A stretch of DNA of 62,860 bases, filler included, from Basidiobolus ranarum (taxonomy: Eukaryota): NCBI GenBank assembly GCA_040143965.1. It is 53 parts of 53 records of this genome, joined end to end, with 100 filler letters (N's around TTAATTAATTAA, not from the genome) between each part and the next. Parts side by side here need not be neighbours in the genome. Positions count along the whole stretch, not along the records: positions 4,773 to 5,864 come from JASJQH010013351.1; positions 5,965 to 7,056 come from JASJQH010013352.1; 51 more parts are not named here. One strand, given 5' to 3'. This document shows, one piece after another, positions 1 to 62,860 of the stretch (position 1 is the first letter of the stretch; every line of letters begins with the position of its first letter). Position numbers and translations under genes: made by a program. The notes beneath the pieces were generated by a model that saw only the letters and a program-made list of their open reading frames with translations, was not told where the DNA came from and did no database searches.

Positions 1-210
1 ACAAAGTGTAGAGAGTGCTTTCCTCTGCTTCTTGTGAAAGGCAAGGATAGCTTCTGGTGGTCCCTTTGGCTCTATTTCTTCTCCTGTAACAAATCCCCAA
101 AGGTCCTTGTCCTCAAGCACCATTTGCATCTTGAGCTTCCATAGGCAAAAGTCTTCACCATCAAACTTCTCTGTGGATGCAAAAACATTAGTAGTAGTAC
201 TGGTAGACAT
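1..210 (-). mobile_element. Ty1/Copia gag N-terminus (family A)
   Basis: Minus strand reads MSTSTTTNVFASTEKFDGEDFCLWKLKMQMVLEDKDLWGFVTGEE, a typical Copia gag start, just downstream of the PBS and LTR. Confidence 0.9.
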
Positions 211-229
211 TCCTTTAACAGCTAGCATG

Positions 230-241
230 GGGCTCATAACC
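230..241 (-). promoter_or_regulatory. Copia primer-binding site (tRNA-iMet anticodon-arm type)
   Basis: GGTTATGAGCCC directly after the LTR end; the same motif occurs at 22531-22537 and 50040-50051. Confidence 0.85.
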
Positions 242-592
242 TGATAAAAGTGTTTAGGGGATATGGAAGTGTTTTGGACAAGATTTGGATTTGTGAATTA
301 GACACTTAACTTTTATTGACTTGAATATGTCCTATTTATAGTTTACTATGAATTAGGACTATTGGAAGTGTTTAGATCATAACAGACATGCCTGTTAAGC
401 ATGGGTGAAAATTTGAGGTGATTTGGTGAAGTTTTGAGAAATGGTGAAAATTGGTAAAAGTGATCTAATTGATATTTCGATCAATTAGAGCAATGAACTC
501 GCATTTTTGAATGACAGAATTGAGTGCTAAATAATCAGAATATGAATAAACTAACTACTAAATAATGAGTTGCTATTTACCTAATTTGAACA
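242..592 (-). repeat. Copia LTR family A, 5' LTR (351 bp)
   Basis: TGTT...TATCA termini; matches copies at 12607-12957, 25018-25251, 33339-33646, 36505-36801, 48497-48658 and 58018-58128. Confidence 0.9.
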
Positions 593-679
593 CACCCTCT
601 GGCATTATCAATTTCAATCACTTTTACTCCAATACAATGATCAAAGATTTGATAAGTCCTGGCACAATGGAACAAGTCT
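593..679 (+). mobile_element. Right half of the 182-bp Harbinger-like MITE, interrupted by the Copia LTR
   Basis: Matches the right half of 44217-44398 and ends in GGAACAAGTCT. Confidence 0.8.
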
Positions 680-987
680 AACAATGAAACATTAATCAAT
701 TTACCAGATGTGTTTCTTTCTGGCCATAGCACAAGTGAAGAGATTGCAATCCCCCAATTACTAGGTAAATGAATAGTTGAGTAAAGTTCAACCAAAACAC
801 CATCCAGACTATCTACTTCCAAAATGGCTACTTTGCCTACTATTGAACAACCCTCTGTAGAAAATTTGGATAGAATTATAACAACAAGGGAATTGCAGGC
901 AGAACACCATAATGCTTTATATGCAATTAAAAGTAAACACTACAAAGTTGCTATACAGGCCATGACAGGCAACAATGCCACAATATT
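680..987 (+). mobile_element. EnSpm/CACTA element ORF2 fragment
   Basis: MATLPTIEQPSVENLDRIITTRELQAEHH, shared with copies at about 2935, 29890 and 41085. Confidence 0.75.
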
Positions 988-1093
988 AGACTTGTTCCAT
1001 TTTATTGAGCCAGATCAGGCCAGCTAAAAAGTGTGCCAGCACAAATTGGCATGATTGGGCACTATCCGGCACGATGTTATTTACCATTTTGGA
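988..1093 (+). mobile_element. End of another Harbinger-like element with the same TIR
   Basis: Starts AGACTTGTTCCAT right after ATT, exactly where homology to the EnSpm ORF2 stops (empty site at about 3090-3100). Confidence 0.6.
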
Positions 1094-1193
1094 NNNNNNN
1101 NNNNNNNNNNNNNNNNNNNNNNNNNNNNNNNNNNNNNTTAATTAATTAANNNNNNNNNNNNNNNNNNNNNNNNNNNNNNNNNNNNNNNNNNNN
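1094..1193. other. Artificial contig linker (first of 52 identical linkers, one about every 1.19 kb)
   Basis: 44 N + TTAATTAATTAA (stops in all six frames) + 44 N; contig lengths fall monotonically from 1093 to 1083 bp; ORFs ending in XXX..LIN are linker read-through. Confidence 0.99.
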
Positions 1194-2286
1194 CCAAACT
1201 TGGACTTTGGTTAAGTTACCTGATGACCAACAATCAATTGGATGCAAATGGGTGTTTAAAGTTAAACAGCAAGTTGATGGATCTGTAGAGAGATATAAAG
1301 CCAGACTTGTGACTTGAGGATACTCTCAAATGCAAGAGTGGAATACAATGAAACATTTGCTCCTGTAGCAAAGTTTAATTCTGTCAGAACTGTACTACCA
1401 GTAGCAGCAAAACCAAGCTTAAAAATCCATCAAATGGATGTTAAAACTGCTTTATTGAATGGGGACTTGGAAGAGGATATATTCATGGATCTACTAGATG
1501 GTTTTGTGGATCCTGAGCACCCTGAGGACATGTGGAAGCTTTAAAAAATCACTTTATGGACTTAAACAATCACCCAGGGCTTGGCACACTAAGATAGTGA
1601 CATACTCGGAATCTCTAGATTTCCAAAAGAGTAAGGTGGATTTTGGGATCTACTTTAAGACAGATAAGGACAGTAAGGTGATACTTGCCTTATATGTAGA
1701 TGATGTGATATGGCTACCAATAATGATGAAGCTCTCAGGAGCACCAAAAGAGATCTATCTGTCCAATTCACAATGACCAATTCAGGTGAACTTGTGTATT
1801 TTTTAGGTCTGCAGATCCATACAGATATATTGAGCAAATCTATTACTTTGAATCAATCTAAATACATATCAGACATTCTCAGATGTTACAAGATGGATAA
1901 TTGCATGCCAGTTACAACTCCCATGCATCCAGGTGTGAAACTAGTCAAAATTCCCATCAGAAATGATGAAAATCGGCCAAATAAGGCGCAAAATATGTCA
2001 TTTGAGAGCCCTGAGTTCCCTTATCAATCTATAGTAGGTAGAGTGATCTATGCTTTGACTGGAACCTGGCCAGATTTCTCCTTTGCAGTGGGAGTAGTCA
2101 GCCAACATGTGCAAAACCCAGGATCTGAGCATTATAAAGCAGTTAAGTGGATTTTCAGATATTTGAAGCATTCAATTGATCTGGGATTAAGATGCACATA
2201 TTCTTATGAGAATAAGGATCTAATTGGGCTTAGTGATGCAGATTGGGGATGTGATATTGGGGACAGAAGATCTATCACTGGATATA
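1194..2286 (+). mobile_element. Ty1/Copia reverse transcriptase to RNase H start, frameshifted
   Basis: KWVFK, HQMDVKTA, LYGLKQSPRAW, LYVDD and SDADW motifs spread over three frames. Confidence 0.95.
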
Positions 2287-2386
2287 NNNNNNNNNNNNNN
2301 NNNNNNNNNNNNNNNNNNNNNNNNNNNNNNTTAATTAATTAANNNNNNNNNNNNNNNNNNNNNNNNNNNNNNNNNNNNNNNNNNNN

Positions 2387-3479
2387 CTTTAAACGTTTGT
2401 GTTGCGGCATGAGAAGGATATTGTAGAAAAAAGAACACCTCCCACGTAAGGGTGGTATTTTAGGTATAGTCCATCAATATCATCAGCTGATTCTGAGACA
2501 GTGTCACAGGTGAGTCCTCAGGGAATTTACAAGATATTTGCGGTAATGGATTGTAATTTTGGTTTATTATAAACTGTTTCTAAGCAATTTCATTACACCA
2601 AGTTTACCATCTGAAAATTTCAATGCCATTCAAAAAATATTCAAAGTCTAAGTCAAAATTGGCTTCCAAGCCAAAGCCTGCTGGCATGAAAGGAAAAGAA
2701 CCAGCAAGTACAGAGGACTTAATTGATGAGCAGTCTAGCAATCCACAATCCACTTTGGAAGGTATTAACATGCTGGAAACTAACTCAAGTAATGATGAAG
2801 CATAAATCAATTCACCAGATGTGTTCTTTTCCAGTGATAGTGAAAGTGAAGAGATTGTAATCCTCTAATTACATAGTAAATCAATAGTAGAGCAAAGTTC
2901 AACCAAAACACCATCAAGACCATCTACTTCCAAAATGGCTACTTTGCCAATTATTGAACAACTCTCTGTAGAAAATTTGGATTGAATTATTACAACAAGG
3001 GAATTGCAGGCAGAACACCATAATGATTTGTATGCAATCATAAATAAAAACTATGAAGTTGCTATACAGGCCATGGCAAGCAATAATGCCACAATATTGT
3101 AATTAATACAGCATTCCAAAGCGACTAGTCAACAGTAAGAGAGTCACTCAACAATGATACAAGACCTTCATAATGCTGTTCTTGAACTACAGCAACATGC
3201 TGCTGCCTCCGTCCATTCTCATACGGGATTTCAGTCAATCCCACACCATACATATGACATCACCATGACAATCTAGCAGAATAGAATATGTGTCAGACCA
3301 TTAAGCCTATACAACAACCCAAAATTGCTTGGGCACATGAAAATAGAAATCTCATAGGAAAACCGGCTTACCAAAAGACTCTGAATGTCAGAGCTGCCGT
3401 CACTTGCTCTGATGATGAGTGGTTTAACATTTTGGAAACTGTGCGGAATCTTGCCCAAAATCACCTGGATTTGAGTCAA
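2387..3479 (+). mobile_element. EnSpm/CACTA element: divergent promoter and ORF2 (from 2623), degenerate
   Basis: MPFKKYSKSKSK..EDLIDEQSS..KIAWAHENRNLIGKP..WFNILETVRN with in-frame stops; putative transposase ATG on the minus strand at 2410. Confidence 0.75.
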
Positions 3480-3663
3480 NNNNNNNNNNNNNNNNNNNNN
3501 NNNNNNNNNNNNNNNNNNNNNNNTTAATTAATTAANNNNNNNNNNNNNNNNNNNNNNNNNNNNNNNNNNNNNNNNNNNNAATTAGCCTATGTACAGTAAT
3601 GGATCTTAGGACCTCAGATATTTCTAAATGTGAAAGCGGTATTCAAGAGAAAATCATCTGAAA

Positions 3664-4041
3664 TATAGGGAGAATATGGGCTGTTTGGAGGAACTTTAGG
3701 AAAGTGGAGTTGTGAATAGCTTTGTGAGATATATATTTATTCTCCAGAAAAAAAGCATTTATACATTTTGGTGGAAATACAGAAAACTAACACTGGGATT
3801 TTGTTCAGAACATCGGTGGGAGTAAAATGAGCTCTCTTTGGGGCAATTTGGACAAGTTTGAAATTTCCAATATGGAATTTTTAATTCTCACATTATTCAC
3901 ATATATATATAATATATGTTTCAATTTGCAATTAAGTGATATTTGACTAAGTAATGCTAACTAACTTATATGTAATATATGAAATAGTTAGGTGTATAGG
4001 CATAGAGATAACAAATATGATAAAGATAATAAACTTCAACA
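3664..4041 (-). repeat. Copia LTR family B, 3' LTR (about 378 bp)
   Basis: Begins TGTTGAAG after the PPT TAGTTGAGTGGGAG, which follows the RNase H stop; matches 22168-22530, 32788-33163 and 62229-62606. Confidence 0.9.
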
Positions 4042-4070
4042 CTCCCACTCAACTAAATATTCATATATCT

Positions 4071-4672
4071 TCATCCTAACTTATATCTTAATTCTTCAAA
4101 TTTTGGTGTGGGTAATGGTTTGGTAAGGATGTCAGAAATGATGTCCTCAGTTGGACAGTACTCTAGTTGGACATTCTTATTCACAATAACTTCCCTGACA
4201 AAGTGATGTTGAATGTCCATGTGCTTAATTCTAGCATGAAATTTAGGATTTTTGGCTAAAGAAATACAACTTTGATTATCCTTGAAAATTATGATGGGTG
4301 AACTTTGAAAAATGCCCAAGTCTTTGAACAGTTTCCTTAGCAACATAGCCTCCTTTGTTGTATGTCATGCTGCCATGTTCTCTGCTTCAGTTGTTGTAAG
4401 TGCTACAGTGGGTTGTTTCTTGCTATTACTAGATATGGCTCCTTCACTACAGAGAAAGGTATATGCAGTGATAGATCTTTTGTCTTCAATATCACATCCC
4501 CAATCTGCATAACTAAACCCAATTAGATTCTTATTCTCATAAGAATATGTATATTGTAATCCCAGTTCAATTGTCCCCTTCAAATATCTGAAAATTATCT
4601 TAACTGCTGCATAATGTTCAGATCCTGGGGTTTGCACATCTTAGCTGACTACTCCCACTGCAAAAGAGATAT
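4071..4672 (-). mobile_element. Ty1/Copia RT C-terminus and RNase H, frameshifted
   Basis: [44 protein letters not shown]. Confidence 0.95.
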
Positions 4673-5966
4673 NNNNNNNNNNNNNNNNNNNNNNNNNNNN
4701 NNNNNNNNNNNNNNNNTTAATTAATTAANNNNNNNNNNNNNNNNNNNNNNNNNNNNNNNNNNNNNNNNNNNNATTAGCAATTAGGTTTTGTTGCATATTG
4801 GCACTTGTGCCCCATAGCTATTTGTAATTTGGTGAAATGTTAGATTTATTGCATAAATTATTCAATATTAAGACTTTATTTTGCCAATAGAATACAACTA
4901 ATAGAAGGATCTAAAAAGGGTAACAAATTGAATTGTAAACAGCAAGAACAGTACTGTCACAAAGTTAGCAAACTGCCATAATTAAGCTTGAAATATTCAC
5001 AGCTTTTGAAACAATCTGAATTACTTTGATTAGACTAACATTGGGCACTTTTCACAAAATAATGAAGCAATTAATTTGAGGAATGGTGATTTTGCTATTA
5101 GAGTTGTTGAGATCTTGCCAAAAAAGAGGCTCAAGTATACAATGAAGTTCAATCATATAATTTTCCCAATTGATTCAAAACTCCAAAGTCCCAGCTAAGG
5201 TAGTACCAGTTTTTTCAATTGTCACATATTCTCAGCCCTTGCTAAAAAATTAGATAAGTTTAATTGCTAGGTTCTAATTATGCTCTCATATAGACTTTTA
5301 CTTGGTTAATTTGCTTCTCTCTCTCTGTCCCTCCCAATTGTTCTCATTGCTTAACAAATGTTATTCATTAACATTTTCACTTCTTCAACACTTCTTTTTT
5401 TTTCACATCAAGTGATGCTTTTTAGCTGAATTAAAAAACAACAATTTCTATTAAGATCCTTAGTACTATTATATTATAATGTTTCTGTTTGAAATTACTT
5501 CTGTTCTACCTCAAGAGTATCATATTATTGCATCAAGGTCTTGACACTTAAACGTTGAGATTTAGTTCTTTGCTTCATTCAGTTTGCTGACTGACTTCAT
5601 CCACTGACACTTGTTTCTGTCAACAGTTTTCATGGATTAACACTTCTTATTTATTAGCACTCTTTATATATTAACAACTTTGTTATTTGAAACTTTTTAT
5701 CTTTGATTGTTTTGTTCTATTATCAATATTCATGTACTGATAAGTTTGATGTGATGACACTTAATTCATTAACATAGTTTAACCTTCAACAACTTGTTTC
5801 TACTAATGATTTGAGTCTATTGAAACTGCTTACCTATTCACCCTTTTGATCCATTAGCACTTTCNNNNNNNNNNNNNNNNNNNNNNNNNNNNNNNNNNNN
5901 NNNNNNNNTTAATTAATTAANNNNNNNNNNNNNNNNNNNNNNNNNNNNNNNNNNNNNNNNNNNNCT

Positions 5967-6518
5967 ACCTTATACAACAGCGAAATTGTCACCAAATCTG
6001 TTTTAAATCATATCCTAAAAAAATTAACTTCCAAACAAGGCGTAGAGTTTGTTTCTAACCTCCAAAAAATCTGCATTAGATATTTACATTGGAAAGGTTT
6101 GTCCACAATATCAAAAGAATGCCATTCTCCAGCTACGGGCCTCAAAAGTATGGTATCCTCAGGAGCCAAAGGAAACAACTTGAACCTCACCCAAATTAGC
6201 CAACAACTAGGACAACAATACATGTACGGTGAACCTGTTAAATGCCAACTCCCCTACAAATATTTCAACGACCTTGACAACCAATTACAAAATGGATACA
6301 TAAATTCTTCTTACGTCAAAGGATTAAATCCATACGAGTTTTTTGTTCACCAAATGGCAGCCAGAGAAGGAATTGTTAATACTGGTGTTAGTACCGCATC
6401 TACAGGATATCTCAACCGAAGAGCTTGCAAACTTATGGGAGACGTAAAAGTTATGTACAACAACACTATTGGCACAGATAATTGCACCATTAGAATTTTG
6501 AATGATGACTTTTTGTAA
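5967..6518 (+). CDS. Virus-like DNA-directed RNA polymerase largest subunit (RPB1/beta-prime-like), C-terminal part; 5' end cut by the contig edge
   Basis: Frame is open from the contig edge: ..LQKICIRYLHWKGLST..MVSSGAKGNNLNLTQISQQLGQQ..GYINSSYVKGLNPYEFFVHQMAAREGIVNTGVSTASTGYLNRR..KVMYNNT, matching the RPB1 F region and bridge helix; no introns; too divergent for cellular Pol I, II or III. Confidence 0.9.
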   Translation, partial: TLYNSEIVTKSVLNHILKKLTSKQGVEFVSNLQKICIRYLHWKGLSTISKECHSPATGLKSMVSSGAKGNNLNLTQISQQLGQQYMYGEPVKCQLPYKYFNDLDNQLQNGYINSSYVKGLNPYEFFVHQMAAREGIVNTGVSTASTGYLNRRACKLMGDVKVMYNNTIGTDNCTIRILNDDFL

Positions 6519-6653
6519 ACTTATTTATTTTTTTAAAACCCATACGTGTCATAAAAAATATTTTAACAACGTCGATTCCTAAAACAAACATAATATTTTT
6601 TTCAAACGAAGATACTCTTGCACGAAAAATTTGTCTACACAAAAAATACAAAC

Positions 6654-7056
6654 ATGAGAGATCCCTACGAAGTATTAGATAGTATGTTAGTATGCAGAGG
6701 ATATAAAAAAGATCCGTCTACATTAATGTACGTTAAGGATAACAAGTCTTTACCAATTTATCATGATATTAACCAAGACCCGTTGGATGTTCTCCAATTT
6801 ATAAAAGACTGTACCGATCCAGACTTTATTTTACTTATCTTGAGTATACCCATGACAAAAAAAAACATAGATAAGTTTAATTCGAACTTAGATTTAAAAT
6901 ATTATGACAAAGTATTTTTCATGGATGAGATTTTAGACGATCCTACAACTAATCCACTGGTTCCTGTACACAGGCTAGCTACCAAAGAAGAATTGGACTA
7001 TTTACAACAAAAGCACATACTTACGAGTACATTGCCAAAATTATTAACCACTGATA
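6654..7056 (+). CDS. RPB5-like RNA polymerase subunit, 3' truncated
   Basis: N-terminal MLVCRGY (compare RPB5 MxxDRGY) and C-terminal NPLVPVHRLATKEELDYLQQKHILTSTLPKLLTTD (compare HELVPKH..LPRIQ.xD); ATG at 6654 preferred over TTG at 6618. Confidence 0.8.
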
Positions 7057-7156
7057 NNNNNNNNNNNNNNNNNNNNNNNNNNNNNNNNNNNNNNNNNNNN
7101 TTAATTAATTAANNNNNNNNNNNNNNNNNNNNNNNNNNNNNNNNNNNNNNNNNNNN

Positions 7157-8131
7157 CGAAGAAGATGATGGTTTTGTTACAGACTCTTTGTTATAGGCAA
7201 GCATCAGTCCACTCATAGCACTTATGGTAATGGAAGCAGCCATGATTATTGTGAAGTGGAGAGGTCAATCCATTCCTAGCAACCAGGTGTTTGTAGGTTT
7301 TCTTACACTTTTACCACAATTGATTGGCAACAGTTGCATGCCTAAGACTTGGTTAAAGTGGAAAATGCTTGTCAATCATATGACTCATAATCCTTCTGTA
7401 ACTGAACTACCTTTTTGTCCCAATGGTTGTTTGGCTCTCACCGGTAATTGGAAAAACTTGAAGTCATATTTGGTTTGCACACAATTGGCAATTGCTTAAT
7501 CATCTAAATATTGTTCATATTAGGCCTAAATACCATTGATTCACCATGGATGTCATTACCAGAATCTGAAAAGTCAAGGTTTCTTAGAAAACACATATGA
7601 TCATACATTTACATTGGCTCTGGATGGTTTCTCACTAAACAAATATACCATTGGAAAGGCTTGCTGGCCAACAATTTTAACAAACTTAAATCTTCCCCCT
7701 TCTATATGGTAAAAGAGTGATAATACTTTGATACTATCCATGTTGATAGGACCTAAGTCACCAGTGCTGATAAAATCTTTCTCCTTCTGAACAGTATAAG
7801 AGTCATAATATTTTGATACTATCCAACATATCAGGACCTAAATCACCAGTGCTTATATATAGCTTCTTGGAGCCTTAGATTCTGGAATTTGAATACTTAT
7901 CTAATGGGGTTCAGATTGATGAATATTTTACTAAGCTAGTTTCCTTAATGTATTGGTGACACTCCTGCCATCAGTAAGCTTGGAGGTTTTTGTAGGCACA
8001 ATGCACTATCTTGCTGTAGATTTTGTCTAATCAGTGGAGTTGACTCTGTCAGGCATATGCATTACTACTATCCAAATACAACACTAAACTCCAAATTTTT
8101 ATCATCATGAGCCTGTCAAATTTCAGCATAC
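7157..8131 (+). mobile_element. EnSpm/CACTA (Tnp2-family) transposase, degenerate
   Basis: CPNGC, LALDGF, WPTILTNLNLPP, GPKSP, SFLEP, GDTPAISKLGGF.GHN..CCRFC; internal duplication of about 60-70 bp near 7715-7855. Confidence 0.85.
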
Positions 8132-8248
8132 TGTCAGAATAAGGAACTGGACAAGGACTGGGAACAACAACAAGAGGCTAGAAGGCAGGAGAGTACTTGG
8201 GTGTAGACCACAAGACAAGACAAGACAAGGAAGATACTTTGGCAAGAA
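8132..8248 (-). repeat. Gypsy LTR family E (3' end)
   Basis: Reverse complement of the end of 41790-42334. Confidence 0.85.
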
Positions 8249-8442
8249 NNNNNNNNNNNNNNNNNNNNNNNNNNNNNNNNNNNNNNNNNNNNTTAATTAA
8301 TTAANNNNNNNNNNNNNNNNNNNNNNNNNNNNNNNNNNNNNNNNNNNNCACACACACACACCCTGGTCACACCAACTCATTAGCCGATTTACCCCAAATC
8401 AAACCCTAGATAATATTGGAATATATTAGTAGCAAAAAGCAT

Positions 8443-8515
8443 TGGAGCTGCAGGGTATCGATCCCTGTGCCTCTCGCATGCAAAGCGAGCGCTCTACCAT
8501 CTGAGCTACAACCCC
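8443..8515 (-). tRNA. tRNA-Ala (anticodon UGC)
   Basis: 73-nt cloverleaf GGGGTTGTAGCTCAGATGGTAGAGCGCTCGCTTTGCATGCGAGAGGCACAGGGATCGATACCCTGCAGCTCCA; G3:U70 pair; T5 Pol III terminator downstream. Confidence 0.97.
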
Positions 8516-8992
8516 ATTTTATACATTCTGAAAAGTAGTTGTTGAGTTTAATAATGAGTTACGTTGCCCGTTTGGCAGGCTTTTACACCTATCCCGTTTT
8601 TCTTCGCCATAACTACCGTGCTGATTGATTTTTAGTAAAAATAGTTTGAATTAGTAATTTACGTATATACTCTTGTTTCAATGATTCCATGATTGGATAG
8701 GTGCTTATACCTGTATCCCAGCCATCCCCAACCCAGAGAAAAAGTTCCGATTCTCATCTTAGTGCTTAACTGACGCACACATGCTCCAACGAAACCTTCC
8801 TCGAATTCGTAACTCTTTGCTTTAATCTAGCTCCCCAAACGTTCCATTCATATTTCGCAGTGACTGCTTTCTTCACAAGCCGATCAACCATCAAGAAACT
8901 TGGTTGCTCACGTATACCCTATATTATGTTATATCCATATACTACACTCGTAACAAGCAGTTTGCCTTCGCTCCTAAAAGGATTTTAAAAAG

Positions 8993-9065
8993 TGGAGATT
9001 CCGGGTATCGATCCCGGTGCCTATCGCATGCGAAGCGATCGCTCTACCATTTGAGCTAAACCCCC
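8993..9065 (-). tRNA. tRNA-Ala (anticodon CGC)
   Basis: 73-nt cloverleaf GGGGGTTTAGCTCAAATGGTAGAGCGATCGCTTCGCATGCGATAGGCACCGGGATCGATACCCGGAATCTCCA; G3:U70 pair; T5 terminator. Confidence 0.97.
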
Positions 9066-9125
9066 AAAGCTAGAATAGTTGGCAGTTGCAAATTACGAAT
9101 ACAAGTATTAATATTAAGAAATAAA

Positions 9126-9160
9126 TACTCCAATGCCAAGAATCGAACCAAGGACCTCTA
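9126..9160 (-). pseudogene. Possible tRNA relic (T-arm/B-box half only)
   Basis: GAGGTCCTTGGTTCGATTCTTGGCATTGGAG contains a B-box; no foldable D or anticodon arm. Confidence 0.35.
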
Positions 9161-9540
9161 AAACTCGCATAAATTGACCACTCTATCTGCCATATGGAAG
9201 TTGGTTTTGGTGAAATTGATGCTTTTTCCCTTTTGTTTTCCTAGTAACATCTAGTAATTGAGACACATTGCCCTCCATTTCATACTCCTATCATATCATG
9301 CAATCGCAATATTTTATTTCTCAATCAAATTCGGGTCAGTTTAAGCCTTCAAGAGCTGCTTCTGTGAATCACTTACTTTCTCAATAGATTGGTACTCAGT
9401 GCCAACTTGTTCCTCTTTAGCATGGGTAGGGATATAATAANNNNNNNNNNNNNNNNNNNNNNNNNNNNNNNNNNNNNNNNNNNNTTAATTAATTAANNNN
9501 NNNNNNNNNNNNNNNNNNNNNNNNNNNNNNNNNNNNNNNN

Positions 9541-9667
9541 AAAGATTCTTTCCAAAGTATCTTCCTTGTCCAGTCTTGTCTTGTCTTGTGGTCTACACCC
9601 AAGTACTCTCCTGCCTTCTAGCCTCTTGTCATTATTTCCAGTCTTTGTCCAGTTCCTTATTGTGACA
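9541..9667 (+). repeat. Gypsy LTR family E (3' end)
   Basis: Ends CCTTATTGTGACA and contains (GTCTT)n. Confidence 0.85.
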
Positions 9668-9890
9668 GCATCATTTTACCAAAGGTTCCCTCCCCTAGGA
9701 ACTCCTAGAATGTATAGCAAGGGCCTATGATTTCTAAGAATTGTGAAAGATGCAGCAGGGAATGTATTGAATACTGGCATAGATTCAGTCTATCTTCTTT
9801 AAACCTGTAATCAGATTTTTCATATCTAATTACAAAATCTTTGTATAGTTGCTGTATCTGCCAGAGATCTGCCAATGAGAGTTGGCAAGA
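9668..9890 (-). mobile_element. EnSpm transposase C-terminal fragment
   Basis: LADLWQIQQLYKDFVIRYE..SIHSLLHL..IIGPCYTF*EF; matches 31870-32050. Confidence 0.8.
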
Positions 9891-10019
9891 ATTTTGCCAC
9901 CCCATTTTGATGTAGCAAGATCCTGATATAGTAATTAGATTACTAAGCAGCAAATGAGTCATCAATCATATAATGTATTAGTTTGGGTATAAATACAGGA
10001 TCTTGTGTGATAATAATTG

Positions 10020-10495
10020 AATTACCAGAAAAGGAGAATTTTAACAATTGGTGGAAATACAGGGAACTAGAGCTGGGGCTGTGTTCACAATATCTGTGGG
10101 AGTGATATGAGCTATTATTGAGGGAATTTGGACAAGTTTGAAAATTCCAATATAAAATCACCAAATCTCAGAAAACTTACCAATATATGAAATATATGTT
10201 TATATTTTGAGCTAAGTGTTATTTGACCAAGTAATGCTAACTAACTTGAGTGTAATAAATAAAATAGTTAGGTGTACAAAGATAAACAAGATAAAAAAGA
10301 TGAATTCAACAAATGGCCACACTCCCACTCCACTAAATATTCTTATAGCTTAATCCTAACTTAAATCTTAATACTTCAAGTTTTGAGTTTGGTAACAGTT
10401 TGGTAAGGCTGTCAGGAATCATGTCTCCAGTTAGACAATACTCTAATTTGATATGCTTATTTTCAATAGCATCACTAACAAAGTGATGTTGAGTA
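10020..10495 (-). mobile_element. Diverged Copia-B RNase H end, PPT and LTR
   Basis: QHHFVSDAIENKHI..DSLTKLL; PPT; sequence similar to LTR-B; left boundary approximate. Confidence 0.7.
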
Positions 10496-10631
10496 TGTTG
10501 AAATTATCATTGCCTAAACACCTGTATAGCCATATATAGCTTAGTACTTAGTTATCTTGTAATTCACTAAGATATTATCAATTATTCTCAATTGGAATTT
10601 ACTTAGAATATTTTTACCAACTTAGAAGTTC
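10496..10631 (+). repeat. Copia LTR family C (5' part), inserted in Copia-B RNase H
   Basis: TGTTGAAATTATCATTGCC start; reverse complement of 13180-13310. Confidence 0.85.
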
Positions 10632-10731
10632 NNNNNNNNNNNNNNNNNNNNNNNNNNNNNNNNNNNNNNNNNNNNTTAATTAATTAANNNNNNNNNNNNN
10701 NNNNNNNNNNNNNNNNNNNNNNNNNNNNNNN

Positions 10732-11018
10732 AAACACAACAAGATTCTTGTATTTTTTGATTCTCATTAAGGCTGGAAAACAAAGTCTAAAATATCTAAA
10801 TAGAGGCATGCATATTAATTCAAATTCCTACAGCAGTAAACCCAGTAATTTGCCATTTGAAAATTATTTTTTTGCAAGGATTGCCATATATTGAATAACA
10901 CATGCCAAATTTAAGGATCCATATTTTAACATGTATGAATACCATCAAAATACTGTCAAGAAACCACCGTTGCATCACAAAATCCCTGGCAGAATGCAAG
11001 CCACCAATATTGTGATGG
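10732..11018 (-). repeat. Repeat family G (internal part of a CACTA-ended element)
   Basis: Reverse-complement match to about 27795-28051; same-strand match to 39274-39338. Confidence 0.7.
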
Positions 11019-11822
11019 TGTAGTGGGGTAGCAATGCTACCCACTAGCAGGTTGACTTATTTCCTCTTGTAGCTTATATCATTATGGTTGCAAAACTTCT
11101 ATTTTATTATCCATATTTGACTTACACATAATTTCTGGCCATTAACATCATACCATTAGTATTATCTCCTATTATTTCAGATTTATCAGTATTAACCCAC
11201 ATTAGCCCCACTATTTTCTGGAAAATGTTACGGTCTTCCAGAACTTTCCACAAGATTCTTGGAATAGTTAATGAATGATTGAGTTTTGACCAGTCAAAAC
11301 TTGGTTTTGCCGGAACAATCCATGACTTTCTGGATTTTTCTACAACCTTCCGGAACATTCTGTGGAACACTAATCTCATGATTTATGATGATATCATAAC
11401 CCTAGATCCCCACCAATAGATTTCTCTGGAACTTTCCGGAAATTCTTGTTAGTAATCATATCTACCTTCAGAAAAGTATAAATAAGAGCCATATCTTTTC
11501 AACTAAACATCATCCTGGTTTTCAATGAACAACTACTACTTGTGATCAACCCTCATTTTCATCATTGCTTACTAGACCTTTGAACAGGAAGCTCAAGAGA
11601 GTCTACTAGAGGCGGTTACAGGCTACTCTGTGACTAGAAAGAACTTGACTGGCTCAAAGGAAGTACTGACAGGTAGGTGTTATATTTCCGATACTTTATA
11701 TTTTTTCCCTAGTTCTGTCTGCATAGGCAAGAAATATTCATACCCTTGGATAAATCACTACTATTGCATCCTTGTTCAAGACCCTGCTGGCTGAGTTTAC
11801 AGATGTTTTTGATTGGATATAC
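11019..11822 (+). mobile_element. LTR family F (602-bp LTR at 11019-11620, TGTA..TACA) plus 5' internal region
   Basis: Near-identical to 28810-29674; the empty site at 39320-39350 fixes the left boundary; TATAAATA box at about 11477. Confidence 0.75.
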
Positions 11823-11922
11823 NNNNNNNNNNNNNNNNNNNNNNNNNNNNNNNNNNNNNNNNNNNNTTAATTAATTAANNNNNNNNNNNNNNNNNNNNNN
11901 NNNNNNNNNNNNNNNNNNNNNN

Positions 11923-13013
11923 CTGTGATGGATTTAAATCCCACCGATTGTTACATACTGAGAAACAAGACTTAATTGAGTGCAGAGATGTATTTTTGAT
12001 GGCAATGGAATATCTTCCACTCAAATCACTGGTCTGTATCCAGCCAAAGTAGCAGCACTGCTTAGAAAGTGTTTAAAGAAGTTCCTGCTGTATATGAGCT
12101 TAACTCTACATCAGGCTTTAGAGCGTCCAGAATCAGAATAGTGAGAAAAGCAATGTTTGATAAATTTCTCTTCTTTCCAGGAGCATGACAGATGGGTTTT
12201 ACATCCTGTTCTGTCTGGAAGAAGGCTACTAGTTTGTAAATGGGCCTACAACAAGAAAAACATAGCTGATACAATCTCAGAATGAACCCAAGCTAAATTA
12301 GCAGCATACTATTACTACCAGACTTTGAGAGTTGATTTAGAAATAGCTTTACTCCAGTAGCAATGCTTTCCTCCATTAGATCAACTATAGTGCTCTTGAC
12401 AATTCATAATATTACTTAGAATGGATGTGATCAGCCTCTCTTGATGACCATCTAGTAACAGAGCTATAAGAAAGTTTTTCTGACCTGAAACACCCTACTG
12501 TAGTCTGTAAACTGCAAAAAATGCTATATGGACTGTTGCAATCACATGGGGAAAGGTCTAATAAGATATATGCCCATTTGGATTCACTGAATACCAACAA
12601 ACACAGTGTTGAAATTAGGTAAGTAGCAACTCAATATTTAGTAGTAGTTTATTCATTTTCTGTTTATTTAGCACTCAACTCTGTCATTGAAATATGTGTC
12701 TTTATTGCTCTGATTGATTGAAATATCAATTTGATCACTTTTACCAATTTTCACTATTTTCTCAAAAGTTCTTGAAATCATCTCAAGCTTGCACCCATGC
12801 TTTACAAGCATGTTGGTATTGATCTAAGCACATCCAATAGCCCTATTTCATGGAAAACTATAAATAGTACATATTCAATTCAATAAAACTTAAGTGTCTA
12901 ATTCACCAATCCAAATCTGGTCCAAAACTCTTCCAAATCCCTCAAACACTGATATCACCCAGCAGATCACAGTATTTTGATGTAAACAGGCCAAAATAGG
13001 ATCTATATGTCAG
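11923..13013 (+). mobile_element. Highly decayed Copia pol with a solo LTR-A at 12607-12957
   Basis: VCKLQKMLYGL remnant; the LTR is flanked by a near-perfect 5-bp TSD (CACAG/CCCAG). Confidence 0.8.
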
Positions 13014-13113
13014 NNNNNNNNNNNNNNNNNNNNNNNNNNNNNNNNNNNNNNNNNNNNTTAATTAATTAANNNNNNNNNNNNNNNNNNNNNNNNNNNNNNN
13101 NNNNNNNNNNNNN

Positions 13114-13310
13114 CAGCAACATGTGTGCAAAGTTTGGGGCTTCTAGCACAAGTTTGAAAAATCTATATATCTGAGAACTTCTAAGTTGGTAAAAATATTC
13201 TAAGTAAATTCCAATTGAGAATAAGTGATAATATCTTAGTGAATTATAAGATAACTAAGTACTAAGCTATATATGACTATATAGGTGTTTAGGCAATGCT
13301 AATTTCAGTA
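13114..13310 (-). repeat. Copia LTR family C, 3' LTR (partial)
   Basis: Follows the PPT TAGTTGAGGGAGAG; matches 43279-43624. Confidence 0.85.
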
Positions 13311-13321
13311 CTCTCCCTCAA

Positions 13322-14204
13322 CTAAATAGTCATATAAATTAATCCTAATAAAGGTCTAAATTTCTCAAATTTCTGTATAGCTAATGGCTTGGTTAGTATA
13401 TCAGCAATCATGTCTTCGGTAGAACAATAATTTAAGTCAATAAACTTATTCTCTATAGTCTCTATAATGAAGTGATGCTTAATATCTATATGTTTGCTTC
13501 GATTATGAAATGTGGGATTTTTAGCTAATTTGATACAACTTTGATGATCTTGAAATATTGAAGTTGGTGTGTTTTGAGAATAACCCAAATCTGTTAAGAG
13601 TTTTCTTAGCCATATTGCTTCTTTTGTTGCTTCACAGGCAGCCATGTATTCAGCTTCTGTTGTGGAAGGTGCTACAGTAGGTTGTTTCTTTGAATTCCAA
13701 GAAATAGCTCCATTATAGCAAAGAAATAAGTATCCTGTTGTAGATCTCCTGTCTTCAATATCTCTTCCCCAATTTGCATCTGAATATCCCATCAGATCAA
13801 AGTTTGATCCAGAATATGTGTATTTTAAGCATAGATCCACAGTACCTTTCAAATATCTGAAAATCCGCTTAACTGCTATGATTTGATCAGATCCATAATT
13901 TTGAAGATATTGGCACATAACTCCCACAGAATATGCAATATCTGGCCGTGTTCCAACCATGATATACATCAAACTACCAACCATAGATTGATAAGGAAAT
14001 TTCTGGCTTTCATTTGAATCCAAGAATGTCTGATTTGAGCCATTTTTGGTCAAGTTAAGATTTGTCTCCATTGGGGTAGATACTGGATTACATTCTTCCA
14101 TTTTAAACTTCTTTAGTATATCTAGGATATACTTAGACTGGTTTAAAGTTATTGTTTTGGTAGTTCTATCTATCTTAATTTGGATTCCAAGATAGTATGT
14201 TGTA
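13322..14204 (-). mobile_element. Ty1/Copia RT C-terminus and RNase H (family C), open frame
   Basis: [58 protein letters not shown]. Confidence 0.95.
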
Positions 14205-14304
14205 NNNNNNNNNNNNNNNNNNNNNNNNNNNNNNNNNNNNNNNNNNNNTTAATTAATTAANNNNNNNNNNNNNNNNNNNNNNNNNNNNNNNNNNNNNNNN
14301 NNNN

Positions 14305-14424
14305 CCACGAGCCAGAACCAGTTTTGGTGGCTCTGGTGTTGCCTCTACTAGTTGGTGCAGCCTGACTAAAGCTATTGCACATGAGAGCATAGCAGCCGAG
14401 TGAAAGAAGATTGTTAAAATGCAT
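14305..14424 (-). CDS. N-terminus of a small secreted Ser/Trp-repeat protein (copy 2)
   Basis: MHFNNLLSLGCYALMCNSFSQA-APTSRGNTRATKTGSGSW.. with a signal-peptide-like start; the DNA matches 15324-15395. Confidence 0.7.
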
Positions 14425-15113
14425 GGTTGAGTGTAGTTGGAAGTCTTGAATGCTCAGTATCGTGGTATTGTTGTCGCCCTAGTCCTCACTTATAAATGTT
14501 TGCCTATGATACGATTCAATGAGGCGAAGCAGATAGTTGCATGTGGTTTGAGCGGAATGGATTGATTCCTAATCAAAACCGGTAAACTAAGCCTAATTTT
14601 TCAAGAGGAAAAGTAGTAAGGGGATGGGAACAGGCGGCATCCAAGTAGGCAGAGTGATCGCTATTAATTTGGCAGATACTGTTAATTCGTAGTGCATCGA
14701 ATCAAGTTATCTATCTCACTTAGAGGAAATCCATGAGTTTGGAGTTAAAAGCACATTTTACATGACAATAATGGTTGAGATGATTCGTATACCATCATGT
14801 TACCTGGTTAGGTTACTAAAATATGATAAAAGAATCACTAGCTACTAGTAATCTCTATAACGCAATACTCTAAGGCTTAGTAAACTAACTCCGCGCTTTT
14901 TAGTACTCCAATCAGTGCTGATGATTCAGAAATTGGGAATATAATTAACTGCGAGTTTTGTAGTATTTCAATGGTACTCTTTATTATGTAATAAATGATT
15001 TGATGAGTAGGTACAATTAGTACCTATGCCTAGTAGCAGTTGATCTCTCAACATCCAGATGTCATAAACAAATAATTGAAGTGGACAGAAGAGGGAGGTG
15101 AAATGGTATTAGC

Positions 15114-15395
15114 TCAGTATGCCGTGGGTGTGGGTCTTGAATGGGTAGATCTGCGAAGGGACCAAGAGCTAGACCATGAGGAGGAGGACCAGCTGTATGC
15201 CCAAGAGGAGGATTTGCCATTGTTGGTGTAATGAGTTGGTCTGGCTGCAGATGACCAAGAAGACGACCAGGATGAAGTCCAAGAGCTGGCGGGAGATGAC
15301 CAAGAAGATGACCAGGATGAGCTCCACGAACCAGAGCCCGTTTTGGTGGCTCTGTTATTGCCTCTACTAGTTGGTGCAGCCGGGCCAAAGTTATT
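15114..15395 (-). CDS. Secreted Ser/Trp-repeat protein (copy 1), 5' end cut by the contig edge
   Basis: In the frame set by the ATG of copy 2: NNFGPAAPTSRGNNRATKTGSGSWSSSWSSSWSSPASSWTSSWSSSWSSAARPTHYTNNGKSSSWAYSWSSSSWSSSWSLRRSTHSRPTPTAY*. Confidence 0.7.
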   Translation of the reverse strand, partial: NNFGPAAPTSRGNNRATKTGSGSWSSSWSSSWSSPASSWTSSWSSSWSSAARPTHYTNNGKSSSWAYSWSSSSWSSSWSLRRSTHSRPTPTAY

Positions 15396-17683
15396 NNNNN
15401 NNNNNNNNNNNNNNNNNNNNNNNNNNNNNNNNNNNNNNNTTAATTAATTAANNNNNNNNNNNNNNNNNNNNNNNNNNNNNNNNNNNNNNNNNNNNCATTC
15501 CACTAATTTCCATTGTTGACAAACCATTTTTACCTTTGTTACTCCATCCCACTCCACTTAATAGTGTCTTAGATTCTACTGACTTAACTTTTCTGCTTTG
15601 CAACATACATACCAATACTCCTGATCTCCATACATTAGTTAAGAAACTACAAAAGTAGTTATGGCTTCTTTGTTTTGTTTGAAATAAAGATTTCACCTGT
15701 TGGTGACTGTCCCCCCCCCTAACCCATATGATATCACCATCAGCCTTTTAACTGCTTTTGATCTGCTCGAATTCAGTTCTTCAGCTGCGATTATAGTATA
15801 TCGTTAGGATTGATGATCCAATACGATATTAACAAAGTGAAAGTAATAACATGCAAAATCCACGATTGCCAGAGCTCAGCTGATTGGCCGGTCATAGTAT
15901 TTATATACTAAGATCCTGCAAAGAAGAGTAGAGTTAGGGTTAGGGCTAACGGCCATCTTACCCGCGTAGGTGAATTTCTCTCCCAGTCTATGTGATCAAA
16001 ATTCAAAGATGATTGTATCCACCTGTCACTGGGTGCTTACGACTTAAAGCAATATGCTTAATCTAGCTTGAACAGAGTACAACCGTTATGTTACCTACAA
16101 TACCGAGTGTTCCATATAGTGTATAGTGGTATAAATCACATATAAGGTTTTGAGTAATTAGTTATCAGTAGCGATAAATTCCCTAAATGTTTCACGTTAA
16201 GTCAGCAGAAGCTGTAATTTCACTCTTCATTTGAGCTATGAATACATTTAAAATAGTAAATTACATATCCCTAATGTAATTGAGCATCACATCTACAAAA
16301 AGAATTTGTTTTGAGAGGGCTTGGTCAATACACGACAACAACTATTGCGAAGGCAATTGTTTCCATTTTAACGGTTAATCGCCATTCTTGTGGCACAAAC
16401 CACGATATGTTCTGAATGGTGTAGGCTTTGGTAAGTAACCTGGCTCCGAGTATACAAATAACTAGAATGTTACGCTATCAAACATAAATGACCACTGGAC
16501 TTGTAATCTTCCAAGTTCGCAAAAACCCACACTTTACGTGGTGCCTAGACTACTCAAAGTACTTATCTATTCCCATTCAGTATTTGNNNNNNNNNNNNNN
16601 NNNNNNNNNNNNNNNNNNNNNNNNNNNNNNTTAATTAATTAANNNNNNNNNNNNNNNNNNNNNNNNNNNNNNNNNNNNNNNNNNNNAGTTACTCAGGACT
16701 TCTTACTGGGGTTTTGGAACGCTTGTGTTTGGTCTCTCAGTGGGTAAGTGATTTTCTTTTATATGTGATTGCATTCTCATGGTTGCAGCCTAATTAATGA
16801 AATGTTTGTGGCGACTTGGCTTTGGTCAGTACTGATTCAATCGGAGTTACTTTTGCTAAACCCTAATATAAACACCTTGTCTCTCGCAAATGGCAACCAA
16901 TTCATATTAGCACCATTCATGTGATCCTTTAATACGGCCAACTAGTCATAGTAATACCTTTCTACCTATCCCAGGTAAGATCTAGTTGTGACATTACCTA
17001 ATATCTGGATAAAGTTCCATAACTTCATTGGATATTAATATGTTAGGTGGATATCCTCATCATGCTATATATCTATTTTGGCAGACCTTAGAGCATGAAA
17101 TGGGTACAATGTAGGAATGTAGAATTGTTTACTACGACACAATTTTAAGCTGAAACACACACAGATTCAAAGGTCAACATAATGGGTTTCAAGAATTCAT
17201 TCACTACGGTTTGTGCAAACTCCGCTTGATCTCAAAGTGGATGAGTGTTATCTTTTTATGTGATTTTATTCTAATGATTTTCAATTAAAGATTGCAAGCA
17301 TTAAACAGATCCACATAATATTTGTGATTATCTGCTGCGAATCAAATATTGAGCTATAACATCACTAGTACTAGTCAAACTTGTGAGCGTCAATCCTAAA
17401 TTGAAACATGTAGTCTTTTACAAATTCAAAACTCAATCGAAAAAATGTTGCCATTTTGATGAACTCGAATATTCACAGTAATAATATTTCACTAGTAAAA
17501 AATAACCTCTCGAAATAACTGTATTAGATGATGTAGATATTACGAAATAGCTATGACTCGTTAATACTTTTATTGAGAGAGTACTACTGAAGCAGTACAC
17601 GAAATCAACAATAAAAGAACCTAAATGTCTTCAGAATATAGCCCATATGTAGGCATTGGCAACTACAGTGACTAGTAATGATC

Positions 17684-17776
17684 CTAGTACGATCTGCCAT
17701 ATCTTCTACCAGAGCCGTATCTTCTGTAGCGGTCGTAGCCATATCTTCTATAGCGGTCATAGTCATGTCTTCTGTA
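17684..17776 (-). CDS. C-terminus of a Tyr/Arg/Gly repeat protein
   Basis: 24-nt tandem repeat reading YRRHDYDRYRRYGYDRYRRYGSGRRYGRSY*; frame inferred. Confidence 0.45.
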   Translation of the reverse strand, partial: YRRHDYDRYRRYGYDRYRRYGSGRRYGRSY

Positions 17777-17877
17777 GNNNNNNNNNNNNNNNNNNNNNNN
17801 NNNNNNNNNNNNNNNNNNNNNTTAATTAATTAANNNNNNNNNNNNNNNNNNNNNNNNNNNNNNNNNNNNNNNNNNNN

Positions 17878-18967
17878 CATCCAGAAGTAAAAATAAGCCA
17901 GGAAACTGGTGGAACACTTCCAATGATGATGTATATGCTTATGTAGCATTTTGTGACAAACCACAGACTCTGGAGCAAACTCTGGAGTGTCCATACCCAA
18001 AATTATTGGAAAAAACAGTGTCAGATGAGTTTTCGTCACTTCTGGACAATAAAACATGGGTTTCAAGTCCTCTTCCATCAGGGAGAAAGCCAATAGGTTG
18101 CAATTGGGTCTAAAAAGCCAAAAACTGAGCTGATGGAACCATAGAATGGTACAAAGTAAGATTAGTTCCAAAGGCTATTACCAGACTCCAGGAGTTAATT
18201 TTAATGAAATTTTTGCTCCAGTAGCTAAGTTTAGCTCCATTGGATTAATCCTAGCACTCTCAGCCATATAAACCTTGATCTACAGCAAATGGATTTAAAA
18301 ACAGCCTCTCTGAATGGAAATCTAGAAGAGATCTATATGGAGCAATCAGATGGATTTGTTGACCCAAATCATACTGCTATTGTCTGTAAACTGCAAAAAG
18401 TGCTAAACGGACTCAAGCAAGCACCAAGGGCATGGTACAATGAGATAGATACCTATTTGGAATCACCAGAATTCCAAAAATGCACAGCAGATCACAGTAT
18501 TTACATCAAAACAACCGGAAATAGGTCTTTATCTTGGCACTATAAGTAGATGACATCATCATTGCCACAAATGATCTAGAAGCACTTAATCAGACAAAAA
18601 ACAGCTTATCAAACCATTTTCACATGCCTGATATGGGTAAATTGAGTTATTTTCTTGGAGTCCAAATAAGAGTGATAAGCCTAATCCAAAAATCAAGGTG
18701 AATCAGTCTAGATACATTCTAGATGTCCTAAAAAGATTCAACATCAAGAATAGCAAGCCTGTATCAACACCATTGGATCCCAAAGTGAAACAGATTAAAA
18801 TATCATCCAATTTGGCCCAAAATGACTCAAATCAAAGCCAGGAGTTCCCTTATCAATCCATGGTGGGTAGTTCAATGTAAATAAAGTTTGGAACACATCC
18901 AGATATTGCTGTGGCAGTTGGAACTGTCAGCCAATATCTCAAAAATACATGATTGGATCACAAAACT
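17878..18967 (+). mobile_element. Ty1/Copia reverse transcriptase, degenerate
   Basis: KGYYQTPG, QMDLKTA, GLKQAPRAW and YQSMVGS, with stops and frameshifts. Confidence 0.9.
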
Positions 18968-19067
18968 NNNNNNNNNNNNNNNNNNNNNNNNNNNNNNNNN
19001 NNNNNNNNNNNTTAATTAATTAANNNNNNNNNNNNNNNNNNNNNNNNNNNNNNNNNNNNNNNNNNNN

Positions 19068-19283
19068 GTTATAGGACCCAGCCATGGTAATTGACAGATC
19101 ACACCAGATGGTGTACTAGCAGGCTGGATCGAGCAGCACAATCTGAACTGGTCTGATGGAACAAGTCTAGTGTCTGATTGGGTGTTAGAGGACCCAGCCA
19201 TGGTAATTGACAGATCGCGCCAGATGGTGTACTAGTAGGCTGGATTGAGCAGCACAATCTGACCTGGTCCAATGAACAAGTCT
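19068..19283 (-). mobile_element. Two tandem ends of a Harbinger-like element (one copy inserted in another)
   Basis: Direct repeats of about 100 bp, each ending GAACAAGTCT (19168 and 19283) and followed by AGT and AAT; reverse complement of 28052-28170. Confidence 0.75.
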
Positions 19284-20257
19284 AATAGTGTGTTGCTTAA
19301 TCCATGTGAAGAGCAAAGACTTAAAAAGTCTCTTGAACAGTATTCCCCACCATGATTGTTCTACTGTACCCTTTTTTTTGTGCAGAATACTTCTCTACTG
19401 TTGCTTTGTAGAGCTTGAACACAGCTAAGATGTCAGATTGTGTTTTGACAAAGATTACCAAATAGTAACTTTTTTGATATGAAGAAAGGTCATAAAGTAC
19501 TTTTTGCTAGCCAGTGAGACATTTTTCATGGGCCCACATAGATCAGAATAAGCAAGGGCAGAATTCTGGGTAGATTGGATTACCTCCAGGGCCTGAAACC
19601 TGATTTCTGTGAAGTTTTCAATACATGCATCTTTGACATCAATCCAATTTAGTTATATTTTCAATTTCTAAGCCTGGAACAAGCTGAATTTGGATCATTT
19701 TGGTTGGTTTTTGGTCCCCAATGTGGCCCAATCTTCTATGCCATGTTGAACAGCTTAATTTCCCAGTTTTTGCCAAGTTTGCATGCTCAGAATGTATTTT
19801 GTTTATATATAGCCCATATAAGCTTTGTGTTTTGATCCCAGTAGCTAAATTGTTATTATTTTAATTTGTGATAGAACATGCAGCCTGACTGAACACAAAA
19901 TTGTTTATATATTTGGCTCATAGAGTAAATCTACAAATTCTGCAAGTGGTGTAGCTGAATTTTGATCCATATTGAGCACATCTGTGGCCTTACCAACTGT
20001 AACTAGTGCATATTTATCACCTAAGTGGAGTTTCCTTATTTGGATGGGTTTAAGCTGCAAAAACAATCTTTCTTGTTTTACATATGTTGGGAAGCTTCCA
20101 AATCAATGTACCATGCTTCTGAGTCTCCCTTAATGGTTACTGATAGGGCAGCCACAANNNNNNNNNNNNNNNNNNNNNNNNNNNNNNNNNNNNNNNNNNN
20201 NTTAATTAATTAANNNNNNNNNNNNNNNNNNNNNNNNNNNNNNNNNNNNNNNNNNNN

Positions 20258-20437
20258 AATAGAGCTAGCTTGTGACCAGATCTGACTGAAGGGAAGACAA
20301 GGCTCATTGCCAGTCACGATGGAGAGCAGTGATTGTTTGCATGTATCCGAGAGTTGTCCAAATGCTGTATCTACAGGGGCAGCATTAGTAGATAGTAGAG
20401 AGGCAGCAATCAAGGCAATAAATAGACTGAATTTCAT
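20258..20437 (-). CDS. Secreted Cys-containing protein, N-terminus
   Basis: Signal peptide MKFSLFIALIAASLLSTNA-AP followed by LSDTC..EPCLP. Confidence 0.75.
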
Positions 20438-21022
20438 GTTGGAAAGTAGTAAGTAAAACTCAGTATTTGATCGTGTAGTGTTAAGTCAGTGACTATTGAA
20501 ATGTTGTTCTAATGACAAAGAAATGGATAATCCATTTATAGTGTCAGTAGTTTAAGCGCTTGATGAGCCCATTCCAAGTTAAGCGAACAGCAAATTAGGC
20601 TGATTCTATAGAAATATGGGCTACGAAACTTTGTTTCAATAAAAACCTTATCATGACGTAAGTGTTCTTTCTTTTATTAAGCTAAGATACGATGGCATGG
20701 CATGTAATCTTGGCAATTTATTAAGAGTCTTTTTGATATAATTGGTTTGCATATCGAAATCCCACAATTGACCATTTACCTTCCTTGAACACTTTAATCT
20801 GATTACGTTAAGGAAAACCCTGGGATAGATATAGCTAGTATAATGTTGTAGTTTTGCATTTAACATATCACCGAGTCAGTATTTCGGGTACAGGTGATAC
20901 AGTGCTTATGTTTTGTAAGATCTTTTATTATTGAGTATATGGCTGAAATGTGAATATGGTTTTAATGATATAAAATACGTGATGTGGATGTTAACCAACC
21001 AAATGCATGGGCAAAATACGAG

Positions 21023-21346
21023 CTATGAGAAATTACATCTTTCTTTTACTTGGGGAACATCTGTCATATTTGCAAATAGATCTGAGTAACTGTCAGAGTA
21101 CTGGTCATAAACCTTCACCCAGTTTTGGACACATTCGGTGCATAGTTTATCATCTGGAATATCTTGTAGGTCCACATCTTGATGGTCCTTTAGTTCGTCT
21201 CCCTCTACAATAAGGCAGTATTGCTGCTGTGAGTTCTGGGCACACTCGATAGCTACCAATGGTTCGTAGTTCTTGAATGCATACTCGAGTATCTTGACCA
21301 CTATCTGTGAAGAGTCTTCAGAGCAATCAGTTTGAACTTTGGTAGC
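21023..21346 (-). CDS. Cys-rich protein, C-terminus (possible tandem paralog of the gene at 20437)
   Basis: Open from the contig edge: VQTDCS..YAFKNYEPLVAIEC..QQYC..KLCTECVQNW..KERCNFS*. Confidence 0.7.
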   Translation of the reverse strand, partial: ATKVQTDCSEDSSQIVVKILEYAFKNYEPLVAIECAQNSQQQYCLIVEGDELKDHQDVDLQDIPDDKLCTECVQNWVKVYDQYSDSYSDLFANMTDVPQVKERCNFS

Positions 21347-21447
21347 TNNNNNNNNNNNNNNNNNNNNNNNNNNNNNNNNNNNNNNNNNNNNTTAATTAAT
21401 TAANNNNNNNNNNNNNNNNNNNNNNNNNNNNNNNNNNNNNNNNNNNN

Positions 21448-22167
21448 GATACCTGTGCTTGGGTGAAGAATCCAAGACATCAGCCCTATGGCCTGCTACA
21501 GCCACTTGCAATTCCTGATCAGCAGTGGAAATCCATATCCCTGGAATTTATAACTGATCTACCCTTGTCTGCCAAATATGATTCAATTCTGGTAATTGTT
21601 GACCATCTAATAAAGATGGCCCACTTTGTGCCCTGCAACAAGTCAATTGATGCAAAACAAACAGCAGAATTGGTAACTCAAAACATCTTCCACCTACATG
21701 GACTCCCTGAAACTATCATCTCTGACCAAGGACCTCAGTTTGCTTCCAAATTCTGGAAAAGTCTGCTCCATACCTTGGGTATCTCTGCCAATCTCTCCAC
21801 TGCCTTCCATACCTAATCTGATGGCAAAACAGAAAGAGTCAATTAAGTTTTGGAACAATATTAGCAATTTACTATCAACTATAATCAACATAATTGGACA
21901 CAACTCTTGCCTCTTGCTGAATTTGCTTACAACAACTCTTATCATACCTCAACAAAGCAAACTCCTTTCTTTGCAAATTATGGATTCCATTCTTGTTTCA
22001 CAATTCATCCACCATCCAATCTACCTTACCATGCTGCCTCAGACCATGCCACTTTCCTCAAGGACATCCATAAACAATAAATATCTAAGTCAGAGCATGC
22101 TCAATCCCAATACAAGAACTTTGTTTATAAGAAAAGAAAGCCAAGCCCAGATCTCAAGCCAGAAGAT
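21448..22167 (+). mobile_element. Ty3/Gypsy integrase, degenerate
   Basis: [65 protein letters not shown]. Confidence 0.92.
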
Positions 22168-22537
22168 TGTTGAAGTTCATTGTTTTTATCATATTTGTTA
22201 TCTCTATCTTTATACACCTAACTATTTCCTATATCACATATAAGTTAGTTAACATTACTCAGTCAAATATCACTTGGAACATAAATTATATATATGATTA
22301 ATGTGAGAATTAGCAATTCCATATTGGAAATTTCAAACTCATCCAAATTACCCCAAAAATAGCTCATTTTACTCCCACAGATGTTCTGAACACAACACCA
22401 GTGTTAGTTTTCTGTATTTCCATCAAAATGTATAAATGCTTTATATCTGGACAATAAACAATTATCTCACAAAGCTATCCACAACTCCACTTTTCTAAAG
22501 TTCCTCCAAACAGCCCATATTTTCCCATTAGGTTATG
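22168..22537 (+). repeat. Copia LTR-B (5' LTR, 22168-22530) with PBS start, inserted in the Gypsy integrase
   Basis: TGTTGAAG start, followed at the LTR end by GGTTATG. Confidence 0.88.
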
Positions 22538-22637
22538 NNNNNNNNNNNNNNNNNNNNNNNNNNNNNNNNNNNNNNNNNNNNTTAATTAATTAANNNNNNN
22601 NNNNNNNNNNNNNNNNNNNNNNNNNNNNNNNNNNNNN

Positions 22638-23727
22638 TAATCATCATTTTTGATGGGATTTTTGACTTGTTTCACACCTGAATCCATGGGAGTTGCTACT
22701 AGCTTGCAATTCTCTATCCTGTAGCATCTGAGAATGTCTGAGATGTATTTAGATTGATTCAGAGTAATAGATTTACTCAATATATCTTCATGGATCTGCA
22801 GACCTAAAAAATATGTAAGTTCACCTATATTGGTCATCTTGAATTGGACTGATAGATCTATTTTGGTGTTCCTGAGAGCTTCATTATTACTGGTAGCTAT
22901 AATCAGATCATCTACATATAAGGCAAGTATCATCTTACTGTCTTTATCTGTGTCAAAGTAGATCCCAAAATCCGCTGTGCTCTTTTGGAAATCAAGTGAT
23001 TCCAAGTATGTGTCTGTCTTAGTGTACCAGGCCCTGGGTGATTGTTTGAGTACATGAAGTCATATTTGTAGCTTACACATGTCCTCAGGGTACTCAGGAT
23101 CCACAAAACCATCTAGTCCCCATACAAAAAAGCAGTTTGCCCCAAATCCGGCTTTATATCTTCCTACAGATCCATCAGCTTGCCATTTAACTTTAAACAC
23201 CCATTTGCATCCAATTGATTTTTGTTTATCAGGAAACTTAACCAAAGTCCAAGTTTGGTTATCTATGAGTTACTGATACTCCTCTGCCATTGCAGCACTC
23301 CAAAACTCTGTGTTGGGACTCTCCATAGCCTCCTGTACTGATTCGGGCTCATCAGAAAAGGCTAAATGAGTACTAGGCTCCTTTGGGCTAGTGTGACAGT
23401 AGTAATCAGGCAGAGATCTCATCTGATTGGATCTCCTGAGAAGGGAAATTGGCACCACAACTTGTCATACCAATTTAGGCAATGAAACAACCTCAGGCTT
23501 GGTTGAGGAGACTGCAGGTGAAGAATTTTCAATGTTTTTTTTACTGATCAGGATCTGGTGTGAAAAAGAAAAATTTTCAACAATTTTTGATTGTTTTTCT
23601 GGATCCAGGATTGTTTTGATTGAAAATTTTTCTTTTTCAGCATATTCTACTACTCTTGACTTGATTAGCTTCCTATTTTCAGTGTCATACAGTCAGTACC
23701 CTTTTGTTCCATTGCAATATCCCAAAA
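22638..23727 (-). mobile_element. Ty1/Copia integrase tail to RT, with internal deletion
   Basis: FLGYC..SRVVEY, RRS, EPESVQEA, GCKWVFK, LYVDDL. Confidence 0.92.
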
Positions 23728-23828
23728 NNNNNNNNNNNNNNNNNNNNNNNNNNNNNNNNNNNNNNNNNNNNTTAATTAATTAANNNNNNNNNNNNNNNNN
23801 NNNNNNNNNNNNNNNNNNNNNNNNNNNC

Positions 23829-23942
23829 ATCCAACCCAGCACCATTCAAGCCGCTGCTGGTATTCTTGACACTGTGATCAAATCAGGATTCAAGATCACC
23901 ACTGTTGCTGATTGTCTCGGTGACTCTGGTCTCTATCATTAG
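23829..23942 (+). CDS. Polysaccharide (chitin) deacetylase CE4, C-terminus
   Basis: IQPSTIQAAAGILDTVIKSGFKITTVADCLGDSGLYH* matches the fungal CE4 end GY/FK.VTV.ECLG; not in the ORF track. Confidence 0.75.
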   Translation: MQPSTIQAAAGILDTVIKSGFKITTVADCLGDSGLYH

Positions 23943-25017
23943 GTTGATATAGTTCTGTCATACCCTTCCTACACGCTAATTCATTTGCATTTAGTACTTT
24001 TACTTAGTTAATTTAATTTCATGGATGTTGACTGGTTGGACTACAAAATAAACGTTTTTTTACCACAGATATTTTATATTCGAGTATTTGCGAATTTTAT
24101 GAATTAGAGTTAAAAAGGAATTGAATTTTATGGGGTTCCTGCTTGACGGGTTAGATTGAAAAATCTAACATGCTAATCCATTGTACCTTACCAAACCAAC
24201 CGAATACTCTCTGATTTCCTGCAATCGGAGATGAGATGGAGGAGGAGTACATCAACTGGCCATGTTGCCATAGAATGGCAAAAAGCATGCTCTGCTCGCC
24301 CAGTGAAAGTAGGAAAAGTGTATACTAAAGCGTGCGCATCAATTTTTCTGAATGTTTTCTTGCCTGTTATGGCCCCTATCACTAAAATTTAGTAACGCAT
24401 TCTTAGTATGTAGAAATTGCGAAATCAACTCGGTGGAAACCAATATTTTGCTTACTAATGATCGATTCTGTAGAACAGATTAATCTAGACGTTTTCAATC
24501 GGATTATAACTGCTATAATACAAGTTACTATGGAATGCATAGTATCCAAACTTTCCATATTGAGACTAAATGTATTTTATAACCGATAAACTAGAATCAA
24601 TTGCTTGGAGTGCAAAATTCACTCGATTTCAGAGAGTGGTTTTGATGTAGTTAGATTTGACGTATCCCGCTTGATCCTGGCTATTCGCATATCCATTACT
24701 TTGTATCTAAACCCGGAGTACTTCAAAATCATGCTTTCTGTTGTACAAGGTAAATATAGAACAGCAAAAAAGGTTCATTTTTCAATGTGCACAACTGAAA
24801 TACTGTGCAACACTGATGAGAAGCATATGTTGTAATGTGCTTGATCATAGGCATTAGTTCGTTTTTGGACAATATAAAAGTAATGGATGGATGATGAGGA
24901 AATAATATTCTCCAGTANNNNNNNNNNNNNNNNNNNNNNNNNNNNNNNNNNNNNNNNNNNNTTAATTAATTAANNNNNNNNNNNNNNNNNNNNNNNNNNN
25001 NNNNNNNNNNNNNNNNN

Positions 25018-26107
25018 ATGCTTGTGAAGCATAGATCAAAATTTGAGATGATTTGTTCAGGTTTGAGAAAAACTGATAATTGGTAAAGGTGATCTAATTG
25101 ATGTATCTATTAATTGGAGCAATATACACATATTTTTCTATCAATAAGATCAATAAACACATGTTTTTGAAAGAAAGAATTGAGTGCTTAATCAACACAA
25201 TATGAATGAACTTGCTACTAAATAATGAACTTGTATTTACTTAACTTCAACTTTCCCACCCAACTAATGATTTTGTATATCTCTCAAACAAAGCTTATTT
25301 CATAATTATTCAAATTGTGCTTTTGCTAAAGGTTTGGCTAAGTTGTCAGCAATCATATTCTGATCTAGCTTGTAATTTATGGTTTGTAGCTTATGAAATA
25401 CAACTCTGATTATGTCAAAATATAGTAATAACACTTTTTTGCATGTATCCTGAGTCTGTTAAGAAGTTGATTAGTCACATAGCTTCTTATGTAGGAGCAA
25501 AGGCAGCCCTATACTCTGCTTTTGAAGTCAAAAGTGCTGTGGTTGGTTGCTTGCTTGATGCTACTCAAAGTATGGCTCCATTAGCACGGAAAATAGTCTG
25601 AGCCACCTAGCTTCTTCTGTAGTAGCAGAGGCAGCCCTATACTCTGCTTTTATAGTGGAAAGTCCTAAGGCTGGTTGCTTCTTGCTATTCCAAGTTATAA
25701 CTTCATCACTGCAGAGTAAAGTGTATCCTGATGTTGTTCTTACATTGTGAAGGCTTCCTCCTTAGTGTGCATCACCAAAGCCTTTAAAATCTGTCTATCA
25801 GTGTATCCAGAGTACCCCAGTACTAGTTCTAGAGTTCCTCTCTATTCACTGAGTATTTGTTCAACTGCATTCTTGGGCTCAGATCCTAGATTTTGGAGGT
25901 TTCAATTGATAATTCACACTCCCACCACAATATTGGCATATTATCCAATCATTGTATATATTGAACTACCCAACATGGACCAACAATGGACTCCTGATTT
26001 GGTTTGAGTTATTGTGGATCATATTAGATTCAGTTTTGCCTACTTCCGCATTGGGATCCATTTATATTGATACTGCCTTGCTATTTTTCATGGTGCAGTG
26101 TCTTAAA
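25018..26107 (-). mobile_element. Decayed Copia-A RT/RNase H with 3' LTR-A (25018-25251)
   Basis: SKKQP..AEY remnants (locally duplicated), ADNLAKP, PPT, LTR-A. Confidence 0.8.
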
Positions 26108-26207
26108 NNNNNNNNNNNNNNNNNNNNNNNNNNNNNNNNNNNNNNNNNNNNTTAATTAATTAANNNNNNNNNNNNNNNNNNNNNNNNNNNNNNNNNNNNN
26201 NNNNNNN

Positions 26208-27296
26208 TGATATCAGTGATCATGTTGAAATCTGACCAGGCTCTTGACAGTAAAACCATAAAGTTTAGTGTTGTATTTGGATAGTAGTGATGCATATGCC
26301 TGTTAGAGTAAACTCCATTAATTTGACAAAATCTACAGCAAGATAATGCATTGTGCCTGCAAAAACCTCAAAGTTTACTGATGGCAGAAGTGTCACCAAT
26401 ACATACAATGATATTAGCTTTAATAAAATATTCACCTATCTGAACCCCATTAGATAACCATTCAAATTCCACAATCAATGGCTCCAAGAAGCTATTGATA
26501 AGCACTGGTGATTTAGGTCCAGATATGATGGATAGTATCAAAATATTATGACTCTCATACCATTCAGAAGGAGGAAGATTTAAGTTAATTAAAATTATTG
26601 GCCAGCAAGCCTTTCCAATGGTTTATTTGTTTACTGAGAAACCAATGCAAATGCATGATCATACATGTTCTCAAAGAAACCTTGACTTTTCAGATTCTGG
26701 TGGTGATATCCATCAAGTATATTGGTAATTCCATCAGCTATATGTTGAGTACTTTGGTATTGGATTAATGAACTATACTTTGGTGATTTCATCAAAACTT
26801 CATGATGGGAATCAATGGTATGTAAGCCAAATATGATAAATATTTACCTGATTCAGTGATTGCCAATTGTGTGCAAACAGTACATGATTTCAGGTTTTTC
26901 AGATCACTGGTGAAAGCCAAACAACTATTTGGATCTGAAGGTAGTTTAATTACTGAAGGATTATAATTCATATGATTGCTAAGTGTTTTCCACTTGTACC
27001 AGGTCTGTGGCAAGCAACAGTTGCCAATCAACTGTGGTAAAAGTGTAAGAAAACCAATAAAAACCTGGTTGCTAAGATTGGATTGAACTCTCCACTCCTC
27101 AATAATCAAAGCTGCTTCCTTTACTAAAAGTGTCATGAGTGGACTAACGTTTGCTGATAACAAAGTGTCCATAATAAAACCGTCATCTTCTTCTTCAACT
27201 TCTGATATACTACCATCAGTACTGGAATAACCAAGGTCAACATCTATCAGCAAGTCCTAAAAGTTGTCCGGACTTACTGGTTTAACCAAAGTTGCA
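26208..27296 (-). mobile_element. EnSpm transposase, degenerate
   Basis: EEWRVQSNLSNQVF..CTVC..AYIPLIP, WPIILINLNLPP, GPKSP, GDTSA, HNALSCCRFC. Confidence 0.85.
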
Positions 27297-27437
27297 NNNN
27301 NNNNNNNNNNNNNNNNNNNNNNNNNNNNNNNNNNNNNNNNTTAATTAATTAANNNNNNNNNNNNNNNNNNNNNNNNNNNNNNNNNNNNNNNNNNNNGATA
27401 CATTGTTAATCAGATTAGCATATGGTAATACTGATGG

Positions 27438-28051
27438 CCCTACCAGAAATTTGAGGATTGTTATTGTAGGAAAACTGTCATAATTTTAATCCATTTGGCA
27501 TTGACCATTTACTTACCATTATAAAAATGTCAAGTTAGATTTGATTTTGATCAATTTGTTCAGTTTCAGGAGTGAAATTTCAAGATCTTGCAAAATAGCT
27601 GCACATGATTGGCTACAATCTCAGCAATCTATAGATCAACCCATGTGCAAAAAACTGACTCAAATTTTACACATTTATGACTTGATCCCTAATTTGTCAC
27701 CTTTGAAATTCCTAGTTTCTTCAATCGCTAACAAAAATACAATCAATTTGATCCAGATTGGATCCACCCTCCAAAATAGCAAAACCATTGGAGAACCATC
27801 ACAATATTGGTGGCTTGCATTCTGCCAAGGATTTTGATGGTGTAATGGTGGTTTCTAGATGTTATTTTGATAGTTTTGATATATGTTAAAATATTGATCC
27901 TTGAATTTGGCATGCATTATTCAATATCTGGCAATTTTTGCAAAAGAAAGAATTTTTTGAATGGCAAATTACTGGGTTTACTGCTGAAGCAAGTTGAATT
28001 ACTATGCATGCCGTCATTTAGATAGTTTAGGCTTTACATTCCAGCCACAAT
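27438..28051 (+). mobile_element. Family G element, left end (CCCTA/CACTA terminus)
   Basis: Homology to 50551-50830 starts at CCCTACCAGA here and CACTAACAGA there. Confidence 0.6.
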
Positions 28052-28170
28052 AGACTTGTTCCATTGGACCAGGTCAGATTGTGCTGCTCAATTCAGCCTG
28101 CCAGTACACCATCTGGCACAATCTGTCAATTACCATGGCCGGGTCCTATAACATTCAATTGGACACTATA
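28052..28170 (+). mobile_element. Harbinger-like element end, inserted after AAT (right extent unknown)
   Basis: AGACTTGTTCCATT TIR; reverse complement of 19169-19283. Confidence 0.7.
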
Positions 28171-28585
28171 AGGAACAATATGGCACTATCCCACCACAAT
28201 TGGACATGATGATTTTTTTGGAGATATTGTGCCAGCCCATACCAAGTTACCCAATTTAGTATTGCCAAATTACAATTTTGGATAACTGACAAAGTAAGTT
28301 CATCCCCTAGTTTGTAACTTACAAATTACTGAATGTTTAACAATAAACAATTTATACAGTAACTTACCCAATCAAATCTATAACCCAGACATTCTCATGT
28401 TTTTAGGCCCATCATTTGTACCTCACTAACACAGTATCCTGATTTTCAATTGGGCATAACAGCTCCTGCATTACAAAACACCAGTNNNNNNNNNNNNNNN
28501 NNNNNNNNNNNNNNNNNNNNNNNNNNNNNTTAATTAATTAANNNNNNNNNNNNNNNNNNNNNNNNNNNNNNNNNNNNNNNNNNNN

Positions 28586-28809
28586 CAAGGATGTACAAAA
28601 ATAATCAAATTTGCTTGAGGAGTATTTTCAAAAATATGAAGGGAAAAATGCAATGCAAGTATGCAGAAAGTGGCTTTGGAAGAAGAACATTCAACTTGAC
28701 ATGCAGTCCGGTGATGACCATGCAGATATCTGGGAAAAACTTAATACAGAGTTGCACAATATTGCAGGGTATCCACCAGATAGCTGGAAGAATGTAGAAT
28801 CAGCAACGT
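28586..28809 (+). repeat. Repeat family H carrying an unidentified coding remnant
   Basis: LEEYFQKYEGKNAMQVCRKWL..IWEKLNTELHNIAGYPPDSWKNVES; homologous to about 41400-41545 (+) and 50945-51026 (-). Confidence 0.6.
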
Positions 28810-29674
28810 TGTAGTGGGGTAGCATTGCTACCGACTGGCAGATTGACTTATTTCCACTCAAAGCTCATATCATTACAATAGACAATTTCTATTTTTTTAT
28901 CCTTATTTGACTTACTCATATTTTCTAGCCAATCATATCACACTATTAGTATTATCCCCCATTATTTCAGATTTATCAGTATTAACCCACATTAGCCCTA
29001 TTATTTTCTGGAAAATTCTACATTCTTCCAGAACTTTCCATAAGATTCTTGGAATATTTGATGCTTGATTGAGTTTTTACCAATCAAAACTTGATTTTGC
29101 CGGAACATTCCATGACTATCTGGATTTTTGTACAACCTTCCAGAACATTCCATCGATTACTAATCTCAATATTCATGATGATATCATAACCCCAGATCCC
29201 CACCAATATAATTCTCCTGAACTTTCCAGAAAATTCTCATTAGTAATCATATCTACCTTCAGAAAAGTATAAATAGAAGCCATATCTTTTCAAATAAAAA
29301 TCATCCTGGTTTTAACTAACCATTACTACTTGTGATCACCCCTTATTTTCATCACCGCTTACAAGACCTTTGAAGAGGAATCTAAAGAGAGACTACTAGA
29401 GGCAGTTACAGGCTACTGTGTGACTAGAAAGAACTTGACCAGCTCAAAGGAAGTACTGACAGGTAGATGTTATATTTCTGATACTTTATATTTTTTTCCC
29501 TAGCTTTGTCTGCATAGGCAAGGAACTGTTTCATATCCTTGGATAAATCACTGCTAGTACATCCATGTTCAAGACCCTGCTGGCTGAGTTTACAGTTGTT
29601 TTTGATTGGATATACCCTTTTTATCTGATCATTCTCAAAGGACGCTGAAGCCAGTATATTCTTTTGCCAGGTGC
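28810..29674 (+). mobile_element. LTR family F (LTR at 28810-29410) plus 5' internal region
   Basis: TGTA..TACA termini; near-identical to 11019-11822. Confidence 0.75.
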
Positions 29675-29774
29675 NNNNNNNNNNNNNNNNNNNNNNNNNN
29701 NNNNNNNNNNNNNNNNNNTTAATTAATTAANNNNNNNNNNNNNNNNNNNNNNNNNNNNNNNNNNNNNNNNNNNN

Positions 29775-30862
29775 GATGTGTTCCTTTCCAGCAATAATGC
29801 AAGTAAAGAGATTGTGCTCCCCCAATCACATAGTAAATCAATAGCTAAGCAAAGTTCAACCCAAACACCATCCAGACCATCAACTTCCAAATTGCTACTT
29901 TGCCCACTATTGAACAACCCTCCATAGAAAATTTGGATTGAATTATTACAATAAGGGAATTGCAGGCAGAACACCATAATGATTTGAATGCAATCATAAG
30001 TAAAAACTATGAAGTTGCTACACAGGCCATGACAAGAAATAATGCCACAATATTGCAATTAATGAAGCATTTGGAAGCAACTAGTCAACAAATAGAGAGT
30101 CACTCAACAATGGACTTGTTCCATTGTGCCAGGATTTATTTGACCTTGGATTAATATATTAGAGTAAATGTGATTGAAATTGATCATGCCAGAGGGTGAT
30201 GGATAGTGCCAAATTTTGCCGCATAAATTTTAGAATACTTTATCCAATATGATATATACAGCACAATCTGGCACTATCACAGAGAACAAGTCCAATGATA
30301 CATGACCTTCAGAATGCTGTACTTGAGCTACAGCAACAAGCTGCTCCCTCCATCCATTTCCATATGAGATTTCAGTCAATCCCACACCATACATATGAAT
30401 GTCACCATGACAATCTAGCAGAGCTGAATATGTGTTGCACCATTAAGCCTACGCAACTACCCAAAATTGCTTGGGCACACAAAAGTAGAAATCTCATAGG
30501 AAAACTGGCAAACCAAAAGACTCTAAATGTCAGAGCTGCCATCACTTGATCTGATGATGAGTGGTTTAACATTTTGGAAACTGTGTGGAATCTTACCCAA
30601 AATCACGTGGATTTGAGTCAATCATGGAAGAACTAGAAACCAGGCATTACTCTGAAGGTTCTTGACTTATTTCATATGGCTTATCCTGGGTTTTGGCAAG
30701 CAAATGGCAATTGGGCTAGTATAGGCCTATTCATGAAACATCTCAAAAATGTATACAATTATTGACTTGGAAAAGAAAGAAAAGCAGCTAAAGAAGCACT
30801 GAAGGAGCAGGAAGTTAGTAAATCCAAGGGAAAAGCAAAGGAGCCAGTGAGTTTAGGCTCTA
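29775..30862 (+). mobile_element. EnSpm ORF2, degenerate, interrupted by a MITE
   Basis: Continues ..HVDLSQSWKN..MAYPGF..NGNWASIGLFMKHLKN..KERKAAKE; matches 2820-3479. Confidence 0.75.
30112..30293 (-). mobile_element. 182-bp PIF/Harbinger-like MITE
   Basis: TIR GGACTTGTTC..GAACAAGTCC; AAT target duplication, confirmed against the empty site at about 3145-3165. Confidence 0.9.
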
Positions 30863-30962
30863 NNNNNNNNNNNNNNNNNNNNNNNNNNNNNNNNNNNNNN
30901 NNNNNNTTAATTAATTAANNNNNNNNNNNNNNNNNNNNNNNNNNNNNNNNNNNNNNNNNNNN

Positions 30963-32050
30963 AAATATTGTTCATATTTGGCTTACATACCATTGATTCC
31001 CCATCTTAAAATTTTGATGAAATCACCCAAATATAGAGCATTGGTCCAATACTGAAGTACTCACCATAAAGCTGATGGTATTAGCAAAATACTTGATGGA
31101 TACCACTACCAGATCTGAAAAGTCAAGGATTCTTTGAGAACATGTATGATCATGCATTTGCATAGGCTCTGAATGGTTTCTCACTAAACAAATACACCTT
31201 GGAAAGGCTTGCTGGCCAATAATTTTAATTAAAGCTAATATCATTTTATGTATTGGTGACACTCCTGCCATTAGTAAACTTGGAGGTTTTTGTGGGCACA
31301 ATGCACTATCTTGCTGTAGATTTTGCCAAATCAACGGAGTTTACTCTAACAAGCATATGCACTACTACTATCCAAATACAATGCTAAACTTCATGATTTT
31401 ACTATTGAGAGCCCAATCAGATTTCAATATGATCACTGTTATCAATTCACCAAATAGTCAGTCTAACATCAAACTTGGTATTAGCCATAAGCCTAAGATT
31501 ATATTGTTAAAGGGGATCAGCTGAGCCAGAGCTTCCCATTAGGCACTTTGCACTTACTATTCAACAACATTCCAATACTACTTACTCAGCTATAAAGTAG
31601 AAAATTCAATATGAATGAGCCATTTGGGATAGAATCAAATTTTAAATCAATTGGGAAAATGCTTGAAACCATCAAGATATCATCATATTTTACCCAGACT
31701 CCCATCTATATCCACTCATCTAGGCATTTATTCAAATGCAAAGACTGGAATTATTTGATTTATATATGTTCAAGTGGAATTTTGAAAAGATTTTTGCCTG
31801 ATCAGTATTGGCAACATTGGGAGTTGTTTGTGGATATTGTTGATGTATTCATATGGAATCAATACACATTGGCAGATCTTAGGAAGATACAGCAACTGTG
31901 CAAAGATTTTGTAATTAGATACAAAGAACTTTATTACATGTTTAAAGAAGATAGACTGAATCTATGCCGGTATTGAATACATTCCCTGCTGCATCTTTCA
32001 CAATGCTTAGAGATTATAGGCCCTTGCTATACATTCTGGGAGTTCCCAAT
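30963..32050 (+). mobile_element. EnSpm transposase C-terminal half, with internal deletion
   Basis: GDTPAISKLGGFCGHNALSCCRFC, LHLLFNNI, FKCKDW, HSLLHL..GPCYTFWEFP. Confidence 0.85.
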
Positions 32051-32150
32051 NNNNNNNNNNNNNNNNNNNNNNNNNNNNNNNNNNNNNNNNNNNNTTAATT
32101 AATTAANNNNNNNNNNNNNNNNNNNNNNNNNNNNNNNNNNNNNNNNNNNN

Positions 32151-33238
32151 CTGAAAAAGATATTTAATCACATTTATTGATGATTATAAAAGATACACTT
32201 GGGGCTACCTTATGGAAAGAAAAGAAGAAGCTCTCTCCTTCCTTAGAGATTTTAAAACACTTGTGGAGACTGTGACTGGAACCAAAATCAAAAAAATATG
32301 TACTCATAATGGTGGAGAATATACTTCACCACTGTTTAAGCACTTTTGCAAAGTTCATGGAATTAAGCAAGAAACTACTGCCCCATATTCATCTCAACAA
32401 AATGGTGTTGCTGAAAGAGCTAACAGGACTATAATAGAAATGGCAAGATCTGTGATAAATGCATCAAATTTTCTCATAACTTTTAGGCAGAATCTGTTGC
32501 TCCAGCTGTATACCTGAAGAATAGGAGTTTTACCAGAAGTTTGTCTAACTCTACACTATATCAAGCTTGGTTTGGAGTTAAACCTGATGTAAAACATTTC
32601 ACAATCTTTGGATTCATTGCTTATGTCAAAATTATGACCAAAAATTGGTCTAAATTTGATCCAAAAAGTAAGAAAGATATATTTCTGGGTTATTGTACTC
32701 AAACTAAGGCCTACAGACTCTATGATACCAAAATTTCCAAGTTAATCAAGTCCAGGGATGCTTTGTTCAATGAAAATGAAAAATATTTATTGGGAAAATA
32801 TGGGCTGTTTGGAGGAAATTTAGAAAAGTGGAGTTGTGAACAGCTTGGTGAGATAAATATTTATTGTCCAGAAATAAAGCATTTATACATTTTTGTGGAA
32901 ATACAGAAAACTAACACTAGGGTTGTGTTCAGAACATCTGTGGGAGTAAAATGAGCTATAGTTGGGGTAATTTGGACAAGTTTGAAATTTCCAATATGGA
33001 ATTGCTAATTCTCACATTATTCACATATATATAATATATGTTCCAATTTTCAGTTAAGTGATATTTGACTAAGTAATGTTATCTAACTTATATGTGATAC
33101 ATGAAATAGTTAGATGTATAAAGACCGAGATAACAAATTGGATAAAGACAATAAACTTCAACAATTTTCACCCAAAATGACCTCAGATGATGACAAAAAT
33201 CAATTTTCTCCTGATCCAATCATTCAAATTGATTCAAA
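32151..33238 (+). mobile_element. Ty1/Copia integrase with a solo LTR-B (32788-33163, minus strand) inserted
   Basis: TFIDDY, NGGEY, QQNGVAERANRT, SKFDPKS..FLGY; near-perfect 5-bp TSD (ATATT/ATTTT). Confidence 0.92.
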
Positions 33239-33338
33239 NNNNNNNNNNNNNNNNNNNNNNNNNNNNNNNNNNNNNNNNNNNNTTAATTAATTAANNNNNN
33301 NNNNNNNNNNNNNNNNNNNNNNNNNNNNNNNNNNNNNN

Positions 33339-33646
33339 TATTCATATTCTAATTATTTAGCACTCAATTCTGTTATTCAAAAACATGTATTTATTGCTCT
33401 AATTGATAGAAATATCAATTAGATCACTTTTACCAATTTTCACTATTTTCTCAAAACTTCTCCATATCACCACAAATTTTCACCCATGCTTAACAGGCAT
33501 GTTTGTTATGATCTAAGCATGTCCAATAGTCCTATTTTATAGTAAACTATAAATAGGACATATTCAATTCAATAAAACTTTAGTGTCTAATTCACAAATC
33601 CAAATCTTGTCCAAAACACTTCCAAATCCCCTAAACATTTTTATCA
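33339..33646 (+). repeat. Copia LTR-A (partial)
   Basis: Ends TTTTATCA. Confidence 0.88.
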
Positions 33647-33649
33647 ATT

Positions 33650-33890
33650 TTGCACTGTAGTGTGGGCATAATGGTCCATCACTTTTTCTGCTCTGCTACA
33701 TATTCATTGTGATGTTGATATGTATGGTGTGGGATTGATTGCAATCCCATATGAGAATGGACAGAGGGAGCAGCATGTTGCAGTAGCTGAAGTACAGCAT
33801 TCTGAAGGTCTTGTAACATTACTGCATGACTATCTAACTGTTGACTAGTTGCTTCCAAATGCTGCATTATTTGCAATATTGCAGTGTTGT
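33650..33890 (-). mobile_element. Diverged EnSpm ORF2 fragment
   Basis: ILQIMQHLEATSQQ..LQNAVLQL..QSIPHHTY. Confidence 0.7.
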
Positions 33891-34239
33891 AGTGTTGGAA
33901 ATATTCCAGCAATATCTTGCACATAATAAGTAAGAAGAATATTATCTATTGCTATCTTATAATATTTTTACAGATCAAGAAAAAGAACAAGAATATTTGT
34001 TTGCTCATAGTTGTATCAATACTTGACTGACTATAGTAATTCTAATAACTGCAATCAAACTCTTGAATTAGAGCTTTGCACCCACCTATGTAAGAATCAT
34101 AAGATTTGATCAATTATTTGTAGAGCTACAACCATTTCAAAATTGCCAACACAAAAAATCAACACTAGCATATATTCAGAATGCAGGAATTCTGGACCTC
34201 AAGATGCTCACAAAATTAGTGCTAACCTTTGAACCAGCC

Positions 34240-34370
34240 ACATATCTTGCCTCTTGCAGAATTTGCTTATAACAACTCTTATCATACTTCAACAAAGCAA
34301 ACTCCTTTCTTTGCAAGTTATGGATTCCATCCTTGTTTCACAATTTACCCACCATCCAATCTACCTTGCC
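34240..34370 (+). mobile_element. Gypsy integrase fragment
   Basis: [29 protein letters not shown]; matches 21905-22027. Confidence 0.85.
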
Positions 34371-35173
34371 CCCCATTTTTCGCTCGGGTTGGCCCCCCGC
34401 TTCGCATTGGCTTCCCGGTCAGGGAGNNNNNNNNNNNNNNNNNNNNNNNNNNNNNNNNNNNNNNNNNNNNTTAATTAATTAANNNNNNNNNNNNNNNNNN
34501 NNNNNNNNNNNNNNNNNNNNNNNNNNGTATTGTGGGTATGTGTATTGTTTACTTGTGGAATATTCTTTACCAGGAGGAGGCACCAAGTATATAAGATAGA
34601 CCCATGTTGTATATTCTATTCATCATAGTAGAGCATTCACGTATAGGATGATCTTCCATCTATTTGGATTATTTACGTATTCACTACCAATAGGATTGAT
34701 TGGGTTGTGATGCATTGTGGGTATACAAAGTTGCTACTGTGAAATAAAACTACCAACCAAACAATAAGTCATGATTTATTCTGGTAATATTTCTGGATCT
34801 AACCAAAATGAATAAAATTTGGTTTAAGTTCGTTCCAAATACCTCATATATAAGTAGCAATCTATAAGCCACTTGACTACTTTTATACATCTGTTTCCAT
34901 TACAATGACTCTAAACCAGTGAGCAGATAAAGATCCCGAGTTCGTTTCTGCCACATCTTCACTTCACTTTTTGAGTGACCATAGCGAGTATTTGTGAATA
35001 TAGAATTTGACTCTGTTTGTAATTTTATATTGATTTTTGATAAATCTCGTGATTGCTTCCGACAAATTTGAAGTAGACGATAAATCATTCTCAAGTGGAA
35101 GATAGGTGAAGCCCAAATAGAATTACTCCCATCACTTGATCCGATTAAAAGCCAGTCTTTCAGTAGTTGAAAG

Positions 35174-35614
35174 ATGATAGCGTTAATTATCACTTTTCTA
35201 AGTTTACTTTTACTTTTCCCGGTTTATTATTACCTTAGTATACCCGATGGTTTACGTACTTTTCCAACTATACCTATAAGGAGTTTATTACACTCTTTAG
35301 GAAAACCAAAGACTTTGGTAGATGCATATAAACCTATGAGAGGAATCCTAGAACGTTTTGGTATTGCCAAGGTAAGTTGCGAAAGATTCAATGGTTAGAA
35401 AGCTGCATTCACTTACTTGAAGTAAATAAGGTTTGGATATTGGGTGAATGGTATGTTATCATATCTCGTGCTGAACATGCAAAGACCATATATTCCAAAC
35501 CAGGTAATTTATTTGATATAGCATGGAGGATGTCCTTTGATTTACGACCACGAAAGTCTCAACCAAATATTGTTAAAGTTTATTGATTTTTCTCTCGTTA
35601 ACAATAGAGTTATT
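35174..35614 (+). CDS. Probable cytochrome P450, 5' part (exons 35174-35371, 35431-35503 and from 35608)
   Basis: N-terminal membrane anchor and Pro-rich segment; GT..AG introns; spliced product ..ERFGIAKVWILGEWYVIISRAEHAKTIYSKPELF; the haem motif is outside the contig. Confidence 0.6.
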
Positions 35615-35714
35615 NNNNNNNNNNNNNNNNNNNNNNNNNNNNNNNNNNNNNNNNNNNNTTAATTAATTAANNNNNNNNNNNNNNNNNNNNNNNNNNNNNN
35701 NNNNNNNNNNNNNN

Positions 35715-36801
35715 AGAATAGCAAGTCTGTATCAACACCAATGGATTCTAATGTGAAATTAATTAAAATTTCCTCTGATTTGGCCCAAAATGACTCAAAT
35801 CAAAGCCAGGAGTTCCCTTATCACTCCATGGTTGGTAGTTCAATTCATACAATGGTTGGAACACATCCAGACATTGCTGTGGCAGTGGGTGCTGTCAGCC
35901 AATATCTCAAAAATCTATGATCTGAGCACAAAAATGCAGTAAAACAAATACTCAGGTATTTGAGAGGAACTGTAGATCTACTTCTGGAAAACTCTGCCAC
36001 TCCTGATGCACAAAATTTTGAAGGCTACAGTGAGGCAGACTGGGAAAGAAACCTTGATGATAGAAGATTGACAACTGGATACACATTTCTCTACGGTAAT
36101 GGAGCCATAACTTGTAATAGTAAGAAGCAACCAACCATAGCACTTTCCACTACAGAAGCAGAGTATATGGCTGCCTCTGCTACTACACAAGAAGCTATGT
36201 CGTTAATGAAGTTATTTACAGATTTAGGATACATGCAAAAATGTGATATTACTGTATTTGAAGATAATCAAAGTTGTATTTCATTAGCTAAATATCCTAT
36301 ATTTCATGCTAGAACAAAACATATAGATATTATGAATCATTTTGTTAGAGAAGCAATAGAGAATGATATAATTGAACTTGTTTATTGCCCTACTGACGAA
36401 AGGATAGCTGATATCTTAATCAAATCTTCAGCTAAAGCACAATTTGAATTATTAAGATATAAGTTAGGTTTAAGAGAAATACAAAATAATTAGTTGAGTG
36501 GAAATGTTGAAGTTAGGTGAATAGCAATTCATTATCTAGTAGTTAATTTATTCATATTTTGATTATTTAGTACTCAATTCTGTCATTCAAAAATGTGTGT
36601 TTATGGCTCTAATTGATAGAAATATCAATTAGATCACTTTTACCAATTTTCACTATTTTCACAAAACTTCTCCAAATCACCTCCAATCTTCACTCATGCT
36701 TAACAGGCATGTTTGTTATGATCTAAGCACGTCCATTAGTCCTATCTCATAGTAAACTATAAATAGGACATATACAATTCAATAAAACCCAAGTGTCTAA
36801 T
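35715..36801 (+). mobile_element. Copia-A RT end and RNase H (to 36493), PPT and 3' LTR-A (from 36505)
   Basis: [42 protein letters not shown] then TGTTGAAG. Confidence 0.95.
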
Positions 36802-36901
36802 NNNNNNNNNNNNNNNNNNNNNNNNNNNNNNNNNNNNNNNNNNNNTTAATTAATTAANNNNNNNNNNNNNNNNNNNNNNNNNNNNNNNNNNNNNNNNNNN
36901 N

Positions 36902-37987
36902 CTGTAGAGAGATATAAAGCTAGATTTGTGGCTAAAGGATACACTCAAATGGAAGGAGTGGACTACAATGAAACTTTTGCTCCTGTAGCAAAGTTTAATT
37001 CCATCAGAACCGACCAGCAGTAGCAGCAAAACACAGCTTAAAAATCCACCAAATGGATGTTAAAACTGCTTTTTTGAATGGGGACTTGGAAGAGGATATA
37101 TTCATAGACCAACCAGATGGTTTTGTGGATCCTGAGCACCCTGAGGACATGTGTAAGCTACAAAAAGCACTATATGGACTTAAACAATCACGCGGGGCCT
37201 GGTACACTATGATAGCTACCTACTTGGAATCACTTGATTACCAAAAGAGTACGGTGGATTTTGGGATCTACTTTAAGACAGATAAGGACAGTAAGGTGAT
37301 ACTTGCCTTTTACGTAAATGATCTGATTTTAGGTAGCAATCATGATGAAGCTCTCAGGAACACCAAAAGAGATCTATCAGTCCAAATCAAGATGACCAAT
37401 TTAGGCAAACTTACGTATTTTTTAGGTCTGCAGATCCATACAGATATATTCAGGAAATCTATTACTCTAAATCAATCTAAATACATCTCAGATATTCTCA
37501 GATGTTACAGGATGGAGAATTGCAAGCCAGTAGCAACTCCCATGGATCCAGATGTGAAACTAGTCAAAAATCCCATCAAAAATGAGAAAATTGGCCAAAT
37601 ATGGCTCAAAATATGTCATTTGAAAGCCCTGAGTTTCCTTGTCAATCTATGGTAGGTGGTTTGATCTATGCTATGACTGGAACCCGGCAAGATATCTCTT
37701 TTGCAGTGGGAGTAGTCAGCCAACATGTGCAAAACCCAGGATCTGAGCATTATGCAGCAGTTAAGCAGATTTTCAGATATTTGAATGGGATAATTGATCC
37801 GGGATTAGGATCCATATATTCTTACAAGAATAAGGATCTAATTGGGTTTAGTGATGCAGATTGGGGATGTGATATTGAGGACAGAAGATCTATCACCAGA
37901 TCTATCACCAGATATATCTTTCTCTACAGTGAAGCAGCCATATCTTGGAATAGCAAGAAGCAACCCACCATAGCACTTTCATTAACT
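36902..37987 (+). mobile_element. Ty1/Copia reverse transcriptase
   Basis: [35 protein letters not shown]. Confidence 0.95.
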
Positions 37988-38087
37988 NNNNNNNNNNNNN
38001 NNNNNNNNNNNNNNNNNNNNNNNNNNNNNNNTTAATTAATTAANNNNNNNNNNNNNNNNNNNNNNNNNNNNNNNNNNNNNNNNNNNN

Positions 38088-39044
38088 AATGTAGACAAAA
38101 TCCTTAGGAAAAAGATATTTAATCACATTTATTTATCATGATACAAGAAACACCGGGGTTGACTTTATGGAAAGAAAAAAAGAAGCTCTCTCTATCTTTA
38201 GAGATTTTAAAACACTTGTGGAGACTGAAACTGGAACTAAAATCAAGAAAATACATACCAATAATAGTGGCAAATATATTTCAACACTATTTGAGCACTC
38301 TTGCAAAGTTCATGGAATTAACCAAGAAATTACTGCCCCTTATTCACCTCAACAAAATGGAGTTGCTGAAAGAGCTAACAGGACTATAATAGAAATGGCA
38401 AGATCTATGATAAATGCACAAAATTTATCACATAACTTTTGAACTGAATCTGTTGCTACTGCTGCATATCTGAAGAATAGGAGTTTTACCAGAGGTCTGA
38501 CTAACTCTACACCATATCAAGCTTGGTTTGGAGTTAAACCTGATGTAAAATATATGAGGATCTTTAGATGCATTGCTTATGTCAAAATTATGACCAAAAA
38601 TTGGTCTAAATTTGATCCAAAAAGTAAGAAATGCATTTTTCTGGGTTATTTTGCTCAAACTAAGGCCTACAGACTCTATGACACCAAAATTTCCAAGTTA
38701 ATCAAGCCCTGGCATGTGTTGTTTAATGAAAATGAAAAAGTTTCATCCAAAAAGACCTTAAATGATGATAAAAACCAATTTTCTCCTGATCCAATCATTC
38801 AAATTAATTCAAAGCCAAAACAATTGAGAAAACAGCATTCCTGTGGACCCTTCAATCAAACTTTTGCCTACTGAAGTGCCTAATACAGTGCCAGAAGTTG
38901 TAGTACTTTAATACCAAACCAGGAGATCAAATTGGATCAGTAATAGCCCTGATTACTATATCATTGAGTCTCACAATTGGGCCTATGCTAGCACAGCTCA
39001 AATACATGAATCCCAGACTGTAAAACAGGCCCTGAATGGCCCTT
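38088..39044 (+). mobile_element. Ty1/Copia integrase, degenerate
   Basis: TAPYSPQQNGVAERANRT, SKFDPKSKKCIFLGY. Confidence 0.92.
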
Positions 39045-39064
39045 GTTATGCATCAACATACAAA

Positions 39065-39173
39065 GGACTTGTTCTCTGTGATAATGCCAGATTGTGCTGT
39101 ATATATTATATTGGATAAAGTATTCTAAAACTTATGCGGCACAATTTGGCACTATCCATCACCCTCTGGCATG
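39065..39173 (+). mobile_element. 182-bp Harbinger-like MITE, left part (cut by the contig end)
   Basis: GGACTTGTTCTCTGTGAT.. matches 44217 onward. Confidence 0.85.
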
Positions 39174-39421
39174 NNNNNNNNNNNNNNNNNNNNNNNNNNN
39201 NNNNNNNNNNNNNNNNNTTAATTAATTAANNNNNNNNNNNNNNNNNNNNNNNNNNNNNNNNNNNNNNNNNNNNTCAAGAAACCACCCTCACACCATCAAA
39301 ATCCCTGGCAGAATGCAAGCCACCAATATTGTGATGGTTCTCTGATGGTTTTGCTAGTTTGCAGGATAGATCTGATCCGGATCAAATTGATATTATTTTT
39401 GATAGGGGTAACTGTGGTAAC

Positions 39422-40290
39422 TGTTAGAAGATCTTGACATACTGGGGGTAGACTTTGGGTATTAGATGCAACTTATGATGGTGTGTTTTAGTTACTTTAT
39501 TCTTAAGAGTATACAGTGACTTATATAGTAGAGAAGTGAAGCAATTGTTTGAGCTATTCAGGAGCTTGTGTAATAAGATATATTTATAGGTGGGGGTAAT
39601 AAGACATACATGTTATATAGATACAGACATATTTCTATTTATAATAAAGGGGCTGTAGATACATTGCTTTCTGCTTCTGATATATATATCATAACTCAAG
39701 TTAACCATGATGTTGAATAAAGATTAATTATCCAAAACCTTTGCTTAATTCATGTTCAGTATTGTGCTTACATTCACTAATGCCTATTCCTGCTTTTAAC
39801 TTCTCAAAGCTTGAAGTTTTGAGTGGTTTTGTTAGTATATCTGCAAGCATGTAATCAGTATTACAATAAATGAAGTTCACTTCTTTGTCTCAAACTTTCT
39901 TGGGTATAAAATGATGTCTTATGTCAATATGTTTCATCCTTGAGTGATGCTCAGGATTTTTGGCGATCTGACAACAACTGTTATTATCTTGCTATACTGG
40001 GGTAGGATTAATTTGATCATGTTCTAATTCCTTGAGAAGACTCCTTAGCCATATAGCTTCTTGAGCAGCCATAGTGCTTGCCATATATTCTGCTTCTGTA
40101 GTTGACAATGCAACAGTTTGTTGTTTCTTGCAAATCCAGCCAACTGGCCCACATGCTAGCCTAAACTCATATCCACTTCTGCACCTATGGTCTTCTGTAT
40201 CATTAGCCCAGTCTGCATCAGTATATCCTTCCATAGTAAGTGACTTGTTGTACTGCTTACTAAATTTAATTCCATGATATATTGAGTCCT
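39422..40290 (-). mobile_element. Copia family D RNase H and 3' LTR (about 39422-39737), inserted in family G
   Basis: [40 protein letters not shown]; the LTR is also seen at 43738-43917. Confidence 0.85.
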
Positions 40291-40459
40291 TATGCAGTTC
40301 CTTATTGTGACAGTTTGATCAGACTACTTATACTTGCCTGTAGACTTCTCTCCATCCCTNNNNNNNNNNNNNNNNNNNNNNNNNNNNNNNNNNNNNNNNN
40401 NNNTTAATTAATTAANNNNNNNNNNNNNNNNNNNNNNNNNNNNNNNNNNNNNNNNNNNN

Positions 40460-41200
40460 AACAAAACCATTGTCTTCTTCAACTTCTCATATACTACCAT
40501 TGGTACTGGAATAACAGAGATTAAATCTAGCAGCATGTCCTCAAAGTTGTCTGGACTTAATGGTTTTACCAAAGTTGCATTTCAACCTAAATCATTCTGG
40601 TCATATAACTGTGGTGACTCCATGGTATCTTGACATCACCTGATTTTGAGACTGTGTCACAGATGCGTCATCAGGGGATTTACAAGAAATATCTGGTAAT
40701 AGATTGCAATTGTAGTTTGCTATAAGCTGTTTCTGAGCAATTTAAATACATCAAGTTTGTCATCTGAAAATTATAATGCCATCCAAAAAGTATTCAAAAT
40801 CTAAATCAAAATCAGTTTCTAAGCCAAAGCCTGCTCCACAAAAGGAAAAAAACCAGCAAGAACAGAGGACTTAACTGATGAGCAGTCTAGTGAACCACTT
40901 TCCACTTTGGAAGGTGTTAACATGCCAGAAACCAACTCAAGTAATGATGAAGCATTGATCAATTTATGAGATATGTTCCTTTCCAGCAAAATGCAGGTGA
41001 AGACATTTTAATGCCCTGATTACATAGTAAATCTATAGTTGAGCAAAGTTCAACCAAATCACCATCAAGACCATCAACTTCCAAAATGGCTACTTTGCTC
41101 ACTATTGAAAAACCCTCCATAGTAAATTTGGATCAAATTATTACAACAAGCAAATCACAGGCAGAACACCATAATGATTTGTATGCAATCATAAGTAACC
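40460..41200. mobile_element. EnSpm deletion derivative (transposase 5' end deleted; promoter and ORF2 start kept)
   Basis: Aligns to 46590-46770 and then jumps to about 47070. Confidence 0.7.
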
Positions 41201-41645
41201 AGGTATGTCAATTGGAAGAGTGCTAAATTTGGAAGTTTATCCAACACCTGGCACCTCTCAACAAGCCAAAACACCAGCAAATAAAACTCACAGCTCTTGA
41301 GCCTCAACTGGTACTTTCAAAGTGTTGAAGTTAGCCCCAAAGTTACAGGCAAGCAAAAAGCCACACAAACACCACAAAGCACCCTCAGTAGTGTCACACT
41401 ACAAGAACATGTGAAAATAGTAAAAGTGCTTGAGGTTTATGGAAAAAGTATGAAGGGAAAAATGCAGTGCAAGTATGCAGAAAGTGGCTTCAGAAGAAGA
41501 ACATTCCACTTGACGTTCAGTCTGGTGTTGGCCATGCAATATATCNNNNNNNNNNNNNNNNNNNNNNNNNNNNNNNNNNNNNNNNNNNNTTAATTAATTA
41601 ANNNNNNNNNNNNNNNNNNNNNNNNNNNNNNNNNNNNNNNNNNNN

Positions 41646-41744
41646 AAGGGATACTCAACAAATGATCAATCCTGGGAGCCAGCAACAAATCATTATAATT
41701 CCAAGGAACTTTGCCAGGATTTTTATAAAGCCTACCCAGAATAA
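41646..41744 (+). mobile_element. Chromodomain at the end of a chromovirus (Gypsy) integrase
   Basis: KGYSTNDQSWEPATNHYNSKELCQDFYKAYPE*, followed by the PPT AAAGAAGGGGA. Confidence 0.8.
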
Positions 41745-41789
41745 CCTGGCCCTATGATGTCTAGAAGCTATCACTAAAGAAGGGGATAC

Positions 41790-42334
41790 TGTCATGATTC
41801 TGATCTTGGCATATTGATCCACTGCAAATAGAACTCTTCTATTATTAGACTACAACATTGTATCTGCTGTGCCATCCCTTCTTGGCAATCTGGTGTCATT
41901 TCATCCAGATTACCTTATATGGAAGTCATGTTCTTTGGAACATTCCATGAAACCCAACCAATCAAGTCATCCCACACACAGTGTGTTTTCACCAACACCT
42001 TCCATGGAAGGTCACCTGACCATCCTTACATCATCCCTCTTTGTATTGGTCCTTGTAGTCCCTACCACCCTGACTCTTGAACTTGCCAGAGTATATTCCC
42101 TATTAAGTATATTATGTTTCACCTTGCAATATCTATATAAGCCCCATGTATTCCTTGATCAGACCTCAGCCTGATCAATGCCAGTTATCAATAAAGATTC
42201 TTGCCAAGGTATCTTCCTTGTGCTGTCTTGTCTTGTCTTGTCTTGTCTTGTCTTGTGGTCTACACCCAAGTACTCTCCTGCCTTCTAGCCTCTTGTTGTT
42301 GTTTCCAGTCCTTGTCCAGTTCCTTATTGTGACA
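41790..42334 (+). repeat. Gypsy LTR family E, complete 3' LTR (545 bp)
   Basis: TGTCA..TGACA termini; internal (GTCTT)6 tract; inserted in EnSpm ORF2. Confidence 0.9.
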
Positions 42335-42731
42335 CATATCTGGTAAATGGATTAATGCTTCATCATTACTTGAGTTAGTTTCCAGCATGTTAATGCCTTG
42401 CAAAGTGGATAGTGGATTGCTAGACTACTCATCAATTAAGTTGTCTGTTCTTGCTGATTTTTTTCCTTTCATGCCAGCAGGCTTTGGCTTGGAAGCCTAT
42501 CTTGACTCAGATTTTGAACGCTTTTTGAATGGCATTGAGACTTTCAGATGGTAAACTTGGTGTAATGAAATTGCTTAGAAACAGCTTATGATAAACCAAA
42601 ATTGCCATCCATAACCGGAAATATCTTGAAAATCCCCTGATGACTCATCTGTGACACCATATCAGAATCAGCAGATAATTTTGATGGGCTATACCTAATA
42701 TTCCACCCGTATGTGGGAGGTGCTCTTGTTT
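42335..42731 (-). mobile_element. EnSpm ORF2 start and promoter
   Basis: Reverse complement of 2430-2825. Confidence 0.75.
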
Positions 42732-42831
42732 NNNNNNNNNNNNNNNNNNNNNNNNNNNNNNNNNNNNNNNNNNNNTTAATTAATTAANNNNNNNNNNNNN
42801 NNNNNNNNNNNNNNNNNNNNNNNNNNNNNNN

Positions 42832-43917
42832 GTCAAGATGTAAACAAACTAATGTGTAGAATATGTTAAGGAAGGTCCCAGGAACATGTGTGCAAAGTTT
42901 GGGGCTTCTAGCACAAGTTTGAAAAATCTATATATCTGAGAATTCCTAAGTTGGTAAAAATATTCAAAGTAAATTACAATTGAGAATAATTGATAATATC
43001 TTAGTGAGTTATAAGATAACTAAGTACTAAGCTATATATGACTATATAGGTGTTTTGGCAATGCTAATTTCAACAGATATCACCTATTATTCTCAATGAA
43101 ACTGTTTCAATACACTTTTACCCACTTAGAAGTTCTCAGCTATATAGATTTTTCAAAGTTGTGCTAAAAGCCCCAAACTTTGAACACATGTTCCTGGGAC
43201 TTTGCTTAACACATTCTACATGTCAGTTTGTTTACATATTAACAAAACTATAAATGTAAACTAAATATTCAATAAATCTGTTAAAGTATTTAGGAGCCTG
43301 TTGGAAGTGGTTTGGAGAATTAGAGAAATTGGTGTTTTTCACTTAATGATTTATAGAGTATTCAGTTGACATTTCTAGTTTTGTCATGATCTAAGCAAAT
43401 TATGTGTAGAATGTGTTAAGAAAGATCCTAGGAACATGTGTGAAAAGTTTGGGGCTTCTAGCACAAGTTTGAAAAAATATATATCTGAGAGCTTCTAAGT
43501 TGGTAAAAATATTGAAAGTAAATTCCAATAGAGAATAAGGGATAGTATCTTAGTGAAATATGAGATGACTAAGAACTAAGCTATATATGACTATATTAGT
43601 GCTTAGGCAATGCTAATTTTAACACTCTCCCTCAACTAAATAGTCATATAAACTAATCCTAATACAGGTGTAAATTTCTCAAATTTCTGTCTAGCTAATG
43701 GTTTGATTAATATATCAGCAATCATGTCTTCTGTAGATGTTGGAGGATCTTGACATAATGGGGGTAGACTTTGTGTATTAGAAGCAACTTATGATGGTGT
43801 GCTTTAGTTACTTTACTCTTAAGAGTATATGGTGACTTATACAGTGGAAAAGTAAATCAATTGTTTGAGATATTCAGGAGTTTGTGTAATAAGATAAAAT
43901 AGATAAGTGGGGGTAAT
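42832..43917. repeat. LTR cluster: three LTR-C copies (42832-43075 minus, 43076-43278 plus, 43279-43624 minus), RNase H end, and LTR-D (43738-43917)
   Basis: Direct and inverted internal matches; PPT and ADILIKP remnant at 43625-43737. Confidence 0.85.
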
Positions 43918-44017
43918 NNNNNNNNNNNNNNNNNNNNNNNNNNNNNNNNNNNNNNNNNNNNTTAATTAATTAANNNNNNNNNNNNNNNNNNNNNNNNNNN
44001 NNNNNNNNNNNNNNNNN

Positions 44018-44602
44018 TCTTTTTCTTTGACACATTCCATGACACCAATCCAATCAAGTCATCCCACTCTTAGTGTATTTCCACCAAGTTCTTCCATCAA
44101 AGGTCACCTGAGCATCCGTACATCATCCTTACATCATCCCTCTTTGTATTGGTCCTTGTAGTCCCTAACACCCCAACTCTTAAACTTGCCACAGTATATT
44201 CTCTATTCAGTATATTGGACTTGTTCTCTATGATAGTGCCAGATTGTGCTGTATATATTGTATTGGATAAAGTATTCTAAAATTTATGCGGCACAATTTT
44301 GCACTATCCATCACCCTTCGGCATGATCAATTTCAATTACATTTACTCTAAGATATTGATCCAAGGTCCAATAAATCTTGGCACAATGGAACAAGTCCAT
44401 TATGTTTCACCTTGCAATATCTATATAAGCCCCTTGTATTCCTTGATAAGACCTCAGTCTGAACAATGCCAGTTATCAATAAAGATTCTTGCCAAAGTAT
44501 CTTTGTTGTCCAGGCTTGTCTTGTGGCATACACCCAAGTACTCTCCTGCCTTCTAGCCTCTTGTTGTTGTTCCCAGTGCTTGTCCAGTTACTTATTGCAA
44601 CA
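44018..44602 (+). repeat. Gypsy LTR-E (partial) carrying a MITE
   Basis: Matches 41930-42334. Confidence 0.88.
44217..44398 (+). mobile_element. 182-bp PIF/Harbinger-like MITE
   Basis: 10-bp TIR GGACTTGTTC; ATT target duplication; empty site at about 42105-42125. Confidence 0.9.
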
Positions 44603-45103
44603 TAAACCTTGTTGTTTATGTCAGTTTTGAGTGTCTTAAACCAATTTTTTTGATTATAGAAATGTTGAGAGGCTCCAGAATCAATATAGCACAACCTACA
44701 ACCTTGTTCAGAGGTCACTGATAGGGCAGAAATGAATAAAACTTCCTCTTTGGTTGAAACCTGATTTGCTTGCTCTAACTTCTCACTTTTGTTGTAATTT
44801 CTTGATTTTCAATCTTTTAACTGGTGTCCTGGTTTGTTGCAACCATAGCATGTACCTGGTTTCCTTCTTTTGTGACCTGTGTACTTGCCAAATCTACATT
44901 TTCCAGTTCCAAAAAGAGCCACTTCATCAGATTCTTTTTCCAAATTTTTACTTCTGAGGTGTTGATCCATTAGCATTGATACCACAAACTCCAAAGACAA
45001 CTTGTCAGATCTTGCTTCCAAAGCTGTGACCAAGTTTAAATACTGCTCTGGTGTATTACTTAGAAGGGACATAATGACATCTTCTTCCTGTAAAGTTGCA
45101 CTA
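44603..45103 (-). mobile_element. Copia gag C-terminus, zinc knuckle and protease
   Basis: CYGCNKPGH and YIDSGASQH. Confidence 0.9.
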
Positions 45104-45203
45104 NNNNNNNNNNNNNNNNNNNNNNNNNNNNNNNNNNNNNNNNNNNNTTAATTAATTAANNNNNNNNNNNNNNNNNNNNNNNNNNNNNNNNNNNNNNNNN
45201 NNN

Positions 45204-46288
45204 TAAAACACTTGTGGACACTGAAACTGGAACTAAAATCAAGAAAATACATACTGATAATGGTGAAGAATATACTTCAACACTATTTAAGCACTTTTGC
45301 AAAGTTCATGGAATCAAGCAAGAAACTACTGCCCCCTGTTCACCTCAACAAAATGGAGTTGCCAAAAGTGCTAACAGGACTATAATATAAATGGCAAGAT
45401 CTATGATGAATGCACAAAATTTATCTCATAACTGTGGGGTGCAATCTGTTGCTACAGCTGTCTATCTGAAGAATAGTAGTTTTACTTGAAGTCTGTCTAA
45501 CTCAATGCCATATTAAGTTTGGTTTGGAGTTAAACCTGATGTAAAACATTTGAGGATCTTTTGATGCATTGTTTATGACAAAATTAAGACTAAAAATTGG
45601 TCTAAATTTGTTCCAAAAAGTAAGAAATGCATATTTCTGGGTTATTGTACTCAAACTAAGGCCTACAGACTCTACGTTACCAAAATTTCCAAGTTAATCA
45701 AGTCCAGGGATATTTTGTTTAATGAAAATGAAAAATTTCACCCAAAATGACCTCAGACAATGACAAAAATCAATTTCTCCTGATCCAGTCATTCAAATTG
45801 ATTCAAACCAGAACAATGAAGAGAATAGCATTCCTGTGAACCTTCAACCAAAATAATGCCTACTGAAGTGCCAAATACAATGCCAGAAGTTGTGGTACCT
45901 TCATCCCAAAGCATGAGATCAAATTTGATCAGAAATATCCCTGATTACTGTAACAATGAGTCCCAAAATTGGGCCTATGCCTGGACAGCTCAAAAGCATG
46001 TACCTCAGACTGTAAAAGAGGCCCTGAGTGGCTTTCACACAAAATTTTGGAGATCTGCAATGGCTGATGAGTACCAGGCTTTGATTGATAATCAAACTTC
46101 AATTTTAAACAACTTACTTGACAACAGAAAATCCATTGGCTGCCAATGGGTGTTTGCATTTATATAAAACTCTGATGGCAATATAGAAAGGTACAAGGCT
46201 AGACTAGTAGCCAAAGGCTATTCCCAAACACCAGGAATAGATTATACAGAAACTTTTGCACCTGTTACAAAGTTTGATTCGATTAGAT
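45204..46288 (+). mobile_element. Copia integrase to RT start, degenerate
   Basis: [35 protein letters not shown]. Confidence 0.92.
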
Positions 46289-46388
46289 NNNNNNNNNNNN
46301 NNNNNNNNNNNNNNNNNNNNNNNNNNNNNNNNTTAATTAATTAANNNNNNNNNNNNNNNNNNNNNNNNNNNNNNNNNNNNNNNNNNNN

Positions 46389-47473
46389 TGATTGACAAGT
46401 GTTTTCCACTTGTACCAGGTCTGTGGCAAGCAACAGTTGCCAATCAACTGTGGTAAAAGTGTAAGAAAACCAATAAACACCTGGTTACTAAGATTGGATC
46501 AAACTCTCCACTCCTCAATAATCAAAGCTGCTTCCTTTACAGTAAGTCTTATGAGTGGACTAATGTTTGCCAATAACAAAGAGTCCATAACAAAACCATT
46601 GTCTTCTTCTTCAACTTCTGATATACTACCATTGGTACTGAAATAACCAAGGTCAACATCTAGCAGCAAGTTCTCAAAGTTGTCTGGACTTACTGGTTTG
46701 ACCAAAGTTGCATTTTGACCTACATCATTCTGGTCATATAACTGTGGTAACTCCATGGTATCTTGACTTTTGGCAGTGTTACCAAGCCTTTGAGGCAAAC
46801 TACAGTCAGTGGACTCAATGGGAAAAACTAAAGTTGATTTAGTGTACTTATTACTGTTGTTATACACCAGGCTTTGTGCAGCTGGTAGCTTTGTACAGTG
46901 ACCATGCTTGTGATTATTTTTTCTATGAAGCCTCTGGCTTTCATAGCACAAGAATTTGCAACAATAATAGCAGGGCTTCTTTAAATGTTTGTGTTGTGGA
47001 ATGACAAGGATATTGTAGAAAAAAGAACACCTGCATGTAGGGTGGGATTTTAAATATAACCCATCAATGTCATCAGCTGATTCTGAGATGGTGTCACAGA
47101 TGAGTCATCAGGGATTTACAAGATATTTCCAGTAATGGATGGCAATTTTTGTTTATTTTAAGCGGTTTCTGAGCAATTTCATTACACCAAGTTTACCATC
47201 TGAAAATTTTAATGCCATTTAAAAAGCATTCAAAATCTAAGTCAAAATCAGCTTCCAAGCTAAAGCCTGCTGGCACAAGAGGAAAAAAACCATCAAGAAC
47301 AGAGGACTTAATTGATGAGCAGTCTAGCAATCCACTATCCACTTTGGAAGGCATTACATGCCAGAAGCTAACTCAAGTAAAAATAAAGCATTAATCAATT
47401 TACCAGATGTGTTCCTTTCCAGCAATAGTTCAAGTGAAGAGATTGTAATCCCCCAATTACGTAGTAAATCAAT
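46389..47473. mobile_element. EnSpm element: transposase 5' part (minus) and ORF2 5' part (plus, from 47212), head to head
   Basis: ORF 46499-46951 (-) joins the Tnp2 sequence of 26792-27253; MPFKKHSKSK on the plus strand. Confidence 0.8.
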
Positions 47474-47573
47474 NNNNNNNNNNNNNNNNNNNNNNNNNNN
47501 NNNNNNNNNNNNNNNNNTTAATTAATTAANNNNNNNNNNNNNNNNNNNNNNNNNNNNNNNNNNNNNNNNNNNN

Positions 47574-48496
47574 TTTGAACGCTTTTTGAATGGCATTGAA
47601 ATTTTCAGATGGTAAACTTGGTGTAATGAAATTGCTTAGAAACAGCTTATAATAAACCCAAATTGCCATCCATTACCGGAAATACCTTGTAAATCCCCTG
47701 ATGACTCATCTGTGACACTGTCTCAGAATCAGCTGATGATATTGATTGGCTATGCCTGAAATACCACCCTTATGTGAGAGGTGTTCCTTTTTCTACAATA
47801 TCCATCTCATGCCACTGCACAAACATTTAAAGAAGCCCCACTATTATTGTCACAAATTCTTGTGCTATGAAAGCCAGAGGCTACATAGAAAAGATGACCA
47901 CAGACATGGTCACTGTACAAAGCCGCCAACTGCACAAAGCCTGGTGTGTAACAGCAGTAATAAGAGTATTCAATAGACTTTAGTTTTGCCCATTGAGTCC
48001 ACTGACTATGGTTTGCCTCATAGATTTGGTAACACTTCCAAAAGTCAAGCTACCGTGGAGTTACCACAGTTATATGACCAGAATGATTTAGCTAAAATGC
48101 AACTTTGATTGAACCAGTTAGTCCAGACAACTCTGAGGACTTGCTGCTAGATGTTAACATCTGTTATTCCAGTACCAATGGTAGTATATTAAAAGTTGAA
48201 GAAGAAGACTATGGTTTTGTTATGAACTCTTTCTTTACAGCAAACATTAGCCCACTCATAACACTTACTGTTAAGGAAGCAGCTTTGCTTATTGAGGAGT
48301 GGAATGTTCATTTGATTCTTAGCAATCAGGTGTTTATTGGTTTTCTCACACTTTACCACAGTTGATTAGCAACTGTTGCTTGCCACAAACCTGGTAAAAT
48401 TGGAAAACACTTGTCAGTTGTATGACTTATAATCCTTCAGTAATTAAACTACCTTCATGTCCAAATGGTTTTTTGGCTTTCACCAATGGTCTGAAA
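47574..48496 (+). mobile_element. EnSpm promoter and transposase 5' part; LTR-A inserted at 48497
   Basis: Reverse complement of the 46389-47230 region. Confidence 0.8.
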
Positions 48497-48759
48497 TGTT
48501 GAAATTAGGTAAATAGCAACTCATTATTTAGTAGTTAGTTTATACACATTCTGATTATTTAGTACTCAATTCTGTCATTCAAAAACGTGTGTTTATTGCT
48601 CTAATTGATAGAAATATCAATTAGATCACTTTTACCAATTTTCACTATTTTCTCAAAANNNNNNNNNNNNNNNNNNNNNNNNNNNNNNNNNNNNNNNNNN
48701 NNTTAATTAATTAANNNNNNNNNNNNNNNNNNNNNNNNNNNNNNNNNNNNNNNNNNNNT

Positions 48760-49084
48760 GGTGATGACTTTGCCCAAGTTCCAATCCCCAAACTTACCCC
48801 ACCTGATTCCGAAATTGTCACCCAAATCTCAGTTCGTGCTACTGAATGGCCTGGAGCTACTGTTGCCAACGGCTCCATCTATTTCAAATACAATCCATCC
48901 ACTGGAGTTCTTTCTCATAGAACAACTGAAGGATTTCCCACAAATATGAGCGTGACCCAAGGTAAGATAATGATTATATTAATTCAATATAACTAGCAAC
49001 TAACCAGATTCTATTACTTTTACCGCACTTCAAAAAGATGACAATACCTCATTCATCTTTAGTTTGGACAGTATTCCCAGTTAA
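48760..49084 (+). CDS. DdCAD-1/CadA-like calcium-dependent cell-adhesion protein, C-terminal domain (exons 48760-48961 and 49038-49084)
   Basis: Spliced translation [96 protein letters not shown] intron; closely resembles my recollection of the Dictyostelium CadA C-terminus. Confidence 0.82.
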
Positions 49085-49354
49085 GCTGCCTTACGAAAAA
49101 TAACTTACCTGTTAATGCTAAATTAATGGTAAATAAACATTACTCCCAATTCGTTTTAAGTTCCCTACAATTGCGAAAATTTATAATGGAATGTTTAACA
49201 TTGTTACTTCAGCGTAACTCGGCTCATACATTCAACTAGGGATTGAGACAAGTTGAGCAATAAATTCTTAACGCTAATTTATGGTATATAAAGAACACTG
49301 CTAGATATTGCATGGTTATGCGGGTATTATAGAGTCTTTTTAGAAATATAAGAG

Positions 49355-49840
49355 TTATACTCTAATTATGATCTCAGGTAAGCAAATGACTGCGTCCACC
49401 GTGATCCCAAGTATGCTGGCATTCGCCTTAATTGTCTCACAGATCTCACGTCGGTGGCTTTCATCACCACCGCTATTCAATACTCCTGGCAATAAGCCAC
49501 CCAAGCCACTGTTAGGGCGACCATGAATATCAACCCTAATCAGCCGGTCAAGGCACACAACAGCGTCAACATTGATTCTCAACAATTGACGAACTTTGAT
49601 AGCAATATCTTCGCAACGACCAGAATCTAAGTCAGAGGATTCTCCACCTCCATTGAGTGGACTATTGAGGTTGTCTGGGGGACTAGGAGCTCTAGATGTA
49701 TCACTTGGCAAACTGTCGGTATCTCCAGCTAGTGCCCCAGGTAATTTAGGAATGTTAGAACCATTTGGGATAGCATCACTTGCTGAGCCTCCTGATGAGC
49801 CGTTGGACTTACCGGAAGTAACACCATTTGGCTGGCCCTC
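49355..49840 (-). CDS. Hypothetical Gly/Ser/Pro-rich protein with two C-terminal Cys-paired repeats, 5' truncated
   Basis: Open from the contig edge; repeats CEDIAIKVRQLLRINVDAVVCL and CETIKANASILGITVDAVICL. Confidence 0.7.
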   Translation of the reverse strand, partial: EGQPNGVTSGKSNGSSGGSASDAIPNGSNIPKLPGALAGDTDSLPSDTSRAPSPPDNLNSPLNGGGESSDLDSGRCEDIAIKVRQLLRINVDAVVCLDRLIRVDIHGRPNSGLGGLLPGVLNSGGDESHRREICETIKANASILGITVDAVICLPEIIIRV

Positions 49841-49942
49841 AGNNNNNNNNNNNNNNNNNNNNNNNNNNNNNNNNNNNNNNNNNNNNTTAATTAATTAANN
49901 NNNNNNNNNNNNNNNNNNNNNNNNNNNNNNNNNNNNNNNNNN

Positions 49943-50550
49943 AAAAGTTTTTCTTCTGGGTAATAAACAATTATCTCCCAGAGCTATTCACAACTCCACT
50001 TTTCTAAAGTTCCTCCAAATAGCCCATATTTTCCCAATAGGTTATGAGTCCCATGTTCTAACCTTTACAGCATGACAGAAACCACCACTACCCCTTTTAA
50101 TAACTCATGTGTTGAAAAGCTTGATGGAGAAAATTACAATTTTCATAAGTTCAAGATGCAAATCAAGCTGGAAGACAGGGAGCTTTGGGATATAGTCTCT
50201 GGAGAAAAAAAGGGACCTTCTGACCCTTCTTTATTGGAAGCTTACAAGAAAAGAGACAAGAAGGCCTTTAATATCATATATCAAAGTTTAAAGGATTCAT
50301 AACTTGTGAATACTCAATATTCAAAGACTTCCCATCAAGCTTGGACTATATAGGAAGAGTGTTGGGAAGCAGAGAGTCTTGCAAATAGACTCTTTCTCAG
50401 ACAAAAATTCATCAGTATAAAGATGGAAAAGTCTGATAGCATGGTCACTCATTTTGCAAATAAGAGATCTTTGGCAAAACAGCTGGAAAATATTAGTGCA
50501 ACTTTGCAGTAAGAAGATATCATTATGACTCTTCTAAGTAGTCTACCAGA
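49943..50550 (+). mobile_element. Copia-B 5' LTR end (to 50039), PBS (50040-50051) and gag (from 50072)
   Basis: EKLDGENYNFHKFKMQIKLEDRELWDIVSGE..LLSSLP, with stops. Confidence 0.92.
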
Positions 50551-50830
50551 CACTAACAGATATTTGAGGATTGTTATGGTAGAAAAACTGGCACAGTTTT
50601 TATCCATTTGGGATTGACCATTTACTTACTGTCATAAAATCATCAACTTAGATTTGATTTTAATCAATTTTTTCAGTGTCAGGACTGAAATTTCAAGATC
50701 TTCCAAAATAGTTGGACATGATTGGCTACAATCTCAGAGAACTATGGATCAACACATGTGCAAAAAATGTAACTCAAATTTTACACAATTAACACTTGAA
50801 TGCTAATTTGTCACCTTCAAAATACATAGT
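50551..50830 (+). mobile_element. Family G element starting with CACTA, inserted in Copia gag
   Basis: gag homology stops at 50550 and the insert begins CACTAACAGA; matches 27438-27720. Confidence 0.65.
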
Positions 50831-51126
50831 CTCTTTGATATATTCCCCTGAATATTTTTATACAGTTCCTGATACCCAAGGTTTAGCTCATACCCAACAC
50901 AAGTTTGTATCACTATCTCCATCAAAGCCCACCATTGTATTAATGTTGCTGAATCAACATTCTTCCAGCTATCTGGTGGAAGCCCTGCAATATTGTGCCA
51001 CTCCGTATTAAGTTCTTCCCAGATGTNNNNNNNNNNNNNNNNNNNNNNNNNNNNNNNNNNNNNNNNNNNNTTAATTAATTAANNNNNNNNNNNNNNNNNN
51101 NNNNNNNNNNNNNNNNNNNNNNNNNN

Positions 51127-52209
51127 TCCCACTACCATGGCTGGTGACCTCTCCACACAGATTGCTACACGTTCATCTGGTCGAACACCAAGCTCAATCA
51201 GCTGATGTGCAAGACGGTTAGCACGTTCATTTAATTCACCATAACTTAACGTCTGATCTTCATATACGAGTGCAGCGGCTGTTGGGTCACGTAAAGCCTG
51301 GTCTTCAAAAAGCTGATGAATACATTGATGCTCTGGATATGGTGTTGCTGTTTCATTCCATGACCGAAGTAAGAGTTCGCGCTCATCCATAGGCAGCACT
51401 TCCAACTGATAAACCGGCATTTGTGGTGTATTCTCCAGTGCTTCAACTATACTCTGTAGTGTTTTTTGCATATAGTTATTCACACGAGTAGAGTCGAAAG
51501 GGTCTACATTCTGACTAGTAAGACCAAGTGCTGTCCCGAAATCATCAACGTCCATAGTCAAGGGGTAGGTAGTACGCTCTGGCAAGTACGAGAGCTCTAT
51601 TCCACAGATCTGGTTACTTCTATTCGACACGCTATTAGTGTGTCGGTAATTTAGCAGTGCGTTAAAAAGTGGTGCACCGGCTGGCACGCCGCTGCATCCT
51701 TGAGCTAATACTAGTGGTGCATGTTCATGCAGGAGAAGTTCAGCAAGATTGGCATGGATCTGACGCACACTATCCTGAACGCTACTACTACTTAAATCGA
51801 CACGCAACGGAAGCGTATTGATGAAAGGGCCTAATGTTTGGTCAGTTCTTTTGCCAGTCTGCATCCTCCCTACCAATATGGTGCCGAATACCACCTGTTG
51901 CTGATCGCTGATACATGCGAGAACACGACCCCAAGCCAGATGACACAAACATGCTACACTTACATTGAATTTCTTGGACTGAGCTCGCAGCCGTTCATTC
52001 AACTCCTGTGATAATATACAATGGGAAATGCTCACATTCAGATTATCTAAATGAACATCCGCTAGCCCAAAAGGTAATGTAGGTTCTTCGATATTACTTA
52101 ACATATCAGTGAAGAATTGCTTGTGTGACTCTAGATCGTCCATACAGATCTGTGCTATTAAATTACGGAACGGTTGAGCTGGAGGGAGAGCATCACCCCG
52201 ACCTTCCAT
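51127..52209 (-). CDS. Non-ribosomal peptide synthetase fragment (dual epimerisation/condensation-type C domain end and adenylation domain start)
   Basis: PFRNLIAQ, EPTLPFGL, VVFGTILVGRM, GPFINTLPLR, HEHAPLVLAQGCSGV, ALLNYRH, then the A1 motif LSYGELNERANRLAHQL; single open frame, no introns. Confidence 0.95.
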
Positions 52210-52719
52210 ANNNNNNNNNNNNNNNNNNNNNNNNNNNNNNNNNNNNNNNNNNNNTTAATTAATTAANNNNNNNNNNNNNNNNNNNNNNNNNNNNNNNNNN
52301 NNNNNNNNNNTAGTAACCCTTCTTTATTTTAGTTCCCATTTTCGAATAGCTTTCTACGATTGAAATTAGTATACGCCCACGCCCATGCCCACGGAAAGTA
52401 TTGGATACAAACAGAAATTTCGGGCTAGAAACTCTCCGTTAAACACTGTTTGAAATATTGCTTACCAAATTTTCACACTACCTCAAACCACTTGAGCTAA
52501 ACTCTAATGCACGTTGTTGATTAAGACTGTCAAAACCACCAAAGTAGTAAAGATAGCCCCAAGTCAGCAAATATGGAAGATAGCCGTAGCTGAAAATGGA
52601 CCTCAGCTGCGTAAATGTAATGTGATATGTGAGAAGAGATGCGACATGTGGCAAGAGATGTGATATGTGAGAAGAGATTCATTTCAATAGTAAACATTGT
52701 ATAAACCTTCATATAATGA

Positions 52720-53394
52720 TCAATAAAGAGAGTCCACCCCCGTTTCCACATTCGTAACTAAATAAGTTACCAGAAAAATTGAGCAAGACCTATGACTCTA
52801 TCGGAGGTAGTTTCTTAATACCGTTGGTAAACACCGAGCTCATAACAACCCGTTCTGATTTGTCAACGGATTGTACTGGTGGACTTTCAGTATCAAGTGG
52901 AATATCTCTTAAGAGCGGCTATCCAGAGAACCCAAAGTGCTTGAGGAATAATGCACTACTGTGAATACTCGTGAGCCCATCCAGAAACTGTTGGAACTTG
53001 GGACTTAATTTATTGTAAAGGAAATACGAATTGGACTACAACATGCTTTCCCTAGTTACTCATACCTCTTTCCTTTGCAGAATGGTGAATCGACTGGTTG
53101 TTCTTCGAAAGAGATATCAGTGTGCTAGGTACCCTTTAAGTATAACATACTGAGAATTTGTTTGGAAGTCGCAACTGCCGATGAAATTACAATTTGTGGA
53201 TAAGCATTTGGATCTCGAGCAGGAACGAATGAGTAGATATGAAGCTCGCCAAGTCGTCGGTCTAATGCCACCTGGTTATCGCTATCGAATTCTTGATCTC
53301 AAAAGAGTGCAACACTGCGTTCGTCAATCAAAGCTAAAAAATCATCAGTCAGCTTTGTCAACTGTGAGTTCGGTCCCGATAGATGACAATATTT
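52720..53394 (-). pseudogene. TauD-family (Fe/2-oxoglutarate dioxygenase) pseudogene
   Basis: SIGTEL, LALIDERSVALF*DQ, *HTDISFEEQP, YNKLSPKFQQFLDGLTSIHSS, with several stops and frameshifts. Confidence 0.75.
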
Positions 53395-53494
53395 NNNNNN
53401 NNNNNNNNNNNNNNNNNNNNNNNNNNNNNNNNNNNNNNTTAATTAATTAANNNNNNNNNNNNNNNNNNNNNNNNNNNNNNNNNNNNNNNNNNNN

Positions 53495-53885
53495 GCTTTT
53501 GAGATTGTCAACCTTCTCACCTAAAAAAACCCCCTTCAAATTGTAATTAATGCGAGGAACAATACAGACCCCCGTGAAGATTCCACACGTATTGGAAGAT
53601 CCGGTACTGTTCGTAGACAAGCTGTTGATGTTTCTCCTTTGAGAAGAGTCAACCAAGCTGTCCACCTTCTCACCACTGGTACTCGTGAGTCTGCTTTCAG
53701 AAATGTCAAGACTATTGCTGAATGCTTGGCTGATGAGCTTATCAACGCTGCTAAGGGCTCTGCCAACAGTTATGCCATCAAGAAGAAGGACGAATTGGAG
53801 CGTGTCGCTAAGAGTAAGTGGTTGATTTCAATTTTGAAAATGATCAAGTTGATACTAATTAAGCATCCGTTTAGGTAACCGTTAA
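53495..53885 (+). CDS. RPS5: 40S ribosomal protein S5 (uS7), 3' part; intron 53814-53874
   Basis: [67 protein letters not shown]; splicing restores the canonical KSNR* end; in-frame TAA at 53522-53524 near the contig edge. Confidence 0.92.
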
Positions 53886-54678
53886 TTTTACACTTATACT
53901 CTCTGTCGAGTTTCTCGTTACTTTTCGACCTTGGCGTCTCTGAAAATTTCGTTTCTTACTCGTATATGTAACCCTTTAAAATAAAATACTTTTCGGTTCA
54001 AGTTATTGTTCGTATCAATATATGGTAATCTTTTTACTTATGTTTTTCTTTCGGAATCTTATCAAATTTGGGTTCCAAGCGAGTCGGTATGTATTATTTG
54101 GTTTGCCTTTAGCGAAACAATGATAAAATACTAAATATTGGAGATTAGTGAATAATCTTGTGTCAGCGAGTCATTTGATGGATCCACACTGCTTCAAAGC
54201 ATTATATGTATTACTAACTTTAAGCCAGACTTGGCGATTGGTTAAATTTTGGTTTCCCAAAACTACAGCTGTATTGTTGTTTCGTCGAAGTTTGTCACTT
54301 TCTATAAGCAATTGACAAGACATAAACGTAAGCTGAACTCCTCATATGTTCAAGATTGATTCTTGTAGATCTGAGTTAAATAAATAATTAGCCATGAACT
54401 GCATGCATACTCGAGCCATACCCACTCACGCAACATCGAGGTATCCAGCAACGATTGACGAAGACTGATTTAAAACGGCAGGTATTCAAACCGAGTCAGT
54501 ACAAATTCTGATTGCTTCAACTTTGTTACATCTCAAAGGAGCCATGATTCATTCGAGTAAGAATTGCTCAGCCACTAGNNNNNNNNNNNNNNNNNNNNNN
54601 NNNNNNNNNNNNNNNNNNNNNNTTAATTAATTAANNNNNNNNNNNNNNNNNNNNNNNNNNNNNNNNNNNNNNNNNNNN

Positions 54679-54817
54679 CTACTATCTCCTCCCTTAATGG
54701 CATGGTAGACATGGAAAATTCAACATTATGGCCAGAAGGTGTGAAAAGTTTAATGTCGTCTGCATTGGCTAGAGAGGCTAACAATATGGTGTTGACGAGA
54801 GTGGCTTTGAAATACAT
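54679..54817 (-). CDS. Secreted protein, N-terminus
   Basis: Signal-peptide-like MYFKATLVNTILLASLANA-DD; TATAAAA about 75 bp upstream. Confidence 0.6.
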
Positions 54818-55862
54818 TTTTGGTTTGAGTAAATGATTGTTGAAGAAGTAACTGAAGTTGTGTTAAAATGTAATACTAACTAGCCCTTTTATACATTCGG
54901 AACTAAATATAGCAAGTGCGCAGTCTGATTGAGATAGCCTATATTAGGATTCGAGATTTGCTCTTTTTTAGATGATTGTGAGCTTAAAGTATTGAGGAGG
55001 ACTGTGTTGACAGAAAGATCACCTCATTTTAACACACTGTGGGGTTACTGTACCCAAACTGTAAGACCATATTGCAGTAAACGGTTCAGTAAAGGCAAAC
55101 AGATGATGACAAGGACGATGTCTTCATTTGGAAAAATTGAGTGAGAGGTTTCATTTGGAATTGCAAATCGCCATGTGGTTAATTTAATTGTGGTTGAATC
55201 TGACTAATGATACTGATCGCTATTGAATGTCTGAGTTTAAATGTGCAAATTGCTTGTGACGTCGATAGGTCAAATCATCTGTTACGAAAAAGTCAGTGTT
55301 AGCGTGTTTGATTGTTTCGTTTGGCATTTAATGAGAGGTGTATCAACAGATACGTTTCCAACGCATAATAATTTGGGCATCTCGTTTTCAACAATATGCT
55401 CAAGTTTTCACTGATATCTCACATATTACAACGCTTAGCAATAGCTGATTTGACTGTTCCAGTTACATTCGTAGTACTTGATGCTCTATGCTATGTAATT
55501 AAGATGCGGGTTCATTAGTCATACTCAATTTGAGCTCTGCTAGTAACAGAAAAAAACCACTTGAAACAAAAACATTCCAGTAGTATAGATGTGGAGTCAG
55601 ATACAGAACTGTTTTATTCAATTAGTCAAAAGAAATGGCAAACCAAAGATGTGAATGTCTGTTATTAGGATATTTGGAAGGATTAGTTAAGAGCATCAGA
55701 TTTGTGGTTCAAATCGACTAACAGCTTCCACAGTCATCACCACCACAATCATCATTCCATCCNNNNNNNNNNNNNNNNNNNNNNNNNNNNNNNNNNNNNN
55801 NNNNNNTTAATTAATTAANNNNNNNNNNNNNNNNNNNNNNNNNNNNNNNNNNNNNNNNNNNN

Positions 55863-56667
55863 GTTTCCAAGAAGGCATCTATCTTGCTATTCTAAGCTCT
55901 TGGAGATTGTTTTAAGCCATAGAGTGTTTTCCAGAGTCTGCAAGCTTTTTTAGCATTTTCTGGGTCCACAAATCCATCTGGCTGGTCCATATAGATCTCC
56001 TCAGCAAACTCACCATTCAAGAAGGCTGTTTTAACATCCATTTCATGTATAATAAGCTGATATTTTAGAGAAATTGCTAAAATCAAGCTAATTGAATTAA
56101 ACTTTGTTACAGGAGCAAAAGTTTCTATATAATCAGTTCATGGTGTTTGAGAATATCCTTTGGCTACTAGTCTAGCCTTGCACCTTTCTATATTGCCATC
56201 AGAGTTATTTTGACTTTAAACACCCATTCGCAGCCAATTGATTTTCAATCATCAGGTAAGTTGGTTAAAATCCAAGTTGGATCATCAATCAAAGCCTGGT
56301 ACTCATCATCCATTGCAGATCGCCAGAATTTTGTGTGAGAGCCATTCAGGGCCTCTTTTACAGTCAGGGGTTCCTATATTTGAACTGTGCTGGCATAGGC
56401 CCAATTTTCAGACTCATTGATATAGTAATCAGGGCTATTTCTGATCTGATTTGATCTCCTGGTTTGGGATAAAGGTACTACAACTGCTGGGATTGTATTG
56501 GGCACTTCAGTAGGCAAAATTTTGGTTGAAGGGTCCACAGGCATGCTATTCTCTTCATTGCTTTGGTTTGAATAAATTTAAATGATTGGACAGGAGAAGA
56601 TTGATTTTAGTCATCATCTGAGGTCATTTTGGGTGAATGTTTTTGATTTTCATTAAACAAAACATCC
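55863..56667 (-). mobile_element. Copia integrase tail to RT; LTR-E inserted at 56668-56945
   Basis: [33 protein letters not shown]. Confidence 0.92.
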
Positions 56668-57045
56668 TGTCACAATAAGGAACTGGACAAGGACTGGGAA
56701 CAACAACAAGAGGCTAGCAGGCAGGAGAGTACTTGGGTGTTGATCACAAGACAAGACAAGACTGGACAAGGAAGATACTTTAGCAAGAATCTTTATTGAT
56801 AACTGGTGTTGATCAGACTGAGGTCTGATCAAGAAATACATGGGGCTTATATAGATATTGCAAGGTGAAACATAATATACTGAATAGGGAATATACTGTG
56901 GCAAGTTTGAGAGTTGGGGTGTTGGGGACTACAAGAACCAATACANNNNNNNNNNNNNNNNNNNNNNNNNNNNNNNNNNNNNNNNNNNNTTAATTAATTA
57001 ANNNNNNNNNNNNNNNNNNNNNNNNNNNNNNNNNNNNNNNNNNNN

Positions 57046-57321
57046 TATAAATGTCAACTTTCTACTCAATAAATCAATAAGTGAAAACCACCAATTCCTC
57101 TAATTCTCCAAACCACTTCCAACAGGCTCCCAAATACTTTAACACTTAGAAGTTCTCAGATATATAGATATTTCAAACTTGTGCTAGAAGCCCCTAACTT
57201 TGCACACATGTTTCTAGAACCTTCCTCAGCACATTCTACACGTTAGTTTGCTTATATCTTGACAAACCTATAGCGTCAACTTTCTACTCATTAAATCAGT
57301 AAGTGAAAACCACCAATTTCT
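57046..57321 (+). repeat. LTR-C end (to 57144) abutting the middle of another LTR-C
   Basis: ..TACTTTAACA followed directly by internal LTR-C sequence CTTAGAAGTTCTCAG. Confidence 0.8.
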
Positions 57322-58228
57322 GAATAATTTTGCTGATGGGTACTTTTAATTTTCTATTAGGTACTTGCATAGTCATGAATCAAACAAGCACCTTGCAAAT
57401 GTTGAAGTTGGCCAAACTCCCATATTCATTTTAAAGCCCTAGCTACTTTGCCAACTTTGTTAGTACAACAGAAGTACTGACTAACTATTCTTCTAATCAT
57501 TACAAACACTTCCAATTCATCTCAATTCATCACACTAGTTATTTGTTATTGACTAGAGTACGTTGGAAACTGATTATATGATATAGAACCAATTATTCAA
57601 AATTTATGTTGAGCCCTCGGCCATAATTAACTTGATTGAAACAAGGTCCAATGAAGCAATTCTGATATATGAGAAGTCTAGATTAATAGCTGCTAAAAAT
57701 CTTGCCTCATATTCAATATGAAATCTGAGGTGTTAAAGTTTTACTTTTATAGCCAAATTATTCACTTTTTTTTATGCTACTTTAAACTTTAGACATGATA
57801 TTTCCTTTTGAACTTGCGCTCAAAAGGGAAAAGACCAGGGCAGATTGAAGGAACCTCACTCCACCGGGTAAAAAAGAAAGGGTATCTCGTCAGCTAACAG
57901 CAGTTAACCAACGAAAAAAGCAAACAATCCTGTGTTGTTACCGTAACACTAGACATTTGATACAGAGTAAGTTTTTGAACACCTTTTCTTTTGGCATTTT
58001 TGACTAATTTGTTTTTTTTGAAATTAGGTAAATAGCAACTCATTATTTAGTAGTTAGTTTATTCATATTCTGATTATTTAGTACTCAATTCTGTCATTCA
58101 AAAACGTGTGTTTATTGCTCTAATTGATNNNNNNNNNNNNNNNNNNNNNNNNNNNNNNNNNNNNNNNNNNNNTTAATTAATTAANNNNNNNNNNNNNNNN
58201 NNNNNNNNNNNNNNNNNNNNNNNNNNNN

Positions 58229-59311
58229 CTACATAATTGGGGGATTACAATCTCTTCACTTGCACAATTGCTGGAGAGGAACACATCTGGTAAATTGATG
58301 AATGCTTCATCATTACTTGAGTTAGTTTCTGGCATGTTAATGCCTTCCAAAGTGGATAGTGGATCACCAGACTGCTCATCAATTAAGTCCTCTGTTCTTG
58401 ATGGTTTTTTTCCTTTTGTGCCAGCAGTCTTTGGCTTGGAAGCCAATTTTGACTTAGACTTTCAATGCTTTTTAATGGCATTGAAATTTTCAGATGGTTA
58501 ACTTGGTGTAATGCAAATGCTTATAAACAGCTTATAATAAGCCAAAATTGCCATCCATTACCGGAAATGTCTTGGAAATCCCTTGATGACTCATCTGTGA
58601 CACCATCTCAGAATCAGCTGAAGATATTGATGGGCTATACCTAAAATATCACCCTTACATCAGAGGTGTTCTTTTTTCTACAATATCCTTCTGATGCCGC
58701 AACACAAACAATTCAAGAAGCCCTGCTATTATTGCCACCAATTCTTGTGCCACGAAAGCTTGAGGCTTTATAGAAAAAATAATCACAAGCATGGTCACTG
58801 TACAAAGCCACTAGCTGCACAAAGCCTGGTGTATAACAACAGTAATAAGTGCACTAAATAAACTTCAGTTTTGCCTACTGAGTCCACTGACTGTAGTTTG
58901 CCTCAAAGTTTTGGTAACACTGCCAAAAGTCAAGATACCATGGAGTTAGCACAGTTTTATGACCAGAATGATGTAGGTCAAAATGCAACTTTAGTTAAAC
59001 CATAAGTGGAGACAACTTTGAGGATGTGCTGCTAGATGTTGAACTTGTTCATTCCAGTACCAATGGTAGTATATCAGAAGTTATAGAAGAAGACAACAGT
59101 TTTGTTATGGACTGTATGTTATTGGCAAACATAAGTCCACTCATAATACTTACAGTAAAGGAAGCAGCTTTGATTATTGAGGAGTAGAGAGTTCAATCCA
59201 ATCTTGGCAACCCGGTGTTGATTGGTTTTCTTACACTTTTACAACAGTTGATTGGCAACTGTTGCTTGCCGAAGACCAGGTACAAGTGGGAAACACTTGT
59301 CAATTGTATGA
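58229..59311. mobile_element. EnSpm element: ORF2 (minus, ATG 58481) and transposase (plus, putative ATG 58694)
   Basis: MPQHKQFKKPCYYCHQFLC..NHKHGHC..; same head-to-head layout as the other copies. Confidence 0.8.
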
Positions 59312-60113
59312 NNNNNNNNNNNNNNNNNNNNNNNNNNNNNNNNNNNNNNNNNNNNTTAATTAATTAANNNNNNNNNNNNNNNNNNNNNNNNNNNNNNNNN
59401 NNNNNNNNNNNATGCATTGCAAACCACATATTAGATCCAAGAGAGAGGTACCACCCAATAATATACGATTGAAAGATGTAATGTTCGCTCTCCAGTTCTA
59501 TCGATACATACACTCGATACATTCATGAATTAGTTTTATTTGAAGGAGAATTCACAATTTTTTTAGTGATTGAAAAGTATGAGTACAGACTCTACATGTG
59601 CAATTATATTTCAATAGCTTATTACAGTGAGAGTTTGGAGCTTTACTTTCATCGTATCTATCCATGATATGCTATCTATGGTAAGCTGACCAGTCTAAGA
59701 GATCTATGAGGATATCACTCAAACATGTGATTCCCCTATTTGATACCATTCATGACACCAATTCACACTAGACCTGCTACAGGTACCAACCGGCACAAAT
59801 TCAATCTCTTTCCTAGATTTGCCTGACCGAGAGTCAGATCGTCGACCAACGCTATATTGATTTTCTAAATTCCTATTTTCATAGAAGATGCTGCTGATTT
59901 TCTACTATTTTTGGTAAACTTGTCACCTAGGACGATCAAGAAAATCCAAACCCAAATCCAATATAGATACTAACTATGAGCACATAATTAGAGACAGATC
60001 GACTTATCATAATCATATTGATAAATTTATTAAAATAAACATTGAATAGATCAATCGATCAACAACATTCAGCTTTACAGAGGACGAATACACCATATTT
60101 ATCTCATCAATGG

Positions 60114-60494
60114 TCAGCGGAATATAGACTTGTAATATTCAATTATCTTCATCAAATTCTCTCTTTTCTTCTCAAGGATCCTGCAATTCGAACAGTCATG
60201 AGTTGCCACATTGTCATATTTTAATTCATCCTCATGCTGGCATGCCTGCTGTGATTTTATGGGTGAGGAGAGGAGCGGTGAAATCGTAGAGGACACTGCT
60301 TTTGATTTCGCGACTGTATTGACTTGCAGGTTTGAAAATTTGACTCTTGCTTGACTACAAGAACCAGTCATGCATTGGACGAGATGAAGAGAGCTTGGTT
60401 CATCTCGCTTAAAATGCCGGTGAGCATAAATCATCCATGATGTATCCTTACTCTGCTTCTTCCTTCGCCGGTCAGAAACCAGGTAGAAACCATA
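60114..60494 (-). CDS. Hypothetical protein, C-terminus
   Basis: Frame open from the contig edge (YGFYLVSDRRRKK..); CpG retained; no recognisable domain. Confidence 0.4.
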   Translation of the reverse strand, partial: YGFYLVSDRRRKKQSKDTSWMIYAHRHFKRDEPSSLHLVQCMTGSCSQARVKFSNLQVNTVAKSKAVSSTISPLLSSPIKSQQACQHEDELKYDNVATHDCSNCRILEKKRENLMKIIEYYKSIFR

Positions 60495-60594
60495 NNNNNN
60501 NNNNNNNNNNNNNNNNNNNNNNNNNNNNNNNNNNNNNNTTAATTAATTAANNNNNNNNNNNNNNNNNNNNNNNNNNNNNNNNNNNNNNNNNNNN

Positions 60595-61677
60595 GCCTTC
60601 AAAGAAAAAGACAGATTGGCATTTAGGGAAATATGTCTAAGACTGGGATCACAACAACTTATGCTAGTCAGAGATGCTGACTCTGCCAAGAATGCATGGG
60701 AAATCCTAGTGGAACATCATGAGCAAAAAGGGCTTGCTCACTTGATGATGCTACAAAGAAAATTCTTAAACTCTTGTATGTCTGAGGATTCAGATATTAT
60801 GACATATGTAAATGGTGTCAAGAAACTTGCCCAACAACTGGAATCAGTGAATTATGAAGTACCTGAAATGGATATAATTCTTACCATAATCAATGGTCTT
60901 CCTGAATCATATTCAGCCCTTGTACTCACTTTGGAAGCAATTGGGGATAAGCTTACTCAGCATTATTTCATCTCTCATCTATGTCAAGAAGAATTTAAAA
61001 AGAAAGACAAAAGTCAGCTTGCATATGCATTTTATTCTCAAAATAGCCAACCAGAAAGGAGCACTGTGAAATGTTATAAATGTGGAAAACTGGGACATAT
61101 AGCATGTTACTGCAGAACAAAGAAGAAATGGGTTTCAAAGAAAAAGGAAGCATACAACACCACTAAAAGAGGAACTGAACACTATGTACTTATGGCAGCC
61201 TCTGAATAAGGAAATGACTCTGTTGATGTATGGATTCTAGATTCTGGTGCAAGTAATCAGATGTGTCACAATAGAAACATAATGCATCACTATAAGGAAA
61301 TAGAACCTCTGGACATCACAGTAGCTGGAAGAAACAAACTGGTCGCATATGGAATGGGAAAGATCACACTTGAGTTACACATAAGTAAAACCAAAAGTGT
61401 AATAATAACCTTGGAAGATGTCTTATATATTCCATCATTTACAACAAATCTGTTTTTGATTGGAGCAATTGAAAAGAAACATTATGATGTCAAATTTAGC
61501 CAAGGAGAGTGACCATATACAAATTAAAGGACTTGATAGTAGCAACCAGAACAAGAATTGGGAATCTATATCACCTGTATATTGCACCAATAACTGAGAC
61601 TATTTCTAACTGTGAAACAATTACTTCTGGAAACTTGATGACTTGGCATCAGTGCTTGGGGCGTCTAAACTATCATA
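60595..61677 (+). mobile_element. Ty1/Copia gag, protease and pre-integrase region (distinct family)
   Basis: SAKNAWEIL, NGLPESY, CYKCGKLGHIACYC, WILDSGASNQM, EDVLYIP, WHQCLG. Confidence 0.93.
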
Positions 61678-61777
61678 NNNNNNNNNNNNNNNNNNNNNNN
61701 NNNNNNNNNNNNNNNNNNNNNTTAATTAATTAANNNNNNNNNNNNNNNNNNNNNNNNNNNNNNNNNNNNNNNNNNNN

Positions 61778-62860
61778 ATATTGAGGACAGAAGATCTATC
61801 ACTGGATATACCTTTCTCCATAGTGAAGCAGCCATATCTTGGAATAGCAAGAAACAACCCACCGTAGCACTTTCAACAACAGAAGCAGAATACATGGCAG
61901 CATCACATACAACAAAGGAAGCTATGTGGTAAAGGAAGCTGTTCAAAGACTTGGGCATTATTCAAAGTTCACTGACCATAATTTTCAAGGATAACAAAAG
62001 TTGCATTTCTTTAGCTAAAAATTCCAAATTTCATGCTAGAAGTAAGCACATTGATATTCAACATCACTTTGTTAGGGAAGCTATTGAGAATAAGCATGTC
62101 CAACTACAGTACTGTCCAACTGAGGACATGATTGCTGACATCCTTACCAAGCTATTACCCAAGCCAAAATTTGAAGAATTCAGATTTAAGTTAGGATGAA
62201 GATATATGAATATTTAGTTGAGTGGGAGTGTTGAAGTTTATTGTCTTTATCATATTTGTTATCTCTATCTTTATACACCTAACTACTTCATATATCACAT
62301 ATATGTTAGTTACCATTACTTAGTCAAATATCACATAGCTGAAAATTGGAACATATATTTTGTATATATGCAAATAATGTGAGAATTAGCAATTCCTTAT
62401 TGGAAATTTCAAACTTGTCCAAATTGCCCCAAAGATGGCTTGTTTTACTCCCCCAGACGTGCCGAACACAGCCCCATTGTTACTTTTCTGTATTTCTACC
62501 AAAAAGTATAAATGCTTTGTTTCAGGACAATAAACAATTATTGCACAGAGCTATTCACAACTGCACTTTTCTAAAGTTCCTCCAAATAGCTCATATTTTC
62601 CCAATAAGAATTATTTCATATATCACATATAAGTTGGTTAACATTACCTAGTTAAATATCACTCAACTCAAAATTGGAACATATACTATATATATATGTG
62701 AATAATGTGAGAATTAGCTATTCCATATTGGAAAATTCAAACTCATCCTAATTGCCCCAAAGATGGCTTGTTTTACTCCCCCAGACGTGCCGAACACAGC
62801 CCCATTGTTACTTTTCTGTATTTCTACCAAAAAGTATAAATGCTTTGTTTCAGGACAATA
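61778..62860 (+). mobile_element. Copia-B RNase H (to 62199), PPT, 3' LTR-B (62229-62606) and a second partial LTR-B
   Basis: [39 protein letters not shown] termini TGTTG..CAATA. Confidence 0.93.

Follow-up and report, generated by a model that had tools for sequence, protein, structure and literature searches.

Two partial genes on an unplaced contig

The window examined here, a stretch of 62,860 nucleotides from the Basidiobolus ranarum assembly GCA_040143965.1, consists of 53 small contigs ordered by length and separated by 52 identical 100-bp linkers. The sequence under study is the whole of the sixth of these contigs, an unplaced piece of 1,092 bp (positions 5965–7056, plus strand, 33.4% GC). 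It is bounded by artificial, strandless linkers at 5865–5964 (N44 + TTAATTAATTAA + N44, joining unrelated contigs) and at 7057–7156 (100 bp). Because the contigs are joined only by such linkers, those on either side provide no context for the genes described below, and there is a practical lesson in this: in pseudo-scaffolds of unplaced contigs, gene neighbours are uninformative on linkage. Base composition is also neutral on the question of a foreign origin, since the GC content of the contig lies within ~1 SD of that of the other contigs (mean of the 53, 36.4%; SD 2.8). An earlier note had placed these genes inside a fungal assembly, which is correct insofar as the contig belongs to the same assembly file; isolated between artificial linkers as it is, the description can be carried no further than that.

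The same note described two intron-less, co-oriented ORFs lying 135 bp apart with a T-run after the first stop, and this is indeed the arrangement seen; both ORFs are intact, with the ends of the contig cutting both genes such that ORF1 loses its 5' end and ORF2 its 3' end. ORF1 (5967–6518, plus strand) reads open from the very start of the contig and runs for 183 codons to a TAA stop. It represents the last part of an RPB1-type gene of the split kind termed RP1n. The RPB1 motifs previously attributed to this ORF can all be located on the plus strand, namely SGAKG (6159–6173), GQQ (6210–6218), GYINSSYVKGLNPYEFF (6294–6344), and the bridge helix HQMAAREG...KLMGD (6348–6443), with the stop codon following ~24 codons past the bridge helix. 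Consistent with this assignment, ORF1 matches the Pfam domains Rpb1_5 (E 6.7e-17) and Rpb1_4 (E 5e-9), along with a weak match to Rpb1_3 that falls under the cut-off (E 0.01). Its best PDB match is to residues 745–863 of S. pombe RPB1 (E 1.8e-23). Scored against PDB sequences, the ORF1 product (hereafter P0001) gives 86.7 bits with cellular RPB1, its best match, as compared with 72.8 for archaeal Rpo1N, 45.4 for African swine fever virus (ASFV) RPB1, and 31.9 for the vaccinia subunit.

The intergenic spacer (6519–6653, plus strand, 135 bp) has a GC content of 24.4%, carries a T7 run at 6528–6534, and presumably serves as a terminator and promoter region. Two candidate signals were considered and set aside. 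The octamer AAATATTT occurs five times in the whole window, once in the spacer (at 6556) and once in ORF1, and TTTTTNT is frequent on both strands; in a single spacer of 24%-GC DNA, neither stands out from chance as a promoter or terminator motif.

ORF2 (6654–7056, plus strand) comprises 134 codons from its ATG, amounting to between two-thirds and three-quarters of a compact RPB5-type gene counted from the 5' end. An N-terminal domain is followed by the beginning of Rpb5_C, with LVPVHRLATKEEL at 6957–6995 (plus strand). Taken alone, its product P0002 scores only 13.2 bits against Pfam PF01191 Rpb5_C (cut-off 23.5, E 0.08), the domain being cut by the contig end. A three-sequence profile built from P0002 and two metagenomic relatives, on the other hand, returns RPB5 or RpoH for 20 of 20 PDB matches, with a best E of 2.6e-11. 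The ten nearest relatives, 123–182 aa in length, all match Rpb5_C (nine of them above the cut-off), and P0002 also matches the RPB5 genes of two metagenomic loci discussed below, L010 (1e-9) and L008 (3e-5). A word-index search for relatives of the RPB5 protein gave P0002 itself and nothing else; with an exhaustive profile search, 1,455 were obtained at E ≤ 0.001.

Structural comparison leads to the same assignment. Both domains of the AlphaFold model of P0002 (pLDDT 87.7) align to RPB5 chains. Foldseek places RPB5 at all of ranks 1–25, albeit with a best E of only 7.5e-3, and in VIA-align rows 1–27 are all RPB5 (Z 5.8–7.0), with 123–131 of the 134 residues aligned and the N-terminal domain aligning to residues 8–186 of eukaryotic RPB5. 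The earlier identification of the second ORF as an RPB5-type gene is thus borne out by the profile, by the domain matches of its relatives, and by the fold.

The compact RP1n family and its gene neighbourhoods

P0001 belongs to a family of compact RP1n proteins of ~550–700 aa, the members of which all end at the position where ORF1 ends; for 9 of 9 aligned members, the C-terminus lies within a few residues of the ORF1 end. Its best RP1n relatives are P0003 (149 bits, 52% identity) and P0004 (140 bits). Over the RPB1 fragment, identity to uncultured giant-virus relatives from soil and freshwater (P0003–P0088) ranges from 34 to 57%. P0001 and P0004 both keep a longer loop ahead of the GYINSSY block that most relatives have lost.

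One must ask whether these could simply be cellular RNA polymerase (RNAP) genes, belonging to the host or to some reduced eukaryote, a microsporidian or protist for example, present as a contaminant. That the best PDB matches are to Pol II RPB1 and to RPB5 would be in keeping with such an origin. Yet the RPB1 gene stops just past the bridge helix, exactly as the compact family does, and the top 86 database matches to the fragment, drawn from proteins of 322–2000 aa, are all 446–934 aa long, with none of cellular RPB1 length. Furthermore, the RPB5 gene begins a mere 135 bp downstream of the RPB1 piece and is itself compact, as are its nearest relatives, and the gene contexts of the family are viral. 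We consider a cellular origin highly improbable.

The contexts in question come from metagenomic contigs of 24–52 kb, with database listings of up to 199 kb. Locus L001 encodes an 891-aa RPB2, a DUF5757 protein, a 610-aa RP1n, a ResIII/SNF2 helicase, and a MutS+HNH protein. In L010 one finds the end of RPB2, a DUF5757 protein, a DEAD helicase, a capping enzyme, a 142-aa RPB5, and RP1n, with RPB5 lying 34 bp upstream of RP1n. L008 features RP1n, a dUTPase, RPB5, and the small subunit of ribonucleotide reductase (RNR), and L002 carries PCNA together with a RING protein. By local HMM search, RPB5 lies near RP1n in 2 of 11 loci (L010 and L008), and gene order varies, running RP1n to RPB5 in the window and RPB5 to RP1n in L010. 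Among 39 ORFs scanned on parts of L001, L002, L008, and L010, none belongs to a capsid or A32 family. Two ORFs that follow RP1n, one of 327 aa in L010 and one of 837 aa in L001, were considered as candidates for the complementary RP1c subunit and rejected, having no Pfam or PDB match. The earlier view of these genes as virus-like rather than cellular in type is sustained by the shared end point of the compact, split RP1n and by the company that its relatives keep: RPB2, capping enzyme, helicases, MutS-HNH, PCNA, RNR, and RPB5.

Virus-like could also mean a cytoplasmic linear plasmid or virus-like element of the pGKL type with its own reduced RNAP, an alternative that the earlier note had raised. 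The genes here are compact, AT-rich, intron-less, and closely spaced, as such an element would have them, and clear capsid and packaging genes are reportedly missing from the lineage's elements in moss and fungi (PMC4083422; PMC7017919). The pGKL RNAP, however, is described in the accessible part of its source as a non-canonical enzyme of two subunits, akin to poxviral RNAP (PMC6211774), whereas P0001 scores 31.9 bits to vaccinia rpo147, used here as a proxy for the pGKL sequence, versus 149 within its own family. In addition, the length of the relatives' contigs and their complement of MutS, RNR, PCNA, and dUTPase genes exceed plasmid content. The pGKL-like alternative finds no support, and we regard it as very improbable.

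A further rival source is an archaeal contaminant, for example a DPANN archaeon. Such a source has some appeal, as archaeal rpoA is split at the same A'/A'' position (the 880-aa Rpo1N aligns up to residue 839), Archaea encode RpoH, and the ESM Atlas lists only archaeal hypothetical clusters for P0002; at 0.82–0.83 these fall under the 0.9 line, and we have counted them as no evidence. A tree of 39 rows, chosen from ~330 proteins and rooted on four archaeal A' sequences, splits every compact RP1n row from the Archaea with an SH-aLRT of 100. The earlier note had named branching within a cellular lineage, the archaeal included, as the result that would speak against a viral origin; archaeal A' is separate in these trees, which comprise neither eukaryotic Pol I/II/III nor named NCLDV (nucleocytoplasmic large DNA virus) sequences. 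Against an archaeal source, too, are the scores of a family profile (P0003+P0004+P0001), ~215 bits to archaeal A' versus 460 to a fungal copy, and a scan of 185,579 prokaryote genomes that, within the limits of its search patterns, yields no relatives. Moreover, P0002 possesses an N-terminal domain, whereas the solved archaeal subunit H chains matched by the profile have a length of only 77–84 aa, and an mRNA capping enzyme adjoins the relatives in L010. An archaeal contaminant is thus so improbable that we give it essentially no weight.

The fungal copy just mentioned is B. ranarum KAK9680029.1, which ranks fifth in the profile search; a second fungal protein, KAG0201760.1 of Mortierella sp. 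GBA30, scores 237 bits and lies inside the compact RP1n clade. In the 39-row tree, of which P0001 fills 26% of the columns, P0001, KAK9680029.1, P0003, and P0004 form a clade with an SH-aLRT of 99. The model of KAK9680029.1 ends in ...TLYNSEIA and ORF1 of the window begins with TLYNSEIV, identical at 7 of 8 positions. As the overlap amounts to just these 8 residues, and given the 26% column fill, the kinship between P0001 and the B. ranarum protein is indirect, established by way of P0003 and P0004. In a tree of 91 rows restricted to the C-terminal portion, P0001, P0003, and P0004 lie in a polytomy; all that this tree shows of them is that they fall outside a clade of 71 rows (SH-aLRT 95).

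A probable unplaced insert copy, or a replicating element

A gene set of this kind has been described before. In the moss Physcomitrella patens, NCLDV-like regions encode the largest subunit of RNAP as two genes, RP1n and RP1c, divided at an archaeal-like position, and these multi-copy regions also carry RPB5, RPB2, TFIIS, a capping methyltransferase, and an SNF2 helicase, according to the available portion of that study (Maumus et al. 2014, PMC4083422). Endogenous NCLDV-like elements named "fundsalphavirus" were subsequently reported (Gong, Zhang & Han 2020, PMC7017919) from 14 early-diverging fungi, among them two species each of Basidiobolus and Mortierella. Their shared genes include RP1n, RP1c, RPB2, and RPB5, as well as DNAP, D5, an SNF2 helicase, and a SAM methyltransferase; they show an affinity to Pithovirus in DNAP trees, and some DNAP copies contain stops and frameshifts (PMC7017919). 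The suggestion that the contig stems from an undescribed virus must accordingly be given up, as the combination of split RP1n/RP1c, RPB5, and RPB2 already appears in these two papers, as far as their available text goes. The contig is genuine, yet no new kind of thing; its lineage is known from early-diverging fungi and moss.

We conclude with considerable confidence that the contig derives from an NCLDV-like element of this published split-RNAP lineage; most likely it is one copy of an insert that short-read assembly failed to place. Several points count against this reading. The 1,092-bp contig is joined physically to no host gene and to no further viral gene; none of the 37 ORFs of at least 100 aa on the other 52 contigs of the window belongs to a viral family, and a tblastn search of the window with 263 ORFs from related loci matches only contig 5965–7056. 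The differing gene order, the presence of RPB5 near RP1n in just 2 of 11 loci, the lack of capsid and A32 families among the 39 ORFs scanned on parts of the related loci, and the C-terminal polytomy weigh on the same side. The 53 contigs are a tiny sample of the whole assembly.

The same viral lineage might instead be represented by something other than an insert, whether a free or episomal replicating virus of the sequenced organism or a contaminating virus or infected organism. Several observations are what one would expect of this. The ORFs are intact over 183 and 134 codons, and of the 42 columns conserved to 90% or more across 90 relatives, P0001 retains 39, its three changes being conservative, as compared with 25 of 38 for the decayed Mortierella copy; judged by its sequence, the window RP1n copy looks undecayed. 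The contig bears no host sequence within its 1,092 bp. Relatives are common in soil metagenomes, and active giant viruses have now been documented in zoosporic fungi, as stated in the accessible text of PMC13533422. A virus replicating at useful depth, however, would normally give rise to long contigs and not to a 1.1-kb orphan, and a sister viral contig is absent from the window, tiny sample of the assembly though it is. The contig break coincides with the end of the B. ranarum model, which may reflect a branch point between diverged copies, and the fungal and moss elements on record are integrated and occur in multiple copies, so far as the available text of those reports shows (PMC4083422; PMC7017919). 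On balance, we consider a non-inserted source unlikely.

A more specific version of this proposal would have the RP1n–RPB5 pair come from a still-replicating giant-virus relative, an episome or a reactivatable provirus, with a non-zoosporic early-diverging fungus as host, possibly a Basidiobolus-like one. Such a relative might be capsid-poor, persisting as an intracellular element. We hold this to be quite doubtful, but if true, live giant-virus infection would reach further than the zoosporic fungi in which it is documented. At stake is the biology of the lineage, namely whether virions exist, how far the host range extends, and whether the copies are active.

Returning to the proposed NCLDV-like insert, the function of the encoded proteins in a parental virus may be sketched from known subunit roles. 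An RP1n of ~600 aa would hold the clamp, active site, funnel, and bridge helix, ending just after the last of these, and would be partnered by a separate RP1c, by RPB2, and by a compact, two-domain RPB5. RP1n would thereby supply the catalytic cleft as far as the bridge helix, and RPB5 would form the lower jaw that touches downstream DNA. Together with the capping enzyme and helicases, such an RNAP could render viral transcription independent of host Pol II. A polymerase so miniaturized and split (RP1n ~600 aa; RPB5 ~125–180 aa) bears on how a minimal eukaryote-type RNAP might be defined, although it has already been published and a 1.1-kb fragment adds little in this regard. What the contig does contribute is one more, apparently undecayed, copy to the giant-virus-like lineage of early-diverging fungi and moss.

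Comparison with known systems

Other giant-virus DNA in fungal genomes provides a useful contrast. The Mycodnaviridae of zoosporic fungi (Myers et al. 2026, PMC13533422) resemble the present case in this general respect, but the available text of that account does not contain the term "RNA polymerase," and the hallmark genes it lists include none. The 1.5-Mb insert in Rhizophagus irregularis (PMC10640383) is likewise giant-virus DNA in a fungal genome, but is Asfarviridae-like, and the match of P0001 to ASFV RPB1 reaches only 45.4 bits.

The archaeal RpoA'/RpoA'' and RpoH system presents an identical split position and a homologue of RPB5 in RpoH. It differs in the length of its largest-subunit fragment (~870–910 aa, versus ~600 aa for RP1n of the present family), in falling into a separate clade, and in its RpoH, as P0002 bears an N-terminal domain. 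Gene order differs as well: the archaeal operon reads rpoH-rpoB-rpoA'-rpoA'', whereas in the window RP1n is followed by RPB5 and not by A''.

Closer likenesses are found among the uncultured RP1n proteins of soil and freshwater (L001, L010, and L008), which share the same end point and, in L010 and L008, have RPB5 nearby. The Physcomitrella regions, too, have a split largest subunit with RPB5 in the vicinity, a likeness drawn from the available description and not from sequence, and differ in having a moss host. With fundsalphavirus the contig compares in several respects: an RP1n that ends just past the bridge helix, an RPB5 on the same contig, and a clade shared, by way of P0003 and P0004, with a B. 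ranarum protein. The differences are that the window copy looks undecayed and that it spans only 1,092 bp, on which DNAP, D5, SNF2, the methyltransferase, RPB2, and RP1c do not occur, matched here to the published description of the gene set and not to the published sequences.

The RPB1/RPB5 contig and its neighbours

The window (1-62860) is a pseudo-scaffold of 53 contigs arranged in falling length order, from 1,093 down to 1,083 bp, with 52 identical 100-bp linkers between them, each N44 + TTAATTAATTAA + N44. Because these linkers are artificial, so is any gene neighbourhood read across one of them, and no physical linkage follows. The stretch 5965-7056, for which the earlier note proposed an undescribed large DNA virus or cytoplasmic virus-like element, is exactly the sixth contig, of 1,092 bp. 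Its GC content, 33.4%, differs from that of the others (36.4%, SD 2.8) by about one SD.

The other 52 contigs are ordinary eukaryotic material. Among the 37 ORFs of at least 100 aa scanned on them, five match copia-type RVT_2, other matches are to integrase, gag, one Ribosomal_S7, and NRPS Condensation and AMP-binding domains, and no viral hallmark family is found; in a tblastn search of the window with 263 ORFs from related viral loci, the sole contig matched was 5965-7056. Ty1/copia retrotransposon fragments are numerous on several contigs (e.g., 4071-4637 and 13325-14203), as would be expected of a collection of repeat contigs left unplaced. The contig at 51127-52209 (minus strand) is one 361-aa open frame from end to end, with the highest GC in the window (45%); with domains tallied over the ORF set and not per ORF, it is probably the one that bears the NRPS Condensation and AMP-binding domains.

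Identity of the two reading frames

ORF1 (5967-6518, plus strand) is open from the first bases of the contig and encodes 183 residues (P0001) followed by a TAA stop. It matches Pfam Rpb1_5 (E 6.7e-17) and Rpb1_4 (E 5e-9), and among solved structures 119 RNAP large subunits, the top match being residues 745-863 of S. pombe RPB1 (86.7 bits). The RPB1 motifs quoted earlier are all found in it, as is the bridge helix (6348-6443, plus strand), with the TAA some 24 codons further on. The coordinates also confirm two co-oriented ORFs with a T-run after the first stop: the spacer is 135 bp long, has 24.4% GC and contains a T7 run ten bases past the stop. At 6228-6290 (P0001 residues 88-108), a longer loop lies between GQQ and the GYINSSY block; it is kept in the window protein, in the near relative P0004 and in cellular RPB1, but is deleted in most compact relatives. 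The palindromic octamer AAATATTT, which we take to resemble a marseillevirus promoter motif, occurs at 6556-6563 and 6258-6265; the 58-kb window has five in all. From one of the two copies on this contig it is 98 bp downstream to the RPB5 start, and the counts are too few for a statistical test.

ORF2 (6654-7056, plus strand) begins with ATG and runs for 134 residues (P0002) to the contig end. Alone it scores 13.2 bits against Pfam Rpb5_C, below the threshold of 23.5. P0002 does match the RPB5 genes of two related loci, and a profile of these three sequences retrieves RPB5/RpoH in 20 of 20 PDB matches (best E 2.6e-11). An exhaustive profile search yields 1,455 relatives; the ten nearest all match Rpb5_C, and nine pass its cut-off. 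The AlphaFold model (pLDDT 87.7) aligns over nearly its full length with the RPB5 chains of Pol I-V and ASFV; RPB5 fills ranks 1-25 in Foldseek, where the best E is only 7.5e-3, and rows 1-27 in VIA-align, at Z 5.8-7.0, middling by that tool's scale. The identification as RPB5 made in the earlier note thus holds on sequence relatives and profile, nearest-relative Pfam matches and predicted fold. As the alignment spans RPB5 residues 8-186, ORF2 has the N-terminal domain, unlike the solved archaeal subunit H chains matched by the profile, which have only 77-84 aa and lack it.

A compact RP1n family and its fungal members

A search for relatives of the RPB1 fragment, restricted to database entries 322-2000 aa long, gave 86 matches. 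Every one measured 446-934 aa, mostly 550-700 aa, with Rpb1 domains 1-5, and none was of cellular RPB1 length. The C-termini of these RP1n proteins (RP1n and RP1c being the N- and C-terminal genes of a split largest subunit) line up with the ORF1 stop, which is therefore a family-wide gene boundary and not damage. Their gene contexts are viral. A 51.7-kb IMG/VR contig (L001) carries compact RPB2, a DUF5757 protein, RP1n, a ResIII/SNF2 helicase and a MutS-HNH protein; a 24-kb soil contig (L010) carries RPB2, a DUF5757 protein, a DEAD helicase, an mRNA capping enzyme, RPB5 and RP1n, with 34 bp from the RPB5 end to the RP1n start. L008 has RP1n, dUTPase, RPB5 and an RNR small subunit, and L002 has PCNA and a RING protein. 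None of 185,579 prokaryotic genomes scanned yielded a relative, within the limits of the scan patterns. The observation of an RPB1/RPB5 module is real, and its viral reading is right, borne out by the compact family, the shared end and the viral contexts.

On L001, 6 kb separate the compact RNAP genes from the MutS with C-terminal HNH domain (L001:18140-20893, minus strand), a domain pairing typical of mimivirus-like giant viruses. For the ORFs directly after RP1n (L010:11938-12921, plus strand, 327 aa; L001:12066-14579, minus strand, 837 aa), Pfam and the PDB gave no match, and no RP1c half was seen in the parts of these loci examined.

A search profile built from P0001 and its closest relatives, P0003 and P0004, brought up two entries from fungal genome annotations, KAG0201760.1 (P0311, Mortierella sp. 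GBA30) and, at rank 5 with 460 bits, KAK9680029.1 (P0249, Basidiobolus ranarum), which spans only the N-terminal 447 aa of RP1n. In a tree of 39 rows, selected by the analyst from about 330 proteins and rooted on four archaeal A' subunits, P0001 groups with P0249, P0003 and P0004 in one clade (SH-aLRT 99); it occupies 26% of the columns, and its overlap with P0249 is only eight residues. Archaea separate from all compact RP1n rows (SH-aLRT 100), which answers the phylogenetic check proposed earlier for archaeal A' only. A tree of just the C-terminal region (91 rows) places P0001, P0003 and P0004 in a polytomy.

P0249 ends in TLYNSEIA, and the window ORF (5967-5990) begins with TLYNSEIV at the same homologous position; two assemblies or copies thus break at the same point of RP1n. 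This junction hints at the kind of host, and perhaps at a tendency of assemblies to break there, as the presence of several diverged copies would predict. Most likely the contig is an insert copy that stayed unplaced in the assembly, though it may instead come from a free virus or contaminant.

Of 42 columns with at least 90% conservation across 90 relatives, P0001 retains 39, and its three changes are conservative. Internal stops are absent from both ORFs. The copy is thus recent, or remained under selection until not long ago. Unlike it, P0311 is a decayed copy, keeping 25 of 38 conserved positions with many bridge-helix residues lost; it is 90% identical to P0268, a 677-aa NCBI protein on a 54-kb contig. 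The undecayed copy may be compatible with a virus that is still active, or was until recently, in a non-zoosporic fungus, and this state is the only feature able to raise an otherwise modest interest.

Comparison with described elements

From known subunit roles, RP1n in the parent virus would supply the clamp, catalytic site and bridge helix, RP1c the trigger loop and jaw, RPB2 the second half of the cleft, and RPB5 the lower jaw on downstream DNA; with capping enzyme and helicases, such a polymerase could transcribe independently of host Pol II.

A pGKL-type element is unsupported: its polymerase has two subunits and resembles that of poxviruses (PMC6211774), and the score of vaccinia rpo147 against the fragment is 31.9 bits. 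The Mycodnaviridae of zoosporic fungi are a different lineage, in the description of which RNA polymerase is not mentioned (PMC13533422); so is the Asfarviridae-like Rhizophagus insert, ASFV RPB1 scoring only 45.4 bits.

The claim that the element is undescribed does not survive, since the same split-RP1 gene set is already published. In the NCLDV-like regions of Physcomitrella, RP1n and RP1c are distinct genes under selection, a division called "analogous to" that of Archaea, and they occur along with RPB2, RPB5, TFIIS, a capping methyltransferase, SNF2 helicase, D5 and DNAP (Maumus et al. 2014, PMC4083422). Endogenous "fundsalphavirus" elements are known from 14 early-diverging fungi that span six phyla, two Basidiobolus and two Mortierella species among them; they have D5, SNF2 helicase, SAM methyltransferase, RPB2, RPB5, RP1n and RP1c in common, their gene order is not conserved, and the moss elements fall within their diversity (Gong, Zhang & Han 2020, PMC7017919). 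As far as 1,092 bp can show, the window contig agrees with this description in every feature, and is an additional example of these split-RP1 elements.

Follow-up and report, generated by a model that had tools for sequence, protein, structure and literature searches.

A short Basidiobolus ranarum contig probably encodes part of a compact, giant-virus-like RNA polymerase with a split largest subunit

Two RNA polymerase frames on one short contig

The window analysed here, 62,860 bases from the Basidiobolus ranarum assembly GCA_040143965.1, is not one molecule. It consists of 53 contigs of 1083-1093 bp, ordered by length and joined by 100-base linkers (44 N, TTAATTAATTAA, 44 N), and ~58 kb of it is real sequence. 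Such a set resembles the short-contig tail of a draft assembly from a eukaryote. Most of the contigs have little coding content; pieces of copia or gypsy retroelements occur on several, and a fragment of a non-ribosomal peptide synthetase on one. The features described below all lie on a single contig, JASJQH010013352.1, and are listed by their position in the window.

5965..7056, no strand: the contig, 1092 bp, 33% G+C, with a 100-base joiner on each side; bears all features of the finding
5967..6518, plus strand: 3' end of the N-terminal-half gene of an RPB1-type largest subunit; 183 codons and TAA, open at the contig 5' edge
6093..6173, plus strand: funnel-helix junction (KGLSTISKEC, HSPA, TGLKSMVSSGAKG), placed by Pfam, family profile and structure alignment
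6348..6443, plus strand: bridge helix, signature AAREG(I/V)(V/I)(N/S)TGVSTA.TGYLNRRACK, placed by phmmer and family alignment
6423..6518, plus strand: 31-residue tail after GYLNRR, then TAA at 6516-6518; two short strands in the model, and the conserved end of the N-half
6519..6653, plus strand: spacer, 135 bp, 24% G+C, with T7 runs at 6528-6534 and 6596-6602
6654..7055, plus strand: Rpb5-like subunit gene, ATG and 134 codons; leaves the contig at its 3' edge ~30 residues short of the expected end

The RPB1-like frame (5967-6515) is free of stops over 183 residues, and because it is open at the contig edge these are the only residues of the subunit that can be seen. KGLSTISKEC occupies residues 43-52 (6093-6122), HSPA residues 53-56 and TGLKSMVSSGAKG residues 57-69 (6135-6173); the bridge helix opens with HQMAAREGIVNTGVSTASTGYLNRR, and GYLNRR follows at residues 147-152. 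The frame ends 31 residues later, and the trigger loop is thus absent from the polypeptide. Five TAA codons interrupt the spacer in frame, and nothing in it codes for RPB1-like sequence.

The second open reading frame aligns with the Rpb5 genes of three related metagenomic loci (L004, L015 and L016; tblastn 8e-10 against that of L004) and shares with them the conserved pattern VP.HR.AT.EE...LP. Its match to Pfam Rpb5_C (E 0.08) lies under the cut-off, and a search of the protein collection returned no match except the window's own product; on the sub-threshold Pfam match and the alignment to relatives, we refer to it as Rpb5-like. Together the two intact frames total 317 codons, a length that would argue against old decay, expression being a separate matter.

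Identity as an RNA polymerase largest subunit

The RPB1-like frame matches S. pombe Rpb1 (E 1.8e-23), archaeal A' (3e-19) and bacterial beta' (~1e-5) in a phmmer search of the PDB. Pfam assigns it to Rpb1_5 (6.7e-17) and Rpb1_4 (5e-09), both above the cut-offs, and the end of domain 3 is recognized below cut-off. Judged from these matches, which go far beyond chance, the frame is unambiguously assigned to the RPB1 type and not to the bacterial one. The catalytic NADFDGDEMN loop would lie upstream of the contig edge; its columns are at least 90% conserved in 85 aligned relatives, and FNADFDGDEM is present in all 16 relatives displayed in full. Since the window contig begins downstream, the N-terminal ~400 residues and the catalytic motif are seen in the relatives alone.

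A family that ends at the same place

A search restricted to longer proteins returned 86 relatives, and the window-type family, as defined by this one search, comprises 85 clusters at 90% identity; an IMG/VR search with the window fragment alone returned no relative. All but one of the 86 relatives are proteins of 446-822 aa that contain Rpb1 domains 1-5 and end 24-37 residues after GY.NRR, the exception being P0086 (934 aa), which ends 71 residues after the motif. For a comparison of gene ends, 22 loci were taken from IMG/VR and JGI metagenomes. Sixteen have the window-type end, one is cut by the contig end, and five belong to a second class that ends ~65 residues after the motif. Among 15 of the 16 window-type loci in which the stop codon was read, it is TAA in nine, TGA in four and TAG in two. 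The altered bridge-helix signature REGIVNTGVST (versus REGLIDTAVKT), singled out in an earlier sequence-only reading of this DNA, is nearly invariant across the family. That reading had also placed the end of the frame about 30 residues after GYLNRR, before the trigger loop and close to the archaeal A'/A'' split point; the tail is 31 residues long, and the stop lies within ~27-31 residues of the archaeal split, on its upstream side. Full-length close homologues, beside which the stop and deletion would have looked private to this contig, were not what the search produced. The outcome was the opposite, with the stop shared by 85 of 86 relatives and with short linkers in P0001 and P0002.

The closest relative, P0001, is a 607-aa N-half that is 52% identical to the window fragment. 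Its structure, modelled with 86 sequences (pLDDT 84), is aligned by Foldseek with Pol II Rpb1, with archaeal A' (872-880 aa) and with the RPB1 of ASFV, over ~850 columns. It therefore spans the same ground as A', minus ~250-270 residues, and the family profile locates the reductions in the clamp head, pore 1, the funnel and the loop before the bridge helix. The zinc motifs of the clamp core are kept in the family.

Most of the funnel is missing from the window lineage

The sequence-only reading had pointed out that KGLSTISKEC and TGLKSMVSSGAKG are joined by only about four residues, had equated the first motif with yeast GFSTGIGDT, and had concluded that a stretch of ~70 residues forming the funnel is missing. 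The linker is HSPA, and three kinds of alignment bear out the equivalence. By Pfam, residues 10-47 fall on positions 120-157 of the 162-position domain 3 model, and residues 49-98 on the domain 4 model from position 41. A family profile built from 16 full-length relatives and the window, aligned to Pol II, places the family motif '..lrwlsekGltvsled' on S. pombe 'NYWLLHNGFSIGIGD' (and likewise in K. pastoris), with most of the Pol II residues from that motif to MV.AGSKG falling in insert states. Counted from the G of GLST to SGAKG, the window has 21 residues where S. pombe Rpb1 has 88 (G667 to A755).

Structure gives the same answer. In the AF2 model of the window fragment (pLDDT 78.8), a helix at residues 22-44 is followed at once by a helix at 58-64, with no hairpin between them. 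VIA-align places model residues 46-136 on yeast Rpb1 663-824 (2vum_A; Z 8.6, rmsd 2.9, 89 aligned) and residues 68-136 on yeast Rpb1 752-824 (5vvs_A; Z 7.8, 67 aligned). This superposition on Pol II, proposed earlier as a check, therefore leaves 22 window residues where yeast Rpb1 has 89. A Z of ~8 is middling by the tool's own note; homology is carried by the sequence matches, and the gap by the agreement of the three tests. One placement conflicts with the others, a single-sequence phmmer alignment that put residues 20-54 on yeast 702-745, that is, on the funnel helices, and it is overruled by the family profile and the structure. The loss of ~67 residues between GLSTISKEC and SGAKG, on which Pfam coordinates, profile and structure alignment agree, is real.

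The loss is not uniform across the family. Among 86 aligned sequences, 77 have a funnel span of 44-76 residues and nine have one of 14-29 residues (P0080, P0030, P0046, P0010, the window, P0004, P0001, P0071 and P0002). The family as a whole therefore retains roughly half of the funnel, with hardly any of it left in a few branches. The linkers of the closest relatives measure 24 residues in P0001 and 29 in P0002 (48% identity), compared with 21 in the window, and these two form a clade with the window (FastTree support 99) that is one of the near-funnel-less branches. At least 3-4 changes are needed on the FastTree topology to account for the funnel trait, the number of independent losses being unsure because of long branches. 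Two earlier claims are modified by these counts. The 'minimal' subunit is borne out as far as the funnel gap goes, but with 183 residues visible here the size of the whole subunit is judged from the relatives alone. The idea of streamlining by design draws support from the shared stop (85/86), but near-total funnel loss is confined to 9/86 and is not family-wide.

The trigger loop is encoded by a separate gene in a distant relative

Besides the N-half gene (8780-10420), locus L018 has an open reading frame of 323 aa on the opposite strand, 8 kb away (18742-19710, minus strand), which Pfam matches to Rpb1_5 over positions 69-255 (E 1.5e-11). This C-half has its own Met, starts M..EPGDPVGLQAIQ....ATQSNLSSFHTAG and begins at the trigger-loop helix. 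A 75,805-nt contig is the recorded source of both this C-half protein and an N-half, P0080. L018 is the sole N-half and C-half pair directly observed, and it is a distant relative of the window (36% identity, long branch).

A profile built from eight L018-type proteins aligns with residues 1059-1448 of yeast Rpb1 and with residues 61-383 of archaeal A''. Searched against a library of 1.84 billion representatives, it matched 6250 proteins at E <=0.001, 87 of them at <=1e-30. Among the best 150 of the 6250, by our own count from the match table, 45 are proteins of 240-400 aa in which the match starts within the first 25 residues, and these are therefore stand-alone C-halves; in another large group within the same 150, the proteins have 395-510 aa and are matched from about residue 70 onward. 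Unsplit proteins come far down among the matches listed (for example P0232, 1461 aa, matched at 1023-1414). As the N-half ends at about yeast Rpb1 residue 870 and the C-half profile begins at 1059, ~190 Rpb1 residues have no counterpart in either half; these we take to be the foot region. One C-half relative bears the NCBI label 'hypothetical protein [Rhizopus arrhizus]', which hints that fungal assemblies are one home of the family.

No C-half was found by tblastn or profile in the ~58 kb of real sequence in the window. Searches of the 22 loci (tblastn) and of 80 further loci (profile) recovered it only at L018 and inside unsplit genes, with none within 10 kb of an N-half at the loci other than L018. 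The open reading frames directly 3' of N-halves (L004 10600-11580, L013 4068-4949 and others) gave no Pfam match even at E <=1, and their candidacy as C-halves is not supported. As neither the window nor the flanking sequence at those other loci yielded one, a C-half in the window's own genome is presumed rather than observed. The separate trigger-loop gene predicted from the sequence was found in a relative and not in the window.

Viral context of the relatives

Contigs that carry relatives of the window fragment encode MutS with HNH, capping enzyme, D5 primase-helicase, dUTPase and the small subunit of RNR, as well as a family B DNA polymerase of 748-776 aa and SNF2/DEAD helicases that in some cases contain inteins. 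RPB2 has a gene of its own in L001, L005 and L007 (891-955 aa in L001 and L007), and Rpb5 stands beside or near the N-half gene in L004, L015 and L016. The genes 3' of the N-half vary from locus to locus and include a helicase, open reading frames without assignment and Rpb5. No capsid or packaging ATPase gene was found in the flanks examined. These hallmark genes belong to the relatives' contigs, the window contig itself bearing just the RPB1 N-half and the Rpb5-like frame.

The named structural neighbours are all giant-virus RPB1s at 15-23% identity, among them those of Pithovirus LCPAC104, invertebrate iridescent virus 3, Bodo saltans virus, Satyrvirus and Aureococcus virus. As a lead only, an Atlas feature search points to Nucleocytoviricota clusters. 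Two more specific identities were considered and dropped: mriyaviruses encode no polymerase, and Mininucleoviridae show low identity and different gene sets. A literature search of full texts returned no description of a window-type split RPB1 family.

A probable compact polymerase with a two-polypeptide largest subunit

The stop after the bridge helix and the funnel gap are confirmed as observations, and both are conserved in relatives. We consider it probable, at roughly 0.8, that the contig derives from an NCLDV-like element and encodes part of a compact polymerase whose largest subunit consists of two polypeptides. The viral nature of this particular contig is something we infer; the source could be a virus in free form, or else an endogenous copy caught in a fragmented assembly of a eukaryote. 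The N-half, ~600 aa in relatives, would comprise the zinc clamp core, the NADFDGDEMN active site, a reduced pore and funnel and the bridge helix, and would end right after a small beta hairpin past that helix. A separate protein of ~320 aa, encoded elsewhere, would supply the trigger loop, cleft and jaw, presumably docking non-covalently on the N-half as archaeal A'' does on A', and the Rpb5 subunit would be encoded by the gene that adjoins the N-half gene.

In the window lineage the funnel (rim) helices, ~67 residues, would be gone, and the foot is apparently also absent where both halves are known. In Pol II, TFIIS reaches the active site through the secondary channel. With no funnel helices, and hence no channel rim, and no foot, that channel would probably be open, and a TFIIS-type factor would be unlikely to enter and probably unused. 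A crude regular expression for the TFIIS-type zinc ribbon found none in 289,277 bases of partial-genome loci and the window, which may lend weak backing to the same reading.

One alternative holds that the contig is a pseudogene or a decaying endogenous viral fragment in which the stop and the funnel deletion are private damage. In favour of this, the contig measures only 1.09 kb and its companions are host contigs rich in retrotransposons; but the stop position is common to 85/86 relatives and 16 loci, the nearest relatives also have a short funnel linker, and both frames are unbroken and retain family-invariant residues, which makes private damage very unlikely. The copy could be endogenous, yet its architecture would then be inherited rather than the product of damage. 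A cellular origin, either as a contaminating archaeal A' or as a fragment of host nuclear RPB1, RPA1 or RPC1, might be suggested by the best solved-structure matches, which are Pol II and archaeal A', and by a split near the archaeal cut. Archaeal A', however, has ~880 aa, a full funnel and a 57-residue tail, and a scan of one genome per prokaryote species yielded 271 pattern matches, none of them a relative. The relatives' contigs carry viral hallmark genes, and an Rpb5 gene 135 bp downstream without an intron is unlike a eukaryotic nuclear locus. We regard a cellular source as extremely unlikely.

It is also conceivable that a continuous RPB1 gene is interrupted here, by an intron, by trans-splicing, or by a TAA that is read through or reassigned. 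All five in-frame stops of the spacer are TAA, the next open reading frame is in the same frame, and giant-virus polymerase genes often contain introns and inteins, the latter also encountered here. That in-frame downstream frame is Rpb5 and not RPB1, however, and relatives stop at the same residue with TAA, TGA or TAG. The genes that follow differ between loci, the L018 C-half is on the opposite strand, 8 kb off, with its own Met, and the 45 stand-alone C-halves among the best 150 of 6250 matches begin at the trigger loop. An interrupted gene is thus highly improbable, although trans-splicing of the two messages would be compatible with the sequence. A ciliate-type genetic code and an intron at this TAA were both dropped on the grounds set out here. 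The evidence favours a genuinely split subunit of NCLDV-like origin over all three alternatives.

Comparison with known split and compact polymerases

Precedents for a split largest subunit exist in archaea, in plastids, in some phages and in yeast linear plasmids. Archaeal A'/A'' form a largest subunit of two polypeptides cut between bridge helix and trigger loop, and the cut in the window family falls in the same interval. The family cut, however, lies ~27-31 residues upstream of the end of archaeal A' (residue 169 corresponds to 839 of 880, or to 861 of 906), and the family C-half lacks the first ~60 residues of A''. The N-half is ~270 residues shorter than A', with the funnel halved or absent. 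In archaea the A'' gene lies directly downstream of the A' gene in one operon, whereas the halves of the window family are not adjacent genes: Rpb5 is next in the window, and the L018 C-half is 8 kb off.

Unsplit NCLDV RPB1s (ASFV, 8q3b; vaccinia Rpo147, 6rfl; the metagenomic L023 and L025) represent the same subunit in a similar genomic neighbourhood, and structural searches with the window family also recover the ASFV and vaccinia chains. They are single open reading frames of 1286-1528 aa, whereas the window family is split with ~920 aa expected in total. L023 and L025 have the canonical REGLIDTAVKT, a full funnel and a foot, in contrast to REG(I/V)(V/I)(N/S)TGVST in the window family. A second class of split NCLDV N-halves, ~890-930 aa long, was found in five of the 22 loci (L002, L011, L012, L019 and L020) and in 14 of the 80 IMG/VR loci. 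Its members likewise stop in the interval from bridge helix to trigger loop and have no C-half within 10 kb, but their tail of 59-71 residues after the bridge-helix motif is the same as that of archaeal A' and their domains 1-4 are of full size. The window family stops ~30 residues earlier and is ~300 residues smaller. UniProt further holds RPB1 entries of 830-905 aa from Pithovirus LCPAC104 and Satyrvirus. These counts indicate that RPB1 pieces encoded as separate open reading frames are not rare in giant-virus data.

The reduced gene set of Mininucleoviridae, crustacean viruses with genomes of 70-74 kb, keeps RPB1, RPB2 and RPB5 in highly divergent form, according to PMC6960288. The polymerase of one member, DhV1 (779 aa), ranks 28 among the structural matches, with 16% identity in the structural alignment. 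Relatives of the window family carry a capping enzyme and helicases, both of which Mininucleoviridae are without (PMC6960288).

The closest precedent is the yeast linear-plasmid enzyme, which combines a cut in the same interval with loss of the rim helices, as in the window family. For pGKL2, PMC6211774 places the bridge helix on K2ORF6p and the trigger helices and loop on K2ORF7p, and reports that the enzyme lacks the rim helices of the secondary channel and also most of its clamp. The linear-plasmid polymerase genes appear to be Nucleocytoviricota-derived, as stated in PMC13348850. The plasmid enzyme has its beta-like and beta'-like parts fused (974 aa) and a C-piece of 132 aa, whereas RPB2 is separate in relatives of the window family; the family also keeps the clamp core zinc motifs.

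Significance

What is new is a large, coherent family in which a subunit of archaeo-eukaryotic type is cut ~30 residues before the archaeal point and is reduced to roughly 600 + 320 aa, several branches being without the secondary-channel funnel helices. As a natural minimal Pol II-like enzyme, the family could be used to test which elements of funnel and foot are dispensable for catalysis and whether a cleavage factor is needed. It may also bear on the origin of the minimal fungal-plasmid polymerases. A bolder proposal, which we think unlikely, is that the family is the viral ancestor lineage, or a sister, of the two-subunit polymerase of fungal killer plasmids, with the window contig as a fungus-associated member. 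The proposal is based on the split between bridge helix and trigger loop, the small or missing funnel, the missing foot and the C-half labelled as Rhizopus arrhizus; if true, the family would be a living intermediate between the full giant-virus polymerase and the minimal plasmid enzyme. For annotation, N-halves of the window type should not be mistaken for truncated pseudogenes.

Apparent compaction of the polymerase and the region behind RPB1-N

The small size of RPB1-N, the N-terminal part of the split RPB1-type largest subunit (3' end of its gene at 5967-6518, + strand), has a counterpart in RPB2, the second-largest subunit, which usually measures approximately 1150-1220 aa and is short in two of the metagenomic loci examined beside the window:

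L001 4089-6764, - strand, RPB2 of 891 aa
L007 3490-6354, - strand, RPB2 of 955 aa

Because RPB2 is short too, compaction seems to extend to the whole enzyme in the RPB1-N family of the window. Downstream of RPB1-N, the spacer preceding the Rpb5-like gene (6519-6653) has a G+C content of 24% and carries two runs of seven T, the first of them 12 nt from the RPB1-N stop:

6528-6534, T7 run
6596-6602, T7 run

In some cytoplasmic DNA viruses, T-runs act as terminators.

Relatives of the split subunit and further metagenomic loci

Searches with the C-half, the separate trigger-loop protein of the same subunit (L018 18742-19710, - strand), matched a 240-aa C-half fragment (P0091), which NCBI lists under Rhizopus arrhizus as a hypothetical protein. 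This label suggests that fungal assemblies contain members of this virus family, either present or integrated. In some library proteins (P0144, 1158 aa; P0159, 500 aa; P0162, 509 aa), the C-half match begins at the N-terminus and is followed by 170-800 further residues, and these three may represent the trigger-loop half fused to something else.

RPB1 N-halves of a second giant-virus class were found in L002, L011, L012, L019 and L020, along with 14 of the 80 loci L026-L105. These proteins are approximately 890-930 aa long and stop 59-71 residues past the bridge-helix motif, a tail that matches that of archaeal A'; no C-half was found within 10 kb of them in those loci. Another 40 of the loci L026-L105 (for example, L051, L053 and L062), on IMG/VR contigs, encode beta'-like proteins of approximately 900 aa, in which the bridge helix (RKGLLDVALNTG.SGYLSRKL) is of bacterial type and the tail spans approximately 250 residues.

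Inteins occur in three settings among the metagenomic loci:

L015 10391-12796, intein in the helicase adjoining RPB1-N
L017 606-1526, intein in the helicase adjoining RPB1-N
L011 3-3134, intein in a D5 primase-helicase
L024 6021-10562, unsplit RPB1 with an intein within its trigger loop

Composition of the window and its other contigs

The window (1-62860) comprises 53 contigs of 1083-1093 bp, ordered from longest to shortest and joined by 44 N, TTAATTAATTAA and 44 N. No feature can cross a joiner, and contigs lying side by side are not necessarily adjacent in the genome. LTR retroelements are abundant in the host assembly, and several contigs carry fragments of Copia-type reverse transcriptase, integrase and gag:

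13325-14203, - strand
36999-37652, + strand
21448-21813, + strand
32155-32514, + strand
60595-61206, + strand

One further contig, which may derive from the host or from a bacterium, is filled entirely by an open frame for a piece of a non-ribosomal peptide synthetase, and its G+C content of 45% is the maximum in the window:

51127-52209, - strand, condensation domain and start of the adenylation domain

What the first reader, a model, noticed from the sequence alone, without database searches (positions are those of the whole stretch)
48760..49084. Close homologue of the Dictyostelium adhesion protein DdCAD-1 (CadA) in a fungus, missed by the ORF track
Seen: a start-less frame from the contig edge plus a 76-bp intron gives [53 protein letters not shown]. 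From memory, DdCAD-1 ends [53 protein letters not shown], so splicing restores the match exactly across [10 protein letters not shown]. DdCAD-1 is a beta-gamma-crystallin plus Ig-like, Ca-dependent adhesion protein also reported to agglutinate bacteria. Inference: similarity this high between an amoebozoan and a fungus suggests horizontal transfer and a possible adhesion or bacterium-binding role. The CTAAC-type intron and moderate GC fit the fungal host rather than Dictyostelium contamination.
Basis: partly seen in the sequence, partly recalled or inferred. Interest (0 to 1): 0.78.

Follow-up and report, generated by a model that had tools for sequence, protein, structure and literature searches.

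The report
Amoeba-type adhesion gene in Basidiobolus fungus
A short contig from a Basidiobolus-like fungus carries the tail of a gene very similar to the social-amoeba adhesion and bacteria-clumping protein CadA, right next to a typical Basidiobolus gene, so it looks like a gene that crossed between distant organisms rather than contamination.

Summary
Window 48760-48961 plus 49038-49084, joined across a 76-bp GT..AG intron, encode the last 82 residues of a CadA (DdCAD-1) family protein. Exon 1 matches Pfam PF14564 at E 1.6e-24 and PDB 1yhp at E 1.1e-20. The spliced peptide is 65% identical to D. discoideum CadA and up to 73% to Cavenderia cad1. The window is 53 unlinked contigs of about 1.08 kb, so only the 1084-bp contig 48759-49842 counts as context. 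Its other gene (49355-49840, minus strand) had 7 hits among 1.84 billion representatives: itself and 6 Basidiobolus proteins (76% to B. ranarum). This linkage, not the intron or GC, argues against a dictyostelid contaminant. In a profile search, none of the 19 hits (of 24) with a known organism was fungal: 17 dictyostelid, 1 Streptomyces, 1 on a bacterial-looking MAG contig. The best reading is a resident fungal gene gained by horizontal transfer. An 81-column tree does not resolve the donor, dictyostelid (favoured) or bacterium. The N-terminal crystallin domain lies off the contig, and expression, read support and function could not be tested. It is a new member of a known family in an unexpected host. 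Interest is moderate.

The parts
48759..49842 (.). The single 1084-bp contig that holds everything described. It is bounded by N spacers and is unlinked to the rest of the window.
   Evidence: contig map; GC 0.411, third highest of 53. (blastn of the contig against the window found only itself, so no repeat was seen that could drive a chimera).
48760..48961 (+). CadA-family exon, open at the contig edge. It encodes 67 residues plus the first base of the next codon and covers most of the C-terminal Ig-like Membrane_bind domain.
   Evidence: 1yhp_A E 1.1e-20; PF14564 E 1.6e-24; 9 hits, 63-78% identity.
48962..49037 (+). 76-bp phase-1 intron, GTAAG..AG, CTAAC at 49000-49004, GC 0.26.
   Evidence: sequence; GC; the alignment to homologues continues across the junction.
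49038..49084 (+). Terminal exon with the last 15 codons (motif DDNTSFIF) and the TAA stop at 49082-49084.
   Evidence: (a separate tblastn match in the shifted frame for P0007, P0032, P0033). (alignment rows).
49085..49354 (.). 270-bp AT-rich spacer (GC 0.32) between two convergent 3' ends.
   Evidence: longest homopolymer is 5; not repeated elsewhere in the window.
49355..49840 (-). 3' part (161 codons plus stop at 49355-49357) of a gene from a family found only in Basidiobolus. It has no Pfam domain and carries a repeated Cys-containing motif.
   Evidence: ORF; no Pfam; 7 hits; names: 3 B. ranarum, 3 B. meristosporus, 1 self; 49% to ORX94181, reaching its last residue; 76% over 102 aa to KAK9759644.

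Best explanation
The contig is genuine DNA of a Basidiobolus-like fungus. It carries the 3' end of an intact-looking, intron-bearing gene of the CadA (DdCAD-1) family, which the fungus gained by horizontal transfer. The source was most likely the dictyostelid lineage, where the family is broad and old.

Shown: the encoded tail is the CadA-type C-terminal Ig-like 'Membrane_bind' domain. It has no stop or frameshift, and every one of the 29 alignment columns that are identical across the nine full-length relatives keeps the same residue here.

Inferred: the full protein is about 210 aa, with an N-terminal beta-gamma-crystallin Ca-binding domain that lies off the contig. By homology it would sit on cell surfaces through the C-terminal domain. 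It would mediate Ca-dependent adhesion and/or lectin-like clumping of Gram-negative bacteria, as CadA does. That activity is plausible for a fungus of bacteria-rich gut, dung and litter habitats.
For: Family membership of the visible part.

Physical linkage to a fungal gene 270 bp away on the same unique contig.

Host-like composition: GC3 is 0.37 in the CadA exons, 0.37 in the neighbour and 0.41 in an RPS5 exon on another contig, each with third-base order T>C>=A>G. Exon GC of 0.46-0.47 is near the mean gene GC of 0.4865 reported for B. meristosporus (PMC7466969 passage). A host intron in RPS5 (53814-53874, 61 bp, GTAAGT..CTAAT..TAG) is of the same style.

Absence from other fungi as far as searched: of 24 profile hits, 17 are dictyostelid, 1 Streptomyces, 1 on a MAG contig, 5 have no organism, and 0 are fungal. 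The only fungal relative seen is Neurospora APP (5z6d) at E 0.31.

The peptide sits inside dictyostelid diversity with an ordinary end branch of 0.18.

Function of the family: passages of PMC6656538 (lectin and bacterial agglutinin) and PMC7325957 (C-terminal domain dimerises and adheres to cell surfaces), and the abstract of PMC2138044 (no signal peptide, non-classical export).
Against: Only 82 residues are visible on a 1084-bp contig. No reads, whole genome or RNA data could be consulted, so contig continuity and expression are unverified.

The tree on 81 columns is a polytomy. AU tests reject none of these groupings: window plus bacterial-like clade (p 0.158), window plus cadA-proper clade (p 0.078), window plus Streptomyces (p 0.48). 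The donor is therefore not established.

Two nearly invariant cysteines of the family are V and T here. D. discoideum CadA and cad2 also lack one or both.

No orthologue appeared among annotated B. ranarum or B. meristosporus proteins. That fits a recent or lineage-restricted gain, but it also means there is no independent confirmation from a second Basidiobolus genome. The window's own exon-1 ORF is also missing from that collection, so unannotated copies could have been missed.

Function is by homology only.
Confidence: 0.5

Rival explanations
1. The gene is resident in the fungus and horizontally acquired, but the donor was a bacterium carrying a two-domain CadA-like gene. This matches the route already proposed for many Basidiobolus genes. 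The intron would have been gained afterwards.
For: Basidiobolus is reported to hold many bacterial-origin genes, some with introns (PMC7466969 passages). A full two-domain CadA protein (P0006, 70% identical to exon 1) lies on a contig that looks bacterial. It is intronless, has GGAG before the ATG and a hairpin plus T-run after the stop, and is flanked by an FAD/amine oxidoreductase ORF. A Streptomyces protein holds the C-terminal domain alone. Glockner et al. 2016 found prokaryotes to be the nearest non-dictyostelid relatives of cadA and discuss two independent transfers (PMC4931340 text and supplementary file 4). AU tests do not reject the window peptide grouping with either bacterial set.
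Against: The window peptide is closer to dictyostelid proteins (72-73% over about 80 aa) than to the bacterial-like clade (61-66%) or Streptomyces (45%). The bacterial-like clade sits inside a 12-row clade (support 90/91) that excludes the window peptide. Only 1 locus turned up in a pattern scan of genome contigs, and only 1 of 301 genomes of that MAG's family holds it, on a 2666-bp contig that could be misbinned. The gene has an intron.
Confidence: 0.25
2. The CadA piece is dictyostelid DNA from a contaminated sample, and the contig is an assembly chimera that fused it to a Basidiobolus fragment.
For: All the closest named relatives are dictyostelids. The contig is very short and comes from a highly fragmented assembly. 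Its GC is third highest of 53 and its CpG o/e (0.60) is well above the window median of 0.09. Read support could not be checked.
Against: The two genes are 270 bp apart on a contig with no repeat or low-complexity joint. Third-base usage of the two halves is alike. Other genic contigs of the window also have high CpG o/e (RPS5 0.94, NRPS 0.77), so that value marks genes against transposons, not foreign DNA. No sampled dictyostelid is more than 78% identical in exon 1.
Confidence: 0.1
3. The gene is an old, vertically inherited fungal member of the crystallin plus Ig-like family, the family of Neurospora abundant perithecial protein, that happens to be conserved.
For: Fungi do hold distant relatives of this architecture: 5z6d, the Neurospora APP / DUF1881 protein, matches P0001 weakly at E 0.31. 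Sordaria, Eutypa and Coccidioides proteins are listed in PMC4931340 supplementary file 4.
Against: Those fungal proteins are 24-38% identical to CadA or to its bacterial relatives, against 65-73% here. That level equals the divergence among dictyostelid groups themselves. No fungal protein was among the 24 profile hits.
Confidence: 0.03

Closest known systems
DdCAD-1 / CadA of Dictyostelium discoideum (UniProt P54657; PDB 1yhp, 2b1o)
   Same: Same family and same C-terminal Ig-like Membrane_bind domain. 52 of 80 residues are identical, reaching residue 211 of 213. The DDNTSFIF tail motif is shared, as is the loss of the first family cysteine.
   Different: The host is a fungus. Only the last 82 residues are seen, so the Ca-binding crystallin domain is unseen. 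The central stretch ([11 protein letters not shown]...) follows the family consensus, whereas DdCAD-1 has diverged there.
cad1-type proteins of Cavenderia fasciculata, Acytostelium subglobosum and D. purpureum (P0004, P0002/P0003, P0007)
   Same: These are the nearest relatives: 72.8%, 68-70% and 72.2% over 79-81 aa, and 75-78% in exon 1 alone. They share the same C-terminal end point.
   Different: They keep both conserved cysteines, which are V and T here. They are amoebozoan. Their gene structures could not be compared.
Bacterial-looking two-domain CadA homologues (P0006 on L002, a 2666-bp contig of a MAG titled Alkanindiges sp.; P0009, P0010, P0029)
   Same: They have the two-domain architecture PF08964 + PF14564 and are 61-66% identical to the window peptide. 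They show that the family moves between domains of life.
   Different: They are intronless with bacterial-type signals. They form a tight clade inside a 12-row clade that excludes the window peptide. The organism is known for only one of the four, and that one may be misbinned.
Abundant perithecial protein (APP, DUF1881) of Neurospora crassa, PDB 5z6d
   Same: A fungal protein of similar size (215 aa chain), with a weak match to the same region (query 2-61 to chain 128-184). It is named APP in PMC11446221.
   Different: The match to P0001 has E 0.31 only. It is not a close relative, so it cannot account for 65-73% identity to dictyostelid proteins.

Membership tests
CadA / DdCAD-1 family (PF08964 + PF14564) | C-terminal Ig-like Membrane_bind domain (PF14564) | tested here: met
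   E 1.6e-24, 86.9 bits against a cut-off of 25, profile positions 33-99 of 110; 1yhp_A E 1.1e-20.
CadA / DdCAD-1 family (PF08964 + PF14564) | N-terminal beta-gamma-crystallin domain (PF08964) with Ca-binding sites | not testable with these tools
   The contig starts at 48759, inside the C-terminal domain. tblastn of 10 family proteins found no N-terminal match anywhere in the window. No whole genome is held.
CadA / DdCAD-1 family (PF08964 + PF14564) | The protein ends a few residues after the conserved Q-D-x-x-T-x-F-x-F motif (total length about 210 aa) | tested here: met
   The spliced peptide aligns to within 0-3 residues of the C-terminus in 12 of the 24 subject proteins with hits, for example 128-208 of 208. 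The total length is unknown.
CadA / DdCAD-1 family (PF08964 + PF14564) | No signal peptide or membrane span (non-classical export) | not testable with these tools
   The N-terminus is missing. The property is taken from the PMC2138044 abstract.
CadA / DdCAD-1 family (PF08964 + PF14564) | Ca-dependent cell adhesion and/or lectin-type agglutination of bacteria | not testable with these tools
   A biochemical property (PMC6656538 passages).
Horizontally acquired gene resident in the host genome | Physical linkage to a gene of undoubted host ancestry | tested here: met
   The neighbour 270 bp away has 6 of 6 non-self hits in Basidiobolus, with 76% and 49% identity. Contig continuity itself was not verified with reads.
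Horizontally acquired gene resident in the host genome | Close homologues absent from the host's relatives | tested here: inconclusive
   0 of 24 profile hits are fungal. The search covers predicted proteins only. The window's own exon ORF is not in that collection, so unannotated copies in other Basidiobolus genomes could be missed.
Horizontally acquired gene resident in the host genome | Tree nests the gene inside the donor clade with support | tested here: inconclusive
   a polytomy, with no starred clade holding the window peptide. AU p 0.158, 0.078 and 0.48 for three alternative placements.
Horizontally acquired gene resident in the host genome | Host-like composition and introns | tested here: met
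   GC3 and third-base order like the neighbour and RPS5; host intron of the same style. This is weak, because composition of the candidate donors was not available.

The most novel reading that the evidence does not exclude
A social-amoeba developmental adhesion and lectin gene (cadA type) moved from the dictyostelid lineage into Basidiobolus as genomic DNA. It is kept there under selection and is used by the fungus to clump or hold gut and dung bacteria, or to stick its own cells or conidia. That would be a eukaryote-to-eukaryote transfer of a multicellularity-associated gene between Amoebozoa and Fungi. It would come alongside a separate spread of the same family into bacteria.
Probability: 0.3. 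Interest if true: 0.72.

Novelty: new member of a known kind. Interest (0 to 1): 0.55.

Why it matters
CadA is a textbook early adhesion molecule of Dictyostelium development and also a bacterial agglutinin (PMC6656538). Published searches found only distant relatives outside Dictyostelia, at about 24-30% identity (PMC4931340 supplement). A 65-73% identical copy physically linked to a Basidiobolus gene would be a rare candidate for gene exchange between amoebae and fungi, or between bacteria and both. Basidiobolus is already noted for foreign genes. The gene would give a simple testable case: does a fungus use an amoeba-type lectin to manage its bacterial neighbours? In my searches no listed paper reports CadA in Basidiobolus or any fungus at this similarity. 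I saw only titles and abstract starts for most of them.

Tried and rejected
- **Metagenome-contig scan with P0001.** Of 596 pattern stretches, 1 passed. It (L001) is a high-GC bacterial contig where the pattern falls in a non-coding frame. Rejected as spurious.
- **Genome-contig scan.** It used only two peptide patterns, so it is not a census. It did not recover the Streptomyces protein.
- **Dictyostelid contaminant.** This was my first working idea (70%). I dropped it.
- **Trinucleotide and CpG composition.** The CadA contig ranks 14th of 53 by distance from the centroid and is not an outlier. High CpG o/e is shared with other genic contigs, so it says nothing about origin.
- **Atlas search with a repeated window ORF to name the host.** The best score was 0.89 to animal UPF0489 clusters. 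Uninformative.
- **Earlier findings of this scan.** Nothing relevant.
- **Intron position in dictyostelid cadA genes.** I could not compare it, because no dictyostelid genomic DNA is reachable with these tools.
- **Structure prediction.** Not run. A 67-aa partial domain with a 1e-20 match to a solved structure would add nothing.

Full report
**What the window is.** The 62,860 bases are not one locus. They are 53 contigs of 1083-1093 bp, sorted by length and joined by N/TTAATTAATTAA spacers. Most contigs hold copia- or gypsy-type retroelement fragments. Median CpG observed/expected is 0.09. Only contig 48759-49842 (1084 bp) can serve as context for the finding.

**The observation.**
- From 48760 an open frame runs to 48960 (67 aa, P0001).
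- A 76-bp GTAAG..AG intron (48962-49037, phase 1, CTAAC at 49000-49004) joins it to 49038-49084, which ends in TAA.
- P0001 matches PDB 1yhp_A (DdCAD-1) residues 131-198 at E 1.1e-20.
- It matches Pfam PF14564 'Membrane_bind' at E 1.6e-24.
- tblastn of ten family proteins against the whole window found exon 1 for all ten. For P0007, P0032 and P0033 it found a second match in the shifted frame at 49025/49034-49072. The second exon is therefore found without my choosing splice sites.
- A script-spliced 82-aa peptide aligns without interruption to the C-terminal ends of family members: 72.8% to Cavenderia fasciculata cad1 (128-208 of 208), 72.2% to D. purpureum 46027 and 68-70% to Acytostelium.
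- It shares 52 of 80 positions with DdCAD-1 AX4 (132-211 of 213).

**Who has this family.**
- A search restricted to longer proteins gave 9 hits. Six are named dictyostelids and three carry no name.
- A profile of the family (A2) gave 24 hits among 1635 candidates.
- With the look-ups, 17 of the 24 are dictyostelid: Dictyostelium, Cavenderia, Heterostelium, Acytostelium, Polysphondylium and Synstelium.
- One hit is a 116-aa Streptomyces protein with the C-terminal domain only.
- One (P0006) lies on a 2666-bp contig of a MAG titled Alkanindiges sp.
- Five have no organism (P0009, P0010, P0029, P0034, P0035). None is fungal.
- The only fungal relative seen is Neurospora abundant perithecial protein (5z6d), at E 0.31 (named in a passage of PMC11446221).
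- Glockner et al. 2016 (PMC4931340, text and supplementary file 4) searched cadA outside Dictyostelia. They found 24 hits, 21 bacterial and 3 fungal, at about 24-30% identity.

The 65-73% seen here is therefore far beyond what was described for any non-dictyostelid.

**Contaminant or resident?** My first reading was a dictyostelid contaminant. The rest of the contig changed that.
- On the minus strand, 49355-49840 is a 161-codon open frame ending 270 bp from the CadA stop.
- An exhaustive HMMER scan of 1.84 billion representatives gave 7 hits. One is the window's own protein. The other six are all named Basidiobolus, three B. ranarum and three B. meristosporus, some on scaffolds of 30-128 kb.
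- Identity is 76% over 102 residues to B. ranarum KAK9759644, even through a low-complexity stretch.
- Identity is 49% to B. meristosporus ORX94181, right up to its last residue.
- No dictyostelid has this family.
- The contig has no repeat elsewhere in the window and no low-complexity joint.
- GC3 is 0.37 in both genes and 0.41 in an RPS5 exon on another contig, each with third-base order T>C>=A>G.
- Exon GC of 0.46-0.47 is close to the mean gene GC of 0.4865 reported for B. meristosporus (PMC7466969 passage).
- An RPS5 intron (53814-53874, 61 bp, GTAAGT..CTAAT..TAG) shows that host introns are of the same style as the CadA intron.

The intron and GC alone would not exclude a dictyostelid. 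The linkage does, unless the contig is a chimera. I could not test that, because neither the genome nor reads are available.

**Where did it come from?**
- I built a tree on the 81 columns covered by the window peptide. It has 23 rows. Of the 24 hits I left out P0035 and P0036, which are cut short at the C-terminus.
- The tree places the window peptide in an unresolved basal polytomy of the family, with an ordinary end branch of 0.18.
- AU tests reject none of three placements: with the bacterial-like clade (p 0.158), with the cadA-proper group P0007/P0032/P0033 (p 0.078), or with Streptomyces (p 0.48).
- The bacterial-like clade is real as sequence. P0006 on L002 is intronless. It has GGAG about 9 nt before the ATG and a hairpin plus T-run after the stop. 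It is flanked by an FAD/amine-oxidoreductase ORF with its own GAGGA.
- However, it was found in only 1 of 301 genomes of that MAG's family and in 1 locus of the genome contigs pattern scan.
- It also nests inside a 12-row clade (support 90/91) that excludes the window peptide.
- Basidiobolus is reported to have many bacterial-origin genes, some with introns (PMC7466969).

I therefore favour a dictyostelid-lineage donor. The reasons are higher identity, the broad and old dictyostelid family, and the intron. A bacterial donor remains a serious rival.

**How it most likely works.**
- Shown: the visible part is the CadA C-terminal Ig-like domain. It is intact and keeps all 29 columns that are invariant in the alignment. 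Two nearly invariant cysteines are V and T here, as one or both also are in D. discoideum CadA and cad2.
- From the literature: this domain dimerises and holds CadA on cell surfaces, while Ca binds in the N-terminal domain and at the domain interface (PMC7325957 passage).
- CadA lacks a signal peptide and leaves the cell by a non-classical route (PMC2138044 abstract).
- CadA is also a lectin that agglutinates Gram-negative bacteria and protects feeding amoebae (PMC6656538 passages).
- Inferred: the fungal protein is a CadA-like, Ca-dependent surface adhesin or bacterial agglutinin of about 210 aa. The N-terminal domain, expression and activity are all untested.

**Verdict.** The gene fragment is real and is a clear CadA-family member. 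It is most likely resident in a Basidiobolus-like fungus and horizontally acquired. I class it as a new member of a known kind in an unexpected host. Interest is moderate, limited by the 82-residue view, the unresolved donor and the unverified contig.

Noticed in passing
window 1-62860: The window is 53 unrelated contigs of 1083-1093 bp, sorted by length and joined by N/TTAATTAATTAA spacers. Neighbouring features across a spacer are not linked.
   Followed up: yes
whole window; e.g. contigs 42832-43917 and 4773-5864: CpG depletion is extreme in most contigs, which are mainly transposon-derived: median observed/expected 0.09, some at 0.00-0.04. Genic contigs (RPS5 0.94, NRPS 0.77, CadA contig 0.60) are near normal. 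This suggests methylation-driven or RIP-like C-to-T decay of repeats in this fungus.
   Followed up: partly
L002 639-1283 (MAG contig JASLIR010000131.1, titled Alkanindiges sp.): A full two-domain CadA homologue (P0006, 214 aa, PF08964 + PF14564) is 67% identical to Cavenderia cad1. It has bacterial-type start and terminator signals and sits beside an FAD oxidoreductase gene. With P0009, P0010 and P0029 it forms a tight clade nested among dictyostelid paralogues. It was found in 1 of 301 genomes of that family. Either this is a dictyostelid-to-bacterium transfer or the contig is misbinned.
   Followed up: partly
window 51127-52209 (-): A 361-aa open NRPS fragment (condensation plus the start of an adenylation domain, GC 0.45). 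Its best identities are 40-63%, to a mix of Mortierella, Modicella and B. ranarum proteins and bacterial synthetases (Mycetohabitans 63%, Photorhabdus, Pseudomonas). This is the bacterial-type NRPS already described for Basidiobolus (PMC7466969).
   Followed up: partly
window 5967-6515 and 6594-7055 (+): Two ORFs lie on one AT-rich contig (GC 0.334). The first has RNA polymerase Rpb1 domains 4 and 5 (E 5e-9 and 6.7e-17) but a divergent sequence. The second has no Pfam match. It could be a plasmid- or virus-like polymerase rather than the nuclear one.
   Followed up: no
window 49355-49840 (-) and P0045-P0050: The neighbour belongs to a family seen only in Basidiobolus. It has no Pfam domain, a Ser/Gly/Pro/Asn-rich region and a repeated motif of the form C-E-x-I-x(2)-K-x(n)-LGI-x-VDAV-[VI]-CL.
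   Followed up: partly
window 7197-7496 (+), 26795-27256 (-), 46502-47104 (-), probably also about 48180-48370 (+): A repeated ORF family shares '...SPL..L.VKEAA.IIEEW...NQVF[IV]GFLTLLPQLI...'. It has no Pfam hit and no useful Atlas hit. It is presumably an uncharacterised transposon protein of this fungus.
   Followed up: partly
window 53525-53884 (+): The C-terminal part of ribosomal protein uS7/S5. A 61-bp intron (53814-53874) sits just before the last two-and-a-bit codons. Splicing restores the ending ...VAKSNR-stop.
   Followed up: yes
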